From the IMG/VR virus record IMGVR_UViG_3300021387_001106, positions 1 to 64,000 of that record: DNA of 64,000 nt. One strand, written 5' to 3'. The notes under the pieces are model-generated. The model did not search any database and was not told the origin of the DNA. It worked only from the letters and a program-made list of their open reading frames with translations. Both the position numbers and the translations under genes were made by a program. Of the stretch, positions 1-64,000 are shown one piece after another (the stretch's first letter is position 1; every line of letters begins with the position of its first letter). The stretch comes from a virus. Its lineage: Duplodnaviria; Caudoviricetes.

Positions 1-176
1 ATACGGCGCAACTCACGCTGTAGAGGAATGAAGGAAAACCTAAGCCTTCTAAGTTCCCGATGCTAAACTGTGTAATCGGCGCTGGATTAGATGAGAGTCT
101 GTCCTGAATGAGAAAGCTCTGCGAGAGTGAGCTTCTTGGGGTGACGCCCGGTGGAGACCGAATAGTCTATATGATT
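1..176 (+). ncRNA. 3' part of a large structured ncRNA, ROOL/GOLLD-like (5' end outside window)
   Basis: No ORF; stacked short hairpins (AGAAAGCTC/GAGCTTCT, CGGT-GGAG-ACCG, GCGA/GTGA loops); CCTAAGCCTT...TAAA..TGTAATC segment resembles my recollection of ROOL/GOLLD motifs; directly upstream of tRNA-like array. Confidence 0.45.
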
Positions 177-262
177 GCCCCTATAGTTCAATGGAAGTCG
201 ATTTAAGCATGTAGAACGCCAATGGTCTTTAGGTAATCTGGGTTCGATTCCCAGTGGGGGCG
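177..262 (+). tRNA. tRNA-like element with enlarged D-loop and disrupted anticodon arm
   Basis: Acceptor GCCCCTA/TGGGGGC, D-stem GTTC/GAAC, T-arm CTGGG-TTCGATT-CCCAG; anticodon arm does not pair properly. Confidence 0.65.
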
Positions 263-266
263 GTTA

Positions 267-350
267 TGTGTTGAAGCGATAGGTTAGAGGGAGACACCGG
301 GTCGCCAACAACGACTAAGCGTGGGTTCGAGCCCCACAGACTTCAACACA
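267..350 (+). ncRNA. tRNA-like RNA with 10-bp terminal stem
   Basis: TGTGTTGAAG/CTTCAACACA closing stem, arm GGTCG-CCAACAA-CGACT, T-arm GTGGG-TTCGAGC-CCCAC; no proper D-arm. Confidence 0.55.
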
Positions 351-389
351 TTTCAGCCTTACGTCCAAAGACTATAATAAAGTGCTGGT

Positions 390-458
390 TGCACAGTGAG
401 CAAGTGGAAGCGACCTTACGTAATAAGGTAAATGCAGGTTCGAGTCCTGTCTGTGTAA
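390..458 (+). tRNA. Atypical tRNA-like element (loop ACGTAAT, nominal GTA/Tyr, no U33, short D-arm)
   Basis: Acceptor TGCACAG/CTGTGTA, anticodon stem ACCTT/AAGGT, T-arm GCAGG-TTCGAGT-CCTGT. Confidence 0.55.
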
Positions 459-550
459 GCCGTGTTTATACATTTGGCGTTACTAAAATGTATGGGCGGG
501 TAAGTACGTAGCCAGAACAGCCGTCAGCAGAGAAACAGGTTCAGGTGAGT

Positions 551-613
551 GGGGCATGTAGCTCAAAGGGAGAGTGGTGCGCAAGATGTGGGTTCGAATC
601 CTACCATGTCCCA
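551..613 (+). tRNA. tRNA-like element lacking the anticodon arm
   Basis: Acceptor GGGCATG/CATGTCC, D-arm GCTC-AAAGGGA-GAGT, T-arm GTGGG-TTCGAAT-CCTAC; only ~12 nt between D and T arms. Confidence 0.65.
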
Positions 614-718
614 GCGGGGTTAAGAGCAAATGTGGGTAACCCAGTGAGGTGTCTGTTTACAGATACTTCAGGCCAATTATTCCCGATGTGCAGTTACCGG
701 TTTACTTTAAACCGACCA

Positions 719-808
719 GGGAGCGTAGCTCAAAAGGAAGAGCGGCTGAGACCCAACAGAGTAAGGAGCCAATCAGTATGGATACAGGTTCGAGTCCTGA
801 CGCTTCCA
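719..808 (+). tRNA. tRNA-like element with 23-nt expanded anticodon loop
   Basis: Acceptor GGGAGCG/CGCTTCC, D-arm GCTC/GAGC, anticodon stem GCTGA/TCAGT enclosing 750-772, T-loop TTCGAGT. Confidence 0.65.
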
Positions 809-838
809 ATACAGGATATGCAATAGAAAAGGAGTTAT

Positions 839-1075
839 ATGGAGAGAGAGTGGGCAATTTATGCGTCCTTTAACATCGGTGGGAAACAAATGTACGTCAT
901 GGCATTTGGACCTGCACCCCGGATATACGAAGCGCTGGGAAGCGCCAAAAGTTCCATAGCACTCGCCTACAGGGACGCAGATATGGAAAGCATAGACTTC
1001 ACATGCGCCATGGAAGTCCCATTTGAGGGAAACGGAAAGTGGTATGTCAGGGAAACGGTGGCAGAAGAATTTTGA
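839..1075 (+). CDS. Hypothetical protein
   Basis: AAGGAG RBS, 78-aa ORF between tRNA-like elements. Confidence 0.65.
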   Translation: MEREWAIYASFNIGGKQMYVMAFGPAPRIYEALGSAKSSIALAYRDADMESIDFTCAMEVPFEGNGKWYVRETVAEEF

Positions 1076-1084
1076 GATAAACAA

Positions 1085-1201
1085 GGGAACGTGGTGTAAG
1101 GGTAGCATAGAAAAAGGGAGGTCATGTCTGTGGCCTTGTCAGCAATAAATCTTAAATCGTCTGCTAAACGGTAGGTGCGGGTTCGAATCCCGCCGTTCCC
1201 A
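1085..1201 (+). tRNA. tRNA with GCT (Ser) anticodon, short variable loop and 46-nt insertion (1110-1155)
   Basis: Acceptor GGGAACG/CGTTCCC, D-stem GTGT/GCAT, anticodon arm ATCGT-CTGCTAA-ACGGT, T-arm GCGGG-TTCGAAT-CCCGC. Confidence 0.75.
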
Positions 1202-1220
1202 TTATCAAAAAAAGGAGATC

Positions 1221-2723
1221 GTGATGAACTTTGCGGAAGCAATGCGGCAGGAACATAAGTGGACTAAGACCGAGAATGGAGCAGTCGCCCTGAATACATC
1301 GGGGGATGCACTTCTCGATTTTTTTGGTACTGTTGGTGCTCTTCGTGAGGCGCCTGATACGAGGGTCACTACCCTGTTCGAGGAAGCCTATAAGGAAGAC
1401 CCGGCCATCGCCACGAAGATACTGTTCTACGCAAGGGACATCCGTGGCGACGGAGAGACGACCGGGCTCGGTGAGCGCAAGACGTTCAGGACTATCCTGA
1501 GGTACTGTGCATATCATCATCCTGAAGCCGTCCGTCCAAACCTTGACCTGGTCGGCGCGTACGGGCGCTACGACGACCTCTATGAACTGGTTGGGACTCC
1601 GCTTGAAGATGACGCCTTCAAGGCAATGAGGAAGCAGTTCGACGAGGATCTGGACAACATGTCAAAGGGGAACGTCATTTCCCTTCTCGCCAAGTGGATA
1701 AAGACTGCGGATGCTTCTTCCGCACAGACGCGGAAACTGGGAATCCTGACCGCAAATAAGTTCGGGATACCTGTATATAACTTCAAACGCATCGTGCGTG
1801 CTATGAGGAAGCACATAGGCGTAGTCGAGGGGCTGATGTCCACACAGCAGTGGGACAAGATAAAGTATCCTGATGTCCCTTCGAGAGCGATGCTGATATA
1901 CAGGAACGCTTTTATGAAGCACGATGGGATACGGTTCAACACCTTTGCCCAGAAAGCGGCAAGCGGTGAAGAGAAGATAAACTCCGCAACACTGTTCCCG
2001 TATGACATCATCGAGAAATACAGGGGCGGATGGTGTTATGGATATACGGGCGGCAACCTTGACAAGGTGCAGGAGCAGATTCTTCAGGCACAGTGGGATC
2101 AGCTCCCGAACTATGTTGAAGAGGGAACGAACGCCATCGTCATTGCAGACACATCTGGGAGCATGACCGGCAGACCCATGGATACTGCGGTGGGGCTCGC
2201 CATCTACTTTGCCCAGAGGAACACAGGAGCGTACCACGACCTGTGGATGAACTTCTCATCTGACCCGTCTTTCCAGAAGATAAAGGGGAAGACACTGAAG
2301 CAGGTCTTGAGAAACATCAATTATAACAACTGGAACGGAAGCACAAACTGCGAAGCGGCGTTCGAGCTCATCCTCGGGACTGCTGTCAAATACCGGATTC
2401 CACACGAAGAGATGCCGAAAGCACTGATTATCATTTCCGACATGGAGTTCGATTACTGTGGCGACGGGCAGTGGACGTTCTATGACCGTATGAGGGCTGA
2501 GTACAGCCAGAAGGGATATGACATCCCTACCGTCATCTTCTGGAACGTCGACAGCCGCCACGATGTTTTCCACGCGGACAAGACGCGCAAGGGCGTCATA
2601 CTCGTCAGCGGGCAGTCGGCATCTGTATTCCAACAGTTAATGGGGAGCGTCGGCATGACCCCGGTGGAGCACATGATGAAGGTGGTCAATTCAAAGAGAT
2701 ACGAACCGATAACAGTCGGTTAA
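1221..2723 (+). CDS. DUF2828 family protein (helical N-domain + C-terminal vWA; Ro60/TROVE-like architecture)
   Basis: TENGA, LLDFF, RDIRG..GLGER, GRYDDL, SLLAKW, NSATLFPYDI motifs; vWA MIDAS DTSGSM...GSTN...IISDMEFD; FWN. Confidence 0.9.
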   Translation: MMNFAEAMRQEHKWTKTENGAVALNTSGDALLDFFGTVGALREAPDTRVTTLFEEAYKEDPAIATKILFYARDIRGDGETTGLGERKTFRTILRYCAYHHPEAVRPNLDLVGAYGRYDDLYELVGTPLEDDAFKAMRKQFDEDLDNMSKGNVISLLAKWIKTADASSAQTRKLGILTANKFGIPVYNFKRIVRAMRKHIGVVEGLMSTQQWDKIKYPDVPSRAMLIYRNAFMKHDGIRFNTFAQKAASGEEKINSATLFPYDIIEKYRGGWCYGYTGGNLDKVQEQILQAQWDQLPNYVEEGTNAIVIADTSGSMTGRPMDTAVGLAIYFAQRNTGAYHDLWMNFSSDPSFQKIKGKTLKQVLRNINYNNWNGSTNCEAAFELILGTAVKYRIPHEEMPKALIIISDMEFDYCGDGQWTFYDRMRAEYSQKGYDIPTVIFWNVDSRHDVFHADKTRKGVILVSGQSASVFQQLMGSVGMTPVEHMMKVVNSKRYEPITVG

Positions 2724-2725
2724 TA

Positions 2726-2819
2726 TGGGGCACTTACAGCGAATAATAAAACCAGAAGGTTGGGAACCGGGTGGAATACCCCGGGAACTGTGGATATAAC
2801 CCACCCACAAAGTGTCCTG
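2726..2819 (+). ncRNA. CAGC(G/A)A-stem RNA element, copy 1
   Basis: TGGGGCACTT-ACAGCGAA ... AAGTGTCCTG closing stem with three internal hairpins; no ORF. Confidence 0.6.
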
Positions 2820-2829
2820 ATTCAATAAG

Positions 2830-2948
2830 GCGACCGTAGCTCAGTTGGGAGAGCGCTATATGCAACGGGTCATGCATGTGGCCCCGACAGCAACTATCGC
2901 AATCCACTTTTAATGGAGAGGTCGCGGGTTCGAGTCCCGCCGGTCGCT
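2830..2948 (+). tRNA. tRNA-Lys(TTT) with 46-nt insertion (2858-2903)
   Basis: Acceptor GCGACCG/CGGTCGC, D-arm GCTC-AGTTGGGA-GAGC; removing the insert gives anticodon arm CTCCA-CTTTTAA-TGGAG; AGGTC variable loop; T-arm GCGGG-TTCGAGT-CCCGC. Confidence 0.8.
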
Positions 2949-2951
2949 ATA

Positions 2952-3003
2952 TGGGGTGCTTGCAGCAATCATCATTCTAATGGGTTTAGAAAAAGGCATC
3001 CTG
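2952..3003 (+). ncRNA. CAGCAA-stem RNA element, copy 2
   Basis: TGGGGTGCTT-GCAGCAA ... AGGCATCCTG closing stem, internal hairpin TTCTAA/TTAGAA. Confidence 0.6.
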
Positions 3004-3020
3004 AAGAAAAGGAGAACACA

Positions 3021-3290
3021 GTGACAAACGCAGAAAAATTCCACGCCGTGTTTGGCATGTACGCCACGGAAATCTGGTCACTTCCAGAAGCTGATTTTCT
3101 GAAGTGGCTCAATGAGGCAGCCGGGACGGACAGTATTCCGAACCTTCTGGAGGATGGAACGCTGGTCGTTCCTGTCAAAGAAGGGGCAAAGGTCGGACGT
3201 GTCCTTATCGAGGAAGAAGGTACGTGTTTTGGCAGTATGTTCTACCCGGACGGGCAGGGGACTGATTGTATCGGGGAGGGTGTTGATTGA
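3021..3290 (+). CDS. Hypothetical phage protein
   Basis: AGGAG RBS before GTG 3021; upstream part of the track ORF overlaps the tRNA. Confidence 0.65.
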   Translation: MTNAEKFHAVFGMYATEIWSLPEADFLKWLNEAAGTDSIPNLLEDGTLVVPVKEGAKVGRVLIEEEGTCFGSMFYPDGQGTDCIGEGVD

Positions 3291-3472
3291 AAACGAGTAC
3301 ATACCATAAAGGCATCCCCGGGCTGGAGTGGCGGATATGGGACAAGAAGAAAAAGAGCTTCGCTTTCGGCATACGTGAGGAAACTCCCATGTTGGCCGAG
3401 GCGAGGCTTTTTCAAAAGCTCGGAGATGATGCAAGGAAATGGCGATATGAAATCAAGGGGGTAAAGAAGTGA
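3287..3472 (+). CDS. Hypothetical phage protein
   Basis: GGAGG RBS, coupled overlap. Confidence 0.65.
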   Translation: MKTSTYHKGIPGLEWRIWDKKKKSFAFGIREETPMLAEARLFQKLGDDARKWRYEIKGVKK

Positions 3473-3750
3473 GAAGGTTGCATAAGGGGCTGCTTCTATG
3501 CGCACTTGTTACAGCGACGCTGACCGTAACAGGCTGCCAGAAGGCGGCAAGGGACTATGGTACTACAATGACCATTAACCTCAAACCCGGCGAGAAGTTG
3601 GAGGAGATCACGTGGAAGGACGACAGCGATCTATGGTACCTTACAAGGCCGATGCGCGATGAGGAGAAGGCCGAAACTCACAGGTTCAGGCAGTCAAAAG
3701 ACTTCAGCATCATAGAAGGCGAGGTCGTCATCATCGAGAGGGAGAAGTAA
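3469..3750 (+). CDS. Phage lipoprotein
   Basis: Signal peptide with lipobox VTGC. Confidence 0.7.
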   Translation: MRRLHKGLLLCALVTATLTVTGCQKAARDYGTTMTINLKPGEKLEEITWKDDSDLWYLTRPMRDEEKAETHRFRQSKDFSIIEGEVVIIEREK

Positions 3751-4056
3751 ATGGCTGGATTATCGCTCAACATCAGGGGTGCAAAGGTAGTCAATAACAC
3801 TGTCAACTTATGCAGCTCATGCAGATATATGATACCCGAATGCAAGGCAACTTTCGAAGACATCCTGTTTGGCGACGGAATAGGCAAAGACAATGTCTGT
3901 ACATGCAGGTTCTACGAGGCAAGGAATACCGCCATATCATGTGGAGACTGCATGTACTATGACCGGGAAACGAAGGAATGTCGTCAGCCTAATGGTGCTC
4001 TGGCGAATATTGAACCGGACGGCTTCTGTTCAATGGGAAAGGAGAAACGGAAATGA
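3751..4056 (+). CDS. Cys-rich hypothetical protein
   Basis: Two CxxC..C repeats, operon context. Confidence 0.65.
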   Translation: MAGLSLNIRGAKVVNNTVNLCSSCRYMIPECKATFEDILFGDGIGKDNVCTCRFYEARNTAISCGDCMYYDRETKECRQPNGALANIEPDGFCSMGKEKRK

Positions 4057-4445
4057 CCTTAGGCGGATGGGCTATATTTATCATCCTTACAATATGTATC
4101 ATCGCGGTTTTTGTGGCGCTTGGCTGTTCGACCGAAAATAACGGCCTGCGTCTTCTATACGTCTTCCTGCCGATAATCCTTGTTATAGGGCTGTACGCGG
4201 TTCTCAACTGGTATTACAGCAAGACAGCGTCTGGCCTCAGGGCAATGAAATCACAGAAGTCAAACTTCACAAACGGCATTGAGCGGGAAGTGACTGTATA
4301 CGATGTCAACGGCAAAGTCATCAAACGGTATGACGGCAGGTTCGATGTTGACTACGACGATGACCGTATCATCTTCGATGATGAGAACGGGAAACGGCAT
4401 GTCATCTACTACCCGACGGGAACAGTCATTATAGATGAGAAGTGA
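4053..4445 (+). CDS. Membrane protein (2 TM) with C-terminal beta domain
   Basis: Two hydrophobic segments, AGGAG RBS. Confidence 0.75.
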   Translation: MTLGGWAIFIILTICIIAVFVALGCSTENNGLRLLYVFLPIILVIGLYAVLNWYYSKTASGLRAMKSQKSNFTNGIEREVTVYDVNGKVIKRYDGRFDVDYDDDRIIFDDENGKRHVIYYPTGTVIIDEK

Positions 4446-4451
4446 GGACAA

Positions 4452-4652
4452 ATGAGTACACATTACGAACCACTTACCCCGGAACTTCGAAGAAAAGCGC
4501 TGGATTCTATAGAACATAAGATGAAGGAACTCAACACATGCCAGTCTACCTGCTTTACCAGTATGTATATGGCCGGGTATAAGGCGGCACAGAGCATTAT
4601 CAAGGGGCTGCCTGATGGCTACCCGATGCCAATAGAAAGGAGAGGACATTGA
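4452..4652 (+). CDS. Hypothetical protein
   Basis: GAGG RBS, operon context. Confidence 0.65.
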   Translation: MSTHYEPLTPELRRKALDSIEHKMKELNTCQSTCFTSMYMAGYKAAQSIIKGLPDGYPMPIERRGH

Positions 4653-5170
4653 ACGTAACACTTCTGGAATCACCAACCGAGGAGGATTGGAAGGAGTGCA
4701 AGAGAAGGGCACTCATAACGGAGTACGGAAAAGGAATTGGCCCGATAAAGCTGCCGGGCACAGAGTGGAGGAAGAGGATACTGGAAGCGAGGCACAGCCC
4801 TATCAGATACCTGAAGTACAGCTTCCTGTTTCAGAACATCCCTTCCAACACATCAGTCCACTTGTGCCGGCACGTGCACGCACAGCCCTATGTGTCAAGT
4901 CTCCGCAATGACCGTCAGGACAAGATGGACGGCGACAAGGCTCCGAGGAATACCCCGGTCAATATGATACTGGACGTCAACGCAGAGGAACTGATGGTGA
5001 TCGCTAACAAGAGGCTTTGCAACAAGGCGTCCGCAAAGACACGGGAAGCTGTCCGCATGATGTGCGAGTGCGCGGCTGATGCCACACCAGAAATAGAACA
5101 CCTGCTCGTACCTATGTGTGAATATTGCGGCGGTGTGTGCCATGAGATGAAGCCTTGTGGGAGGAGGTGA
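4649..5170 (+). CDS. thyX: FAD-dependent thymidylate synthase-like protein (short ThyX/Thy1)
   Basis: HSPIR, HLCRH, SxRxDR, RLCNKA, C-terminal PMCEYCGGVCHEMKPCG. Confidence 0.7.
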   Translation: MNVTLLESPTEEDWKECKRRALITEYGKGIGPIKLPGTEWRKRILEARHSPIRYLKYSFLFQNIPSNTSVHLCRHVHAQPYVSSLRNDRQDKMDGDKAPRNTPVNMILDVNAEELMVIANKRLCNKASAKTREAVRMMCECAADATPEIEHLLVPMCEYCGGVCHEMKPCGRR

Positions 5171-5176
5171 CGCAGC

Positions 5177-5641
5177 TTGGGAAAGAAGTACGTCATAGAA
5201 ATAGAAGAGAAGCCCTATAAGAACAGCCGTGGGGAGCTTCTGTGGGACGCAACAGATTTCAACACTCTCCACTTTGATGCCTTCGGGATGGAAAAGCTCA
5301 AACCGTACATTCAACCGGACATCGAGTGGATAAAGAAGGACGCTTACGAGGCCGGCTACTCAGCCGCCATGAACGATAAGGCGTCCGAACGTCATTTCTA
5401 CGATGACTCTTTCGCCGTTGAGAAAACAGACCACGACGATGATTTCAGCATAGGGGATGAAGTCCTTATAGGCGGGAAGAAGGGAATGGTCGTAGGACTT
5501 GGTCGATTCTTTTTCGGCTGCGATATGCAGGTCATGTTTGCTGGAAGCGATGCTATACAGCATGTACATAAGTCGACCTGCCGAAAGACCGGAAATACAT
5601 ACCGCATATCGTGGATAAAGGAGCTGCTCGGGAAAAACTGA
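5177..5641 (+). CDS. Hypothetical phage protein
   Basis: GGAGG RBS; shares MGKKY start and IGDEV/TG module with 5948..6607. Confidence 0.7.
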   Translation: MGKKYVIEIEEKPYKNSRGELLWDATDFNTLHFDAFGMEKLKPYIQPDIEWIKKDAYEAGYSAAMNDKASERHFYDDSFAVEKTDHDDDFSIGDEVLIGGKKGMVVGLGRFFFGCDMQVMFAGSDAIQHVHKSTCRKTGNTYRISWIKELLGKN

Positions 5642-5672
5642 GCGGTTTCTCTAATATGTAGGAGGACAGGAG

Positions 5673-5966
5673 ATGTTTGTAAAAATCTGCGGGATTCCGC
5701 ACGAGGTCATAGAAAGGGATGACAACTTCGATATAGAATGCCATCTCGGCCAGATCGACTTCAAACAGGCGGTGATCATCCTGAACAAAGGGATGGCACC
5801 TGCTGTTAAGGAAGAGACTCTCTTCCATGAGATACTGCATGGGATGCTCGTCCATATCGGCAAACAGGAGCTGTCGGACGATGAGCAGTTCGTAACTTCT
5901 TTAAGTAACGCTATATACCAGACATTCCAGTTAAGAGGGGAGGAACTGTGGGAAAAAAATACCTGA
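5673..5966 (+). CDS. Small HEXXH zinc-metallopeptidase-like protein
   Basis: EETLFHEILH motif followed by E. Confidence 0.7.
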   Translation: MFVKICGIPHEVIERDDNFDIECHLGQIDFKQAVIILNKGMAPAVKEETLFHEILHGMLVHIGKQELSDDEQFVTSLSNAIYQTFQLRGEELWEKNT

Positions 5967-6607
5967 TAGAGGCTATGGACAAGTCCGTCATTGCTTTTGT
6001 CAATCCAGAGCACTGCTACAAGACAGAGGGCTCCGACCCCATTATAGTGACCGAGGTCAAGGAGTATGTCGAGCCCGACCTGAAAGCTATCAGGGAGGAA
6101 TACTACGACCACGGCTTCAAGGACGCCAACACCCGGTGCGATGACTGTGCGGCTGTGCTGAGAGCCTATAACAAGGGTTATAAAGAGGCTGCGGATAACA
6201 TCGAGGAGTCCTGTGACAACTGTGTCCGTATCAGTGCTATATGGGACGCGGTGAAGAAGGTCGTCCTCGCCGGGAAGGGATACTACTCGTCCACCGAACT
6301 TGACGAGATATTCGGGACTTCCGTTCCAAGGTCTATCCTTGAGATGGGGCCTGAGAAAGTGCTCAAGTTGATGAAGAACTACGAGAAGCGGAAGGCTGAG
6401 ACTCCACATACCGGCGATGAGGTAAAGGTGCTGCCTCAGGGCGATACCGCAGTATTTATTTGCCATGATTCCGGGGCTTTGAACCAGCTCCTGTATCCAG
6501 ACGGGAAGGTCTACAACAAGACCAACGACCTTGTGAAGACGGGACGGCACTTCGATGAGTTGTCAGGCATTATCACTCAGATCGGAAAGGATGGTGGGGA
6601 AACATGA
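5948..6607 (+). CDS. Hypothetical phage protein
   Basis: GGAGG RBS, operon context. Confidence 0.7.
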   Translation: MGKKYLIEAMDKSVIAFVNPEHCYKTEGSDPIIVTEVKEYVEPDLKAIREEYYDHGFKDANTRCDDCAAVLRAYNKGYKEAADNIEESCDNCVRISAIWDAVKKVVLAGKGYYSSTELDEIFGTSVPRSILEMGPEKVLKLMKNYEKRKAETPHTGDEVKVLPQGDTAVFICHDSGALNQLLYPDGKVYNKTNDLVKTGRHFDELSGIITQIGKDGGET

Positions 6608-6828
6608 GGCTTCCGAAGCTGATAAGGAAAAAGATACTCCTGCCGAAGCGGTGCGGAAGCTGCGAGCATCTTGACCACTCGATAGCGTACCTCACCGACC
6701 CGCCTCAGTATAAGTGTGAGTATCTGGGGTGCCTGGTGTTCGCAGACAGTACGTGCAAAAAGAAGGACATCAATGCCAAAAATCGAAAGACGTTCACCAG
6801 TTTGCTTAACAAATCTTTGTTTCCTTAA
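6604..6828 (+). CDS. Cys-rich hypothetical protein
   Basis: CxxC, PPQYKC. Confidence 0.6.
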   Translation: MRLPKLIRKKILLPKRCGSCEHLDHSIAYLTDPPQYKCEYLGCLVFADSTCKKKDINAKNRKTFTSLLNKSLFP

Positions 6829-6856
6829 TGGAAGGGAGACCTGAAAGGGGCAGCAC

Positions 6857-7180
6857 ATGTCAAAGACGGTTATTCCATCGGATACATACGCACAGTTTTC
6901 AAAGGATTTCGCAAGACTCAAAAAAATGAACCTTACGGGGTTCATCAAGTGGGTACAGGCGATACGCAAGTATGGATATGAAGATGGATGGGGAGCCGCG
7001 ATGGACGCCTATAAGAATACAAATGGCGGCATCAATATTGACGAGAGCATCGAGGCGGTTGTTATGGACATGGATGAAATGCGGGAACTGCTGCTCTCGG
7101 TAAAGGGCATAGGGAACGCAAGGGCGGAGGAGGTTTTACGTAGGATAGATGAAAGATCAAAATCCGAAAAAAATCAGTAA
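6857..7180 (+). CDS. Protein with C-terminal helix-hairpin-helix motif
   Basis: LLSVKGIGNARA. Confidence 0.7.
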   Translation: MSKTVIPSDTYAQFSKDFARLKKMNLTGFIKWVQAIRKYGYEDGWGAAMDAYKNTNGGINIDESIEAVVMDMDEMRELLLSVKGIGNARAEEVLRRIDERSKSEKNQ

Positions 7181-7324
7181 CAGCGATATGCGCTCATTTA
7201 TCGGGTTTGCGGCGTTCTTCGTATTACTGATATTTACAGCAAAAAATGGCGTGTATCTGGCAGACGTAGAGTATATGAGGCTCTTCACGATAATGCTCGC
7301 GGGTTTCATGGCGGGGGGAGGAAA

Positions 7325-7540
7325 ATGACGGTATCAGAGGCTCTGAGAAGGAACCTGATGCGGATAAGCTATGAGAGGGAACTGCCGATATATAAGATCG
7401 CTCAGATGTCGGGAATCCCTCAGACGACGATGTACTTTATCATAGGGGGAAGGGGAAATACGTCGTTACAGAATGCGTTCAGGATTTCGAAAGCTCTCGG
7501 TTGCAAAGTGGATGACCTCATTTATGGAGCAACAGAATAA
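7325..7540 (+). CDS. XRE-family HTH regulator
   Basis: IAQMSGIPQTTM...ISKALGCKVDDL. Confidence 0.85.
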   Translation: MTVSEALRRNLMRISYERELPIYKIAQMSGIPQTTMYFIIGGRGNTSLQNAFRISKALGCKVDDLIYGATE

Positions 7541-7567
7541 ACAAACGCAACCAAAGGGAGAAAGAAA

Positions 7568-7804
7568 ATGAGAAAAGAGACGAATCCGATCATACTGGCA
7601 AACAACATCAAGCAATATCTGGAAAAAAGCGGGATGAAGAGGAGCGAACTTGCAAGGAAGACCTATACGTCAGAGGTCTCAATCACCAGATACTGCTCTG
7701 GTCAGCGGCACCCGGACGCCTACACGATATACAGGATGGCAAAGGCGCTCGGCTGCACTGTCGAAGACCTTATGAAAGGGGTGGACGAAGAGACGTGTGA
7801 ATAA
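7568..7804 (+). CDS. XRE-family HTH regulator
   Basis: ELARKTYTSEVSITRY...MAKALGCTVEDL. Confidence 0.85.
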   Translation: MRKETNPIILANNIKQYLEKSGMKRSELARKTYTSEVSITRYCSGQRHPDAYTIYRMAKALGCTVEDLMKGVDEETCE

Positions 7805-8891
7805 TACTCCAAAGAAATTCAGCCCGCTTGCAGTATCCAGTAAATTCGCCATCTGCGGGCTGCCTATACGAATGGATACGTACAAATTCTGCACCTTCGG
7901 GTGCAGGTATTGCTTCTCCAACAACAGGAAGATCATGGAGTTTGAAAAATCCATCCAGATAGGAGATGATAACTGGCTCCGCAAGAAATTGGAGGGCGTG
8001 AGCAGGAATGGCCCGAAAGAAGGGAACTTCTTAGAAAAGCTCATAGAGAAGAAGATAACCTTCCACTGCGGCGGCATGTCGGACCCGTTCCAACCATGTG
8101 AGGATACATACCACGCGACACAGAAATGCGTGGATATATGTACGGAATATGGGCACACGATATTGTTCAGCACGAAATCAGATACGGTATACAGCACGAA
8201 TATACGTCCTGACTTGCACACGTTTCAACTATCCATCACGGGCTGTGATAGTGAGGTGGAACCAAACGCGCCCCCGTTGAGCAAGAGGGTGGACTTTTTC
8301 AAACAACTGAAAAGAGACGGCTTCAGGGTAGGAATACGTATTCAGCCGTTTATCCCCGGTGTATCTACACTTGACATTGTCAGAACGTTTGAGGAAGCTG
8401 ACAATTTCACATTAGAAGGGATAAAGATAGTCCCTCAGAACAAAGAGTGCAAGGAGTACATACTGTCGAGATTCGGACTGGACAAATCCGATTTTACACA
8501 GATGGGGCTGTTGAACCTTCGCCCGGAGGTGCGTGTGGAGATGTATAAGCCCTTCATAGAATACTTTGAGGCGCATGACATACCATATTCCATCGCAGAT
8601 AATGACATGCACCACCTTGGGACGAACAACTGCTGCTGCGGGGACGCGCTTATCTCCAACTCTCTGCATATCAATAACACGACGATGTGCCATCTGTATG
8701 GATGCGACTATGACAAGGACAAGATGGATGAGATGATATTGAGGGAAGGCGTGCGGGACTGCAAATGCAATGCCCTGTTTACAAGCAACCGGCAGGAAGG
8801 ATGCATAAGCGTTCAGGATTTCTACGACAAGAGGTTTGACAGGAAATCGAGTCCGTTCAGCCCGAAGTTCCTCTATAGAGCTGTAGAATAG
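7797..8891 (+). CDS. Radical SAM protein, spore-photoproduct-lyase-like
   Basis: DTYKFCTFGCRYC (CxxxCxxC), GGMSDPFQP, STK, RIQPFIPG. Confidence 0.85.
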   Translation: MNNTPKKFSPLAVSSKFAICGLPIRMDTYKFCTFGCRYCFSNNRKIMEFEKSIQIGDDNWLRKKLEGVSRNGPKEGNFLEKLIEKKITFHCGGMSDPFQPCEDTYHATQKCVDICTEYGHTILFSTKSDTVYSTNIRPDLHTFQLSITGCDSEVEPNAPPLSKRVDFFKQLKRDGFRVGIRIQPFIPGVSTLDIVRTFEEADNFTLEGIKIVPQNKECKEYILSRFGLDKSDFTQMGLLNLRPEVRVEMYKPFIEYFEAHDIPYSIADNDMHHLGTNNCCCGDALISNSLHINNTTMCHLYGCDYDKDKMDEMILREGVRDCKCNALFTSNRQEGCISVQDFYDKRFDRKSSPFSPKFLYRAVE

Positions 8892-8956
8892 CAGCAATTT
8901 TTTTGGCCCTGAGCATACCAAAAGGAAATGATAAACACCGTAAGGAGATTGCATAT

Positions 8957-9172
8957 ATGGGGACAGGAAAAACACTGACCGTGCGGGAGCTGATAAATAT
9001 ACTGATCGACGCCCCGAATAAGGACGGGAAGGTCGAAGTGGAGTACATCCAAAAGGAAGTTGAGGAGAACGGCAACGGCTACGAATGGAATCAGTTGAGG
9101 GTCAGTCAAGCTGTAGTCCACAACAGGGGCTGCTCGCTGGAAGCCCATCCGTGGAGAAAGGAGCAAGAATGA
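8957..9172 (+). CDS. Hypothetical protein
   Basis: AAGGAG RBS. Confidence 0.6.
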   Translation: MGTGKTLTVRELINILIDAPNKDGKVEVEYIQKEVEENGNGYEWNQLRVSQAVVHNRGCSLEAHPWRKEQE

Positions 9173-9501
9173 TACTGAGGGAACTACTGGAAAAAATATC
9201 TGACGGAGACGGACTGCCTGATGTGTGGGAAGAGTGGACCGATATTACCCCTTCTTCAGAGAACAAAGTCAATCTGTGCTTCATGTCGGAAGATACTACA
9301 TGGGTAACTGCATATGCTGAACACCCTATCTTCATTCCCTTCTATGACTGCGAGGTCACCGGGATAAGCCCCGGCGAATATGAGGATACGATAAACATTT
9401 GGGTCGACTATGAGAACTTCATTCCGAAGCTGATAGCAAGGAACAAGCCGGGAGACCTGTCGGAAGAAGGGGCAGAAACAACCACAGAAGCAACAGAATA
9501 G
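9169..9501 (+). CDS. Hypothetical protein
   Basis: AAGGAG RBS, coupled overlap. Confidence 0.65.
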   Translation: MILRELLEKISDGDGLPDVWEEWTDITPSSENKVNLCFMSEDTTWVTAYAEHPIFIPFYDCEVTGISPGEYEDTINIWVDYENFIPKLIARNKPGDLSEEGAETTTEATE

Positions 9502-9738
9502 AGAAGGGGAAAGGAAAAATGGTGGGGATTCGTGACCTCAGTATGCCAAAGTCCTGTTCTGATTGCAGGCTGATGGCAAACGGATGGTGCTATGCGAGGG
9601 AAGATTGGGATCATGCTTACGATGATATTGATATGAAGAAACGTCCTTCGTGGTGCCCGCTGGTAGACCTCAGCGCGTGGGAGGATGACGGCAAATAGCA
9701 GACAGCTCGGATACAGCAATTATCATTCGGAGGAGGAT

Positions 9739-10011
9739 ATGCGGGTAACAGAAGAGGAACTGAAGAAAATCCTGATTGAGATGTATGCCTCAACATTCAA
9801 ACTGGCAAGGGACAGGAAACAGTCGGAATACGAGGTCGGGAAGTATGATGGCCTACACGAAGCAACATCTGCGATCATGCTTCAAGTCTTTGGCGGAAGG
9901 ACATTCATGAGGATGTGGGAGATATGCCTGAACAGCGGGCCGTTTGAAGACTGGCGTCAGGTGGCTGAATACATAGAGGAATCCATAAAGGAGATGGGGG
10001 ATGGGGACTAA
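9739..10011 (+). CDS. Hypothetical protein
   Basis: GGAGGAGG RBS. Confidence 0.65.
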   Translation: MRVTEEELKKILIEMYASTFKLARDRKQSEYEVGKYDGLHEATSAIMLQVFGGRTFMRMWEICLNSGPFEDWRQVAEYIEESIKEMGDGD

Positions 10012-10354
10012 CTACTATCTCGTCAGGTCAAAACCGTCCGTTGACGGTGCTGTACATATTGGGAAGAGTTCTGCCGGCTGGTTGTTCAACTTCCAGAGAC
10101 AGGATACGTGGATGGGAAATCTGCATGTGAAATGGAACAGTTTTGATGATGTTAAGGCGTTTCTGAAAGAGCACACGGTAGACTCCCATGATTACGTCAT
10201 TTTGGACGAATATGACGAAGTGGTCAGCTATGAAGATTTAATAGACCTGGTCGAGAGCAAGCAGAATGACCCGTGGTGCAGGTCAAACAAGGACAACTTC
10301 AGCTACGCCGATAATGTCGGCGGATACAGGTTTACTGGCGAGGAGTTTTTATGA
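10001..10354 (+). CDS. Conserved phage protein (MGTNYY...HIGKSSAGW type)
   Basis: Recognisable phage motif, operon context. Confidence 0.75.
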   Translation: MGTNYYLVRSKPSVDGAVHIGKSSAGWLFNFQRQDTWMGNLHVKWNSFDDVKAFLKEHTVDSHDYVILDEYDEVVSYEDLIDLVESKQNDPWCRSNKDNFSYADNVGGYRFTGEEFL

Positions 10355-10872
10355 GCGGGAAAAAGAAGGTCATTATCATTAACGGCAAAGGCGGAAGCGG
10401 CAAGGACACTGTCTGCGACATTGTCGGGAAGCATTACAAGACATGGACCGTTTCTTCCATAACTGTTGTCAAGGAAGCGGCGAGGACTCTTGGATGGGCC
10501 GGGGGAAAAGACCCTGCGGACAGGAAGTTCCTTGCCGACCTAAAGTTCCTGTCTACCGCATATAACGATATGCCGTTCAAGACCCTCATGGCAAAGTACG
10601 GGATGTTCAAAGACTATACGAGCGATGAAATCCTCTTTGTCCATATCAGTGAACCAGAGGAGATCGAGAAATTCCGACAGGCGGTCATGAAAGACGGCGG
10701 GGACGTTACTACACTTCTCATCAGGACGGACAGGACAAAGGAACCCTATGGGAACATGGCGGATGACGGAGTTGATAATTACCAGTACGACCATGTATTC
10801 CAAAACGACTTCCCTATAGAGGAGTTGGAGGACAGATTCATGGAGTATTTCAACCGGGAGATTTATAGCTGA
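10351..10872 (+). CDS. P-loop nucleotide kinase-like protein (dNMP kinase type)
   Basis: IIINGKGGSGKDT Walker A. Confidence 0.75.
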   Translation: MSGKKKVIIINGKGGSGKDTVCDIVGKHYKTWTVSSITVVKEAARTLGWAGGKDPADRKFLADLKFLSTAYNDMPFKTLMAKYGMFKDYTSDEILFVHISEPEEIEKFRQAVMKDGGDVTTLLIRTDRTKEPYGNMADDGVDNYQYDHVFQNDFPIEELEDRFMEYFNREIYS

Positions 10873-11031
10873 TGGGGAAGAAATGCAGCACCTGCAAGCA
10901 CTTTCATATCCGTGTCAAGCCTAACATGCCGTGGGACACGGGGATTGCGGAGTGCAGGAAGCATAGTGTCGTATGTGACATTACGAGCACACAGCATATA
11001 AAGAGGCTTGAATGCGTGGAGGATGACAGAG

Positions 11032-11244
11032 ATGACGGTTGAAGAGGCTTTCAGCAAGAATATGTATCGCCACATGAAGAGGAAAGGATGGACATTTGTC
11101 AGGCTCGCCAAAGAGAGCGGGGTTACATCTGGACACCTGAGGTCTATCAAGAACAACAGGCGTGCTCCCCGGCTCGATACAGCATATCTTATATCAAAGG
11201 CATTGGGTGTCACGGTCAATGACCTTATCAGGGGGTGTGACTGA
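11032..11244 (+). CDS. XRE-family HTH regulator
   Basis: LAKESGVTSGHL...ISKALGVTVNDL. Confidence 0.85.
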   Translation: MTVEEAFSKNMYRHMKRKGWTFVRLAKESGVTSGHLRSIKNNRRAPRLDTAYLISKALGVTVNDLIRGCD

Positions 11245-11513
11245 TGACAGATTACATTCAGGCAAAGGGCCTTATCAAAGGCTATGTCAAGGCTTACAGG
11301 GAGGACATGCCGGCATATATGCGCCGCGCACTCGAACTTTCCATGGAAGCCTTGGACAAGCAGATACCAGTCACCCCGGGATATGAAGACGGCGGTTTTG
11401 ACGAAGAAGGGCAGGAGACATGGTATCCCGTCTGTATTTCCTGCCACAGCGAAATAGATGAAGACTATACTTACTGCCCCACGTGCGGACAGAGAATAGA
11501 GTGGAGTGACTGA
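11244..11513 (+). CDS. Zinc-ribbon protein
   Basis: CISC...CPTCGQRIEW. Confidence 0.75.
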   Translation: MTDYIQAKGLIKGYVKAYREDMPAYMRRALELSMEALDKQIPVTPGYEDGGFDEEGQETWYPVCISCHSEIDEDYTYCPTCGQRIEWSD

Positions 11514-12052
11514 TGACTAAAGAGAGAGCCGTAGAGATACTGCGCCACATACACAGCCCTGATGAAGAGGTGATGGCTGTGCTTGAGATGGCTGCAAACG
11601 CAATAGCATCTAATGAACAAATCAGATGGGAAAGGGATACCGCTATCGACCAGCTTGGTCAACTTGGATATGGGCTTGGCGAAGAAATAAAGACACCATC
11701 CGACGGAGACCTGGTCAGGTGGACGGATGCAGTACGTGTTATCTTCAACGCCCTGCTCACGATTCCAGACACAGAAGATAACCCGGACAACATGTCAATG
11801 GCGATAGCCATGGCTGAGGAGATCCCACCGGTACGGAGATGGATAAGGGCCGACAAGGCGAGACCAAAAGACTTCCACCATGTCCTTGGATGGATAGAAC
11901 GTAACAAGTGGGGGGCTGACGGACACATGACCCTTGTTCAGGAGTACGCGGTCGGATGGTACCACAGGGGCAAATGGCACTTCAACGGATACCCGGACTC
12001 GGCTGTGTGCCTTGCGTGGATGCCATTGCCCGAAAAATACAGGGAGGCATAA
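11513..12052 (+). CDS. Phage protein with C-terminal DUF551-like domain
   Basis: WI....P ... AWMPLPE. Confidence 0.7.
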   Translation: MTKERAVEILRHIHSPDEEVMAVLEMAANAIASNEQIRWERDTAIDQLGQLGYGLGEEIKTPSDGDLVRWTDAVRVIFNALLTIPDTEDNPDNMSMAIAMAEEIPPVRRWIRADKARPKDFHHVLGWIERNKWGADGHMTLVQEYAVGWYHRGKWHFNGYPDSAVCLAWMPLPEKYREA

Positions 12053-12054
12053 AG

Positions 12055-12240
12055 ATGATACCGACATTTTCAATCTGCGGAAGCTGTAGCTTCTTCAAGC
12101 CGTATCCGAAAGGGACAGCCGGCAGATGCATGTACTGGAATACGGAGACGGTAGCGCTTGGAAAGTGCAGTGAGTTCAGGCCGGCAAAGACAGGAGAAGA
12201 GGACAAGAGCGGAGAACCGTCAGATGGGGACGCCAAATAG
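12055..12240 (+). CDS. Small Cys-rich hypothetical protein
   Basis: GGAGG RBS, CGSC. Confidence 0.6.
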   Translation: MIPTFSICGSCSFFKPYPKGTAGRCMYWNTETVALGKCSEFRPAKTGEEDKSGEPSDGDAK

Positions 12241-12496
12241 CCCCGTAGAGAGATTCTACATATTTATAGTATAAATCCCCTTAAAAAGACTTCCGGGGCC
12301 GCCACGGGGCGGTCTGAGGCTTCTGAGGGGGTTCTGAACATTCACAACATGATACGGCGCAGTCTGGTAAAATAACCCTGCACTATGACTTCATCCGCAG
12401 GAGAGTGCATGCTTCACCGCCCCTCTTCAGAAAAAGGAGCCTATGCAAAGCGGGGGATGAGTTGTCAAATGCTTTATATCTAAGGAGAACCGAATT

Positions 12497-12712
12497 ATGG
12501 AAAATTTCAAAGGGCCCCTTGCCATGGACATCAAAAAGGTGAGAACGCTTGCCAAGATTGCAGCGGACAACCTTGAAAACATCGGCGGATTCACTTTTAC
12601 GCAGTTACAGCGTATCGAGGAAGTGGAATGCCTTATACTTTCCATTGTAGACGAAGCGGACATCTTGGAGAAAGACCTGAACCAATGGAATAACGGCAAC
12701 GCGGAATCCTGA
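12497..12712 (+). CDS. Hypothetical protein
   Basis: TAAGGAG RBS, followed by terminator. Confidence 0.65.
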   Translation: MENFKGPLAMDIKKVRTLAKIAADNLENIGGFTFTQLQRIEEVECLILSIVDEADILEKDLNQWNNGNAES

Positions 12713-12757
12713 GAGTACAGCGTTGCTACATCTATATCGCCCGGTCAGGGAGATAAG

Positions 12758-12788
12758 TACACGTCCTTCACGGGGCGTGTATTTTTTT
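12758..12788 (+). terminator. Intrinsic terminator
   Basis: TACACGTCC-TTCAC-GGGGCGTGTA + T run. Confidence 0.75.
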
Positions 12789-12932
12789 GCCGGGACAGCC
12801 GGGATATACCGAACGGCTCGCTTGGCGTTGAACTTTTACCGGCTATCGAATATACTAAATCGGGAAAAGCGCGTGCGAATAATAGATGTTAGTAGTGGCA
12901 GTCGAATAGTTGATGCTTAGAAGGAATAGTCG

Positions 12933-14183
12933 ATGAAGTTTGATAAAAGGCTCCTGAAGGAAAAGTGGTTTTCGTACACAGTTGCTTTGTGTTCGGCAGT
13001 CGTTGTGTATATGCTGCTGACACATCTGAGCGGACTGCGCGGCATCATCAAGGGGATATGGGACATTGGAGCACCTGTGTTTATGGCGCTCATCATCGCC
13101 TATGTGATGGCACCGCTCGTAGACGTCTATTCCAAGTATGTATTGAACAAGGTGACTCCTGACAGGCTCCGCCACACGCTGTCTGTTCTCATGGCAGTCC
13201 TGACGGTAGTGCTTTCCTTTGCTATCCTGATGGTAGCGCTTGTCCCTCAGGTCATTGACAGCATCATGATGTTCGTGGGAAACCTGAACAACTATGTCCT
13301 CTCTTTTCAGCAGTTCATGCGACAGGTGAGCAGTTTCGCGGCACAGCATGACATCGACCTGTCGCAGTTTATCACTTCGAGTGACGAGCTGCTCCAATCC
13401 ATTACCCGTATCCTTCCTGAAAATGCGAACAAGATCGTGAACGTGTCCTATGGGTTCGGCGCAAAGATTTTCGACTGGGTCATCTCGTTTATCCTTGCAA
13501 TCTATCTGATGCTCGACGGTGCTAAGATGAAACTGGGCTTTATGCGCCTTATGTACGCCCTGATGCCAGAGGGTATGTACCGTGGAATGGCTTCATTCTG
13601 GGGCCGGTGCAACACGATTCTGGTCCAATATATCGCATTTGATGTCCTTGACGGTCTTATTATCGGGATACTCAACTGGATTTTTATGGTGATTATGAGG
13701 ATGCCCTATGTGGCTATCATCTCCGTGGTCGTTGGCGTCACCAATCTGGCACCGACATTCGGGCCTATGGCGGGTGCGGTTATCGGTTCGTTTATCCTCG
13801 TACTGGCCAACCCGGTTCAGGCGCTTTGGTTCCTACTCTTTACGCTTGTGCTACAGACGATAGATGGATACGTGATAAAACCCCGTCTATTCGGTGAGTC
13901 ATTGGGCGTCTCTTCAGTCTGGATACTGATCTCTCTCATCATCGGCGGGCGGCTTATGGGCGTTGGTGGGATCCTTCTGTCTATCCCGTTTGCAGCTATA
14001 GTTGATTTCGCCTATCACGATTACATCATTGTTCGATTGGAAAAACAAAGCTCGGAGCGGCGGAGGATGAAGCTCGAATCGGAAGCGGACATGGAAAACC
14101 CTACAATGGGGATGGAGCATGTAGAGGCCCAGTCAACAGTACAACCGAACGAACTGGTGACGGATGAAAAGAAAAAAGAATAA
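12933..14183 (+). CDS. AI-2E family transporter (PerM/TqsA-like)
   Basis: Multi-TM; IIAYVMAPLV, NLAPTFGP, LQTIDGYVIKPRLFG, GILLSIP motifs. Confidence 0.92.
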   Translation: MKFDKRLLKEKWFSYTVALCSAVVVYMLLTHLSGLRGIIKGIWDIGAPVFMALIIAYVMAPLVDVYSKYVLNKVTPDRLRHTLSVLMAVLTVVLSFAILMVALVPQVIDSIMMFVGNLNNYVLSFQQFMRQVSSFAAQHDIDLSQFITSSDELLQSITRILPENANKIVNVSYGFGAKIFDWVISFILAIYLMLDGAKMKLGFMRLMYALMPEGMYRGMASFWGRCNTILVQYIAFDVLDGLIIGILNWIFMVIMRMPYVAIISVVVGVTNLAPTFGPMAGAVIGSFILVLANPVQALWFLLFTLVLQTIDGYVIKPRLFGESLGVSSVWILISLIIGGRLMGVGGILLSIPFAAIVDFAYHDYIIVRLEKQSSERRRMKLESEADMENPTMGMEHVEAQSTVQPNELVTDEKKKE

Positions 14184-14261
14184 GAGCTCGACCCTGTACT
14201 ATCGAGAAGGAACAGACTGCTCCCCAGTTCCAATACATTGAAAAAGCGGAGGCTGGATTCA

Positions 14262-14290
14262 TTGAAAGTGGGCTCGTGGTAGCGTATAAT
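14262..14290 (+). promoter_or_regulatory. Sigma-A promoter of a short non-coding transcript
   Basis: TTGAAA-17 bp-TATAAT. Confidence 0.7.
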
Positions 14291-14295
14291 TTAAA

Positions 14296-14366
14296 GTGCG
14301 TTATCCACTTGGTAACCTAATTCCCCCTTGAGAGACGGAGAGCCACAAGCCACCGTCTCTCATTTT
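14296..14366 (+). ncRNA. Putative small RNA with anti-Shine-Dalgarno tract
   Basis: Promoter then ~70 nt containing ATTCCCCCTT and terminator GAGAGACGG/CCGTCTCTC+TTTT; no ORF. Confidence 0.5.
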
Positions 14367-14633
14367 ATCGAGGCAAAAACAGAACACTTTTGTGAATCCT
14401 ATATATGATAAACATAGGGGATGCAATGCTCATCACATAAATGACGCGGGTTTTCTGAAAAAACGTCGGAAAACGCATATAATCGGGGATTTTTAGGCAC
14501 CGCTTGACAATTCGAATTTCCGAATGTACAATTTGCCTTGTATCATATATGCCCCCAAGTTACCGATGTTTATGAAACCCCTCCGTGTCTAAGATGCACA
14601 AAAACTGCATATTAGTCATTTTTTTCCGAAAGA

Positions 14634-14681
14634 AAAAGGCAGAGAGCCGACGGATATTGAGTCCGCAGTTCTCTGCTTTTT
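14634..14681. terminator. Bidirectional intrinsic terminator downstream of the recombinase
   Basis: AAAAAGGCAGAGAG...TTCTCTGCTTTTT. Confidence 0.7.
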
Positions 14682-16451
14682 TCATTCATAGAAAAACCGT
14701 ACGGTAATCCCGTTTTTGAACCGTATGACGGTCACCTTACCGCTTGTGATGGTGATTCTGTCGATGACCCTGTTCATGAAGTCCTTCGGGACAGAAGGCT
14801 CCAAGGCTTTTAAGATGGTGACCGGGTCTTTTGCGCTTCCGCTGAGCAGCTTGTCTACCATCAGGAGATAACTGGCTTTGCTCGCAAAGTCCTTGTCGGA
14901 GAAGTTTTCGACTTCGGGGACGGATTTTTCGAGCATGCTGTCTATCTCTGTGAGCTCGTCGAGGATACGTTTCCTCTCTATCCTATAATCCTTTTCTGCT
15001 ATCCCGTCATCGCCGTACAGGAAAAGCGACTGGAGCCTGCCGAGGGAAGATTCGAGTTTTCTTTTCCTGTCCTTCAGCATCTGGATGTCATCTGACTGGG
15101 CTCTGTTTGAAGAAGGCGGGGAGTATTCAAAGCCGGTCGTACCGGACTGGATGGCTTCAACGAATGCGTCAAGCCCCTCTATACGCAGTATACCGGATGT
15201 TCCGTTGCCCGAAAGTATCGCCTGTTCAATATCGTCAGCTGTTGTATTCCTGCCTGTGCGCCCTACGGACGTCATTACCCCGGAGATCGTGGAAAAAACA
15301 AGTGGTGCGATGGAGAGGTCGTTTACGTATTTGCTATCACACTGGGATGTCTTTCTGCGCTTTGCGGCGCAGCCGTACATGGAAGGCCGGTGCCCATCGG
15401 CACGTCTGCGGTCCTGTGTGGCTGTCATATTTGCCCCACAGTTCCCACATTGCAGAAGGCCGGCAAAGATATGGACGGCTTTGCCTGTATAGGTATCTCC
15501 CTTCTTTGGCCCTTTTCGTACGTTCCTTTTCAGCATGAAGTTCAGCCTGTCAAAACGCACATCATCTATTATGGCGGGATGGTGGTCTTCAACGTCTATC
15601 CACTCGGTGCTGTCACGCTTTGCATTGCCCTTACCATCGGAATGTACGTTGTAGCGGTAGACCCCTTTATAAAAGACATTTGTCAACAGTTTGTGTACCC
15701 CGACGGGGTTCCATGGGCGGCCAGAACGCGTGTGCAGACCCTTCCCGTTGAGCTCCTGACACACCTTCAGCAGGGATTGCTTTTCCTCATACAGGTTGCA
15801 GATGTAACGGTAGACCTCCGCCTCTTTTTCATTGACAGAGAAGGTCTTTGCCTCGGTATCCCAGTCATATCCGTAGGGGACGCGACCGCCGTTCCACTGG
15901 CCGTTGTTGGCTCTGGAAAGCATGACGGCGGTGACACGCTCCGCTGTCATCTGACGTTCGAGCTCCGCGAACACGAGGATGATCTTCAGCATCGCCTCGC
16001 CTATCGCGGTCGATGTATCGAACTGCTCATTCTTCGACACGAAAGTAACGCCTATCCGCTTTAATTCAGAGTACATGGTGGCGAAATCGAGAAGATTTCG
16101 GCTGATACGGTCGATCTTCCAGACGAGCAGGTGGGAATATTCCCCTGTCCTCAGCCTTGCCATCATGCGCTGATAAGCCGGCCTTGAGGTATCCTTACCT
16201 GAATAGCCGGGGTCTTCGAACACGTCATAATCTTTTATGCCGAGGACCAGTTCGGAATACGCGGCAAGCTCACGCCTCTGTACCTGAAGGGAATCTTTAT
16301 CAATCTGGAACTGCGTAGATACACGAATGTAAATGGCTGCTTTGTTTCGCAAAATAGTTTCCATATATCCCATCCATTTTTCCGAAAAATATGCACGGAT
16401 GGATAAGCAGCGCTTTTTGCGTGCCGGCACCCGTGCATCGTTATCGTTCAC
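14682..16451 (-). CDS. Large serine recombinase / integrase (start may be 16373 or 16364)
   Basis: AAIYIRVST catalytic motif, DRISRN, GGRVPYGY recombinase domain, zinc ribbon CGNCG. Confidence 0.95.
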   Translation of the reverse strand: MNDNDARVPARKKRCLSIRAYFSEKWMGYMETILRNKAAIYIRVSTQFQIDKDSLQVQRRELAAYSELVLGIKDYDVFEDPGYSGKDTSRPAYQRMMARLRTGEYSHLLVWKIDRISRNLLDFATMYSELKRIGVTFVSKNEQFDTSTAIGEAMLKIILVFAELERQMTAERVTAVMLSRANNGQWNGGRVPYGYDWDTEAKTFSVNEKEAEVYRYICNLYEEKQSLLKVCQELNGKGLHTRSGRPWNPVGVHKLLTNVFYKGVYRYNVHSDGKGNAKRDSTEWIDVEDHHPAIIDDVRFDRLNFMLKRNVRKGPKKGDTYTGKAVHIFAGLLQCGNCGANMTATQDRRRADGHRPSMYGCAAKRRKTSQCDSKYVNDLSIAPLVFSTISGVMTSVGRTGRNTTADDIEQAILSGNGTSGILRIEGLDAFVEAIQSGTTGFEYSPPSSNRAQSDDIQMLKDRKRKLESSLGRLQSLFLYGDDGIAEKDYRIERKRILDELTEIDSMLEKSVPEVENFSDKDFASKASYLLMVDKLLSGSAKDPVTILKALEPSVPKDFMNRVIDRITITSGKVTVIRFKNGITVRFFYE

Positions 16452-16467
16452 GTTTCGAATAATTTGT

Positions 16468-16821
16468 TTATGTTCTGTACTTCTTTAGTACAGCCTCAAT
16501 GACGGCTTTGTCGTCGTCTGAGGCTTTGTCGTAAAGCCACGCGACCTGCTCTGATTCCTCTGACAGGACGGCCTGTTTTTCTGGCTTAATGCCGAGAAGG
16601 TAGTCTACTGTGACCCCGAAGTATTTGGCTATCCTGCACGTGTATTCAAGTGTTGGTTCGCGTTCATTTGACAAATACCTTGAGATGGAAGCCGCCGTGA
16701 TACCCACATCATAAGCGAGGTCTTTTGCGAGCAATCCTCTTGACTCCATCAGTGTCCGAAGGGTCCGCCTGAATGTTTCTGATCGCTGTTCCCATTCCTT
16801 AGAAAAATCCTGATTATCCAT
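16468..16821 (-). CDS. CI-like XRE repressor
   Basis: HTH LAYDVGITAASISRY; co-oriented with integrase, divergent from cro. Confidence 0.88.
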   Translation of the reverse strand: MDNQDFSKEWEQRSETFRRTLRTLMESRGLLAKDLAYDVGITAASISRYLSNEREPTLEYTCRIAKYFGVTVDYLLGIKPEKQAVLSEESEQVAWLYDKASDDDKAVIEAVLKKYRT

Positions 16822-16872
16822 GTCTCACATTCCTTTCGTGGCGTTCGCCTGTACTAAAAGTATAATCTCAAA

Positions 16873-16971
16873 TTACCATTCGGGCAAGAAAATAATTCGC
16901 ATCATCCTTTTAGTGAGCAAAAAACAAATTGACATCACACAATGAGTACCATATAATAAACCATACGGTAA
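16873..16971. promoter_or_regulatory. Lysis/lysogeny switch: rightward promoter with operator-like palindromes
   Basis: TTGACA(16929)-17 bp-TATAAT(16952); TTACCA-NN-YGGNAA-like sites at 16873 and 16958. Confidence 0.75.
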
Positions 16972-16993
16972 TTCTAAATGAGAGGTGGTAAGT

Positions 16994-17293
16994 ATGAACA
17001 CGACAGAACTAATGGTAGAACGTATCAGGAGTGGCAAGACTCGCCGTGACATTGCAAACGCTCTGGAGATTTCATACGATGCTTACAGGCGCAAGGAGGC
17101 GGGCCTTGTTTCATTCAACCCTGACCAGATTATCGTTGTAGCAACGGAGCTTGGTCTGACAGCGGGAAAGATAAACCTGATTTTTTTTGACATGAAGTTA
17201 CCAATAGGAAATCCAGATGAACCATACGGTGATCTGGCTGGCCCGCTTGACCAAAGCATAGCACAAGGAGGAACGGAAAAAAATGGGGCGTAG
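16994..17293 (+). CDS. Cro-like HTH regulator
   Basis: IANALEISYDAYRRKEAG HTH; first gene of lytic operon. Confidence 0.8.
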   Translation: MNTTELMVERIRSGKTRRDIANALEISYDAYRRKEAGLVSFNPDQIIVVATELGLTAGKINLIFFDMKLPIGNPDEPYGDLAGPLDQSIAQGGTEKNGA

Positions 17294-17774
17294 AGCCACG
17301 GTGGCGGCAGGTAACGTATGGTATGAAGCACGTATGAGAGCCGCAAAAGGGAACGACAAACTGTACAGCAGGTTTGGAGCGGCTGACGAGGCCGGCATGT
17401 CTGAAGACGCTATAAAAAGCACTGAACTGGGGCTTGAAAAACAGATGCCGGTAGAGAAAGCTGTCATTCTGGCAGACCTTTACAATGCACCAGAACTGCT
17501 GAATTACTACTGCATCCATGAGTGCCCGATAGGACAGAACCATGCTATATCTGACGAGGTCCCGTCCATTGAGCACATCACCCTAAAGTTGCTTAAAGCA
17601 ATGAGGGTGTCACAGCTCAAGCCTATCATGGAACAGCTTGTCGATATTGCCGAGGACGGCAAAATTACTGATGACGAGAAGGAAGAACTCGAAAAGATTG
17701 TTGCGTACATGGAAGACCTTGCAAGGTCTATCAGTATGCTGAGAACATGCAGCAGTAAACAGGGAACCGGGTAA
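17283..17774 (+). CDS. Phage regulatory CII-like protein
   Basis: LADLYNAPEL..YC..ECPIG, IAEDGKITDDE. Confidence 0.75.
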   Translation: MGRRATVAAGNVWYEARMRAAKGNDKLYSRFGAADEAGMSEDAIKSTELGLEKQMPVEKAVILADLYNAPELLNYYCIHECPIGQNHAISDEVPSIEHITLKLLKAMRVSQLKPIMEQLVDIAEDGKITDDEKEELEKIVAYMEDLARSISMLRTCSSKQGTG

Positions 17775-17779
17775 AGAAA

Positions 17780-18043
17780 ATGGGACGCACAGAAATACTG
17801 AGACAGATCCTGAAAGAAGAATATGGAATCACTACCGATGCCGAGCTTGTAAAGACCTTAGAGAAGATTTGCAAGCCCGGCATAGGTATTTTTTGTGTGG
17901 CAATGGAAGGAGGTTTGCATGAAGGAGATAACAGTACCGGAAATGAAGGAGCTTCAGTTCTCAGACGACGGTCACGTATACAGACTGGACGGGGTGGAGA
18001 TCCCATCCGTAACAACGGTGATGAAGCCGTTAAGCCGGCATGA
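17780..18043 (+). CDS. Hypothetical protein
   Basis: LKEEYGITT motif; 3' part overlaps next gene. Confidence 0.5.
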   Translation: MGRTEILRQILKEEYGITTDAELVKTLEKICKPGIGIFCVAMEGGLHEGDNSTGNEGASVLRRRSRIQTGRGGDPIRNNGDEAVKPA

Positions 18044-18533
18044 ATACAGAGCTGTAGATACACACACTCTGGATGTTGCGGCTCAGAGAGGTACCGCTGT
18101 GCACGCGGCCATAGAGAACTTTATCAAATATGGGATTGACGATGCAGCCCCGGAGCACAGGGGATACATGGACGGCTTCCTCGAATGGTGGGAGCTCAAG
18201 AAACCGGTCGTTGTCGGCAGCGAAATCAAGGTGTACCACAAGCTGTTTGGTTATGCCGGTACGGTAGACCTTATCGCATGGGTCGATAATGAGCTTAACC
18301 TTATCGACTATAAGACGACATCAAGGCTCATTGACAAAAACTGCCGCGTACAGCTGGAAGCCTACTCACAGGCACTCGAAAGTCACGGTATAAAGGTGAG
18401 CAAAAAGAGGATACTCCACCTTGGAAAAGATGGTAAATGGAAGGACCCGGAATATGCCGCAAAAGATGCAGAAGCATGGAGAGTATTCACGTCTCTCAAA
18501 TGCGTTTACGACTATATCCAGTATATCCAGTAA
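17919..18533 (+). CDS. PD-(D/E)XK exonuclease (Cas4/RecE-like)
   Basis: PSVTT, RGTAVH, AGTVDL, IDYKT, QLEAY. Confidence 0.88.
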   Translation: MKEITVPEMKELQFSDDGHVYRLDGVEIPSVTTVMKPLSRHEYRAVDTHTLDVAAQRGTAVHAAIENFIKYGIDDAAPEHRGYMDGFLEWWELKKPVVVGSEIKVYHKLFGYAGTVDLIAWVDNELNLIDYKTTSRLIDKNCRVQLEAYSQALESHGIKVSKKRILHLGKDGKWKDPEYAAKDAEAWRVFTSLKCVYDYIQYIQ

Positions 18534-18656
18534 TGTGAATATTGAGCCGGCGAACCGCCAAGAGGCGCACTTGACATCACATTTTTGCAATTTATTATTA
18601 TATCAGGAAGTTACCAGATGGAATAAAGGATTACCAGAATAAGGAGAGGTCTGCCT

Positions 18657-19343
18657 ATGGAGATTATGAATGTGAATAAGCAGGAGCAGGAGCTTGACAA
18701 GCAGGTTACCGCGCTCGAAGCAAAGGCGAACGCCATTACTATCCTGAACGATGAGGACTTTCTGGTGGCCACGGAGGCGGTCAAGAAAGTCAAGTCGGCT
18801 CAGAAGATGGTCAAGGACTACTGGGAGCCGATGAGGAAGTCGACCTACGAAGCCTACACGGCGGTCAACGCCCACAAGAAACAGATGCTCGACCCTCTCG
18901 AAAAGGCGGAGAAGACCATCAAGGGCAAGATGTCGGCCTACCAGATGGAGCAGGAGAGAAAGAGACGCGAGGAAGAGGAGCGCATCAAAGCCCTTGCTAT
19001 GGCAGAGATGGAAAAGAAGATCGCGGAAGCTGCTGAGGCAGAAGCTGATGGCGACCTGTTCGGCGCGGAATACGCAATGGCGGAAGCAGAGGCTCTGGAC
19101 AACATCACTGCCACTGCCCGCGTTCCCAAGACTACGGTCACGGTAAAGGGCGTATCCCAGTCAAAGGGGTGGGCTATCAAGTCTATCGACCTCAGCAAGC
19201 TGCCTGTTGCTTATGGCGGGGTCGTCATCAGACCGGCGGACGAGAAGGCGATCATGAACCTTATCAAGTCTTCGAACGGGACTATTTCCATTCCCGGTGT
19301 CGAATATGAGGAGACAGTGAGTTTTTCTGTAAGAGCATCTTGA
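18657..19343 (+). CDS. Coiled-coil phage protein of the recombination module
   Basis: Coiled coil, C-terminal IPGV motif; own promoter TTGACA at 18571. Confidence 0.75.
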   Translation: MEIMNVNKQEQELDKQVTALEAKANAITILNDEDFLVATEAVKKVKSAQKMVKDYWEPMRKSTYEAYTAVNAHKKQMLDPLEKAEKTIKGKMSAYQMEQERKRREEEERIKALAMAEMEKKIAEAAEAEADGDLFGAEYAMAEAEALDNITATARVPKTTVTVKGVSQSKGWAIKSIDLSKLPVAYGGVVIRPADEKAIMNLIKSSNGTISIPGVEYEETVSFSVRAS

Positions 19344-19362
19344 ACGAATAGGAGGTAGAAAA

Positions 19363-20247
19363 ATGGGTGATGGAATCGTAACAGTTGACAACATGCAGAT
19401 TCAGAAGTCTGTGACAAGGAACAATCTTGGCGTCTTCGAGAACGCGGAGAGCTTCGGGCTCGCAATGCAGATGGCGGACGCACTGGCACGGTCGACAATC
19501 GTGCCAAAGTCCTATCAGGGCAATCCGTCCAACTGCCTGATCGCTATCGAAATGGCGTCCCGCATTAACACGAGTCCGATGATGGTGATGCAGAACCTGT
19601 ACATCGTCAACGGGACTCCTGCGTGGTCTTCCCAGTGGATTATCGCCATGATTAACAACAGCAAGCGTTACAAGACGGAGCTGAAGTTCGACATGGAGTA
19701 TGACCAGTACGGGAAGCCTGCAAGCTGCATGGCATGGGCTGAGGATTACAACGGCAACAAGGTCGTCGGACCGAGAATCACCATGCAGATGGCTGACGCA
19801 GAGGGGTGGATTCGAAAGAACGGCTCCAAGTGGAACACTATGCCGGAGGTAATGATTCGGTACAGGGCGGCGTCCTTCTTCGGGCGTCTGAACTGCCCCG
19901 ACATGATTATGGGCATCTACTCTCAGGAAGAGGTCATCGACGCTTTCGACGAGTCCACGGGAGAGGTTGTCGTGGAATCGGAGACTACCACACCGGATGG
20001 TGGAGACCGCCAGATCACTCAGGATGAGCGGCAGGTGTTCATGAGCGCAATCGCCAACAAGTTTAACGGAAAGGACAAGAGGAACAGCGTCTTCAAGGAG
20101 GTCATCACACAGCTTGGGCTCAAGTCCACGAATGAGATGACGGTCTCGCAGCTTGGTCAGGCAATCGAGCTTGTTGACAAAATGGCAACAGAAACGGTAA
20201 CGGATGAAAATTTGGCGGAGACACCTGAAGTAATGGACGGAGAATGA
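19363..20247 (+). CDS. recT: RecT-family single-strand annealing protein
   Basis: STIVPKSYQGNPSNCLIA...PMMVMQNLYIVNG; SKWNTMPEVMIRYRA. Confidence 0.8.
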   Translation: MGDGIVTVDNMQIQKSVTRNNLGVFENAESFGLAMQMADALARSTIVPKSYQGNPSNCLIAIEMASRINTSPMMVMQNLYIVNGTPAWSSQWIIAMINNSKRYKTELKFDMEYDQYGKPASCMAWAEDYNGNKVVGPRITMQMADAEGWIRKNGSKWNTMPEVMIRYRAASFFGRLNCPDMIMGIYSQEEVIDAFDESTGEVVVESETTTPDGGDRQITQDERQVFMSAIANKFNGKDKRNSVFKEVITQLGLKSTNEMTVSQLGQAIELVDKMATETVTDENLAETPEVMDGE

Positions 20248-20333
20248 TGATATAGCACTGTCAATTTCATCCATGAACAAGAGAGACCTGCGGATTACCA
20301 TGCCCGGGTCTCTCCAAGTTAAAGAGGTGGGCT

Positions 20334-21200
20334 ATGGCACTGTATCGTATGGTCTCAAGCAGTTTTTGGACCGACAGCAAAGTCGTAGATGACTTTACGC
20401 CAGAAGACAGATACTTTTACCTGTACCTGTTTACAAATCCACACACAAACCTGTGCGGGTGTTACGAGATTAGTTTCAGACAGATGGTGAGTGAAACAGG
20501 ATATAGCAGGGAATCTGTTGAAAACTTGCTGAAGAGGTTCGAAAACGTTCACAACGTGATCAGGTATTCGCAGGAAACGAAGGAGCTTTTGATCCTGAAA
20601 TACCACAAATACAACTGGACAAAATCCGAAAAATACAGGAAAGGGGTGATGAAAGAGGTTCAAAACATCAAGGAAAACTCGTTTAAGGAGTACCTTTTGG
20701 GGCTGTTAGAAGGTGACGATACGGTACAGATACCCTATCCATACCCTATTTTTTCTCCCCCCCAGACCCCCCCTATTACTAATACTATTACTGATGCTAA
20801 TACTAATGCTAATACTAATACTGTTAAAACGGTATCCATACCCTATGGATACGGTATCGAAGACAGGGTGGCGGAGAAGAAGCCAGTTGCACCATGGCGT
20901 GATACGGTGCGGGATTCCCCTCTGTCGGAACCTGTGAAGGACAAGCTGCTCGACTTTTTGGAATACAGGAAGGAGATAAAAAAGCCCTTCAAGTCGGAGC
21001 GTGGAGTCAAAGCCCTGATAAATCAGGTGGTAAAACAGGAACAAGAGCACGGCTCATCGGCTGTAATAGGGTGCATAGACACAACTATGCAGAATGGATG
21101 GCAGGGGCTGTTCTGGGACCGGATAGACCCCGGGCGGTCAAAACCCCTCACTGGTGCAGATGTTTACTTCGAAATGGCAATGGAGGGCAGGAAAACATGA
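20334..21200 (+). CDS. Phage replication initiator / replisome organizer
   Basis: FWTDSKV...YFYLYLFTNPHTNLCG N-domain; C-terminal NGWQGLF. Confidence 0.85.
   Translation: MALYRMVSSSFWTDSKVVDDFTPEDRYFYLYLFTNPHTNLCGCYEISFRQMVSETGYSRESVENLLKRFENVHNVIRYSQETKELLILKYHKYNWTKSEKYRKGVMKEVQNIKENSFKEYLLGLLEGDDTVQIPYPYPIFSPPQTPPITNTITDANTNANTNTVKTVSIPYGYGIEDRVAEKKPVAPWRDTVRDSPLSEPVKDKLLDFLEYRKEIKKPFKSERGVKALINQVVKQEQEHGSSAVIGCIDTTMQNGWQGLFWDRIDPGRSKPLTGADVYFEMAMEGRKT
20718..20860. repeat. Putative replication origin (iteron-like repeats inside the initiator gene)
   Basis: TATCCATACCCTAT at 20736 and 20833, GATACGGTA repeats, AT-rich TACTAA tract between them. Confidence 0.55.
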
Positions 21201-21895
21201 CGATACAGGAAACGAAAGAGGTACTCGCAATGGTTTCGTCCTCTTTCCCGAAGTTTTTTTCAAACATCACAAGGGAGAGTGCTGAGCGCAACGTCATCAT
21301 GTGGCATGAGGATTTAGGCGAATATTCAATGGCTGCGGTCGTCGCGGGTGTAAAAGCCTACAGGACTGCTGACAGAAGCGGCTTTCCACCTTCAACCGGA
21401 CAGGTGATCGGGTATATCCACATGGTCGGACATCCCGAGGACAGAAGCGGCACAGAGGCTTGGGCGCTTGTAAGGCGTGCGGTTAACTGCCCGTGGGACC
21501 AGATGGAAGCGTCATTCAATACACTGCCAAAGACGGTGCAGAAAGCGGTCGGAAGCGCAGCTTCCCTCAAGGAACTGGCTATGATGGACTCGCAGAAATT
21601 CGAGACTGTGGCACAGTCGAATTTCCTCAGGATGTATGATGCCGAGCAAAAAAGAGAGGCCATTGAACAGCGCATGAGCAATTCGGTCATCGAGGCAAGA
21701 GAACTCGTCCGCAAGGAACTGGAAAAGCGGAGGCCGGCGGAACCACAGCTCGGTACTTCTGAGAGGGGGCGGATGATAACGGCAAAGAAAGACCCCGGGA
21801 ATAAGGGGACTGAGAAGGCTGAAAGCATCCAGAGGCCATCTGGAAGGACAAGGGCGGATGACCTTGCGGAGCTGAGAAAAAGGCTCGGCGTATAG
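21197..21895 (+). CDS. Replicative helicase loader/inhibitor (G39P-like)
   Basis: MTIQET...W..DL..Y...GFPPS; AWALV. Confidence 0.75.
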   Translation: MTIQETKEVLAMVSSSFPKFFSNITRESAERNVIMWHEDLGEYSMAAVVAGVKAYRTADRSGFPPSTGQVIGYIHMVGHPEDRSGTEAWALVRRAVNCPWDQMEASFNTLPKTVQKAVGSAASLKELAMMDSQKFETVAQSNFLRMYDAEQKREAIEQRMSNSVIEARELVRKELEKRRPAEPQLGTSERGRMITAKKDPGNKGTEKAESIQRPSGRTRADDLAELRKRLGV

Positions 21896-21923
21896 GATTA
21901 TCAATCGCAAGGATGGAAAAAGC

Positions 21924-22442
21924 GTGAAAGAGGCAAAGTTTACAGTACCCGGTGAGCCGAGGGGCAAGGGACGCCCCCGGTTCGCCACAAGGAAAACTAA
22001 GGACGGAAGGACGTTCGCAAAAGCCTATACACCGAATGAGACAGTGGTCTATGAGAACTTGGTTCGGATGGAGTATGAGAGGCAGTGCGGGGGCATCTTT
22101 TTCCCGAAGGATACACCCGTAGAGATGAGCATAACGGCGTACTATCAAATCCCTAAGAGCGTGAGCAAGAAAAAAGCACGTATGATGCTTGAAGGGAAAA
22201 TACGTCCACTCAGGAAACCAGACTCAACGAACGTCCAAAAGTCGATTGAGGATGGTATCAATACTGTTGCGTATCATGACGACGCCCAGATTGTTGATTC
22301 GCAAATATGCAGGTACTACGGTGAGATACCGAGAGTAGAAGTGACTATCAGGGAGATAGTGCAGGAAGGAGAAAACGCAGATGCACAAGGAAAAGCTGAC
22401 ACTGGCAACGATATGCGGCGGAGCGGTACAGGAGAAGGTTGA
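21924..22442 (+). CDS. rusA: RusA-family Holliday junction resolvase
   Basis: GEPRGKGRPRF, KPDSTNV.K..D, DDAQIV. Confidence 0.9.
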   Translation: MKEAKFTVPGEPRGKGRPRFATRKTKDGRTFAKAYTPNETVVYENLVRMEYERQCGGIFFPKDTPVEMSITAYYQIPKSVSKKKARMMLEGKIRPLRKPDSTNVQKSIEDGINTVAYHDDAQIVDSQICRYYGEIPRVEVTIREIVQEGENADAQGKADTGNDMRRSGTGEG

Positions 22443-22830
22443 CCGCGCACTTGAGAGGGTGGCAAAGAACATCCTCGACCCAAATACGGACGCGGGCAAG
22501 AAGAGGGTCATCTCCCTGAAGATCACCATGAAGCCCGACGAGGACGACCGCGAGGACGTTGTTGTCAGCGCAGACGTGACCTACACACTGGCACCAGAGA
22601 CCGGTGTGCAGACACAGTTCTTCGTCAACAAAGACCTGACGAACGGCAAGGTGACCGTCATGGAGCACAAGAAGGGCGAGATCAAGGGGCAGCTTGACTT
22701 CACCGACCTTGGCCTTATCCCCGGCCCGGTGGATGACATTGACGATGACGAGCCTGTCGAGGACTACGAGGAAGATGTCGAGGAGACGGCAGACGGAGCC
22801 GGTGTACTGGACTTCAGACGTCACGGATAA
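22381..22830 (+). CDS. Phage replication-terminator-like protein
   Basis: GGAVQEK...NILDPNTDA..KR. Confidence 0.7.
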   Translation: MHKEKLTLATICGGAVQEKVDRALERVAKNILDPNTDAGKKRVISLKITMKPDEDDREDVVVSADVTYTLAPETGVQTQFFVNKDLTNGKVTVMEHKKGEIKGQLDFTDLGLIPGPVDDIDDDEPVEDYEEDVEETADGAGVLDFRRHG

Positions 22831-22839
22831 GGGGGACAC

Positions 22840-23124
22840 ATGACGGATATATACGTCAGGGATAAAGAAACGGGCACTGTTCACAGGGTGGGGGATGACC
22901 CGCATGACTGCCTGTGGGTACATAACGGGACTGTCATTTACTACAATCTCAAGAACGGGGAAGGAACCAGAACAGGCGTCTCATACGAGTTCGTGGAGTC
23001 TGATATATATGGCGAAATATCTGACGGGGATATGGAGAAAGCTGAAGCATACAGGGAGAGTATAGAGGACTTCCGCAGGATACAGAAGGAACTGGCCGCA
23101 CAAGGATTTGTTTTAATATCATGA
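22840..23124 (+). CDS. Hypothetical protein
   Basis: H.VGDDPHD.L, YYNLKNGEG. Confidence 0.7.
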   Translation: MTDIYVRDKETGTVHRVGDDPHDCLWVHNGTVIYYNLKNGEGTRTGVSYEFVESDIYGEISDGDMEKAEAYRESIEDFRRIQKELAAQGFVLIS

Positions 23125-23135
23125 GGAGAAGAGAT

Positions 23136-23858
23136 ATGATCGCAAGCGCAATCGACAAGATATTATCAATCGCACAGCCCGTCGTCGTAGAGGTGGACGG
23201 GGAGCATTTCAGCACGGAACGCCTGAACCGGATACCTGCTGAAAAGAACGCTGAACCGGTCGAGGTCAAGACGCTTTCCAGTCTTGTGAAGTACGTCAAG
23301 GACTTCAGAGAGAACTTCAAGGACGTACCGCTTCTGGTACACGTGGTCTCCCCTACAACGGTGAGGCTCATGACCGCGCTCAATGATGACAGGGAACGCG
23401 AGTACCTGATGACCGCAGAGGCGGAGCTGCCTCATATCCCGTTCGGCGTTTACATCGGCAACGAGGATATGCTCATCAAAGTCCAGTCCATGTTCGTGGA
23501 CGACGATGAAACGGACAAGGATCTGGTGCTGAAGTTCGCGGGAACCGTTACATCGGGGAGTGTCAAGGAGTACGGCGATGACGGCGTCACGCAGAAAGCG
23601 ACCATCAAGAACGGCGTGGCGTCCAAGGCGGAGGCCATCGTACCCTCACCTTGCACGCTCAGGCCGTACAGGACGTTCCTTGAGGTCGAGCAGCCGACGT
23701 CAAAGTTCATCTTCCGCATGAAGGAAGGATTGGGCAACAGCGTTGAGTCGGCGTTCTTTGAGGCCGACGGCGGCGCGTGGAAGAACGAGGCGAGGGCCAA
23801 CATCCGCGACTATCTGGAAGAGGAGTTTGAAGGCACGGACATCGTGGTCATTGCGTAA
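23136..23858 (+). CDS. Conserved phage protein
   Basis: DDGVTQ, LRPYRTFLEVEQP, FEADGGAW. Confidence 0.8.
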   Translation: MIASAIDKILSIAQPVVVEVDGEHFSTERLNRIPAEKNAEPVEVKTLSSLVKYVKDFRENFKDVPLLVHVVSPTTVRLMTALNDDREREYLMTAEAELPHIPFGVYIGNEDMLIKVQSMFVDDDETDKDLVLKFAGTVTSGSVKEYGDDGVTQKATIKNGVASKAEAIVPSPCTLRPYRTFLEVEQPTSKFIFRMKEGLGNSVESAFFEADGGAWKNEARANIRDYLEEEFEGTDIVVIA

Positions 23859-23872
23859 AAGAGGGCAAGCAG

Positions 23873-24556
23873 ATGAAGTCGCCAAATGATACCGTCAAGG
23901 GAACGATCGTGGACTACAACCCTGAGACGGGGGAAATGACCATAAAGGCTTATTACCCGGACTGGCCGACCATGACGCGCAGGGAATACAAGAACTGCCT
24001 GCTCCAGATGGTGGACAGCAGGCCGCTCTCTACCAAACAGCGGAACGCCTGTTATGCCCTCATCCACGAGATCGCGGACTATACGGGCATGGAAGTGGAA
24101 TCGGTCAAGCAATGGACCAAGATACGCTTTCTGGCAAACGACCTGAATGAGACGGCAGATAAGATATTTTCACTCAGCAATGCCCCGATGTCCCTTGTGT
24201 GTGCCTTCCAGAGGTTCCTGGTGCGTATCATCATCGAATTTGACATACCGACCGCGATGCAGCTCTCCAAGTATGTCGATGACGTACAGGACTTCGTCTA
24301 TGCATGTGCCATACACAAGAAATGCTGCGTGTGCGGCCAGACAGCAGAGGGGCACCACTGGAAGAGGCTCGGTATGGGAGCGGACCGGAAAAGGGTGAAC
24401 CATATCGGGATGCCCATGGAGCCCCTGTGCCGGCTGCATCATACGCAGTGCCACTCCATGTCACAGGCAGAGTTCGATGAGAAGTGGCATATATGCCCTG
24501 TCAAGATAGACAAGGCGATCGCGAAAATATATGACCTGAACGCGGATACTGAATAA
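23873..24556 (+). CDS. Putative HNHc nuclease
   Basis: CCVCG...HH...LCRLHH..CH. Confidence 0.8.
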   Translation: MKSPNDTVKGTIVDYNPETGEMTIKAYYPDWPTMTRREYKNCLLQMVDSRPLSTKQRNACYALIHEIADYTGMEVESVKQWTKIRFLANDLNETADKIFSLSNAPMSLVCAFQRFLVRIIIEFDIPTAMQLSKYVDDVQDFVYACAIHKKCCVCGQTAEGHHWKRLGMGADRKRVNHIGMPMEPLCRLHHTQCHSMSQAEFDEKWHICPVKIDKAIAKIYDLNADTE

Positions 24557-24570
24557 CAGGAGGATAGAAC

Positions 24571-25152
24571 ATGTTGAATAACTGGTGTGGGCAGGGAAGG
24601 CTCACAAAGGATGTGGAACTCAGATACACGGCGTCGCAGATGGCTGTAGCGTCATTCACCATCGCGTGCGAGAGGGATTACAAGCCAAAGGACAGGGAAA
24701 GGGAAACGGACTGGATCGACGTTGTGGCATGGAACAGCAACGCGGAGTTCGTGAACAAGTATTTCCGCAAGGGGGATATGGTCATTATCAGCGGTCATCT
24801 TCAGACCCGTACCTACGAGGACAAGAACGGGGTGAAGCGGAAGGCTGTAGAGGTCGTCGTCGACAAGTTCAATTTCGGCGGGAGCAAACGTCAGGACGGC
24901 AACCGGGAACAGCAAAACAGCCAGTATGGACAGTATGGACAGCAGGGAACCCCCGCAAACGGCTCGCACAGCCCCTCTAACAGCTCTTACGGGGGTGGGG
25001 GCAATAACTATACCCCTAACAACGTAAAAGCCGCCTACGGGGCTCAGAGCGGCCTTTACGGGCAAAACGGGAATCCTGACTACTCACAGGGTATCGCGGA
25101 CGGGTTTATGAACATCCCGGATGGGATCGACGAGGAACTGCCATTCGCGTAA
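24571..25152 (+). CDS. ssb: Single-stranded DNA-binding protein
   Basis: GRLTKDVELRYT OB fold; acidic tail DEELPF. Confidence 0.95.
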   Translation: MLNNWCGQGRLTKDVELRYTASQMAVASFTIACERDYKPKDRERETDWIDVVAWNSNAEFVNKYFRKGDMVIISGHLQTRTYEDKNGVKRKAVEVVVDKFNFGGSKRQDGNREQQNSQYGQYGQQGTPANGSHSPSNSSYGGGGNNYTPNNVKAAYGAQSGLYGQNGNPDYSQGIADGFMNIPDGIDEELPFA

Positions 25153-25235
25153 TCAGCAGCCGTGCATTATCATTACCGGAGGGGTTATCGGCGCAAATGG
25201 AACGGCTCTGATAATGCTATTGAGGAGGAACCCTC

Positions 25236-25733
25236 GTGGAAATGGCTGCCAAAGTGACCTTGAAGGACGACATACGGGCCTTGAAGGAAAGGCTCATGGA
25301 CTACCGTGAAAGGGAGAGGGACATAGATAACCAGATAGAGCGTATAGAGAATCTTGATGAAAAGATGCGGAGCCTTCAATCACCGGAACTGTCGGGTATG
25401 CCTCATGCGCAGAACGTCATTAACGACCGTATCGGAAAAATGTATGCTGAAAAGGACGAGTTGGAGCATGAGATACGAGACCTTATAGAGTTCCAGTCCT
25501 CGGAGAGGGAGTGGATAAAGGGCATCCTGTCCCACATAAAAAAGGCGGATGAAAAGGCATGTATCCAGATCAGGTATCTCGATGTGGAAAGCTGGGGAAA
25601 GGTATCGCTCTCCCTGTTCGGCACAAACGAAGACTATCAGGAGCGGCGGGACTCATATATCAGGAGAACGACCAAGCTGCACGGTCGGGCTCTCATGGAT
25701 ATGGCCGCTTACCTGAGAGAACAGCAGGGATGA
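25236..25733 (+). CDS. ArpU/RinA (DUF1492)-like transcriptional activator
   Basis: LSGMP, IRYLD..SW, KLHGRAL. Confidence 0.75.
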   Translation: MEMAAKVTLKDDIRALKERLMDYRERERDIDNQIERIENLDEKMRSLQSPELSGMPHAQNVINDRIGKMYAEKDELEHEIRDLIEFQSSEREWIKGILSHIKKADEKACIQIRYLDVESWGKVSLSLFGTNEDYQERRDSYIRRTTKLHGRALMDMAAYLREQQG

Positions 25734-25749
25734 ATAACGCATTGGGGAT

Positions 25750-25776
25750 AGACCGGCAGAAGCCGGTCTTTTTTTT
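25750..25776 (+). terminator. Intrinsic terminator
   Basis: AGACCGGC-AGAA-GCCGGTCT + T run. Confidence 0.8.
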
Positions 25777-25834
25777 GTGGCAAAAAGACGGGAAAAGGCC
25801 GAAAACGGGCTGTACCCACCGTAGAAAAGGCGTT

Positions 25835-25849
25835 CTAAGACGTTTTCAG
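25835..25849 (+). repeat. CTAAGACGTTTTCAG repeat, copy 1 of 4 (others at 31126, 33951, 42141)
   Basis: Exact intergenic 15-mer. Confidence 0.85.
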
Positions 25850-25965
25850 CAACGCCACCCTTACAATACTACCCTACGGCATGTTTTATGAGAGCTCAGA
25901 GGCTCAAAAAATGCGGATATAAATATACATAAGATAAAATACTAAGAAAAGTATCTGTAAATAAA

Positions 25966-26006
25966 TTGACCATGCACGCTCTATTGATACAATAAAATTA
26001 CAGGGG
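25966..26006 (+). promoter_or_regulatory. Repeated promoter cassette TTGACCATGC...TGnTACAAT..AATTACAGGGG
   Basis: Related copies at 34081, 38360, 40846; TTGACCATGC also at 40231, 43302, 44862, 51010. Confidence 0.75.
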
Positions 26007-26053
26007 ACACTTAAAACACTACACGCCGGGGAGCCGGTTCGGGGGATTCCGAG

Positions 26054-26317
26054 ATGTTGGACATGCTTCAGGCAAAGGTCGCGGGGATGCTCAAAAACAT
26101 TAACAGCGGCCTGTACGCAGACGACCGGCGGTGGAATGACGATGAGACAGTAATCGACTTTGCCGTCATCGAATTTCTCGGCTGTACCAAAGACGGAAAA
26201 CCTGTTGAAAAAGACCGGGGCCGCCACCGTTTCATCTATGTGGATAACGACGTCTTCGGGCGCTCTTTTGAGGAACAGGCGGACGACTGGCTTGAGGAAC
26301 TGTCCTACAGATTCTGA
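26054..26317 (+). CDS. Hypothetical protein
   Basis: GGGGG RBS after promoter cassette. Confidence 0.65.
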   Translation: MLDMLQAKVAGMLKNINSGLYADDRRWNDDETVIDFAVIEFLGCTKDGKPVEKDRGRHRFIYVDNDVFGRSFEEQADDWLEELSYRF

Positions 26318-26331
26318 ACAGGAGGGCGGGT

Positions 26332-26553
26332 ATGAAATTGGCGGTATTCAGCAAACCACAGGAACTTGCCGACTGGCATAACAGGGAGGCTGACCTCATT
26401 GAGGCCAACGGCCTGAGGCTCGCCAAAGAAATGCTGGCAAGGGCAAGGAAGACTGGCCACGATGTCAAGTGGCATGAAGGCAATGTCAAGAGCATCGAAC
26501 GCAAGGTCAGAAAGCACAGAAGGCTGGCACAACTGGCTTTGACGGAAGCATAA
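26332..26553 (+). CDS. Hypothetical protein
   Basis: AGGAGG RBS. Confidence 0.65.
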   Translation: MKLAVFSKPQELADWHNREADLIEANGLRLAKEMLARARKTGHDVKWHEGNVKSIERKVRKHRRLAQLALTEA

Positions 26554-26596
26554 ACGACGGTCCATACAGGCGGACAGACGCCAGAAGGGAGTTTCG

Positions 26597-27025
26597 ATGA
26601 GCTGGGAATATTTCGACAAATTTGAAGCCATTAACGACAAGTACCTTCCGTCTTGGGGAGAGGGCGAGACGCTTGCCACTCAGATCTGCACGGCGGTGAA
26701 CAAGCTGGTCTACAAGTGGTTCAACGACGGTGACGTTTTTGACAACGTCCACTGCCCACTTGATGGATGGGCCAACGACCTGACCGACTACGCCAACTGG
26801 CTCTACAAGAACACGGACGCGGACGCCATCCTCGACTCCATCTGTGACTGCGAATGCGGTGACGACTACGAGACTCTGCTCATGGATCTGGCGGACTTGC
26901 TCCTGACCGACGAGGTGATGGAAGCTGCTTCCAAGAAACCGGCGGTCGGAACCATCTACGACTGCGACGGACCGTTCGAGTTCGACGAGTTCAAAGGGGA
27001 AGAAGAGGAGGAAGAAGAGTGGTGA
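26597..27025 (+). CDS. Acidic hypothetical protein
   Basis: YLPSWGEGET, YKWFNDGD; poly-Glu tail. Confidence 0.75.
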   Translation: MSWEYFDKFEAINDKYLPSWGEGETLATQICTAVNKLVYKWFNDGDVFDNVHCPLDGWANDLTDYANWLYKNTDADAILDSICDCECGDDYETLLMDLADLLLTDEVMEAASKKPAVGTIYDCDGPFEFDEFKGEEEEEEEW

Positions 27026-27117
27026 GATGCCCGAAATGACCGGGCACGGCGGGCTGCAAGGCGGTCTACAAAAATGTGAACATGGGTTAACAAAACGTGT
27101 TTACGAAGGGGGATGAA

Positions 27118-27351
27118 ATGACCAGACAGAAGAAGGAGATTATCCGAAAGATTCAGGAACTCGACAGGGAACTGGCCATCGACGAAGCACTCAGCTTCGG
27201 GTGCGCCCCGGATGGAGCCTATGACGTCTTCTACGACGCCATTAACAAGCTGCAAGAGGAACTCGCGCATCTCTGTCATTTCGACACCTACATCGACTAC
27301 GTGATGGACCCGAGGTGGCGGGTCGGCATGGAAGAGCTTCCGTTCACATGA
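27118..27351 (+). CDS. Hypothetical protein
   Basis: AAGGGGG RBS. Confidence 0.65.
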   Translation: MTRQKKEIIRKIQELDRELAIDEALSFGCAPDGAYDVFYDAINKLQEELAHLCHFDTYIDYVMDPRWRVGMEELPFT

Positions 27352-27366
27352 GGAAAGGGGGACTGC

Positions 27367-27555
27367 ATGACTATTCTGGTGAGATGGTACGGGCGCAACG
27401 ATGACTTCTCTCCCAACTACTTTGACGAGCACCATGGAACGCTCCGTGGTGAGAACGCGGATGACTGCTGGAAGAAGTTCATCGAGCACGGCAACACCCA
27501 CGACTTGGCAAAGTACACGGCGCGTGAGATCGCCGGCATGTGGGAAGACAACTGA
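27367..27555 (+). CDS. Hypothetical protein
   Basis: AAGGGGG RBS. Confidence 0.6.
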   Translation: MTILVRWYGRNDDFSPNYFDEHHGTLRGENADDCWKKFIEHGNTHDLAKYTAREIAGMWEDN

Positions 27556-27568
27556 AAGGGGGACGCCT

Positions 27569-28015
27569 ATGGAACACGTGTATGATGACGGCGGCAGGGC
27601 CGCAGCCGGTTACAAGGGGACGGCGGGGGACTGCGCTTGCAGGGCGCTTTCCATTGCCACCGGGATGGACTACAAGGACGCCTACAAGCTCATAAATGAG
27701 TTTGCCAAGAAGGAACGCGCGATCAACCCGAAGAGGGGCAGGTCGAGCGCTCGGACCGGCGTCTACAAGGAGACTTTCCAGAAGATTATGGAGAGTCTCG
27801 GGTGGAAGTGGAAAGCAACGATGCTTTTCGGGAAGGGCTGTACGACGCACATGCGCAAAGAAGAGCTTCCTGCCGGCAGGATTATCTGCAATCTCTCCAA
27901 ACACTACGCGGCGGTCATTGACGGCGTTCTTCACGACACATATGACTGTACACGTGACGGAACGAGATGCGTCTATGGATACTGGTACAAACCGGACGGG
28001 ATTCAGAAAAATTGA
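27569..28015 (+). CDS. Conserved phage protein (GDC..RA...H...V.DG, papain-like Cys-His motif)
   Basis: GDCACRALSIA, KHYAAVIDG, DTYDC. Confidence 0.7.
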   Translation: MEHVYDDGGRAAAGYKGTAGDCACRALSIATGMDYKDAYKLINEFAKKERAINPKRGRSSARTGVYKETFQKIMESLGWKWKATMLFGKGCTTHMRKEELPAGRIICNLSKHYAAVIDGVLHDTYDCTRDGTRCVYGYWYKPDGIQKN

Positions 28016-28131
28016 TACTGGACGAGATTCAGTAAAATTGACACTGCGTTGCTCTATGGTACTATTAACATACAAGGGGATTACCAGATGGTACGGAAAA
28101 GCACCAGAAGAGAGTGCGGAAAGGAGAGCAA

Positions 28132-28365
28132 ATGCAGAACATTCGGGTCGAGGCAAAAAGAGACAACTACATGGTCGTTCTGGCTGACACCGAGCGGTTC
28201 GGGAAGGACGAGGTGATGTTCGAGGGCAACACCTTCGACCAGTGCTTCAACTTCATTAAGCGGGAGACCGGCAGGGAAAACCTTCAGCTTCGCTCCATGG
28301 CGCTGTATGAAACTGTGACTGACAGAAACGGGAGAACCTTCCCTCACTACATGGAAGTCTGCTGA
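28132..28365 (+). CDS. Hypothetical protein
   Basis: AGGAG RBS; promoter TTGACA at 28038. Confidence 0.7.
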   Translation: MQNIRVEAKRDNYMVVLADTERFGKDEVMFEGNTFDQCFNFIKRETGRENLQLRSMALYETVTDRNGRTFPHYMEVC

Positions 28366-28408
28366 GAAAGGGGGAAGCAGTCTAAAGGAACAGGAGAGGG
28401 GATAAGAA

Positions 28409-28657
28409 ATGTTTGGCAATGGAAGGCTTCTTGAGAGCGAACTGAATGGAATGGCTTTGTTCATCTTGTGCGACGACGAGTGTGCACAGCCTGTAACACT
28501 TCTGGACAAGGCTGAAACGGCTTATGACGAATGGATGGCTGAGGTCGATGGAGTCGGTGACTCGGCCATCTGTGACTGGATTCAGGAGAGGCTCCACCAG
28601 AACGGATTCAAGTATGGAAAAGACTATAGGATTTTCACAGACCTGTATTGGGATTGA
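28409..28657 (+). CDS. Hypothetical protein
   Basis: GAGGGG RBS. Confidence 0.65.
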   Translation: MFGNGRLLESELNGMALFILCDDECAQPVTLLDKAETAYDEWMAEVDGVGDSAICDWIQERLHQNGFKYGKDYRIFTDLYWD

Positions 28658-28673
28658 AAGAAGGGGGAATAAT

Positions 28674-29540
28674 ATGACCGAAAAGATGGAAGTTGCAAAT
28701 GTACTGGCTGAAATGGTCGCGGACAAGCTCGGGGTCGGACATGATCAGGTCGAGGCCGGGGAGCACTTGCGGAACAACGGATGTACAATCATCGGCCTGA
28801 CGGCCCGGCTCGGTGACAAGGTGATGTACGTTGCGCCTGTCATCAACATGGACAAGATTCTGGACAGCGTGATGAACGGTGACACGTCCTATGTGGTTGC
28901 CGCCGGCAATATCGCGGAACAGGTGAGGAACGGGTATAAGATGGCACCGGACAATATCAATCTGGACCGTGAGTACATCCTTGGGAACTGCAAGCCGAGG
29001 GTCATCTCTGCGGAAAAGAACCGGCAGCTTCTGGAGAATGTTCCGCACAGGGATGTATGCGACCTTGCTGAGATCGTCTATTTCCCTGCGGTCGGCGTTG
29101 ACGGCGGCGTGATCACAGCGAATGACACCGTCCTTCAGTATTCCGGTATTGAGGCGGATGAGCTCTTCGAAGCGGCTCACAGGAACGCCCGGGGCGACTA
29201 TGAGCTCTTGGACATGAAGTCTGTCCTCAGCTTCCTCGTCCCGGTCGATCTGGATGACGGCCCGGGGATGTACATTGTTACGACCAGGAAAAAGCTCTAT
29301 GGAGCCGCTGCTATCGCGGATACAGAGCTTCTGGCGGCCTACATGAAAGACATCGGTGACTGCACCATCATCCCTTCCAGTGTCCACGAGATCATCCTGC
29401 TACCCAAAACAGAGGGCTGTGGGGGCGATGACCTCAGGGAGATTGTTAGAAATGTCAACCTCTCTATCGTGGATGAACAGGAAGTCCTGAGCGACAACGT
29501 GTATGAACTCGGGGCGGATGGGAAGCTCCATATCGCCTGA
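28674..29540 (+). CDS. DUF5688 family protein
   Basis: RNNG, DLAEIVY, YGAAAI, IIPSSVHEIILLP, LSDNVY. Confidence 0.85.
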   Translation: MTEKMEVANVLAEMVADKLGVGHDQVEAGEHLRNNGCTIIGLTARLGDKVMYVAPVINMDKILDSVMNGDTSYVVAAGNIAEQVRNGYKMAPDNINLDREYILGNCKPRVISAEKNRQLLENVPHRDVCDLAEIVYFPAVGVDGGVITANDTVLQYSGIEADELFEAAHRNARGDYELLDMKSVLSFLVPVDLDDGPGMYIVTTRKKLYGAAAIADTELLAAYMKDIGDCTIIPSSVHEIILLPKTEGCGGDDLREIVRNVNLSIVDEQEVLSDNVYELGADGKLHIA

Positions 29541-29610
29541 CAAAGAACAGCGGTGCCGCTGGCGGTTATGTCAACCGTCGGCGGTGATACCGCCTGATGA
29601 GGTAAGGAAA

Positions 29611-30018
29611 ATGAGCAGAGAAGCTGTGTTCGAGATCAATCCGCCTGTAAGGCTGATGGTCACGAAGGAAGACATTATCAATATCATCGAAAAGGAGACC
29701 ACTGACAGCGGCAACTACAGGACATGGTGTGAGGGCTGCAATCAGGTCGATAACAAAGATGGCCTCCCGAAAGCGGAATTTCTGGCGGAGGGCGGTGAGC
29801 TCGAATATGCCGTCAGGAAGCCATTTGAAATGAACGGGAAACTTGAGGATATTCGCTACTACACACTCACAAGGGAGAGGTTGGTAGCGGCGGTCGAGGA
29901 ATGGATACGCGATACATGCACCATCTGGTCGCTGAATGGAAACGTCTCTGAACAGATGACACCGGACGAGGCTGATTCCATCGTGCAGAGGGCACTGTTC
30001 GGGTACGAGGTCTACTGA
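29611..30018 (+). CDS. Hypothetical protein, paralog of 30731..31117
   Basis: LTRERL...ADSIVQRALFGYEVY. Confidence 0.7.
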   Translation: MSREAVFEINPPVRLMVTKEDIINIIEKETTDSGNYRTWCEGCNQVDNKDGLPKAEFLAEGGELEYAVRKPFEMNGKLEDIRYYTLTRERLVAAVEEWIRDTCTIWSLNGNVSEQMTPDEADSIVQRALFGYEVY

Positions 30019-30032
30019 GAAAGGTAAAAGCC

Positions 30033-30674
30033 ATGATCGTAACAAGAAGCATCACACACCCTGTAGCAGTTGAAGAAATCATTGAGGCAAGGAAGGCTGG
30101 CAGACTGGAATCTGTCCTCCCGAGTGGGGCAAACGTTAAAGCGTCGCTTGGAGATGACGAGATCACCTTTGATGTCGCGAGGGACAGCAAGAGGACCTTC
30201 CTGGTCATGCACGATGCAATGCCTGAGCTGCACTGCATGAATGAGGACTGGACGAATCGCGGAGGATGGCCGGCGTCCGAAATGAGGAGACATGTCAATG
30301 AGATCTTCCAGAGGTTTCCCGTTGAGATCAGGGAGCTCGCAATACCGATCAAGATTAAGCAGAAATGCCGTGGAGAGGTAGTTGAAAGCGAAGACACAGC
30401 TTTCCTGCTGTCAGCATCTCAGGTGTTCGGATACGACTGGCTCAAAGAGCGTGACTGCGGGGACGAACAGCTCGACATCTTCACCGATCCACGGAACCGC
30501 GTGAAGTTACGCAAAGTCACGTCCAGCGCTGCGTCGTGGTGGCTGCGGTCGGCCTATAACTACTACAGTTTCTACGGTGTCAATACGGACGGCAGCTATA
30601 CCCACTACTATGCCTACTACGAGGGCGGCGTGGTCGTCGGCTTCTGTATTGAATCCCGCGACCATGAGATCTGA
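30033..30674 (+). CDS. DUF6273-like C-type-lectin-fold protein, probable DGR target
   Basis: NRGGWPASEMR, FLLS..QV, WWLRSA...F..V.TDG...A...GV..GFC. Confidence 0.8.
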   Translation: MIVTRSITHPVAVEEIIEARKAGRLESVLPSGANVKASLGDDEITFDVARDSKRTFLVMHDAMPELHCMNEDWTNRGGWPASEMRRHVNEIFQRFPVEIRELAIPIKIKQKCRGEVVESEDTAFLLSASQVFGYDWLKERDCGDEQLDIFTDPRNRVKLRKVTSSAASWWLRSAYNYYSFYGVNTDGSYTHYYAYYEGGVVVGFCIESRDHEI

Positions 30675-30730
30675 CGGGCTTCGTCCCGGCAGATCGAGAC
30701 ATTGGCTTGACTAGAACGTAAAGGAGGAAT

Positions 30731-31117
30731 ATGATCGCTGGAAGCATTGATGTGACCGTTACCATTCTGGTAACTGATTACGGGGTAGAAGATATACTGA
30801 GGATGGGATTCGACGGCATCTCTGAGTGGGGCCATCTTGACATGTCCCGGGAAGACCTTATCGGGGAGGATGTTGCCGCAAATGCGGCAAAAGTCCTGCT
30901 CAATAAAGGTGCCATCACCATCGTCGACAATGAGGACATGAGTGATTCGTGGCCGCTTACACTGGAAAAGCTCATTAGCGGGGTCAAGTGGTTCATTGAG
31001 GAAGAGGACAATGGTGCTGCGTATCTGAATGACGGAAAGCTCATGACGGATTGTCTTGACGACTTCGCTGCTGACCAGATCATACAGTATGCACTCTTCG
31101 AGGAGATACTGTACTAA
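30731..31117 (+). CDS. Hypothetical protein, paralog of 29611..30018
   Basis: LTLEKL...ADQIIQYALFEEILY. Confidence 0.7.
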   Translation: MIAGSIDVTVTILVTDYGVEDILRMGFDGISEWGHLDMSREDLIGEDVAANAAKVLLNKGAITIVDNEDMSDSWPLTLEKLISGVKWFIEEEDNGAAYLNDGKLMTDCLDDFAADQIIQYALFEEILY

Positions 31118-31216
31118 AAGGGCCGCTAAGACGTTTTCAGTGGTCTTACCCTTACCACACTACCCTTCATGCAGTAAAAAGGGAGTACAGGGGAAAATAA
31201 AAACGGAATCTAAGGT

Positions 31217-31256
31217 AAAAAGGCGGAAATCCCTATCATGGGGCTTCCGCCTTTTT
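31217..31256. terminator. Bidirectional terminator between convergent genes
   Basis: AAAAAGGCGGAA...TTCCGCCTTTTT. Confidence 0.75.
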
Positions 31257-31262
31257 ATGCTT

Positions 31263-32426
31263 TTATTTATTGCCTTTTGCACGGTTGTGTGTGGCACATA
31301 GCATAGTGCAGTTGCTTATATCTGTGGTACCGCCGTTGCTCCATGCGGTAACGTGGTCGGCGTCCATTTCTTTTAGTTTGTAGATGCGTTTGCTGTTATT
31401 ATCACTCCCGAGTGCACAAAGCGGGCAGTTTGAGACGCCTCTCATCTTTGCGTCGGTGGTCTGCTTCTCATATACCGTCCTCTTTGTAACTTCGTCAAAA
31501 ATACGGACATCGAGAAGCCTCGTATCAACACATCCGCCGAGCAGGTACTCGAAAACACCTTTTCGATTCTTCACGAAATAGTCAGCGTAAAGAGACCTGA
31601 GCTTGTTATGTATATCGACCGGGTTATAAGCGTTGGTGTGGAAACGTTCATACAGGTCTCCCCAGTTCAGCCCGCGCATTTCGGATTCCACATCAATGAA
31701 GATGCTGGATACCCAGTCGATTACGCTGTTGAAATATGTTTTGAGCTCGGTAATGTTTGTATCGTACCTATGGCGGCTCATGTAGTCGTCTATGTTTCCT
31801 TTGCTTACCCACATGAGGGCTGTACGGAGATAATCCTGCCTCTTTACGTCTCCGCTGATATATGCGGACCATTTCTGAATATTGGCGTTTTGGCTGTTAG
31901 AGAACTCCGACTTTGCGAGTGTTACGAACGGCCCGGAATAGATGGCGTTCAACAATTCCTGGTCATTCAGGGGAACACCGGCTATATTGATGGTCTTAAA
32001 CCATTCTTTGATCTCACTCTCTGTTCCACTGCACTCGTAAATGGTCAACTTTGTATCAAGTATCTTGCGCTGGAGGTCGTCCGCAAGGCCACTAAAATAC
32101 TGTTGGACACCATTATTGTCAACGATTGGGAACTTGTCCGTAAGGAAACGACCGATGCTTGTAATGCGTTGCTGGCCGTCTAATATTTCGAACTTGTCGT
32201 CGGACACTTTTGTAAAGTAGATCAGGCCGATGGGGTACCCTTTTAGGATAGACTGGATGACTGCGACGTCCTTCTTGCCATCTGCATAAATATAATTTCG
32301 CTGGTACTCGGGCTGGATGGTTAGCTTTCCAGCAAGCCCGAAAAGCCCTTTTCCCTCATATTCGTTATAGACGAAACCCTCGCATACTTTTTCAACGGTC
32401 AAGTCAATGTTTAATTCCGTATTCAT
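31263..32426 (-). CDS. DUF262 (GmrS/ParB-like) + HNH restriction endonuclease-like protein
   Basis: [19 protein letters not shown]; C-terminal CPLC...DADHV..W..GG....NC..LC..HN. Confidence 0.9.
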
Positions 32427-33565
32427 TGCTTTCTCCTTATCACAATCCGATCGTACATACGGCGATATTTATATTTTCCGTTTTCTTCGGCTAAATAGAA
32501 ACGCTTGCCGCCTGCCATATATTCGCCTTTTTCGGCATAGTTTTTCATATCGTCTGCCAGTTCTAAACTTATCCCTACAATTTCAAATTGTTCGGGGCAG
32601 TACATATTTAAGAAACTAATAGGCACGCCCATTAAGCCATCATAGTCAGAAGGAATTGCATCAGAGTAGCTAACTTCTATTGCGTCATAGTTTACATATC
32701 GTGGGTATCCTCTTTCAAGGATTTCTTTGTGCTTGCTAAATTTGAGATTGTCTGCCATGGTCATTAACGGTAAAGGTTGGTGTCTACGTCCATGCTCAAG
32801 ATTTGTAAACCATCCTGTTCCGGCAACACTAATATATCTTTTTCCGTTCTCGTTGAAAATCTCTGTTCCGCTTGAAGGGTAACTATCAGGAACGGAAAAC
32901 ATCATATTTCTGCCGTTTACACGCTTGTTAAATCTGCATCCTGTCCAGATTCTATTGGCTTGAATTAGCGGGAAAAATTCTTTATAGGTAATGCAATTTA
33001 TGTTCCCGATAATCAGACATTTCTTATCTGCCGCCATAATCCATGCGACGAACTCACGAAAAAGCGAAAACGGCGGATTAGTGACAATAATGTCGGCTTC
33101 ATCGCGCAACGCTGTTACTTCATCGCTTCTGAAATCGCCGTCGCCGTCAAGATATTTCCATTGTAGATCGTTTATATCAATCTTTTTGTTGCGCCTTGTC
33201 AGCGTGAAGATTTTTCCATGTTTGGGGGATATGCTTTCATTGTATTGCGGGGAACTCGTTTCAAAGTCTGTCAGAAAATCAAAAATAGAAAGCTGAATAT
33301 ATTCATGTGCAATTTTACTTTCCGTCGCATAACTTGTACTGATAAGTTTTTTTAATCCGAGCATCTCAAAGTTCTGTGCGAAGAAGCGTGTAAAGTTGCT
33401 CCATTCAGGATCATCGCAAGGAAGCAATATTGTCTTGTCACGAAAGGTATCGGGGTCATATTCCAAATATGCGTTGATCTCGCGCTGTATGTCCTCGTAC
33501 TGTGTGTAAAACTCATCACTCTTTTTTACTTTTGCCTCTGATAATGTGTCGTTCTTTTTTGGCAT
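32423..33565 (-). CDS. Adenine-specific DNA methyltransferase, EcoRI family
   Basis: [37 protein letters not shown]. Confidence 0.92.
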
Positions 33566-33566
33566 A

Positions 33567-33782
33567 TCACTCACCGCCTTTCGTTTGGTTGGCCTCAACT
33601 ATGTCGTCGAGTCCGCAGCCCAGTACAGAGGAAATGCGTATCAGCGTGTCCATAGACACAGTCTCATTCCTGCCCATCTTTGCCAGTACGTTCGTGCTGA
33701 TACCTGCTGCCTTCCGCATCTCTGTCTTAGTCATGTTTTTATCAATCAACAGCTTCCAGAGCCTGTTGTAAGAAACTCCCAT
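33567..33782 (-). CDS. Small XRE HTH (controller-like)
   Basis: VSYNRLWKLLIDK...AGIS. Confidence 0.85.
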   Translation of the reverse strand: MGVSYNRLWKLLIDKNMTKTEMRKAAGISTNVLAKMGRNETVSMDTLIRISSVLGCGLDDIVEANQTKGGE

Positions 33783-34075
33783 CGTTGAATCCTCCCGATA
33801 TTGCCACGATATTGCTAAGTGGTACTTTAATTGTACCGTTCCAGTGTAGGAATAGCAATATTATGTTGCTGAAACATGATAATATGTCTGCTTATATCCA
33901 GAATCCCGTACATGTATAAAAGCGTGATATAGGCACGTAGAAAAGACGTTCTAAGACGTTTTCAGGAATCCATACCATACAACACTACACCGGCGCATGT
34001 TTTGTGAGCGTAGACAGGAATTTGAATGCGATATTAAATAGTTGAATATATAAATACTTTGTTAACTATGCGTAT

Positions 34076-34218
34076 ATACATTGACCATGCGGCCCTGTAT
34101 GGTACAATATAATTACAGGGGATACTAAATACACACCAACCACTGAAGTCGCCGGTCGGCGCTTGGCAAAATTGCGGGCGTTGGACGAGCCGGGTGGAAA
34201 GCGGAAAGGAGGACTTCA
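34076..34218 (+). repeat. Promoter + structured 5' leader, copy A (copy B at 38355-38501)
   Basis: Shared GTATGGTACAATATAATTACAGGGG and AGTCGCCGGTCGGCGCTTGGC..ATTGCGGG..TGGACGAGCCG.GTGGA. Confidence 0.85.
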
Positions 34219-34608
34219 ATGGCTTTTGGATACAAGGACAGTAAATTCTATGACCGCCAGAGAGAGGTCGTTGAATTGTGGGAGAACGGCTCCATTACAC
34301 CAAGCGATCGCGATGAACGAATCCTCAAAGCTCTTGAGCATGAGCTTCGTCACCCTGAGCTTTACGGGACATGGCTCCTCAGCCACTTCAACAGCACTGC
34401 GGAGTTCATGAACGAGAACGTGTACTGGATTGAGGACTACTTCAACCAGTTCGGTGAAGACCCTCTGGCGAGTATGGTCGAGGTGGCAAATCGTGAGATC
34501 GAAATCTTCGAGAAATACGCGGTCGAGTCCAAGTATGGAAGATTCATGGCGGGGGTGCTTCAGGAAGCTCTGGGAAGACTGAGGGAGCGCGGCTTCGAGG
34601 TCGCCTGA
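34219..34608 (+). CDS. Hypothetical protein
   Basis: AGGAGG RBS. Confidence 0.7.
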   Translation: MAFGYKDSKFYDRQREVVELWENGSITPSDRDERILKALEHELRHPELYGTWLLSHFNSTAEFMNENVYWIEDYFNQFGEDPLASMVEVANREIEIFEKYAVESKYGRFMAGVLQEALGRLRERGFEVA

Positions 34609-34647
34609 CAGCAAAAAGAGAACATTGGCCGTTTCAAAGGAGGGCTT

Positions 34648-34974
34648 ATGACGGATAAGATTTGGGCACAGGCGGTTCGCCGTTTCAACGGCATTATGAT
34701 GAACATTGGCTACGAACACAACACCATCGGCACCTGCTTCTCGGAGGACACTGATGACTGGAACCTGAGGGATCTGGTCGCGGAGGCCGACTACACGCTT
34801 AGCACCTACTACGAGAACGGGCACGTAAACGCGGATATGCGGTACGGAGAGCCCGACGAGAGAAAGATGTGGCGGTCGGAGACCGGCAGGCTGAAGCGCT
34901 TCATCGAGAAGTTTGAGCCCTACATCGGGGACCTGAAATGCGCGATGGGACATTGCAGCGCTTACGACAACTGA
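34648..34974 (+). CDS. Hypothetical protein
   Basis: GGAGG RBS. Confidence 0.7.
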   Translation: MTDKIWAQAVRRFNGIMMNIGYEHNTIGTCFSEDTDDWNLRDLVAEADYTLSTYYENGHVNADMRYGEPDERKMWRSETGRLKRFIEKFEPYIGDLKCAMGHCSAYDN

Positions 34975-35006
34975 GGCAGGTTCAACAAAGGAAAGGGGGA
35001 TATAAG

Positions 35007-35159
35007 ATGCTCTACGTAGAGATTGAGTCCGTGTACGGCGGAACGACTACCGGGCTGGTGAGCAGGGAGCTCTGGTTCGACTATCTGATGGATGCTCTGG
35101 AGGGCGATGTGACTGTGGAGCATTACAGTGTGAGCGAATGGACGGGGGACGCGAGATGA
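35007..35159 (+). CDS. Small hypothetical protein
   Basis: AAGGGGG RBS. Confidence 0.55.
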   Translation: MLYVEIESVYGGTTTGLVSRELWFDYLMDALEGDVTVEHYSVSEWTGDAR

Positions 35160-35254
35160 TGCGGCGCTCCAAATTGACACTACATGTTCGCATGTTACTA
35201 TAATTATGCAAGGGGGTTACCAAACGACAAGCGCAGAAACCGGAGGGAAAAAAG

Positions 35255-35437
35255 ATGACGAACAATGAGCACTGGATCTATCTTGAAAAGCTCCGCCGCA
35301 GCGGAGAAACAAACATGTTCGGGGCAGTCCCCTATCTTCAGGCGGAGTTCGGAATGGGCCGCAAGGAAGCAACGGACGTCCTTCTGGACTGGATGAAGAA
35401 CTACAACCGGTCCGATTACGAAGGACTGGAGGACTGA
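35255..35437 (+). CDS. Conserved small phage protein
   Basis: YLEKLRRSGETNMFGA.PYL. Confidence 0.75.
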   Translation: MTNNEHWIYLEKLRRSGETNMFGAVPYLQAEFGMGRKEATDVLLDWMKNYNRSDYEGLED

Positions 35438-35472
35438 CCGGCAACAGGCCGGGAAAATGAAAGGGGGTACCT

Positions 35473-35790
35473 ATGGAGCTCAAGACCAGATACGCAACCT
35501 ATAAGGACTGCTACCTGACCATCGACCGCTATGTAGCGGATAAGTCGCCCGCTATCCAGATTTGGAACGCAGAGGACGGGCCGATCGCCAAACTGACCGT
35601 TTGCCTTGACGCGAAGGAACTCGGGCTGAAGCCCAACGAGTCCTTCGTTGACGTGAACAACCTGCCTGAAGCAATCGACTTCATCCGCGAGTACAAGCTC
35701 GGAGAGCTCACGGAGTTCGCGGCGTGGAGCGGCTTCTGCCGGTTCCCGCTGGTCGCCTTCAACATGGACGAGATCGATAAGTACAAGTGA
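35473..35790 (+). CDS. DUF4313-like protein
   Basis: LTVCL, FVDVNN, SGFCRFPL..F. Confidence 0.7.
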   Translation: MELKTRYATYKDCYLTIDRYVADKSPAIQIWNAEDGPIAKLTVCLDAKELGLKPNESFVDVNNLPEAIDFIREYKLGELTEFAAWSGFCRFPLVAFNMDEIDKYK

Positions 35791-35819
35791 AAAGGGATTC
35801 GCACGCAAGGGGGTGAGAT

Positions 35820-36194
35820 ATGGGATACGAAAGCAGACTCTACGTCGTGAATAAACATGACTGGGGAATCGGAAAATCCCTTGGCGAAAACAAGGTATGG
35901 GGAGAGGTCATCGCGACCTTCAACCTCTGCGTGGTGCCCGATGTCGCGGCTGCAATGAAGGCGTATCCTGCCACAAACGCCTACTTCTATCTTGACGGCG
36001 GTGGCGGGGAGCGGGTGCTTGAGGACAACTATGGGGAACCGCTTGCGGAAATTCCGATTGCCGATGCAGTCGGCATCCTCGAAAAAGCGGCTGCGAATGA
36101 GGACTACAGACGCTTCGCACCGTGTATCCAGATGCTGAAAGGTTTTTCCCCTGAACAGTGGGATGACCTGGTCGTCCTGCACTACGGATACTGA
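35820..36194 (+). CDS. Hypothetical protein
   Basis: MGYESRLY...VLHYGY. Confidence 0.7.
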   Translation: MGYESRLYVVNKHDWGIGKSLGENKVWGEVIATFNLCVVPDVAAAMKAYPATNAYFYLDGGGGERVLEDNYGEPLAEIPIADAVGILEKAAANEDYRRFAPCIQMLKGFSPEQWDDLVVLHYGY

Positions 36195-36222
36195 TTCAGA
36201 GAACAGAGTGGGGGTGGAACGG

Positions 36223-36459
36223 ATGAACGAATGGGTGGTTTTGCACTTTTTGGCCGATGAAAGGCCGGTATCTATCCGTAAGGATGCTGTCACCATGTTC
36301 TACGAATACGTCGAACAGTATTATCACGATGAGTTCAGAGAACCTGAGGTGAAGGGAACATGCCTTATTGTAAAGGGCGCATATGAACAGGTGGTCGTGC
36401 GTGAGCCTTATGCGGTAGTGCGGAAGATGCTGGGTATGGATGGCTCGTGCTTTCCGTGA
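36223..36459 (+). CDS. Hypothetical protein
   Basis: GGGGG RBS. Confidence 0.6.
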   Translation: MNEWVVLHFLADERPVSIRKDAVTMFYEYVEQYYHDEFREPEVKGTCLIVKGAYEQVVVREPYAVVRKMLGMDGSCFP

Positions 36460-36480
36460 TGAAGGACTGAGAGGTGATAT

Positions 36481-36744
36481 ATGGGGATTGAAGGGCTTTC
36501 GGAACTTCAGCAGAAGAAGCTCCGATGTAACTACAATGCTTTCAAGGCAAATTTCGGGGAAGTGGACATTATCAAAAACCCATGCAGATCTGGCGGGCTG
36601 TTGATCTACTATCCGCCCGGGAGTGACAGTTTTATCCAGTCCTGCGAGAATGCCGACTATGCAAACGGCTGGCTCTATGGGGCGGTACAAGGGAACATCG
36701 TCAGGTCAAGGGCATTGATACAAGAAGCGGAGAAGGGTGCATGA
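36481..36744 (+). CDS. Hypothetical protein
   Basis: GAGG RBS; NGWLYGAVQ. Confidence 0.7.
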   Translation: MGIEGLSELQQKKLRCNYNAFKANFGEVDIIKNPCRSGGLLIYYPPGSDSFIQSCENADYANGWLYGAVQGNIVRSRALIQEAEKGA

Positions 36745-36765
36745 CACAGAAGGATTCAGGGGGGA

Positions 36766-37254
36766 ATGGACATGGAAAAGGAAAAAGAAAAAGAAGTAAG
36801 CATCTCTTATGGGGATGGGAATCTGGTGGATGTTTACCGCTATGGGCACAATAAATATTCTGCTTTCTTCCATGACGACAACCATTGTGTCTATGGGGAT
36901 TACATGGACGTCGCAAGGGCGGTCGCCAAATACGGGGAGAAGGGGTCAGGGGCTGCCGGCCAAACTGACAGTATACCTGTGGAAGATGAAGAGAACCACG
37001 CGATGTGTTCCTGCGGCAATTACATGAACCTTTGGACGACCGGCGGTGATTATGACGTGTTCATAATGCTCCATGAGGCTGAGCCTCAGGAAAATTTCGA
37101 CAAAATCATCGAACACGAAGTGGATGAAACATGCCGAAAGGTCATGCGGAACACGAAGCTCAGCACGGAAGAAAAGAAATCGTTGGTCGAGACTATTTTT
37201 GCGGCATATACAGATTTTGGCGTCGAGGTCATGATCGTTGAAAAGAACAGGTGA
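36766..37254 (+). CDS. Hypothetical protein
   Basis: RBS, operon context. Confidence 0.65.
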   Translation: MDMEKEKEKEVSISYGDGNLVDVYRYGHNKYSAFFHDDNHCVYGDYMDVARAVAKYGEKGSGAAGQTDSIPVEDEENHAMCSCGNYMNLWTTGGDYDVFIMLHEAEPQENFDKIIEHEVDETCRKVMRNTKLSTEEKKSLVETIFAAYTDFGVEVMIVEKNR

Positions 37255-37274
37255 CAAAAAGAAGGGGGAATAAG

Positions 37275-37676
37275 ATGGGGAAGAAGATTGATGCTATTGT
37301 TGTTCGGCCTATGGAAAAGCCGAGGTTCATGAAGGTCGACGCCTCACTGGACGGGTACTACAAGACGATCGGATGCGACTGTATTCAGGCGGTCTATCCG
37401 TTCGAAGACCCGGTAGCGGTCATCTGTGATGATGAGGGCAAATTCCGCCAGATGCCGAACAGGGCACTGAAGATGGATGGCAAGATTTACGATGTCCTGT
37501 TCGGAACCTTTATCATTTGCGGCGTCGGGGGCTCTGACTTTTGCAGTCTCCCTGCTGAGCTCAAGGACAAGTACATGAAGATGTTCGCCTCACCAGAGAT
37601 GTACATGAAGAACGTTGATGGCCGGGTGCTCAGGATCGTCATGGACGGCTCCGAACCGACAATGGTCATCGCATAA
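37275..37676 (+). CDS. DUF3846 family protein
   Basis: IQAVYPFEDPVAVICDDEGK...NRAL. Confidence 0.85.
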   Translation: MGKKIDAIVVRPMEKPRFMKVDASLDGYYKTIGCDCIQAVYPFEDPVAVICDDEGKFRQMPNRALKMDGKIYDVLFGTFIICGVGGSDFCSLPAELKDKYMKMFASPEMYMKNVDGRVLRIVMDGSEPTMVIA

Positions 37677-38007
37677 CAACGCTGCGGAAAGGCAGGGCAT
37701 TACGCCTTGCCTTTTCTTTTGCCGCGAACCATATGTCATGTATTTCGATATAGGCAAAGGCACCGTTCATGGAATCATACCGGCCACGCTGCTCGTGGAA
37801 CGGGACGTTGCGGGAATGCCGGTGCCTCAACCTACAGCGGCTGTTGCCGTAATCGGTCATGATGACCCACTCATGACCCGTGGTGAAGCTCTGTAATGTG
37901 ACGTCATGACAATTCGCGGAAAGGATTTTGAATCTGCCATCTGTAAGCTCTGTGAGCAAAGATAAATCATGCCTACTGAACACGGTCCGTCCTCCTGAGT
38001 CAGCCAT
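37666..38007 (-). CDS. Hypothetical protein (start may be internal)
   Basis: VTLQS..TGHEW, HRH....PFH.Q, YI..HD. Confidence 0.6.
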   Translation of the reverse strand: MADSGGRTVFSRHDLSLLTELTDGRFKILSANCHDVTLQSFTTGHEWVIMTDYGNSRCRLRHRHSRNVPFHEQRGRYDSMNGAFAYIEIHDIWFAAKEKARRNALPFRSVVMR

Positions 38008-38354
38008 CGGTTACCTCGTAATTATACACGCCACAAGGCGATGGTAAAACTGGTTCCGGTAATCGGACATTATCTGCACGAAAAAGCGGTTATCGGCCAA
38101 AAGAGTGTCGGCCATTATCACTTACCCTGCGGGGCACGTACAAAAGGCGAGCTAAGAGCGAATCAGCACACACATACATACTATATATCCCCGGGGACGC
38201 TAAAAACGCGTCTCAGGGGATTTTTGTTGTGGCGAGAACACGGTCGAAGGCCGCTCAACGGACATGGAACAGAATGATGGTACAGCCCTCGATATAGCTA
38301 AAAGAATGTGAATACGAATATGTAATTATGAATATTCTGTTAAACTATGCGAAT

Positions 38355-38501
38355 ATACATTGATATAGGCGGCCCGTATGGTACAATATAATTACAGGGG
38401 GATACCAATTACACACACCACCCACCAGAGTCGCCGGTCGGCGCTTGGCAGGATTGCGGGTGCTGGACGAGCCGAGTGGAGAGCCAAAAAGGAGGGCTGA
38501 T
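38355..38501 (+). repeat. Promoter + structured 5' leader, copy B
   Basis: See copy A at 34076. Confidence 0.85.
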
Positions 38502-38828
38502 ATGAGATTCAACAAGAGCAAGCTGATGAGCAACGCTTGGCTGATCTTCCGCAAGGAAAAGGGCATCTCTTTTGGCGAGGCCCTTCACAGAGCATGGCTT
38601 TCCGCGAAAGCTGAGCCGGTGAACGCCCGTCGCATCGCAGATGCGAAAGCGGCTGCGGGGGTGGCCGAGGAAGTTAAGACCTGGTACGGCTGGAAGATGG
38701 CCGGTTTCATGGTCCGCCACGGTTCCAAGAACCTCTTCCAGGTTGAGCTGATCCATGGAAGCAAGGGAGACGGTAAGACCTACAAGGCTTCCTTCTTCGG
38801 AAAGTCTCAGGTCGAGGCAATCGCCTGA
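38502..38828 (+). CDS. Hypothetical protein (AW...K N-terminus, TW.GW...G..V..G ssDNA-binding-like segment)
   Basis: AGGAGG RBS; motif resembles ArdC/YoqW-type N-termini. Confidence 0.65.
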   Translation: MRFNKSKLMSNAWLIFRKEKGISFGEALHRAWLSAKAEPVNARRIADAKAAAGVAEEVKTWYGWKMAGFMVRHGSKNLFQVELIHGSKGDGKTYKASFFGKSQVEAIA

Positions 38829-38849
38829 CAGGCGGGAAAGGGGTGCGGT

Positions 38850-39050
38850 ATGGTGACTGTTAAGAGGACGGTTACGAAGGAGATCTACGACGAGCTCAAG
38901 GCTCTCGAACCGGTGAAGAGGAAAGAAGCCTTCGAGAAGTATCTGGACATCTGCATCCTTTGCGGATACGGGTACTACGGCTTCTACGGGCCGTTCGAGG
39001 AGGGCGGCACCTACTTCGTCGAGTACGTTCGTGGGAGCACCTGCGACTGA
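38850..39050 (+). CDS. Hypothetical protein
   Basis: GYGYYG, GSTCD C-terminus. Confidence 0.65.
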   Translation: MVTVKRTVTKEIYDELKALEPVKRKEAFEKYLDICILCGYGYYGFYGPFEEGGTYFVEYVRGSTCD

Positions 39051-39106
39051 CGGTTGTTCGGGACATGCCCCGCCGGTCGGGCCAAAGGCCGGCAAAGGAG
39101 CGACTT

Positions 39107-39418
39107 GTGGAAAGGAAGTACACGATAAAGGAGTACAAGCTGCTCAAAGAAGTTATTGAATCGGAGCGGACGAGCAAGTGGTTCATTCTCTACTGGGTTC
39201 GCTACAAAGGGCAACCCATGCACGCCTATTTCTGCAAGAATGATTCCGGTATGTATGTGGTGCTCGGAAAGACGAGGTATGGAAAACCTTCAAAGGGACT
39301 GGACATTCGATGGGCTTCCACTTGCTATGTTGACGTCTATTACCGGCGGAATTTCCTGAGCGCGGAAGATGGGAACCGCTTTTACAAGAGGCTGAAAGAT
39401 ACCAAGGAGCTTGGATAG
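39107..39418 (+). CDS. Hypothetical protein
   Basis: AAGGAG RBS before GTG. Confidence 0.6.
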   Translation: MERKYTIKEYKLLKEVIESERTSKWFILYWVRYKGQPMHAYFCKNDSGMYVVLGKTRYGKPSKGLDIRWASTCYVDVYYRRNFLSAEDGNRFYKRLKDTKELG

Positions 39419-39458
39419 GGACAACGTGGTTGCCAGTTGTTTGTACAGGGGGTATGCG

Positions 39459-39734
39459 ATGAACCTTACCACTGGGTATGTGGCCGGTCTTGTGGATGGC
39501 CTCAGGAAGAAGGGCGATGTCGTTAAGATGCTGAAGGAAAACGACATCCGGTTTGAGGACGTTTCGGCGGATTCCGGGTATGACAACATCCGTATCCCGA
39601 CCAATGACGGCGGATACATTAGGGTGTACCGGGGCAAAAGAACCGACCAGTTCAAGGTGCAGAAATTCGAGATGGTCGAGTTCAAATGGTCTGGCATCCC
39701 GACGTTTGAGCCGAGCGGGCGGCGGAGCTTCTGA
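39459..39734 (+). CDS. Hypothetical protein
   Basis: AGGGGG RBS. Confidence 0.65.
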   Translation: MNLTTGYVAGLVDGLRKKGDVVKMLKENDIRFEDVSADSGYDNIRIPTNDGGYIRVYRGKRTDQFKVQKFEMVEFKWSGIPTFEPSGRRSF

Positions 39735-39828
39735 CGGACCTGCCGCCGTACACAGAATGATTGACCCGGGCGGGACACGTAAGACTTGCCCGGGTGTTCG
39801 ACATTATCACTCACGAAAGGGGACGCAC

Positions 39829-40209
39829 ATGATGATGGCAAGGGAGAAGGCTGTTGAGATGCTTGTGTACAATGGCATCTTTGATTACGGGGACATAGGA
39901 ACGCCGGCCATGGAGTTCTACATCAGGGACATAATGGAATCGGGAGATGACTGCATCTGGGACATCGACCGTCATGCCTACCTGAACACGCTGTTTGGCT
40001 ATGAGATAGGGCGCAGGGCGGCGATGCTGATCGACCACTGGCTCTGGTGCAGCAAAGACGAGGACGGTGAGGTCAGGGACATCGAAACATTGGAGCTTAC
40101 CTACAGGGATAAAGACCTGATACAGCGGTGCGTTGAGGAGCAGGGACTCGGCCTCTCATTTGAGAAGTGGAGAACGACAGACGTGATGGTCTATGAGTAT
40201 TATCAATAA
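39829..40209 (+). CDS. Hypothetical protein
   Basis: AAGGGG RBS. Confidence 0.65.
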   Translation: MMMAREKAVEMLVYNGIFDYGDIGTPAMEFYIRDIMESGDDCIWDIDRHAYLNTLFGYEIGRRAAMLIDHWLWCSKDEDGEVRDIETLELTYRDKDLIQRCVEEQGLGLSFEKWRTTDVMVYEYYQ

Positions 40210-40323
40210 GACCGTTGGCGACGTATGAAATTGACCATGCACACACATGTGTGAAAATATACATAGGAGATACCAGACGGGAATAATTGATGCCGGCAGG
40301 AAACCGGCGAAAGGGGATAGCGC

Positions 40324-40743
40324 ATGTACAAGGTTTGGATACGCCTCTACGAGGGCGATAAGCTGATAGCGTCCGCCACATCCATAGAGGAGTTCGGAAA
40401 CAAGCAGGACGCCGAACGGTGGGTAAGGAAGATATACACCAGTCCGCCTGACGGCGGCTATGAGTTCAGATGGGCGGTAAGTGAGACCGACCCGGGCCCG
40501 TTGGACGAGGTGCCTGAGCAATATGAGGTCGAGGTCACCTGTGAGGTCACGGCCCGCAGGAGCTACTCCATGACCATCAGCAGAAGTGATTACGAGATGC
40601 TGCTGGAAGGGGATACTTCTCCTATCGAGGGCATGTTTGATGAGACCATCCGTGACTCCATCGGAACCGGCGACTATGAGAAGGACTTCACGGTCTTTAA
40701 CATCGACACTGGGAAACAAGTTGTGGACTGGAACTGGAAGTGA
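40324..40743 (+). CDS. Hypothetical protein
   Basis: Promoter at 40231, AAGGGG RBS. Confidence 0.7.
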   Translation: MYKVWIRLYEGDKLIASATSIEEFGNKQDAERWVRKIYTSPPDGGYEFRWAVSETDPGPLDEVPEQYEVEVTCEVTARRSYSMTISRSDYEMLLEGDTSPIEGMFDETIRDSIGTGDYEKDFTVFNIDTGKQVVDWNWK

Positions 40744-40917
40744 TGGACAGGGAAACGGGCGTACCTGATTGGTTGAATCTCTCTGGAAAGATTCAAATAA
40801 GCATATGTATAATATGAAATAATTGTTAAACTATGCAGTAATACATTGATATAGCCGCTCTGTTTGATACAATATAATTACAGGGACACCTACACACACA
40901 TCTGGAAAGGGGGCGCA

Positions 40918-42096
40918 ATGAGGTACGCGATCTTTGAGGGAAACATGGAACGGCTCACCAAGAAGATGACCCGTATCCAGAACAAGTGCAAAAAGTACGG
41001 GTGCTCCTTCACCTTCAACGAGGTCGGTGAGGAGTTCCGCGAGCTTACGGATGAGGACGGTCGGAACTACACGGCCCGCTTCGTCCTTGTGGAAGCTGAG
41101 GGCATTGCCCGCGTGAACGGATGGCAGTTCGTTGCCTCTGTCGAGCACACGGAGAAGGGCAACATCCTCAACAAGGCGACCGAGGTGGAAGTGCCCGAAC
41201 GCTACTACACCGGGGCTCCCTACTGCGAGCACTGCGGCAACAGGAACCTGAAGTACACGTTCATTATCCACAACGAGGAGACCGGCGAGTTCAAGCAGGT
41301 CGGACGCAACTGCCTGTGCGACTTCACCCACGGCATGAGCGCCGAGGGCATCGCGCAGTACATGTCCGCCTTCGACGAGCTTATCGTTGGCGAGGCTCCG
41401 ATGCCCGGGTGCAGCATCGAAAGGTACTACGGCACGGAAGAGTATCTCAGATACGCGTGGGAGACCATCCGCCACTTCGGATATGTGAAGACCGCGAACA
41501 GAGAGGACCGGCCTACACGTGACCGTGCCCTTGCCTACTACGAGGTGGAGCACGGTGGATACAGGGGCATGATGGCAGAAGCCGGCAGAAAGTACAGCAG
41601 GGAGATGAAGGCGGTCGGCTTCGACGCCAAGAGCCCTGAGGCCGTTGACATGACGGCAAAAGCCCTTGAATGGCTCGATGCTCAGCCTGAGGACAACAAC
41701 TACATGCACAACCTGAAAGTCGCCTGTGCGCTTGAGTACGTGACATGGAAGAATCTGGGCATCCTTGCAAGCCTGTTCCCTACCTTCAACAGGGAGCTGG
41801 AACGCGAGGCGGAGCGCCGCCGCAGAGAGGAGAACGCAAAGAAGTCCGAATGGGTCGGTGAGGTCGGCAAGCGCATCGAACTGAAGCCGGTCGAGGTGAT
41901 CTGCGTGACCGGTTGGGAGACCCAGTGGGGTTACACCTGCATCTACAGGATTACGGATGAGGCCGGTAATGTCTTCACTTGGAAGACCGCGAAGGACATT
42001 GCTGAGGACGTGAAGAAGATTAAGGGAACGGTGAAGGCTCACAACGAGTACAGGGGGACGAAGCAGACCGAGCTGACCAGATGTGAGTGTGCCTGA
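40918..42096 (+). CDS. Conserved phage protein with Zn-finger and C-terminal OB fold
   Basis: CEHC...QVGRNC; VGEVGKR...WKT...IKGTVKAH.EYRGTKQTELTR. Confidence 0.8.
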   Translation: MRYAIFEGNMERLTKKMTRIQNKCKKYGCSFTFNEVGEEFRELTDEDGRNYTARFVLVEAEGIARVNGWQFVASVEHTEKGNILNKATEVEVPERYYTGAPYCEHCGNRNLKYTFIIHNEETGEFKQVGRNCLCDFTHGMSAEGIAQYMSAFDELIVGEAPMPGCSIERYYGTEEYLRYAWETIRHFGYVKTANREDRPTRDRALAYYEVEHGGYRGMMAEAGRKYSREMKAVGFDAKSPEAVDMTAKALEWLDAQPEDNNYMHNLKVACALEYVTWKNLGILASLFPTFNRELEREAERRRREENAKKSEWVGEVGKRIELKPVEVICVTGWETQWGYTCIYRITDEAGNVFTWKTAKDIAEDVKKIKGTVKAHNEYRGTKQTELTRCECA

Positions 42097-42229
42097 ATAA
42101 GGGGGTGATGGCAAGGGGCCTTCGGGCCCCTATTTGCCCGCTAAGACGTTTTCAGCACCCATACCCATACATATATACCTATCGGTAAGTAAAAAGAGCG
42201 TAGAGGGCGTTTTAGAAGGAGGTAAAAAG

Positions 42230-42622
42230 ATGAGACTGGATAAGACGGAGGTAGAGGACAACATTTTCATTGCGGGCTGGTATGACATGGACGATGCTGT
42301 TGCAAGGGACGGTGAGCTCTATGTAGCGATCGACGAGACATGCTTTCTGGAGGGAGAGGCCGACAAGGTCATGAAGGCCAACGGGGCACTTCCATTTTTC
42401 GACTACAGCGGGGAGTATGACCCGGATGGATGGTACGACATGTATCTGCTCTGCGGCGAAGACTCGGTGAAAGCTCTGGTATTCAGGCCGCAGGAAACAA
42501 AGCAGGAGCTGGAAGAGGAATACGAGATACCTACAGACCCGGTAACGAGGGCGGCCATGTTTGACCGAATCGAATCTCTTTTCGGTGCGGAGAGATGGCA
42601 GAAAATCTTTGGACGGGGGTGA
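42230..42622 (+). CDS. Acidic hypothetical protein
   Basis: AGGAGG RBS. Confidence 0.7.
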   Translation: MRLDKTEVEDNIFIAGWYDMDDAVARDGELYVAIDETCFLEGEADKVMKANGALPFFDYSGEYDPDGWYDMYLLCGEDSVKALVFRPQETKQELEEEYEIPTDPVTRAAMFDRIESLFGAERWQKIFGRG

Positions 42623-42900
42623 TGTTTTCCTATAAGTTCCTTTTGGTTCCTTGCATGTCCATTTTTGAAAGTGGTATAAGGTAAGCTGTCGGAAAATGAA
42701 AGGGAATGAGGTCCTGAAACATGTTCTGGTAAAGATGACATATCCGATGCAGATATATATTCGGAAGAGCATAAATGCTGTGAATCAAAGCCGTTATAAA
42801 TATGCGCTTATGAATACTTTTACTTGCAATTCGAACGTGTATTTGGTATAATAATAATACAGGGAAACACTTCTTTTTGATTGATTGCAGGAGGTGCAGA

Positions 42901-43263
42901 ATGGCAAGATTCACAACCTTTACGGCTGAGGAACTGGAAGAGCTTCGCAGATTCGACGAAGAGGTCGACGCTTCCGAACTCACTTATGAGGACTTCCTGC
43001 TGGAAGACCTCGTGGAAGACCTGCTCTTCCCGGAGCGGGTGGTAACTCGTAAGAAAAACGTGGAGCGGCGCAAAAGGGAGAATGCTTCCAAGACTCCCGA
43101 GGAGCTGAGCCGCAAGTACAAAGAGGACTACGCAAAGAGGGACAAGGAAGCCGAGCGCCAGAGGAAGCGCGAGTGGTACAAGCGCAACAAGGAGCGCGTG
43201 ATGCTTCAGCAGAGGGACTACCGGATTAAGACCGGCAGACAGAAAGCCGAAGCCACCTGCTGA
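42901..43263 (+). CDS. Hypothetical protein (acidic N-half, basic C-half)
   Basis: Own promoter, AGGAGG RBS, terminator 43272-43299. Confidence 0.7.
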   Translation: MARFTTFTAEELEELRRFDEEVDASELTYEDFLLEDLVEDLLFPERVVTRKKNVERRKRENASKTPEELSRKYKEDYAKRDKEAERQRKREWYKRNKERVMLQQRDYRIKTGRQKAEATC

Positions 43264-43370
43264 CGGGTGAGGGCACGGACCTGCGGGTCCGTGCTTTTTA
43301 ATTGACCATGCATACCACCGTTGTATAATGATTCAAGGGAACATTATCATCATACAGAGGGGAGGTTGCA

Positions 43371-43706
43371 ATGAGGATTTACGTAGAAAAGAACGCAAGG
43401 CTGGGTGAGGGCTACCATGTCCGTGTGATGGGTGATGAGGGCCAGACCGACCTGATCGACTTCCATCCATACACGCTCAGGAAGGCCGTCCTGATGGCGA
43501 AGAAGGCACTGGACATTATCAATCAGCGTGAGGGGGCGAACACCAAGCTCCGCCACGTTCTGGAGATTGACCAGAAGAGCGTCATCGACAACAGGGAGTT
43601 CGATGACCTGAGCTGGAACATCGCCTCTAAGATTGATGCGGGGCAAGGCATCAGCTATGAGGACGGTATTGAGGACTGCTTAGATGATTCTGATAAAGGA
43701 ACTTGA
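43371..43706 (+). CDS. Hypothetical protein
   Basis: Promoter at 43302, GGAGG RBS. Confidence 0.65.
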   Translation: MRIYVEKNARLGEGYHVRVMGDEGQTDLIDFHPYTLRKAVLMAKKALDIINQREGANTKLRHVLEIDQKSVIDNREFDDLSWNIASKIDAGQGISYEDGIEDCLDDSDKGT

Positions 43707-44511
43707 AGACCGGGGCTTTGTCAAAACGGGCACGGGACTCAGATATGACAGCATTTCCATTCCGCTCAGCGGGGGACGTTTGAAGAGCACACGGGCAGAC
43801 GCAAGTTCCCGCCTTGCTTTCGGGCTCTGCAAGAAGTACGGCATCGACCTTCCGAAGGGGGCTACGCCAAAAGATGCGTGGGCAGCCCTGAACGAGAAGA
43901 CCGGCAAGACACCGCAGGACTTCTACAGCAGCAGTGGGGAGAAGGGCGCGGACAAGATCAGGTTCGGCAATATCGGTACGAAGAAATACGTCAAGGCGCT
44001 TGAAGCAGCGAAAAAGTCGCAGCCGCCAAAGGACGCGTGGCGTGTGACTGGCATGTCGGAAAAGGAACTTAAAGAGTGGCATCCCGGTGCAAAGCTCCAT
44101 GTCTCAGACGGTGGCAGTACGATCGCCGTCGACAAGAGCGGTGACATCGTGGCCGTATGTGTCGGCAAGGGGGATGGAAAAAAGGGATTTATAGCGGGAA
44201 AGACACTTCTGGCCCATGCCGTTAAGAATGGCGGAACGAAGCTGGACAGCTACGAGGGCAACCACAAGTTCTACGTCAAGTGCGGGTTCGAGCCGGTAAG
44301 CTGGTGCAAGTGGGACCCGCAGTATGAAGACCTTGCGAAACAGCAGGGATGGGACCCGAAACGGGACAAAAAGGAGAGCATCATCTTCTACAGGTATGTG
44401 GGGCCGGGAAAGGTCAAGAATACGAGCCTGAAGAATTTCTGCAAGCAGACACCGGCGGCAAAGGATTATGATGCGGCCTACGAACTCAGGGATAAGGCGC
44501 TCGGGAAATAA
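43684..44511 (+). CDS. Putative head-associated effector with C-terminal GNAT-like domain
   Basis: RYD/RAD motifs, YGIDLPKGATPKDAWAAL segment, GKTLLAHAVKNGGTKLDSY...FYVKCGF. Confidence 0.6.
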   Translation: MILIKELEDRGFVKTGTGLRYDSISIPLSGGRLKSTRADASSRLAFGLCKKYGIDLPKGATPKDAWAALNEKTGKTPQDFYSSSGEKGADKIRFGNIGTKKYVKALEAAKKSQPPKDAWRVTGMSEKELKEWHPGAKLHVSDGGSTIAVDKSGDIVAVCVGKGDGKKGFIAGKTLLAHAVKNGGTKLDSYEGNHKFYVKCGFEPVSWCKWDPQYEDLAKQQGWDPKRDKKESIIFYRYVGPGKVKNTSLKNFCKQTPAAKDYDAAYELRDKALGK

Positions 44512-44522
44512 GGGGGAATGAT

Positions 44523-44768
44523 ATGAGGAAGATGACGGAAGAGGAAGCTGAGAAGTTCTGCGAGGAGAGATGTACCTTCCTCGACTACAAGGACATCGAC
44601 GAGTACATCGAGGACATTATCACCTGCCTTGTTTACAGCCCATGGCATTACACCGAGGAAGAGGCAAGGAAGCAGTGCGAGGACCGCATGGGGATCATCG
44701 AGAACGCCTTCGAGAAGAAGGAACCGGCGGATGACTGCTCAGTGGATGTGGGATACTGCTGCGGGTGA
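44523..44768 (+). CDS. Small acidic protein, possible immunity partner
   Basis: Directly downstream of GNAT-like effector. Confidence 0.65.
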   Translation: MRKMTEEEAEKFCEERCTFLDYKDIDEYIEDIITCLVYSPWHYTEEEARKQCEDRMGIIENAFEKKEPADDCSVDVGYCCG

Positions 44769-44930
44769 GAATGTGGATTGCCGATTGGAAAATACGTTGA
44801 CAGATTGGTATTTTTGTCGTAAAATATAATGTGGATGATGAATAAAATCAGCAGAGATAAATTGACCATGCACTCCTATATGGCACAATAAAATATAAAC
44901 AAATTTTATGTACCTGATAGGAGGAACAAA

Positions 44931-45401
44931 ATGTCAATTTACACAAGCAGATACAGCAATAAAGAACTTGATGGCGACCGGTACTACACGGTCGGTATAT
45001 CGAGGGGAAAGCCAAGGTTCAGGCTCGGATACGTCGAATCGGAACACTGCATATCACTGGCCCCGACAAGAGAGATGTGGGGCATCGTAAGTGATGATGA
45101 TTTCGAGGTGGCGTACAGGCAGCATCTGGACAGGATGGGACCGGAAAGGGTCAGAACCCTTCTGGAAAGGATGTCCCTCAGGGCGGATGGCAAGGATGTC
45201 GTCCTTCTCTGCTTTGAAGATGTAAGGGATGAATCCCAGGTCTGTCACAGGACGATGCTGGCAAAGTGGCTGAAAGACAGGCTCGGCTTGGAAGTGACCG
45301 AACTTCCAGACCCGTCACCAGTCAAGAGGAAAAAGCCGAAGGCCAAGGAAGTACCACAGGAGATTGAGGGACAAATGTCTATCGAGAACTTCCTTAACTA
45401 A
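44931..45401 (+). CDS. DUF488 family protein
   Basis: IYTS, LAPT, VVLLCFE...CHR. Confidence 0.85.
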   Translation: MSIYTSRYSNKELDGDRYYTVGISRGKPRFRLGYVESEHCISLAPTREMWGIVSDDDFEVAYRQHLDRMGPERVRTLLERMSLRADGKDVVLLCFEDVRDESQVCHRTMLAKWLKDRLGLEVTELPDPSPVKRKKPKAKEVPQEIEGQMSIENFLN

Positions 45402-45448
45402 AACTGCAAAACAGCCGGCGTGCATAAAAACCACGTCGGCTCATATAT

Positions 45449-45519
45449 CCGCCATTAGTATATTGGATAGAACGTTCCTATCTAAGGGAAAGGGCGAGGT
45501 TCGAATCCTCGGTGGCGGT
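45449..45519 (+). tRNA. Degenerate tRNA, most similar to tRNA-Arg(TCT)
   Basis: Acceptor CCGCCAT/GTGGCGG, TGGATAGAAC D region, T-arm CGAGG-TTCGAAT-CCTCG; loop TATCTAA lacks U33. Confidence 0.55.
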
Positions 45520-45578
45520 CTCAAACGAGGAGGCGGCAAGCCTCCTTTTTCATTTTCCGAAAACAGAAGGAGTACGGA

Positions 45579-47039
45579 ATGGCAGGGTTCAACAGTCCGA
45601 ACATCCTGTTCCTGAACACTTACGACACGTTGGACAGGAAGTATATCAAAGAGCTTGCACCAAAGCTGAGGGGAGCGGGGTATGACCGCTATGTGGAGCT
45701 ATACTGCGGGGCATTCGTCATGCCGCTCATCGTGGCTGCGGAGGGCTATCCGCCAGAGAAGATGAACTGTTATGACATCTCCCTGTTCTCGAACATAATG
45801 GGATATGTCTTTTCGGGGAAAGACCTGGCGGAGCTGGAAGTGAGGAAGGACGGGGAGCTGATACCTCTGACCGGAAAAGATGCTTCAGAGAACGCGGGGA
45901 TACTGATGTATGAGCAGGCGTTCGCAAGGCTGAAGAAGGCGGAGGGCATCATATATTTCCATTACCTTCTGGAAGACATGGAGGAGAACCGGCAGAAGCA
46001 CATAGATGCCATCGCTGAAAAAGTCCGCAAGATGGACGCATCGCTCCATGGGCTGCATTTCGAGAGGCTGTATATCTGGGAAGCATTCGAGAAGGAAAAG
46101 GACAGCCCGAACACTTTTATCTGCTCTAATCCGCCTACATACAAGGGTGCGTATGAGAAGTTCTTCGATACGGACGGCGTGATAACCTGGGCGGGAGATG
46201 ATTACGAGTACCAGATATGGGATGGATCGGTCGACTGCCCGAAACTCATGCAGGAGGCAGAGGGGCATGAAGCCCTCCTGATGCTCCTACAGCAGGCGAA
46301 CAAGGGAAAGGCTGCCACAGAGGAGCCGGTAAGCGCCAGATTCCTGTCTATGACGCAAAACGTCTATTGGAATACTAATCATCCAGACATCGTAAAGAAC
46401 CTGATCAGCAAGAAGGCAGAGACCGCTAACGGGGCGCAGATAGTCAAATCCAAGTACAGCATACTACCGCCCGACTACAAGATAACAAAGGACGCAAAGA
46501 TAGATATATTCGTGGAAGAGCCGAAAGTCGCGGAATACTACCGGAAGATATGGCTCCACCGTATAAGGGGCAAGGCGGTATCTATCCACCTTTGCGTATT
46601 GCTGGATGGGATGATAGCCGGGTTCATAGGGCTCGACTTCAATGCGATCGTAAAGCCGTACAGGGAGACAGACAGGAATACGGTCGTTTTATCATATGCA
46701 GTGCCGTCGCCTAATGACACTTGCAGGAATGCGAGACTTCTCGTTGAACTGGTCAAGAGCAAGAAAGTCATTTTGGACGGCATGAACAGGGGGAAGAAAC
46801 CATCTCAGTTCGTCATGTACGCCACCATCGCGGATTCCATCTGCACGGTGGAGTATACGAAGTACCATGAGGTGAAGGGGCTGCGAGGGCTCATGAAGAT
46901 CAAGCGCAAGGAGAAGAAGGCGGAAAATCTGTTCGCCCTCACCTACTTTGCAGACCTGAACGAGAACTCGGCGGAACAGTGTTTGGCTAACTTTGTGGAT
47001 GCGGAAGAAAGGTACAACAAGAAATGTCAGAAGAAGTGA
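45579..47039 (+). CDS. Adenine-methyltransferase-like protein with C-terminal acyltransferase-like domain (putative antirestriction DNA modification)
   Basis: YVELYCGAF motif I-like, NPPTY motif IV-like; C-terminal beta/alpha domain. Confidence 0.65.
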   Translation: MAGFNSPNILFLNTYDTLDRKYIKELAPKLRGAGYDRYVELYCGAFVMPLIVAAEGYPPEKMNCYDISLFSNIMGYVFSGKDLAELEVRKDGELIPLTGKDASENAGILMYEQAFARLKKAEGIIYFHYLLEDMEENRQKHIDAIAEKVRKMDASLHGLHFERLYIWEAFEKEKDSPNTFICSNPPTYKGAYEKFFDTDGVITWAGDDYEYQIWDGSVDCPKLMQEAEGHEALLMLLQQANKGKAATEEPVSARFLSMTQNVYWNTNHPDIVKNLISKKAETANGAQIVKSKYSILPPDYKITKDAKIDIFVEEPKVAEYYRKIWLHRIRGKAVSIHLCVLLDGMIAGFIGLDFNAIVKPYRETDRNTVVLSYAVPSPNDTCRNARLLVELVKSKKVILDGMNRGKKPSQFVMYATIADSICTVEYTKYHEVKGLRGLMKIKRKEKKAENLFALTYFADLNENSAEQCLANFVDAEERYNKKCQKK

Positions 47040-47791
47040 AGAATGAGCTGGTAGCGACGCTGGAAGGCGGGATGGAGATATGGAAGCTCAATGCTTCTAC
47101 CATCAAGGAACAGGACATCAATGCGCAGGTCATGGACGACAGGCGCATGAAGATTCTTACCTCGAACATCAAGAACAGGGGGGCGTTGGAGTCCCTTCCG
47201 TACGTGTACAAGGACGGTAACACATTCAGCATTATATCCGGGCACCACAGGGTCAGGGCGGCAAACGACGCGGGGATGAAGACTATCTACGCACTCGTGG
47301 ATACGAACCCAATGACTAAGTCCCAGATAACGTCCAAGCAGATCGCACATAACGAGCTGGTGGGCAAGGCAGACAGCGAGATACTGGGGAAGCTCATCCA
47401 ACAGATGAATGATGTGGACGACATCATCGCTTCCGGTCTCCCACAGGAGATGCTCAACTCCATCAATGCACAGTCGCAGGTGATCGATATTCCGCACCTG
47501 TCGTTCGACTGGCGTATTATCAATCTGACATTCCTTCCGAAAGAACTGAAGAATCTGGAAACACTGGCAAAGGCGGTGGACTCCAAGGCGGATATGGTGG
47601 GGGTGGCAGATGTCAAGCAGTATCAGGATTTCTGTGATGCACTCATGAAGTTCGGCAGAACCAAAAACGTCAAATCCATTGGTACGTCCATCGCACTGCT
47701 TACCGAAATCGCGTTAAGAGAGGTTGAAAAATGCAGGCAGGAAGAGGAAGACCAAGCGGATACAACGCAAAGTACCACGTCCCATGGGTAA
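47024..47791 (+). CDS. ParB/Srx N-terminal domain protein
   Basis: NAQVM, IISGHHRVRAA, QIAHN. Confidence 0.85.
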   Translation: MSEEVKNELVATLEGGMEIWKLNASTIKEQDINAQVMDDRRMKILTSNIKNRGALESLPYVYKDGNTFSIISGHHRVRAANDAGMKTIYALVDTNPMTKSQITSKQIAHNELVGKADSEILGKLIQQMNDVDDIIASGLPQEMLNSINAQSQVIDIPHLSFDWRIINLTFLPKELKNLETLAKAVDSKADMVGVADVKQYQDFCDALMKFGRTKNVKSIGTSIALLTEIALREVEKCRQEEEDQADTTQSTTSHG

Positions 47792-48243
47792 GGAGCCTTG
47801 CGAGAAGGGGACTGACGGTAAAGGAGATAGCGGACGAGATAGGCGTGGCGAAATCCACACTATGCAAATGGGTCAGCGAAAACCCGGATTTATCGGACGC
47901 CCTAAATGAGGGCCGGGACATAGCCGATTCCGTCGTGGAAGAATCCCTTTACAAGCTCGCTTGCGGTCATACTGTACAGACCAAGAAGACTATCGTCTCC
48001 GCCGGGAAGGATGGAGAACAGAAGCCGGCACGGATAGAGATTATGGAACAAGAGGTCTCGCCAAATGCAACGGCATGTATCTTCTGGCTCAAAAACCGCA
48101 AGAGGGCATTATGGACAGACCGTCAGGAAGTGCAGCTTGAGGCGTCCAATGAAAGTGATACGGATGTAGTCATCGTACTGCCGCACAACAACCGGCAGGA
48201 ACATATAGATGGAACGGTTGAAATCGGCGCGGATGAACAGTAA
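47731..48243 (+). CDS. terS: Terminase small subunit
   Basis: GRPS.Y, HTH, TACIFWLKNR; directly upstream of terL. Confidence 0.85.
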   Translation: MQAGRGRPSGYNAKYHVPWVRSLARRGLTVKEIADEIGVAKSTLCKWVSENPDLSDALNEGRDIADSVVEESLYKLACGHTVQTKKTIVSAGKDGEQKPARIEIMEQEVSPNATACIFWLKNRKRALWTDRQEVQLEASNESDTDVVIVLPHNNRQEHIDGTVEIGADEQ

Positions 48244-48251
48244 GGCGCGGC

Positions 48252-50684
48252 ATGGCGAAGAAGACGATAAAGATTACTGCGCAGAAAGGGCCGCAGTGGG
48301 ACTTCCTTGGAACGGAAGCTGATATATGCATATACGGCGGAGCAGCGGGCGGCGGAAAAGCAATGCCGCTCTCGGAACCGGTACTGACTACCCGTGGGTT
48401 CATTCCCATGGGTAGAGTTAGGATTGGGACAGAAGTCCGTACACCCGACAATGGTACAGCAAAGGTTATCCAGATACATCCTCAGGGTGTGGTGGATACC
48501 TACAGGATAAGGTTCTCGGACGGAGCCGAAACGGTTTGCACCGCTGACCATCTGTGGATGTCAAGGGTGTCTCGTGTCCCTGACAGCGACAAGGTACGAA
48601 CTACGGCGGAGATTAAGCGGCTCATAGATGTAGAGAGGAAGAACGTCTTCATACCACTTTGCTCACCGATAGAGTTCGACAGGGAAGTAGAACTCCCCAT
48701 AAAGCCGTATATGCTCGGTGTACTGATAGGGGACGGGTACCTGTGCAGGTATACGATTACCATTACCAAAGGCGATATGGAAGTGTTCGACCGTATCAGG
48801 GAGGACGGCTACAGCCTGACAAATTACTGTGGGAACCATCCCGAGCGTACACCTGAATATGGGGTGAAAGACTTCAAGGAAGAGAAGAAGTGGCTCACAG
48901 AGAAAAAGCTCAGGTGCAAAGGGTACAAGAAATATATCCCGAATGAATACAAATACGCGTCCATCCAAGACCGCATAGACCTGATACAGGGGCTTATGGA
49001 TACGGATGGTTACGCTGATAAACATGGCAACTGTTCCTTCTCAACCACGTCGAAGCGGCTGGCAAATGACGTGCAGTGGATAATCCGTTCACTGGGCGGC
49101 AGGGCCAAGATAACGAGCAAGATACCTTCCTATACACGCAAGGACGGCACAAAGAAGAAGTGCAGAAGAGCCTATATCGTACATGTTCGGATGCCTGACA
49201 ACTCCATACTGTTCAGCCTCCCGAGAAAGAAAAAGCGGTGTGAAGTCACCTATAAAAGAAAGCATCCACAGGGACAGGGCAGAAGGATTGCTTCGATACT
49301 TTGGGACGGGGAGAAGGAATGCCAGTGCATCACCCTTGACAACGAGCAGGGACTGTATCTGACAAGGGACTTCATCGTCACGCACAACAGCTATGGGCTA
49401 TTGCTCAGCCCGCTGATGTACAAGGGCGTGAGAGGGTTCAATGCTGTTGTCTTCAGAAGAACATTCAAGCAGATATTCTCACCCGGCAGCTTGTGGGATA
49501 TGGCGCATGAGATATATTCCCTCATTCCGAACGCTCAAATGCGAAAAGTTGCGGCATCTTGGGAGTTCGTTGATAAGGCGGGGGACGTCATATCGAAAGT
49601 AACATTTGCACATATAGAGAACTATAGCGCTGTTGACGACTGGAAGGGCAGCCAGTTATGCGAGATATGCTTCGATGAGGTGACTCATTTTGGTGAGGAC
49701 ACCTTCTTCTATATGTTGTCCCGTAACCGCTCTACGTGCGGCGTTAAGCCATTTGTAAGGGCAACCTGCAACCCTGACGCTGATTCATGGGTCGCCAAAT
49801 TCATAGAATGGTGGATAGATCAGGACACTGGATACCCTATACAGGAACGGAGTGGGAAGCTCCGATGGTTCGTCAGACGGGACGGTATTATCAACTGGGC
49901 CGATACAAAAGAAGAGCTGTGGGAAAGGTTCAATCTTCAGACACCCGAGGAACGGGATGAACCACGGTCAGTTACCTTCATAATGTCGAGTATCTACGAC
50001 AACAAGGAACTGCTGAAGGTCAACCCGCAGTACCTGTCTTCACTGAAAGCGCTCCCGGAGGTTGAACGTGAACGTCTGCTGAAAGGGAACTGGAAGATCA
50101 AGTCCACAGCCGGTACGTATTTTAAAAGAACACAGATTGAGCTTGTGCTTGATGAACCATCCGACATACAGCAGTATTGCAGGGCGTGGGACCTTGCCGC
50201 GTCATCGGACAAGGAGAGCGGAGACCCTGACTATACAGCCGGGGTTCTGGCTGGTCTTAGGAAGGATAAATCCGTTGTAATCCTTGACGTCATTAACAAA
50301 AGGGTACCGGCATCGGATGTTGAACGCCTGATATATAACACGGCTGTTGCTGACAGGAAAAAATACGGCCTCAAATGCAAGATACGGATACCGCAGGACC
50401 CGGGAGCAGCAGGGAAAATTGTTGCGCAGAACTATATAAAAATACTGTCTGGATTTCCAGTTAAGGCTATTCCCGTGTCAGGAAGCAAAGAACTGAGGGC
50501 AACGCCTGTTGCCGCCCAATGGCAGGTCGGAAATATATATGTTCTGGCGGCAGAATGGAACGATATGTATTTCACTCAGCTTGAAAGTTTTCCTCAGGGC
50601 GCACATGACGATATGGTGGACGCAACATCTGATGCTTTCAACGAACTATCGAAGCCGACATTTGAACTGAAGAACCTTTTGTAG
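48252..50684 (+). CDS. terL: Terminase large subunit containing an intein
   Basis: YGGAAGGGK/S Walker A, ICFDE Walker B, ATCNP, AWDLA, HDDMVDA. Confidence 0.95.
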   Translation: MAKKTIKITAQKGPQWDFLGTEADICIYGGAAGGGKAMPLSEPVLTTRGFIPMGRVRIGTEVRTPDNGTAKVIQIHPQGVVDTYRIRFSDGAETVCTADHLWMSRVSRVPDSDKVRTTAEIKRLIDVERKNVFIPLCSPIEFDREVELPIKPYMLGVLIGDGYLCRYTITITKGDMEVFDRIREDGYSLTNYCGNHPERTPEYGVKDFKEEKKWLTEKKLRCKGYKKYIPNEYKYASIQDRIDLIQGLMDTDGYADKHGNCSFSTTSKRLANDVQWIIRSLGGRAKITSKIPSYTRKDGTKKKCRRAYIVHVRMPDNSILFSLPRKKKRCEVTYKRKHPQGQGRRIASILWDGEKECQCITLDNEQGLYLTRDFIVTHNSYGLLLSPLMYKGVRGFNAVVFRRTFKQIFSPGSLWDMAHEIYSLIPNAQMRKVAASWEFVDKAGDVISKVTFAHIENYSAVDDWKGSQLCEICFDEVTHFGEDTFFYMLSRNRSTCGVKPFVRATCNPDADSWVAKFIEWWIDQDTGYPIQERSGKLRWFVRRDGIINWADTKEELWERFNLQTPEERDEPRSVTFIMSSIYDNKELLKVNPQYLSSLKALPEVERERLLKGNWKIKSTAGTYFKRTQIELVLDEPSDIQQYCRAWDLAASSDKESGDPDYTAGVLAGLRKDKSVVILDVINKRVPASDVERLIYNTAVADRKKYGLKCKIRIPQDPGAAGKIVAQNYIKILSGFPVKAIPVSGSKELRATPVAAQWQVGNIYVLAAEWNDMYFTQLESFPQGAHDDMVDATSDAFNELSKPTFELKNLL
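48360..49388 (+). mobile_element. Class 3 intein (Ala1) with LAGLIDADG homing endonuclease, 343 aa
   Basis: GGGK|AMPL...VTHN|S; block B CTADHLW, block F CQC, block G THN; LGVLIGDG and LIQGLMDTDG. Confidence 0.9.
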
Positions 50685-50735
50685 GTATGGACTTTACCTG
50701 TGATTGGACGGGATAAATACAGGGGGAAGGAATAA

Positions 50736-50912
50736 ATGCACGAATGTTTCCATTGTGGAGAAAAAGCAGTCATATGGGATTCTGACTTCAGCTTTGAAGA
50801 GATGGGGGATGAAGGCGACGGCATTTATCAATTCTGCCATTGCACCCACTGTGGGGCAGAGATACAGTACAGGATACCCTTCGGAACAGAGGGGGATGAT
50901 ACAGACTCATAA
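50736..50912 (+). CDS. Small zinc-finger protein (not in ORF track)
   Basis: MHECFHCG...CTHCGAE, AAGG RBS. Confidence 0.7.
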   Translation: MHECFHCGEKAVIWDSDFSFEEMGDEGDGIYQFCHCTHCGAEIQYRIPFGTEGDDTDS

Positions 50913-51114
50913 AGACGGGCCGGGATACGGATAACGAAAAGGGAAAAGAAAAATGCGCAGGATAGACAGCAAAAGCCTATCCTGCTTTTTATTTGCGCAA
51001 CATAATAAATTGACCATGCATGCGGTTATGCTATCATATTTTACAAGAACATCGTTAGCTGTAATGGGCCAAACCGTAGCGCAGAGTTGATAATGCAAGT
51101 TGGAAGGAGGATGT

Positions 51115-51654
51115 ATGAAAGCGGATTGGCTCAATAGGAAAGTCGAAAAAATCAGAAGTTCTATGTTAGAGCGGTCGGACGGTGGCCCCGGCAGTGGTAA
51201 CTGGGGACACGTCGGAAGGCCAGGGGAACCCGGTGGCTCCCAAAAAGGCGGTGGGAAAGCGTTCCGCATGGTGAATGTAGTAAAGAACACATATACATCA
51301 CAGCCGAAGATCAGGCAGGCTGCCAAGCAGCAGTATAAGAACGCAAAACTGTCTGGCAGCGCCAAGCTGCTCGCAAAGGCGCAGAAGCGCATGAAGAGCA
51401 TCAACACGAACATAAAGACCGCTGATGTCAGGAAGGCCGGCAAGAAGGGCTATCAGGTCGTCAATGAGATCGACGAAAATGCAAGCAGAAATATCCTGAA
51501 GGACAAAAAGCGCGGCAAGTCGGCAAGGGAAAACAACCTGATGAAGGTAAAGGGAACGAATGAGACGATCAAGTACACATTCCCGAACCGGGTCACAAGG
51601 GGCGGCTCTGGCAAACGTGGTGGCAAGACCACTGTGCGGAGAGCGAAAAACTGA
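51115..51654 (+). CDS. Basic protein with RSD-GGPGSGNWGH tag
   Basis: GGAGG RBS; tag shared with 56720 and 57929. Confidence 0.75.
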   Translation: MKADWLNRKVEKIRSSMLERSDGGPGSGNWGHVGRPGEPGGSQKGGGKAFRMVNVVKNTYTSQPKIRQAAKQQYKNAKLSGSAKLLAKAQKRMKSINTNIKTADVRKAGKKGYQVVNEIDENASRNILKDKKRGKSARENNLMKVKGTNETIKYTFPNRVTRGGSGKRGGKTTVRRAKN

Positions 51655-51669
51655 TAAAGGAGGAAGGCA

Positions 51670-51969
51670 ATGCCCGATGTTGAAAAATTATCATACGAGG
51701 TAGCGATGCTGGCAAGGAGTTTCACGCCGGCTGAGATGGAAGTGTTTGAAACACTGCTCGATTATACCGAGACGCTTCCAGAAGGTTTCTTTAGTGATAA
51801 GACTCTGGAAGAGCTCAACGAGCATTTCGGCGGCCATGACGACATGGTGGTCACAGAGAAGGTCCGCACCGCGCTTGACAAACAACAGATGGTTGACCTC
51901 ATGATGGACGCGATGATGCAGATATACGATGACCTTCCCGAAGATGACGAGGATGAAGACGAAGAGTAA
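51670..51969 (+). CDS. Small acidic protein
   Basis: AGGAGG RBS, terminator 52005-52030. Confidence 0.7.
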   Translation: MPDVEKLSYEVAMLARSFTPAEMEVFETLLDYTETLPEGFFSDKTLEELNEHFGGHDDMVVTEKVRTALDKQQMVDLMMDAMMQIYDDLPEDDEDEDEE

Positions 51970-52092
51970 CATCACGCAACAAAAACCGACAAAAATGGAC
52001 ATGGAACAGGGCTGAAAAGCCCTGTTTTTTGTTACCTAAGAAAAAAGCGGCAGGAGTACGGTAAAGATTATCACTCGCCGTAAGGAGAGAGC

Positions 52093-55000
52093 ATGGCAAG
52101 CAGGAAGGAAAAAATCGACTCGCTCAGGCGCTACACGAACTTAATACAGAAGCAGACCGGCAGAGTCGTAAGACCCTACCGCATGGACGGCTATGTCAAC
52201 ATGCTCACCAAGTACGGCACGTCCCGTGATGCTTCGGAAAGATATGAGTTTAAACAGGAACCACCGGTACCGGATGAACAGCTCACTTCCTTCTACGAGG
52301 GGAACGGACTGTTCGCCAAGATCATAGACGCACCGGCGGAAGAGGCCATCAAACACGGCTTTGAGCTGGAAGGGCTTCAGGACCAGAACATCGAGGACTT
52401 CTACACGGAAGCACTTGAAGAGCTGGACTGGGAAGAGACCATGATGACAGCAGTCAAATGGGCAAGGCTTTTTGGCGGTTCCATCGCTGTCATGATGATC
52501 AATGACGGCAGGGGTGTTGATGAGCCTCTCGACTGGAAGAACATCACATCTATCGACGACATCAGGATATATGACCGTTCCCTAATACAACCAGACTACG
52601 GAAGCATGTTCTCCTACGACCCGGACGACCCGTTCGGGACAAGGGGGAGCCGGTTGGGTATGCCTGAATACTACGATGTCTACAGCCGGTACGGGAGCTT
52701 CCGGGTGCACGACTCCAGATGCCTTGTATTCCAGAACGGTATACTCCCTGAGAACACGAGCAATTCTGTCTATCAGTTGTGGGGTATGCCGGAGTACATC
52801 AGGCTCAACAGGGCGATACGTGACGCTGAGGTCGCACACGGAACGGCTCCAAAGATGCTCGACCGCTCCATACAGGCGGTCTACCGGATGAAAGACCTTG
52901 CAACAGAACTTGCTACAGAGGAAGGCGAGGACAGGGTTCTCAGGCGTCTACAGACCATCGACATGGCAAGGGGGCTTTTAAACTCCATCACCATCGACAG
53001 CGAGGGCGAGGATTACGACTTCAGGCAATTTTCATTTACCGGCGTTTCCGAGGTCATCGACACGACATGCAACTTCCTGTCTGCATTGACTTCCATCCCA
53101 CAGACCATCCTGTTCGGAAGGTCACCCGCCGGTATGAACTCCACGGGCATGGGAGACCTTGAGAACTGGTACAACTACCTTGAACGCATCCAGAACCGCA
53201 TGATAAAGAAGAACCTGAGGTATCTTCTGAGCATCATCTTTCAGGCGGGCGTATGTACCGGTGAGATAGATGAGGTCCCACCTATCAAGGTCAAGTTCAA
53301 CCCGCTGTGGTCACTGTCCGATCAGGAAGAGGCGTCCCTTGAACAGATGAGGGCGCAGGTTGCGAACACCAATGCCAACACCGCTATGGTCTACGTCCAG
53401 ATGCAGGCGCTCGACCCTTCTGAGGTCAGAAAGAAACTTGCGGATTCCGAGGAGTTTGATGTTGAGACTCTGCTCGACGAATATACCGAGGAGGAACTGG
53501 AAGAAAACGACCCTATGAAGAAACAGGCGGAAGGTGCTATGCCGGGTATGGAAGGCGGCGGTATGCCGGGAATGCCGGGGATGCCTGCAATGCCCGGTGG
53601 ACCGGAAGGAGCACCGCCTGAAGGGGCACCGCCACAGGCACCGGATGCTATGGGCGGAACACCTACTGGAAAGGTTCAGCCTAATGACGGCCCTAAACCC
53701 GAAATGGCGCAGGGCGGCAAAGAAAAGGATACGGATATTGGCGGGAACGCCCCGGCTGCTGCACCGGCAGCAACAAAACTTCCTGTTGATATGAGCGGGA
53801 AGGAAAAGGACAAAGCAGAGGAAGCTAAGGAAGAGCTCAAGAAGCCTGTAGACAAGGCTAAAGACAACACTCAGGAATCGACAGCTAAGCCAGAAGAAAA
53901 GGCAGAAGATGCAGAGGACACTCTGCGCAATGCATGGCTTGGTGTCGGGCCTGAAGAAGAAAAGCCCTCTGATAAAAAGATTATCAAAAAGCCAAAAAAG
54001 CCCGTCGACCCGCTCCCGGGGGATACCCTTCGGAACGCGTGGCTGGGAATCACTCCAAAAGAAGAAGAGGATGAGGAGGACACGCTCACAAAAGCATGGC
54101 ATGGAACAGAACCGGTCGATACTGAGGATACGCTCAGGAACGCATGGCTCGGTAACATTCCCGTGAAACCGCCTCATGGCTCCAGGATCGTCCGTACACG
54201 CAAGGGGGATATTTCTATCAGGGACTTCCGTGCGGCGTCCAGAGAGGACGAAGAGAACCCTCTGACGGCAATGTACGACCATGAGATCACCGCCAGAAAT
54301 GGCAAGACCTACAGGGCGTTTGAGGGCGAAGGCTACAAAGCCTATGGCGAGAGGATGCGTGAAAGCTCCCGTATGGATGCGGGTGCGCAGGGTGCAGTCG
54401 GCGTGTATGTCATCAAGGATGGCAAGATACTGACAGGCATTCGTGGTGAAGGGGATGGACAATACCTTCTCTGCGGTCCCGGCGGACACATCGAAGAAGG
54501 TGAGACCCCCGGACAGGCTGCAATACGCGAGACACAGGAAGAGTTTGGTATCACACCCATGGAGCTTATCCCGTTCGGGAAAGGGGAAAAGCAAAGCAAC
54601 GGTCTACGGCCTGACCTGTTCCTATGTGTCAGGTTTGAGGGGAAACCCAAGTGCGATGAACACGAGATGCACAATCCGAGGTTCACAGCCATCGAAGAGA
54701 TCGAGCACTCGGGCCGCCTGTTCAGGCCGTTTGAAAACGGCATCCAGAAGCTGATACAGGCAGTTACTGGAAAGAACATCCACGCAGATGATGAAAAGTG
54801 GATTACTGTCAACGGAACACACGTACTTGTTGATGATGATGGAACCGCTAAAAACGGCGGCAAGCTCAAAGGAATGTCTTTTTCAAAAGCCGAGAGCGAG
54901 GAAAGCGCAAAGCAGACCAATGCTCCCGGCTCAAATAAAATACTCTTCCAACCGTCAAAGACTAAGATTAACAGGGAAATCTCTGATATAGCGGATAAGA

Positions 55001-56265
55001 GCACGCAGGATACGGTTGAAGATGACATTAAGAAGATTGGGAAGCTGCTTGACACACTTGAACCCGGCTCCGTAGTCACTGTCCCGGCAAATCTTGCGGG
55101 GGATGATAAGTACACCTATACAAAAGATGAAGATGGAAGATGGGGTGGAAAAGGCACCAACGGAACATGGAAAGCTGAGGACATCGCGTGGGATTTTCTC
55201 TATGAAGACCCGAGGGAACGCGCATATATCAGCAAGTCCGCATTATCGGAAACTGAGAAAGAAAAAGACAGACAGAGCTATGAGGCACGGAATTTCCGCA
55301 ATCAGGAATCCCCGTGGGCCGGTGACAACTCATTGGCTCAAATGGCTGAGGTACAGCTTCAGAGGGAAGACCTGAAGAAAGCCGGTGAAGGCACCGTAGC
55401 GGTCGATAAGGATGGAAGACAGCTCCAATGCCACGGAGATGGCGTATGGACAGACAGGGACGGAAACATCGTGAAGAATCCATCCGGGCTGAAAGTGGAA
55501 GGTGACTACTTCGATATAAACTGCGGATTGAACGGCATGGATCCTATCGAAATAAGCAAGGTCAGGGACGTGTTCGATAAAATGCCACCGGATATTCAGG
55601 GTATATACGAAAAAACCTTCAGGGAACATGGCGTAAGACCGTCTGAGGAAGGATGGGACATCTCATATTTCAAACCGTCAGATGGCCGTGTATATCTCCG
55701 CGAGGGGTCGTCAGCGGGCACCTTCTTCCACGAGATGAGCCATGCGCTTGACAGAGGGGCCGTAGACATAGAGTACGTAAAAGAAAACGGAGAGAAATAC
55801 AGGGTGACGTCTGCGGCGGAAAACCTTGACTGGCTTGCGCATCCGCTTAAAGAAAAGGGAAGAGAAGACTTCGAGACGATGGCAAAAATCGTCGGATTTA
55901 ATACTAACGGGAAGGGATGGTTCGCCAACGAGAAAGAAGAACAGGCGTCCGTCCGACAGTTCATCGACTGGGCATATAAGTATTCCGATATACCGGGATT
56001 TGAATGTGTCAGCGATGCAGTAAGCGCAATGACATATGACGTATGCGGGGCAAGCATATACTCTGGCGGTCATGACAGGCAGTATTGGACAGGCTCGTAC
56101 CTTCAGGGCAGAAAGACATCTGCAACGAGCGATGAATACTGGGCGAATTTCTGTGAACTTAAAGCGATGCGCTACGATACTGCTCTAAAACTCCTGAAAG
56201 TCATTACGCCGAACAGATATGCTGCGGCAGAGGCGACCTACAAAGAAGCCTTTAAGAAGAGGTAA
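52093..56265 (+). CDS. Portal protein (DUF1073-type) fused to a linker, Nudix hydrolase and HEXXH peptidase-like domain
   Basis: KIIDAPAEEA, WARLFGGS, IPQTILFGRSPAGMNSTG, FNPLW; Nudix box GGHIEEGETPGQAAIRETQEEFG (54481-54549); FFHEMSH (55729). Confidence 0.88.
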   Translation: MASRKEKIDSLRRYTNLIQKQTGRVVRPYRMDGYVNMLTKYGTSRDASERYEFKQEPPVPDEQLTSFYEGNGLFAKIIDAPAEEAIKHGFELEGLQDQNIEDFYTEALEELDWEETMMTAVKWARLFGGSIAVMMINDGRGVDEPLDWKNITSIDDIRIYDRSLIQPDYGSMFSYDPDDPFGTRGSRLGMPEYYDVYSRYGSFRVHDSRCLVFQNGILPENTSNSVYQLWGMPEYIRLNRAIRDAEVAHGTAPKMLDRSIQAVYRMKDLATELATEEGEDRVLRRLQTIDMARGLLNSITIDSEGEDYDFRQFSFTGVSEVIDTTCNFLSALTSIPQTILFGRSPAGMNSTGMGDLENWYNYLERIQNRMIKKNLRYLLSIIFQAGVCTGEIDEVPPIKVKFNPLWSLSDQEEASLEQMRAQVANTNANTAMVYVQMQALDPSEVRKKLADSEEFDVETLLDEYTEEELEENDPMKKQAEGAMPGMEGGGMPGMPGMPAMPGGPEGAPPEGAPPQAPDAMGGTPTGKVQPNDGPKPEMAQGGKEKDTDIGGNAPAAAPAATKLPVDMSGKEKDKAEEAKEELKKPVDKAKDNTQESTAKPEEKAEDAEDTLRNAWLGVGPEEEKPSDKKIIKKPKKPVDPLPGDTLRNAWLGITPKEEEDEEDTLTKAWHGTEPVDTEDTLRNAWLGNIPVKPPHGSRIVRTRKGDISIRDFRAASREDEENPLTAMYDHEITARNGKTYRAFEGEGYKAYGERMRESSRMDAGAQGAVGVYVIKDGKILTGIRGEGDGQYLLCGPGGHIEEGETPGQAAIRETQEEFGITPMELIPFGKGEKQSNGLRPDLFLCVRFEGKPKCDEHEMHNPRFTAIEEIEHSGRLFRPFENGIQKLIQAVTGKNIHADDEKWITVNGTHVLVDDDGTAKNGGKLKGMSFSKAESEESAKQTNAPGSNKILFQPSKTKINREISDIADKSTQDTVEDDIKKIGKLLDTLEPGSVVTVPANLAGDDKYTYTKDEDGRWGGKGTNGTWKAEDIAWDFLYEDPRERAYISKSALSETEKEKDRQSYEARNFRNQESPWAGDNSLAQMAEVQLQREDLKKAGEGTVAVDKDGRQLQCHGDGVWTDRDGNIVKNPSGLKVEGDYFDINCGLNGMDPIEISKVRDVFDKMPPDIQGIYEKTFREHGVRPSEEGWDISYFKPSDGRVYLREGSSAGTFFHEMSHALDRGAVDIEYVKENGEKYRVTSAAENLDWLAHPLKEKGREDFETMAKIVGFNTNGKGWFANEKEEQASVRQFIDWAYKYSDIPGFECVSDAVSAMTYDVCGASIYSGGHDRQYWTGSYLQGRKTSATSDEYWANFCELKAMRYDTALKLLKVITPNRYAAAEATYKEAFKKR
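53915..54155 (+). repeat. Four DTL(R/T)(N/K)AW(L/H)G peptide repeats in the portal linker
   Basis: DTLRNAWLG x3 and DTLTKAWHG. Confidence 0.8.
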
Positions 56266-56270
56266 AACGA

Positions 56271-56477
56271 ATGGATAACTATATGGCTGATATGATGCGC
56301 AAGCGGGGGTTTCCGTACACGGCAGATTATATCGAGATGTTCGGCATGGACAACATGAACCCGTGGTTCAGGAACGGCGCGAATGAAAAGACAGAAGCAT
56401 TTTACAAGCAGTGCGTTGAGGAAAAGCGGCCATGGGACTATTTTATTGACCCGCCAGACGATGACGTTGTGCTCTGA
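56271..56477 (+). CDS. Small protein, possible immunity partner
   Basis: GAGG RBS directly after portal-effector fusion. Confidence 0.65.
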   Translation: MDNYMADMMRKRGFPYTADYIEMFGMDNMNPWFRNGANEKTEAFYKQCVEEKRPWDYFIDPPDDDVVL

Positions 56478-56493
56478 ATGATCGGAGAAGGAT

Positions 56494-56700
56494 ATGTATA
56501 TACCGCATTATGATACAAAGGCAGACAGGTTGCCATCGGACGCCACTGCTGAAGAAAAGGGAAGGTTCGAGCGCAGCCACAATGGCTATGGATGGATGCT
56601 TTTTTATAAGGAGCTTTATCCAGACCTGTCTGTCCCATATATGCGGTGGGATGGTAAGGTAATTGACAGCACATGGCTGTCCTTTTTTGATGCCGTCTAA
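56494..56700 (+). CDS. Small hypothetical protein
   Basis: AAGGA RBS. Confidence 0.6.
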   Translation: MYIPHYDTKADRLPSDATAEEKGRFERSHNGYGWMLFYKELYPDLSVPYMRWDGKVIDSTWLSFFDAV

Positions 56701-56719
56701 CCTGTTACAGGAGATGACT

Positions 56720-57883
56720 ATGGAACGGATACAGGCGATAAAACTGAAATCCATACAGATACGCTATCGACTCAGACAGAGGATGGACGGCGGCCCGGGT
56801 TCTGGCAACTGGGGGCACGAGGGGAGACCCGGCAAGATCGGCGGATCGGCGGAAGGCGGCGGCACACATAACCGACAAAAGAACAGGTTCGGCGGCTATA
56901 CCTCGTTCAGCAAATGGAGAAAAGAATCTGCGAGGAGCCACGCGCTTACGAGTCAGGACATAAAGGATGTCTACGACTTCGAAGACATTATCATTGTCGA
57001 CAAAGACGGAAACCGATACCAGAGGAGCGGGCACAACTTTGAGTGCAAAACGACCGGGGATAGAAGGGATTTCGCTATTGGGGATGAATGCCGGCTCATC
57101 ATCCCGAACAAGCTCAGTCCGAATTACAAGGTCACCCGCGATGATAAGAAGGCAATGGCCTTGAATCAGGAACGGTTTGAAAGAGCGTTCTACCCGGAGG
57201 AAAGAGGCGATGCCGATACCAGATACAGGTCTGAAGCCGGGGAAATATGGAATGGATGCAGCGAAAAAGAAAAAGATTCCATGTATAGATATACCTCGTC
57301 GGAGTATAGGAGGATAAACAAAAATGTTCGCGGCGGTAATACCGATGACGAGGAGTGCAACGAGACCATAGCAGCTATCACGGATGTGATAGACAGGTCC
57401 GAATTGAGACAGGATAGTGTCCTCAGGAGAGGAATATCGCTGGGAGCCGCTGAGAAACTGTTCGGGCTGCCAGAGGGGTATCTGGAGGCCGGCAATCATG
57501 CCGATGAAGGGAACATCTCCATGGTCGGCAGGGTCGGAACTGATGATGCGTTCATGAGCTGCGGTTCATCCCGAGATTCCGGGAATGACCGTCAGGTTGT
57601 TCTGGAGATTCTGGCTCCTGAGGGAACCAAGGCCATGTATTGTGAACCGTTTTCCGCGCACGGCTTGGGTGACAGAAAACTGTGGGACGGGAAAAGCGGA
57701 CAAGAATACTTTTCCTCTGAATGCGAGAGCCTTTTGCAAAGAGGAACCACTCTACAGGTCATCAGCCACGAGATGAAGGACTCGTTTGGGTTTACATACC
57801 ATACGATGAGAGCGGTTATTTTAAGGCAGGATACAGGAAGTTCTGAATACAGTCAAAAGATAAAAAAGGCAAAGTGGAATTGA
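56720..57883 (+). CDS. VIP2/C3-type ADP-ribosyltransferase with RMD-GGPGSGNWGH tag
   Basis: YT...Y..IN..R helix, LRRG (catalytic R), FMSCGS, ECESLLQRG (ExE). Confidence 0.85.
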   Translation: MERIQAIKLKSIQIRYRLRQRMDGGPGSGNWGHEGRPGKIGGSAEGGGTHNRQKNRFGGYTSFSKWRKESARSHALTSQDIKDVYDFEDIIIVDKDGNRYQRSGHNFECKTTGDRRDFAIGDECRLIIPNKLSPNYKVTRDDKKAMALNQERFERAFYPEERGDADTRYRSEAGEIWNGCSEKEKDSMYRYTSSEYRRINKNVRGGNTDDEECNETIAAITDVIDRSELRQDSVLRRGISLGAAEKLFGLPEGYLEAGNHADEGNISMVGRVGTDDAFMSCGSSRDSGNDRQVVLEILAPEGTKAMYCEPFSAHGLGDRKLWDGKSGQEYFSSECESLLQRGTTLQVISHEMKDSFGFTYHTMRAVILRQDTGSSEYSQKIKKAKWN

Positions 57884-57928
57884 TTTCAGACACGTATTAT
57901 CAAAAAACCCGCTATAGGAGAACAGGAT

Positions 57929-59038
57929 ATGCCATCAATTCAGAATGACTTGAAAAGGATCCGCCTTTCCCTTAAAAAACGAAGAGAAGACGGATATACG
58001 GGAGAAAAAACATGCACAGGCGCATATAAAACGCATGGGAAAATTGACCGGGGGGCCGCAAGTGCTATAATAAAGTTGAAGGGGGGGAAGGTACGGGCAG
58101 ATAGCTGCCAAAAAGGACAAGCGGACGGCGGACCGGGAAGCGGAAACTGGGGACATGAAGGCAGGGACACAGGTGAACCCGGCGGTTCAAAGCCCGGTGG
58201 CGGAAAGAAAAACAGGACATACCGCAATAAAATAGGTTTCATTGCAACAATGAAGAAAGGAGACGCTAAACTTCTCGAACGGACAGACAGAAAGGTGGCT
58301 AAGATGAGGAAAAAGCTCCCCGGGCTCATGAAAGAAAGCCATGAAACATGGGAAAGCTGTGTAGCCGCCAGCAAAAGCGGGTCTTCAATCCCTTCCGGGT
58401 CTGAGGCAAGAAAAGACAGAGTTTTAAAAGGGCTTTCGCCGGGGGCACAGAAAAGGTATGACCGAGTTTTCGAAGCAGAACAAAGGATAACAAAAGACCT
58501 TATCGGCATTGCGTCCGACAGTGGAACTGAGATGTACGGCTTGGATTTTTCGCTGAAGAAGGGTTCCTCTGTGGTAGAGAAGGTCGCAAGGAAAAGAGCG
58601 GCGGATATTGCGCGTGAACTTAAACCTAAAACAGACGAAGAATATGTATCTCAACTCGGGGACCTTGTCAGGTACACACAACTTTGTGACCATAACAAGA
58701 TGGCAGACGTCGCAAAGGGCACGCTGTCTTCACTGAAGGCAAAAGGATATGACGTAGTCGAGGTAGACAACAAGTGGCAGGATGAGAAGTCCACATACAA
58801 AGGATTTCACATAATCGCAAAGGATAAGAACGGACAGCGGTTTGAACTCCAGATACATTCGAAAGAGAGTATGGATGTCAAGGAGCTTAACCATGTGCAA
58901 TATGAAGTTGCAAGGCAGCCAAAAGCCAGCGCTTATGTCAGGGATACGCTCGACCCACAAATGGCTGAAAGAACTGCAAAAATGAAGAAGCCAAAAGGGA
59001 TGAACGATCCCGCCTTGAAGTCGTGGAAAAATGAATGA
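57929..59038 (+). CDS. RelA/SpoT-type small alarmone synthetase (toxSAS/Apk2-like) with GGPGSGNWGH tag
   Basis: LKKGSSVVEK, DLVRYT, YKGFH, FELQIH. Confidence 0.82.
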   Translation: MPSIQNDLKRIRLSLKKRREDGYTGEKTCTGAYKTHGKIDRGAASAIIKLKGGKVRADSCQKGQADGGPGSGNWGHEGRDTGEPGGSKPGGGKKNRTYRNKIGFIATMKKGDAKLLERTDRKVAKMRKKLPGLMKESHETWESCVAASKSGSSIPSGSEARKDRVLKGLSPGAQKRYDRVFEAEQRITKDLIGIASDSGTEMYGLDFSLKKGSSVVEKVARKRAADIARELKPKTDEEYVSQLGDLVRYTQLCDHNKMADVAKGTLSSLKAKGYDVVEVDNKWQDEKSTYKGFHIIAKDKNGQRFELQIHSKESMDVKELNHVQYEVARQPKASAYVRDTLDPQMAERTAKMKKPKGMNDPALKSWKNE

Positions 59039-59051
59039 AAGGGGGGATAAA

Positions 59052-59309
59052 ATGAGAGAAGTGACCTACTATCTGGCGGATAACTGCGGTAACATTATCC
59101 TCATGAAACGTGTGCGCGACCCTAAAAAAGGTATTTTTACCGGATATATCTGGAACCCGCACAAATGGGTCGAGGCATGGGAGCTTTGTTGTGATTACTT
59201 CTACGGATACGAACCCGCCAAAGTAACAGATGAAGAGGGGGCCAAGGCTTACATGGTCGAGGCCGGTGTAACCGGGGAACAGGCAGAGGAGTTCCTGAAA
59301 GAGGATTGA
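59052..59309 (+). CDS. Putative immunity protein for the toxSAS
   Basis: Small gene directly downstream; YY...W...DEEGA pattern. Confidence 0.6.
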   Translation: MREVTYYLADNCGNIILMKRVRDPKKGIFTGYIWNPHKWVEAWELCCDYFYGYEPAKVTDEEGAKAYMVEAGVTGEQAEEFLKED

Positions 59310-59479
59310 TGAACGAAAAAACGCAAAAGGGGGGAATAACCTTCCGACCCGGTAAAGACGGCAGCATAGAGGCTGTCAAGGATGGTAAAGTGATAGGGCA
59401 TATCTGGACGAATGATGATGTGGTCGATACGAACGAAACGGACGGTAGAACCAATACTGAGAACAGCACGGATAAATAA
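59309..59479 (+). CDS. Small protein ITFRPGKDG...WTND (not in ORF track)
   Basis: 56 aa; same module recurs inside the 60513 ORF near 61875. Confidence 0.65.
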   Translation: MNEKTQKGGITFRPGKDGSIEAVKDGKVIGHIWTNDDVVDTNETDGRTNTENSTDK

Positions 59480-59590
59480 TTCATACTAAGCCGGGGGCGG
59501 CTTAGAGGGGCAGATAAAAAGAATATATAGTGTTTTTTAAGCAGGGTATACACCCTGCTTTTTTATTGCCCAAAAGAGCGTAGGGGAAGG

Positions 59591-60433
59591 ATGACAGAAT
59601 ACAAGAGCTTTTTCAAAACTGTCGGGGGCAACGAGGGCAACAAGTGCCACTACCCGACAAGACTTGATAGCTACGGGTGTGGCTGCGCACATGACTGCAA
59701 ATACTGCTATGCAAGGTCGCTGCTGGAGTTTCGCGGGCTGTGGCGTCCCGAGGACCCGTCTGTTGCTGATATAGGCAAGATACGGCGTAAATTGGATAAA
59801 GTGGAACCGGGGACGATATTGAGGCTCGGCGGAATGACAGACTGTTTTCAGCCGATGGAACGCAAACTGGCCATCACATATCAGGTGGTCAGGGAACTGA
59901 ACAAGCGCCGTATCGGGTACCTGATCGTGACGAAATCCGCCATGGTTGCGGATGACCGGTACATCGGTGTCTATGACCCGGAACTTGCCCATATACAGGT
60001 GACCATTACGGCAACAGATGATGCCGTGGCGCTTGGATACGAGAAAGCGAGTCCAATTTCAGAGCGTATCAAAGCAGTCGAGAAGCTACAGATGAATGGT
60101 CTGGACGTGGCCGTAAGGCTTTCTCCATTCATACCTGAGTATGTAGATTTTGATGTTCTGAACAGCATCAAATGTGACAAGATACTTGTGGAGTTCCTCA
60201 GGTCAAATGCCTTTATCCGAAAGACATTCCCAATAGACTACTCGGAATACACGGTGAAGCAGAACGGATACTGGCACATGTCGCTCGACAGGAAGAAATA
60301 CTGGCTATCAAAGATAACGGGTTTCAACGAGCTGACGGTATGTGATGACGAGACAGAAGCATACGAATATTGGAAACAAAACGTCAACCCGAATCCTGAT
60401 GACTGCTGCAATCTTCGGAAGGTTGCAATCTGA
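59591..60433 (+). CDS. Radical SAM protein, spore-photoproduct-lyase-like
   Basis: RLDSYGCGCAHDCKYCYA, GGMTDCFQP, VTKS, RLSPFIP. Confidence 0.88.
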   Translation: MTEYKSFFKTVGGNEGNKCHYPTRLDSYGCGCAHDCKYCYARSLLEFRGLWRPEDPSVADIGKIRRKLDKVEPGTILRLGGMTDCFQPMERKLAITYQVVRELNKRRIGYLIVTKSAMVADDRYIGVYDPELAHIQVTITATDDAVALGYEKASPISERIKAVEKLQMNGLDVAVRLSPFIPEYVDFDVLNSIKCDKILVEFLRSNAFIRKTFPIDYSEYTVKQNGYWHMSLDRKKYWLSKITGFNELTVCDDETEAYEYWKQNVNPNPDDCCNLRKVAI

Positions 60434-60512
60434 AGGAAGAACTCAAAGAACATAGACGATGAACTATGGGACAGCAATGACTGTTCTTTTTTTTGCACAG
60501 AAGGAGGCGCGG

Positions 60513-63500
60513 ATGACCACGCTGGATTTCAATAAGGCGGTAATGGCATTTGTGTTCGCCTACCGTGCTGGAAATATCGAGAACGATTCTACACACATGG
60601 ACAACGCTTACGATGAATGGCTCGAAGAAAACCTCGATAAGTTTGAAGACGACGATTCAGAGGTGGCATTTGCCCAATGGAAGAACAGCGAGGGGGAAAA
60701 GCCAAGGGACTGTGATGACATCGACATGGTCGAGGCAATGTGGTTGGAATACAAAGGGCGGAGGAAAGACGGAAAAGACGATGAGGAAGGACGCTGGATT
60801 ACCACGGAAAACAAGCATAAGGTGCATATCAATGAAGAAGGCGTCGCTGACAAAGGGAATCCACATGTCCTTGCCGTGATGAACGAGGGGGAGAAAAGTG
60901 CGAGGAATAACAGCAGCCCTAAGGGGACGGCAAAGCACAAGATCGTTAATGGAAAAGATATTTCTGAATCTTACAGCGGTGAAGGAACCATAACGTCTGT
61001 CATACACGAACAGGGATTTGATGGGGTGCCTAAAGTCGTTTCGGATGATGAGTTTGATGAAGCTGTCAAAGCAAGCGGTTTTGTCGCTCAGAGGACATAT
61101 TCATCAGAGTCGCCTGAGGTTCTGGATGCATACCGGGAAGCACTTTACAGCGGGGAATGGTATGTGGAGTGTACTTATGGAAAGTCAGCATTTGGAAGGG
61201 GTATGTATACCGTATCCGATGCCTCGGGGACTATAACAGAGGCTGCGGAAGAAGAGGTTGCGAAATATCGAAAGTATGGCCAACATAGCTATACGGAAAC
61301 GATGACGCTTGCCCCGGGGGCCAAGATAGCAGATTACAGAAAAATTGCAGAAGATTGGGAAGATGGCTTTAATCACTACAATGACCTTGAGGAAATAAAA
61401 GCCTTAGAGAATAGGGCTCAGGAAGATATTGATAAAAAAATAAAAGGACTGGGCAAAAGAGGAAAAGAGTATCTTGATTGGGCAAAGCCTTTAGAAGAAG
61501 CCTTTTACAAAGAACAATTTAAGGTAAATTGGAAAGACGAAAAACAGATAGAAGAATACAACGGGCGGTATAAAAAATTTTACGAGGAAAAGAAAAGAAG
61601 GCTCAGCATGTTTGACCCGGATACTGCTCTTGCATTGGATAAGCCTCATAAGGCAGCTGAGAAAAGATTCAGGGAATTAGAAAAGGAGAAGTTCAAAAAA
61701 GGCATTGAGTTGCGTAAAAGATTCAAAGACATCAACGCTTATGCAGCGTCGTTGGGATACGATGCGGTCAACGTACCCCACGGAAAGGGGCTCTTTTACA
61801 CAATCATCCTGAACCGAACGAAGCTCATCATTAAAGATAAGCGAAATCGGAAAGATGATGAAGATGACAAGCACATCACCTTCCGCCCGGGAAAAGACGG
61901 ACAGATGTTGGCTGTAAAAGACGGAAAAGTGATTGGCTCGGTCTGGACAAACGATGTGCAGTCAGACGATATGCAACATGATTCCGATGAAAGCTCTGGT
62001 CCGGTGGAAAGCCTTGGGGACAAGCTCAGAAAATTTAGGATGATCCGCAGAAAATATAGGCACGATGCATCCTTTGGAGACGAACCTGTTGATGAACTTA
62101 TTGATGATTTCGGCCTTGGTGATGACGAAGAGTGGATAACAGTAAATGGCACGCATATACTCCTGAATCAAGAGGGCAAAGCGGTGAACGGCGGCGACCT
62201 TGCCGGGAAGGACTTCTCAAATGCGAAAAGCGAGCCGACCGTCGCACGCCGTCCTACACCGGAAGTCGGGAAGAGAAAGTCGACGGACTTCCTTCCACTG
62301 CATTCCTACAGGGATACAGAAACGTTTAAGGACGCAGTGGCCTCTTATAAAGAAGCAAGTGAAAAAGCCGATGAGCTGTGGGCAAAAAGAAAAGAACTTG
62401 AAGAAGCTGTCAAAAGCGAGAGCCGACCGAAACCGAAAGATGAATGGGATGAGGAAGATGAGTACCAGTCACTGATAGGGAAAAGGCCGAGGATATACAC
62501 CGAAAAAGGAAAGAAACTCCAAGACGAGTTATCAAAAGTCGAGAAGGAGTGGTTTAAACAGAAAAAAGCCAATGACGAAGCATCTGAAAAGCTCGATGCC
62601 ATGAAAGAGCAGGAACATCAGCGTCAGGCTGCCGCCTATAAGCCGAACAAGTTCAAGGAAGCTAAAAAGGATGACTATGAAGGGTTCACGCTCGACAAGA
62701 CCAGCAATTCATTTGGTGATGAGTACCTTCAGAACGGCAAGGGCAGGATCGTAGAGATGTCACCGAGGGAGTACCTTGAACGGTGTGCTTACGAGATATT
62801 CCACAACGGCACAATGGAAAGCACCATGGGGGCTGTTGACGAAAAGACAACGGACAAATACGCGGAGCAAATGAAGAACGGCGAGAAGTTCGACCTTCCA
62901 TACCTGAACTACAAGGACATGGGACAGGAGGGAAGGCACAGGGCTGTAGCTGCATACAAAGCCGGTATCGAAACAATGCCGGTGCTCATTATCGGGGACC
63001 CGAAACACAGGAAAGATTCCAAACGACATGAGCGTATGGATGAAGAACCAGAAGAATGGATTACCGTGAACGGTAACCACATACCGCTTGATGGCGATAA
63101 GAAGCCTATCGGCGGACAGATGAAAGCGCTTGGGAAAGCAGCTCCAAAAGCAAAAGCCCGTCCTGCACACGGGGTGGTATCCAAAAAGACGTCACTCACT
63201 CCTGCTCAAAGGAAGCATTATTCGGACGAGCTCGAACGGATAACAGAAGCTTTCCAGAAGGAGAGGGATTTCCAGAAGAGTGTTAATCCAAAAGTGAAGG
63301 ACTACGACCCGACCCCGTTTATTGAAAGCGAAAAGCGAGCAAAAGAACTCCGTGCGGAGGGGGAACGCCTCTGTGGGGAAATGCCGGCGGGGACAATTAT
63401 CACTAAGGGCACCGAACTGTATGAGAAGACAGATGACGGAAAATGGACAATGACCAAACCGGGAATCAGAAGGACGATCGAAAATTCGAGTGCGGCTGAT

Positions 63501-64000
63501 TTCATAGGCGGCTATACAGATAACTCTTCCAATTACGGGCCAAAGCTCGTGGAGAGCACGGATGAGGCAGAACAGCTTGAAGACATCTCCATGCACGACA
63601 ACAGCACGTATGGGGACTGGGCTGCTGACCTCAACGGAAAGGCTCGTAAAGACCTTGTCAAGCGAGCAAAGAAAGACCCTGAGTTCAAGGAGCTGGTCGA
63701 TTCCATAGTCCTTTATACAGAAGGTGGATATGTCGACCAAAGGAAAGCACTCGAAGCGGCAACGGAGACCGGACTGAAAGATGTCGATGCTCAGACAGTA
63801 GGAATGTACGCAAACGATACCATCTACAAAATACGGGATCTGTGGAAAGGACAGGACCTGACAGGCAGTCAGGCATCACTTGCGGGGGGCATGGCGCACC
63901 TCACGGGTGTCATCAATGCCGCAGACCCGGTTGAGAAGCCGCTGTTCCGCGCTGCTCAGGATAGGAGCATCGCAAAGACCGGGGAACAAGAACCATATGT
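60513..64000 (+). CDS. Large multidomain head-associated effector polyprotein (>1160 aa, runs off window; not in ORF track)
   Basis: AGGAGG RBS, MTTLDFNK start; frame open at all spots checked; three WIT..N/H tags; ART-like (RTY..FGRGMY..GYDAV), ParB-like (MSP.EY..QEGRHRA), start of second ART-like domain (LYT.GGY..LFR). Confidence 0.85.
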   Translation, partial: MTTLDFNKAVMAFVFAYRAGNIENDSTHMDNAYDEWLEENLDKFEDDDSEVAFAQWKNSEGEKPRDCDDIDMVEAMWLEYKGRRKDGKDDEEGRWITTENKHKVHINEEGVADKGNPHVLAVMNEGEKSARNNSSPKGTAKHKIVNGKDISESYSGEGTITSVIHEQGFDGVPKVVSDDEFDEAVKASGFVAQRTYSSESPEVLDAYREALYSGEWYVECTYGKSAFGRGMYTVSDASGTITEAAEEEVAKYRKYGQHSYTETMTLAPGAKIADYRKIAEDWEDGFNHYNDLEEIKALENRAQEDIDKKIKGLGKRGKEYLDWAKPLEEAFYKEQFKVNWKDEKQIEEYNGRYKKFYEEKKRRLSMFDPDTALALDKPHKAAEKRFRELEKEKFKKGIELRKRFKDINAYAASLGYDAVNVPHGKGLFYTIILNRTKLIIKDKRNRKDDEDDKHITFRPGKDGQMLAVKDGKVIGSVWTNDVQSDDMQHDSDESSGPVESLGDKLRKFRMIRRKYRHDASFGDEPVDELIDDFGLGDDEEWITVNGTHILLNQEGKAVNGGDLAGKDFSNAKSEPTVARRPTPEVGKRKSTDFLPLHSYRDTETFKDAVASYKEASEKADELWAKRKELEEAVKSESRPKPKDEWDEEDEYQSLIGKRPRIYTEKGKKLQDELSKVEKEWFKQKKANDEASEKLDAMKEQEHQRQAAAYKPNKFKEAKKDDYEGFTLDKTSNSFGDEYLQNGKGRIVEMSPREYLERCAYEIFHNGTMESTMGAVDEKTTDKYAEQMKNGEKFDLPYLNYKDMGQEGRHRAVAAYKAGIETMPVLIIGDPKHRKDSKRHERMDEEPEEWITVNGNHIPLDGDKKPIGGQMKALGKAAPKAKARPAHGVVSKKTSLTPAQRKHYSDELERITEAFQKERDFQKSVNPKVKDYDPTPFIESEKRAKELRAEGERLCGEMPAGTIITKGTELYEKTDDGKWTMTKPGIRRTIENSSAADFIGGYTDNSSNYGPKLVESTDEAEQLEDISMHDNSTYGDWAADLNGKARKDLVKRAKKDPEFKELVDSIVLYTEGGYVDQRKALEAATETGLKDVDAQTVGMYANDTIYKIRDLWKGQDLTGSQASLAGGMAHLTGVINAADPVEKPLFRAAQDRSIAKTGEQEPY

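Follow-up and report, generated by a model that had tools for sequence, protein, structure and literature searches.

The 64,000-nucleotide stretch of phage DNA analyzed here (the window) contains a single 1,390-residue frame without interruption, P0001, located in the head module (Table 1). This portal gene lies 1.4 kb downstream of the gene of the large terminase (TerL) and is followed by genes for MuF, a protease, and the major head protein. An earlier note, made from the sequence, had parsed the ORF into about 480 residues of portal, a linker rich in Pro, Gly, and Lys, a Nudix domain, and a C-terminal HEMSH...E domain. Pfam, PHROG, and the AF2 models of the C-terminal module gave the same parsing. 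P0001 is a real phage portal protein with a Nudix-class enzyme, putatively NudE-like, and a metalloprotease of lethal-factor-like fold fused at its C-terminal side.

By sequence, residues 1 to 480 are the portal domain, and they are predicted to assemble into a dodecameric ring. The match to Phage_portal_3 (residues 63 to 425; 244 bits, curated cut-off of 33.8) spans positions 2 to 356 of the 357 in the profile, the PHROG portal profiles cover residues 18 to 481, and the matching PDB portal chains include 9jlf (E 4e-25) and 9l01 (E 7e-24). Residues 481 to 740 of the linker have a high content of P, G, E, A, and K, in agreement with the composition noted earlier, and the four linker repeats follow the pattern [E/G]DTL[R/T][N/K]AW[L/H]G. 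This DTLRNAW repeat is found in 3 to 8 copies in the linkers of nine related portals, some of them without the zincin, and has no copy elsewhere in the 98.6-kb genome. The copies use different synonymous codons, so it is the peptide that is conserved and not the DNA. The end of the linker holds two candidate junction sites, SRED (residues 715 to 718) and SRMD (residues 761 to 764), and an Asp placed 6 to 8 residues ahead of the first Nudix strand recurs in most members of the portal-Nudix family.

Table 1. Features of P0001 and of the neighboring genes in the window
Feature	Position	Strand	Evidence or remark
ORF P0001, 1390 aa	52093..56265	+	portal - linker - Nudix - tag - accessory domains - zincin
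Portal domain, aa 1-480	52093..53532	+	PF06381 E 2e-72; phrog_15528/146; PDB portal chains
Low-complexity P/G/E/A/K linker, aa 481-764	53533..54384	+	composition
Four peptide repeats in linker	53911..54153	+	aa 609, 644, 663, 679
Nudix hydrolase domain, aa 765-898	54385..54786	+	PF00293 E 9e-13; PDB MutT/MTH1 chains
Nudix box, aa 798-820	54484..54552	+	motif
Junction and conserved ~35-aa tag, IHAD-DEK-WITVNGTHVLVDDDGTAKNGGKLKGMSFSKAES, aa ~897-940	54787..54912	+	model; tag copies elsewhere
Two accessory sub-domains of C-terminal module	54952..55512	+	AF2 model
Zincin metallopeptidase domain, aa 1136-1390	55498..56262	+	conserved residues, model, VIA-align
Large terminase, 810 aa	48252..50684	+	phrog_979, E 6e-145
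ADP-ribosyltransferase (ART) gene, N-terminal GGPGSGNWGHEGRPG tag	56663..57883	+	PF03496 E 3e-16
Small-alarmone-synthetase-like gene, GGPGSGNWGH tag as in ART gene	57929..59038	+	PDB 8vx3 SaSAS E 1e-8
Start of 1767-aa multi-domain cargo protein	60459..64000	+	to 65762 in genome; three WITVNG-type tags

The Nudix domain

The NUDIX profile matches residues 767 to 870 with 48.8 bits (curated cut-off of 21.1). The Nudix box, GHIEEGETPGQAAIRETQEEFGI, which the earlier note had called complete, fits G-x5-E-x7-RE-x-x-EE-x-G and keeps the metal-binding Glu residues. It deviates at one site only, the hydrophobic "U" position that follows RE, where a Thr stands; the portal of Faecalibacterium phage FP_Brigit likewise has Thr at this first U position. 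The best PDB sequence matches of the domain are MutT/MTH1 chains (top E 5e-7), not ADP-ribose pyrophosphatases. The latter are marked by a Pro about 15 to 16 residues after the Nudix box; no such Pro was seen by eye at the expected site (Q834/S835), a criterion too weak to be used.

The nearest phage Nudix matches in tblastn were the portal of FP_Brigit, T4-like nudE genes, and the Bcep781-type portal. The nudE genes were among the best stand-alone matches, with 33 to 37% identity and weak E values (1e-4 to 1e-5). The Nudix domain of P0001 may be T4 NudE-like, a clade placement drawn from weak tblastn matches and not from a tree. Work on T4 NudE cited in PMC9503650 (Xu et al. 2002) gives ADP-ribose, FAD, and Ap3A as its substrates, and these would be the best guess for P0001. 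The earlier proposal that a delivered, portal-fused Nudix acts on nucleotide signals fits the evidence and agrees with what has been inferred in print for this architecture (Iyer et al. 2022, PMC9503650, section 3.5.2). The same note had suggested that the enzyme could balance the phage's own toxSAS. The neighboring genes that it invoked, encoding an ADP-ribosyltransferase and a small-alarmone-synthetase-like protein, are real (Table 1), the match of the latter to Pfam RelA_SpoT being below the cut-off (E 0.0014). Nevertheless, the Nudix is constant across the family while its partners (ART, zeta toxin, PRTase, and zincin) vary, which argues against a role specific to toxSAS.

The C-terminal module and its carriers

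The HEMSH...E domain of the earlier note has HEMSH at residues 1213 to 1217, in the context HEMSHALD, and its later Glu is E1348. None of H1213, E1214, H1217, and E1348 varies among the 37 and the 39 homologs aligned (alignments A1 and A2), and D1220, D1308, H1327, Y1331, and W1332 are the other invariant or near-invariant columns. Both HEXXH and E1348 lie in predicted helices of the domain model (m674ef40505fa; pLDDT 94.9), and H1213, H1217, and E1348 are the putative zinc ligands, of the gluzincin type. A VIA-align search with this domain-only model gave as best matches the catalytic domain of anthrax lethal factor (LF; Z 8.4), PPEP-2 (6.9), the N-domain of Certhrax (6.5), and PPEP-3 (6.0), Z values of 6 to 8.4 being only moderate. 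All ranks from 1 to 7 were chains of the anthrax toxin family (LF catalytic domain, two PPEP zincins, and the LF-like N-domains of LF, EF, and Certhrax); zincins (M1, thermolysin, M3, ArdC, and BoNT) also made up most of the remaining matches listed. As modeled, the C-terminal domain has a zincin fold that is lethal-factor/PPEP-like, which sharpens the earlier label of HEXXH peptidase-like. A peptidoglycan peptidase is disfavored, because the fold matches are protein endopeptidases.

VIA-align was the only search to return a coherent fold family for the zincin domain; Foldseek against the PDB gave no match at E<=0.001 for either model of the module. Pfam returned only a chance YebC match for the C-terminal 511 residues at E<=10, and searches of the PDB with the module, by sequence and by profile, found nothing meaningful (UVSSA, E 0.02-0.3; LF, E 0.7). 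The Pfam family ATLF matched neither the query nor any of the 37 homologs at E<=1, and Tox-MPTase4 was weakly matched by 4 of the 37 (best E 0.0015). The zincin domain had no match by tblastn in 50,697 GenBank phage records, the IMG/VR scan with the module retrieved three tag matches only, the ESM Atlas search gave clusters without names, and the literal motif strings were not found in the literature searched. The domain is without a Pfam family, and the metalloprotease module was previously unannotated.

The AF2 model of the whole module (meba56a981da9; pLDDT 91.8) also contains the accessory sub-domains, one alpha/beta (residues ~954-1050) and one a small SH3/Tudor-like barrel (residues ~1085-1140), both with weak fold matches (Z 3.5-4.3). 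The matches of the alpha/beta sub-domain to GtgE, USP14, and Josephin (Z 3.5-4.3) would suggest a papain-like identity, which was rejected because the sub-domain has no conserved Cys or His.

The analysis of the related proteins revealed that the best 120 database matches listed are all portals, and for 119 a Nudix domain is precomputed. Judging from their sequences, the family is modular, with the portal, the Nudix, and then an exchangeable third module, which is an ADP-ribosyltransferase, a zeta-toxin kinase, a PRTase, or, in P0001, the zincin. P0002 (1,454 residues, from other contigs) is collinear with P0001 from end to end at 66% identity. The two share 52% identity in the zincin module, with conservation visibly much stronger across the portal and the Nudix; such faster divergence of the module is as expected of an arms-race effector. 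The module is also C-terminal in the portals P0009 and P0019 and in an ART protein, and it constitutes free proteins of ~510-546 residues (P0121-P0124). Among the 37 module homologs, six contain a Phage_Mu_F domain and two a Phage_min_cap2 domain. The GTDB genome scan gave a single locus (L008, in an Oscillospiraceae MAG), where the module is a separate gene of 552 residues located between the portal-Nudix gene and MuF, with a 20-nt overlap with the end of the former. Thus, split and fused states both exist. As judged from its carriers, the module with the zincin is a portable unit of head-associated cargo.

Proposed packaging and release of the cargo

The ~35-residue tag ahead of the module is modeled as two beta-hairpins followed by a disordered stretch (meba56a981da9). 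The genome has eight copies of this WITVNG-type tag, all between 54.8 and 73.2 kb, and the retrieved proteins contain 69 distinct instances, near N-termini or between domains. Just upstream of the tags, [RKH]-x-D occurred in 77% of the cases, an enrichment over random positions (14%) and over shuffles (39%). The 43-residue tag had no tblastn match in the 50,697 GenBank phage records.

Our best explanation, with a probability of about 0.65, is that P0001 is the polyvalent portal of a ~100-kb phage whose Nudix and zincin cargo is packed, cut free, ejected, and active early. The host is probably of the gut Oscillospiraceae/Faecalibacterium type. The dodecameric ring would be formed by the N-terminal 480 residues. 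Portals point their C-terminus into the capsid, so the 900-residue extension would place up to twelve copies of both enzymes in the head, anchored to the ring. The second enzyme would be a self-contained module made of the tag, the two small accessory domains, and an LF/PPEP-like zinc endopeptidase. The head-maturation protease of the phage would be the most plausible agent to sever the cargo from the ring, at the conserved [R/H]-x-D junctions, and the cargo would exit with the DNA to work in the first moments of infection. There, the Nudix would hydrolyze NDP-X, with ADP-ribose- or NAD-derived and dinucleotide-polyphosphate molecules as the best guess, and the zincin would cleave a specific protein, probably of the host.

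A broader version, which we put forward tentatively and with the odds against it, is that these gut phages share a general grammar of cargo loading, of which P0001 would be one part. Two interchangeable address peptides (the ~35-residue WITVNGTH...GGKLKG.FS.AKS tag and the GGPGSGN[WFH]GH.GRPG..GGS tag) would directly follow an [R/H]-x-D that the head protease cuts, the cargo would be loaded either tagged and free or fused to the portal, and an LF-like protease would be injected to cleave a host protein, e.g., a defense or transcription factor, at the start of infection.

The zincin could instead be a processing enzyme, acting within the capsid or once injected, with the polyprotein that contains it, or other tagged cargo, as its substrate and the Nudix and other domains freed as a result; this is the role favored for many metallopeptidases of polyvalent proteins (Iyer et al. 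2017, PMC5512222). No hub domain is commoner in those proteins than the zincin, and P1 DdrB and N4 vRNAP were proposed to process themselves (PMC5512222). In our data, the 27 strongest zincin-covering matches all end <=7 residues from the C-terminus, and the repeated, conserved linker peptides could be cut sites. However, the free forms of the module (P0121-P0124 and L008) have nothing fused to process in cis, a virus genome rated 100% complete by CheckV (G001) has WITVNG tags without such a zincin, and DTLRNAW repeats are found in portals lacking the zincin. Moreover, the phage encodes its own dedicated maturation protease (phrog_530, E 1e-80), and the two extra domains of the module look like parts for substrate recognition. 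Processing is an unlikely role for the zincin.

A reading less probable still is that injection never happens, with the enzymes working inside the cell that makes the virions or remaining attached to the portal. Co-expression of late enzymes with head proteins, or conditioning of the capsid interior or of the nucleotide pool during packaging, would then be all that the fusion serves. The portal is a late protein, so its fused enzymes would be in the cytoplasm before assembly, and the portal itself remains in the capsid. Yet the same modules are found on MuF-type carriers and with address-like tags in head gene clusters, the classic signature of packaged and ejected proteins, and the ART and zeta-toxin partners of the relatives would be self-harming late in infection. 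Finally, an assembly artifact, which the earlier note had raised against itself, or a frameshift artifact, joining separate portal, Nudix, and peptidase genes, is hardly credible: the zincin is indeed a gene of its own in L008, overlapping the portal end, but P0002 is independent and collinear, P0009 and P0019 are portals that end in the same module, and the portal-Nudix fusion is present in many independently assembled proteins and in the complete genomes of FP_Brigit and Burkholderia phage Bcep781 (gp17).

Under the preferred reading of packed and ejected cargo, these enzymes would be among the first phage proteins to meet the host, before phage transcription, as head-packaged enzymes are, which makes them prime candidates for counter-defense. 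P0001 is a clean, well-modeled example with one structural anchor, one constant enzyme (the Nudix), and one exchangeable slot. Since the module is known in fused and free forms, it provides defined constructs for studying the substrates of virion-delivered Nudix and protease enzymes in phages of gut Clostridia.

Comparison with known systems

The general idea of a portal-fused, head-packaged enzyme cargo is already in the literature. Polyvalent proteins (PMC5512222) and MuF/portal effector fusions (PMC9503650) carry, like P0001, unrelated enzymatic domains on a virion protein of terminase-portal phages. Their repertoire includes zincin metallopeptidase, ART, and Nudix domains (PMC5512222 and PMC9503650), and it is stated that MuF, portal, and the capsid protease carry fused, T4-like NudE domains (Iyer et al. 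2022, PMC9503650). P0001 joins portal, Nudix, and zincin in one ORF of the head module and is a fresh domain combination within this class, which is known because the Nudix-portal fusion and the polyvalent zincins were described computationally (Iyer et al. 2017, 2022). The novelty is accordingly smaller than the earlier note implied, the architecture having already been inferred. In the phage-type zincin of Iyer et al. (2017, PMC5512222), HEXXH is followed by an Asp three positions later, and the HEMSHALD motif fits this; the conserved His that the study, which has 12 clades, puts at the end of strand 2 ahead of HEXXH does not correspond to any invariant column in the zincin family of P0001. 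Word searches of PMC5512222 for linkers, inter-domain tags, and repeat peptides were negative.

The portal of FP_Brigit (AUV56649.1, 828 residues) and gp17 of Bcep781, Bcep43, and BcepNY3 (695 residues) have the same order of portal and C-terminal Nudix as P0001, and their genes are directly after the large terminase. The FP_Brigit portal shares 54% identity with P0001 over the aligned parts of residues 13 to 892. Bcep781 gp17 ends after the Nudix, FP_Brigit has a different small C-terminal domain, and these isolate fusions, unlike P0001, are without DTLRNAW repeats, the WITVNG tag, or the zincin module.

The LF catalytic domain and PPEP-2/-3 are members of MEROPS M34, and their motif, HExxH then Asp with a later Glu in E-[FY]-[FW]-A, is shared by the P0001 zincin. 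Pfam and PDB sequence searches gave no link of the zincin domain to M34. In VIA-align, 1yqy (LF) aligned with the zincin model over 166 residues at 3.8 Å (Z 8.4), 6fpc (PPEP) over 143 residues at 3.6 Å with 18% identity (Z 6.9), and 9g0j had a Z of 6.0. The P0001 zincin differs from LF and the PPEPs by an insert of ~130 residues between HExxH and the Glu helix, by the additional conserved residues D1308, H1327, and Y1331/W1332, and by its location in a phage head instead of a secreted toxin setting.

T4 NudE (gene e.1) is a free protein, whereas the Nudix of P0001 is fused to the portal. T4 Alt and the internal proteins are loaded into the prohead and, after trimming by the head protease, ejected along with the DNA. 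They offer a working analogy for the cargo of P0001, whose gene is adjoined by an ART gene. The analogy does not extend to homology, and P0001 cargo would be loaded through its covalent link to the portal and/or through tags that bear no relation to the capsid-targeting sequence of T4.

Architecture of the portal fusion

P0001, the protein under study, is encoded on the plus strand by a frame open over 1390 codons, in phage DNA that is strongly biased towards this strand and has a G+C content of about 50%. Pfam and PHROG profiles identified a portal and, after a long linker, a Nudix domain; in the PDB, the portal part matched solved portal chains (E 4e-25) and the Nudix part matched MutT/MTH1 chains (best E 5e-7). 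An earlier note on this DNA had described a portal, a Pro/Gly/Lys linker, a complete Nudix box and a C-terminal HEMSH domain. This observation is confirmed: every one of these elements lies where it was placed.

Comparison with homologs shows that the portal-Nudix fusion is real and not the assembly artifact considered in that note. Queried with P0001, a word index of 5.8 billion proteins gave 2287 matches, and among the best 120 of these, which came from many independent assemblies, all carried a portal domain and 119 a precomputed Nudix domain. P0002, a homolog of 1454 aa found on other contigs, aligned with P0001 from the first to the last residue (66% identity); the C-terminal module was 52% identical, and the portal and Nudix parts were visibly much better conserved. 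Moreover, such fusions are present in the complete genomes of two isolated phage lineages: Faecalibacterium phage FP_Brigit encodes an 828-aa portal-Nudix protein, 54% identical to P0001 where the two align within aa 13-892, and in Burkholderia phages Bcep781, Bcep43 and BcepNY3 gp17 (695 aa) is a portal that ends in the Nudix.

This family is modular. Downstream of the portal and Nudix, relatives bear one of several third modules: an ADP-ribosyltransferase (ART; PF03496) in a very numerous 1026-aa form (e.g., homolog P0050, ART at aa 823-981), a zeta-toxin kinase (P0017), a phosphoribosyltransferase (P0013 and P0005) or, in further relatives, unannotated domains. The ART was the commonest fusion partner of the Nudix among the portal-Nudix matches listed. 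In P0001 this third slot is occupied by the HEXXH module.

Distribution and predicted fold of the zincin module

The C-terminal module (aa ~899-1390 of P0001) matched no Pfam family and was absent from 50,697 GenBank phage records. When 1.84 billion cluster representatives were scanned exhaustively with HMMER, no more than 103 proteins reached E ≤ 1e-3, of which 25 reached E ≤ 1e-30. The module stands alone in the free proteins P0121-P0124 (about 510-546 aa) and closes other portals, either together with a Nudix (P0002 and P0009) or in its absence (P0019). It also follows an ART in P0134, and more distant members carry it on head proteins of the MuF (6/37) and Phage_min_cap2 (2/37) types. The 27 strongest matches covering the zincin all ended at most 7 residues from the C-terminus of the protein. 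Alignments of 37 and 39 homologs revealed seven invariant residues (H1213, E1214, H1217, D1308, H1327, E1348 and P1373) and four near-invariant ones (D1220, Y1331, W1332 and A1351).

AlphaFold2 models built with these alignments were confident, with a pLDDT of 91.8 (aa 901-1390) and 94.9 (aa 1136-1390). The longer model comprises, in order, an N-terminal peptide of two hairpins, a disordered stretch, an alpha/beta domain, a small SH3/Tudor-like barrel and the catalytic domain. Foldseek gave no significant match with either model. An exhaustive VIA-align search with the catalytic domain ranked first the catalytic domain of anthrax lethal factor (LF; 1yqy, Z 8.4, 166 residues, 3.8 Å), followed by the Pro-Pro endopeptidase PPEP-2 (6fpc, Z 6.9, 143 residues, 3.6 Å), the LF-like N-domain of Certhrax (4fxq, Z 6.5, 159 residues, 4.8 Å), PPEP-3 (9g0j, Z 6.0, 152 residues, 3.9 Å), the LF-like N-domain of edema factor (1xfv, Z 5.6, 162 residues, 5.1 Å) and the N-domain of LF (6psn and 3kwv, Z 5.4 and 5.3, 143 and 141 residues). 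Generic zincins scored at most 4.5 and one unrelated chain 5.1; the whole-module model left the order of the top five unchanged. These LF/PPEP scores are moderate in size, and they cohere with the HExxH-x-x-D ... E-Y-W-A motif pattern, which is why we read the modeled catalytic domain as a putative zincin endopeptidase with the LF/PPEP group as its nearest solved structures. Sequence searches did not establish membership of the domain in the LF/PPEP family.

Head gene cluster, tags and linker repeats

In the genome, a single contig of 98,632 bp, the portal gene is followed by a stretch of about 15 kb with tagged genes for enzymes, including the ART, a small-alarmone-synthetase (SAS)-like gene and two giant proteins.

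Features of P0001 and of the surrounding head gene cluster
Feature	Position	Details
Portal profile (PHROG)	aa 18-481	
Phage_portal_3	aa 63-425	Pfam E 2e-72, above curated cut-off
Linker	aa 481-740	mainly P, G, E, A, K
Nudix profile (PHROG)	aa 753-873	
NUDIX	aa 767-870	Pfam E 9e-13, above curated cut-off
Nudix box	aa 798-819	complete
HEMSH	aa 1213-1217	
TerL	48.3 kb; window 48252-50684	810 aa
Portal P0001	52.1 kb; window 52093-56265 (+)	1390 aa
ART gene (separate)	400 nt downstream of P0001	PF03496, E 3e-16
SAS-like gene	window 57929-59038, after ART	C-terminal half vs PDB 8vx3 SaSAS, E 1e-8
280-aa ORF	window 59591-60433	CAHDCKYC
1767-aa multidomain protein	window 60459-64000, to 65762 in genome	punctuated by WITVNG tags
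1038-aa multidomain protein	genome 65710-68826	punctuated by WITVNG tags
MuF	71.7 kb	
Head-maturation protease	75.8 kb	phrog_530, E 1e-80
Major head protein	77.9 kb	phrog_264, E 8e-78
WITVNG tag	window 54799, 60795, 62133, 63057; genome 65857, 69156, 70161, 73224	
Second tag	window 51190, 56798, 58136; L008 portal and zincin genes	ahead of unknown, ART and SAS-like domains
Linker repeat	window 53917, 54022, 54079, 54127	
NAPAAAPAATKLPVDMSGKE element	window 53750-53790, aa ~553-567	

The SAS-like protein, whose Pfam RelA_SpoT match (E 0.0014) was below the cut-off, would probably be a virion-delivered (p)ppNpp synthetase. The 280-aa ORF among these cargo genes has a CxxxCxxC motif typical of radical-SAM enzymes, and its PHROG matches were solely to families of unknown function. 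The C-terminus of the 1038-aa protein matched phrog_15528, the FP_Brigit-type portal profile, in its non-portal C-terminal part (positions 676-777). TerL is unusually long: its terminase matches divide near aa 380, and DnaC-like loader and primase P-loop profiles additionally hit the first ~280 aa; an additional domain or an insertion could account for the extra length.

The module of P0001 starts at ...IHAD-DEK-WITVNGTHVLVDDDGTAKNGGKLKGMSFSKAES, which includes a ~35-aa tag of the pattern W-[IV]-T-[IV]-N-G-T-H-[VI]...GGKLKG.FS.AKS. Its eight genomic copies all lie at 54.8-73.2 kb, in the head-gene region, and 69 distinct instances were found in the retrieved proteins, lying close to the N-terminus where the proteins are otherwise unrelated, or separating the domains of giant ones. 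The tag, which has no Pfam family and whose literal string had no match in a literature text search, looks like a portable address or junction peptide. Ahead of it lies an acidic run, and [RKH]-x-D occurred within 14 residues upstream in 77% of cases, versus 14% when positions were drawn at random from those proteins and 39% for composition-matched shuffles. Most family members also have an Asp 6-8 residues ahead of the first Nudix strand (SRMD-A in P0001). A second tag, D-GGPGSGN[WFH]GH.GRPG..GGS, is carried by the genes for the ART and the SAS-like protein and by ORF 51100.

The linker contains four copies of [E/G]DTL[R/T][N/K]AW[L/H]G; their synonymous codons differ, and the rest of the genome has no further copy. 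Nine related portals, some of them lacking the zincin, have 3-8 copies; these repeats may be cleavage sites, spacers, or motifs that contact capsid or DNA. The short segment NAPAAAPAATKLPVDMSGKE, just past the portal crown, is conserved also in L008 and in the distant 1026-aa portal-Nudix-ART family (TKLPQDMS).

L008, a locus in an uncultured Oscillospiraceae metagenome-assembled genome, was the only match of the genome search. It encodes, in order, a large terminase, a 1187-aa portal with a Nudix and two further modules, a free zincin-module homolog (552 aa, 35% identical to the module of P0001), MuF, DUF2213 and the major capsid protein. The module is thus fused in P0001 and split in L008 at the same place of the head cluster; functionally it goes with the portal and head, yet it can do without the covalent link. 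Moreover, the free zincin gene carries the second tag in place of the WITVNG tag, so the two appear interchangeable on one cargo.

Proposed role and relation to described systems

The portal C-terminus (crown) points to the capsid interior, so that the extension of P0001 would set up to 12 copies each of the Nudix and the zincin inside the head. Both would then be released by cleavage at the R-x-D junctions, with the phage's own maturation protease as the likeliest enzyme, and ejected with the DNA. The zincin might itself be a processing enzyme. We prefer to see it as a putative effector because the module is also found as a free protein, brings two accessory domains of its own and diverges faster than its carrier, while repeats and tags are found without it; in a single case, a virus genome rated 100% complete by CheckV (G001) has WITVNG tags and no such zincin.

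Among stand-alone phage genes, those closest to the Nudix are T4-like nudE. Together with the ART as commonest partner, this favors substrates of the ADP-ribose/NAD type or dinucleotides, in line with the argument made for such domains in PMC9503650; sequence alone cannot decide, the best PDB matches being of MutT type. The earlier note had proposed that the Nudix might destroy defense signals or alarmones at injection, and that it could also counterbalance the phage's own toxSAS or ADP-ribose products. This interpretation is partly supported; enzyme activity, cleavage and delivery are predictions.

The core of this finding has already been described computationally. The definition of polyvalent proteins comes from Iyer et al. 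2017 (PMC5512222), who named zincin metallopeptidases as their commonest domain, used HHpred to link lethal factor with the zincin of the N4 virion RNA polymerase region and noted, in a phage-type zincin, an Asp three residues past HEXXH. Iyer et al. 2022 (PMC9503650) reported T4-like NudE domains fused to MuF, portal and capsid protease, probably packaged and injected. To these, P0001 adds the three-part portal-Nudix-zincin architecture, a defined and well-modeled family of zincin modules new to Pfam and to the GenBank phage records, its fused and split states, and the repeats and tags at the module boundaries.
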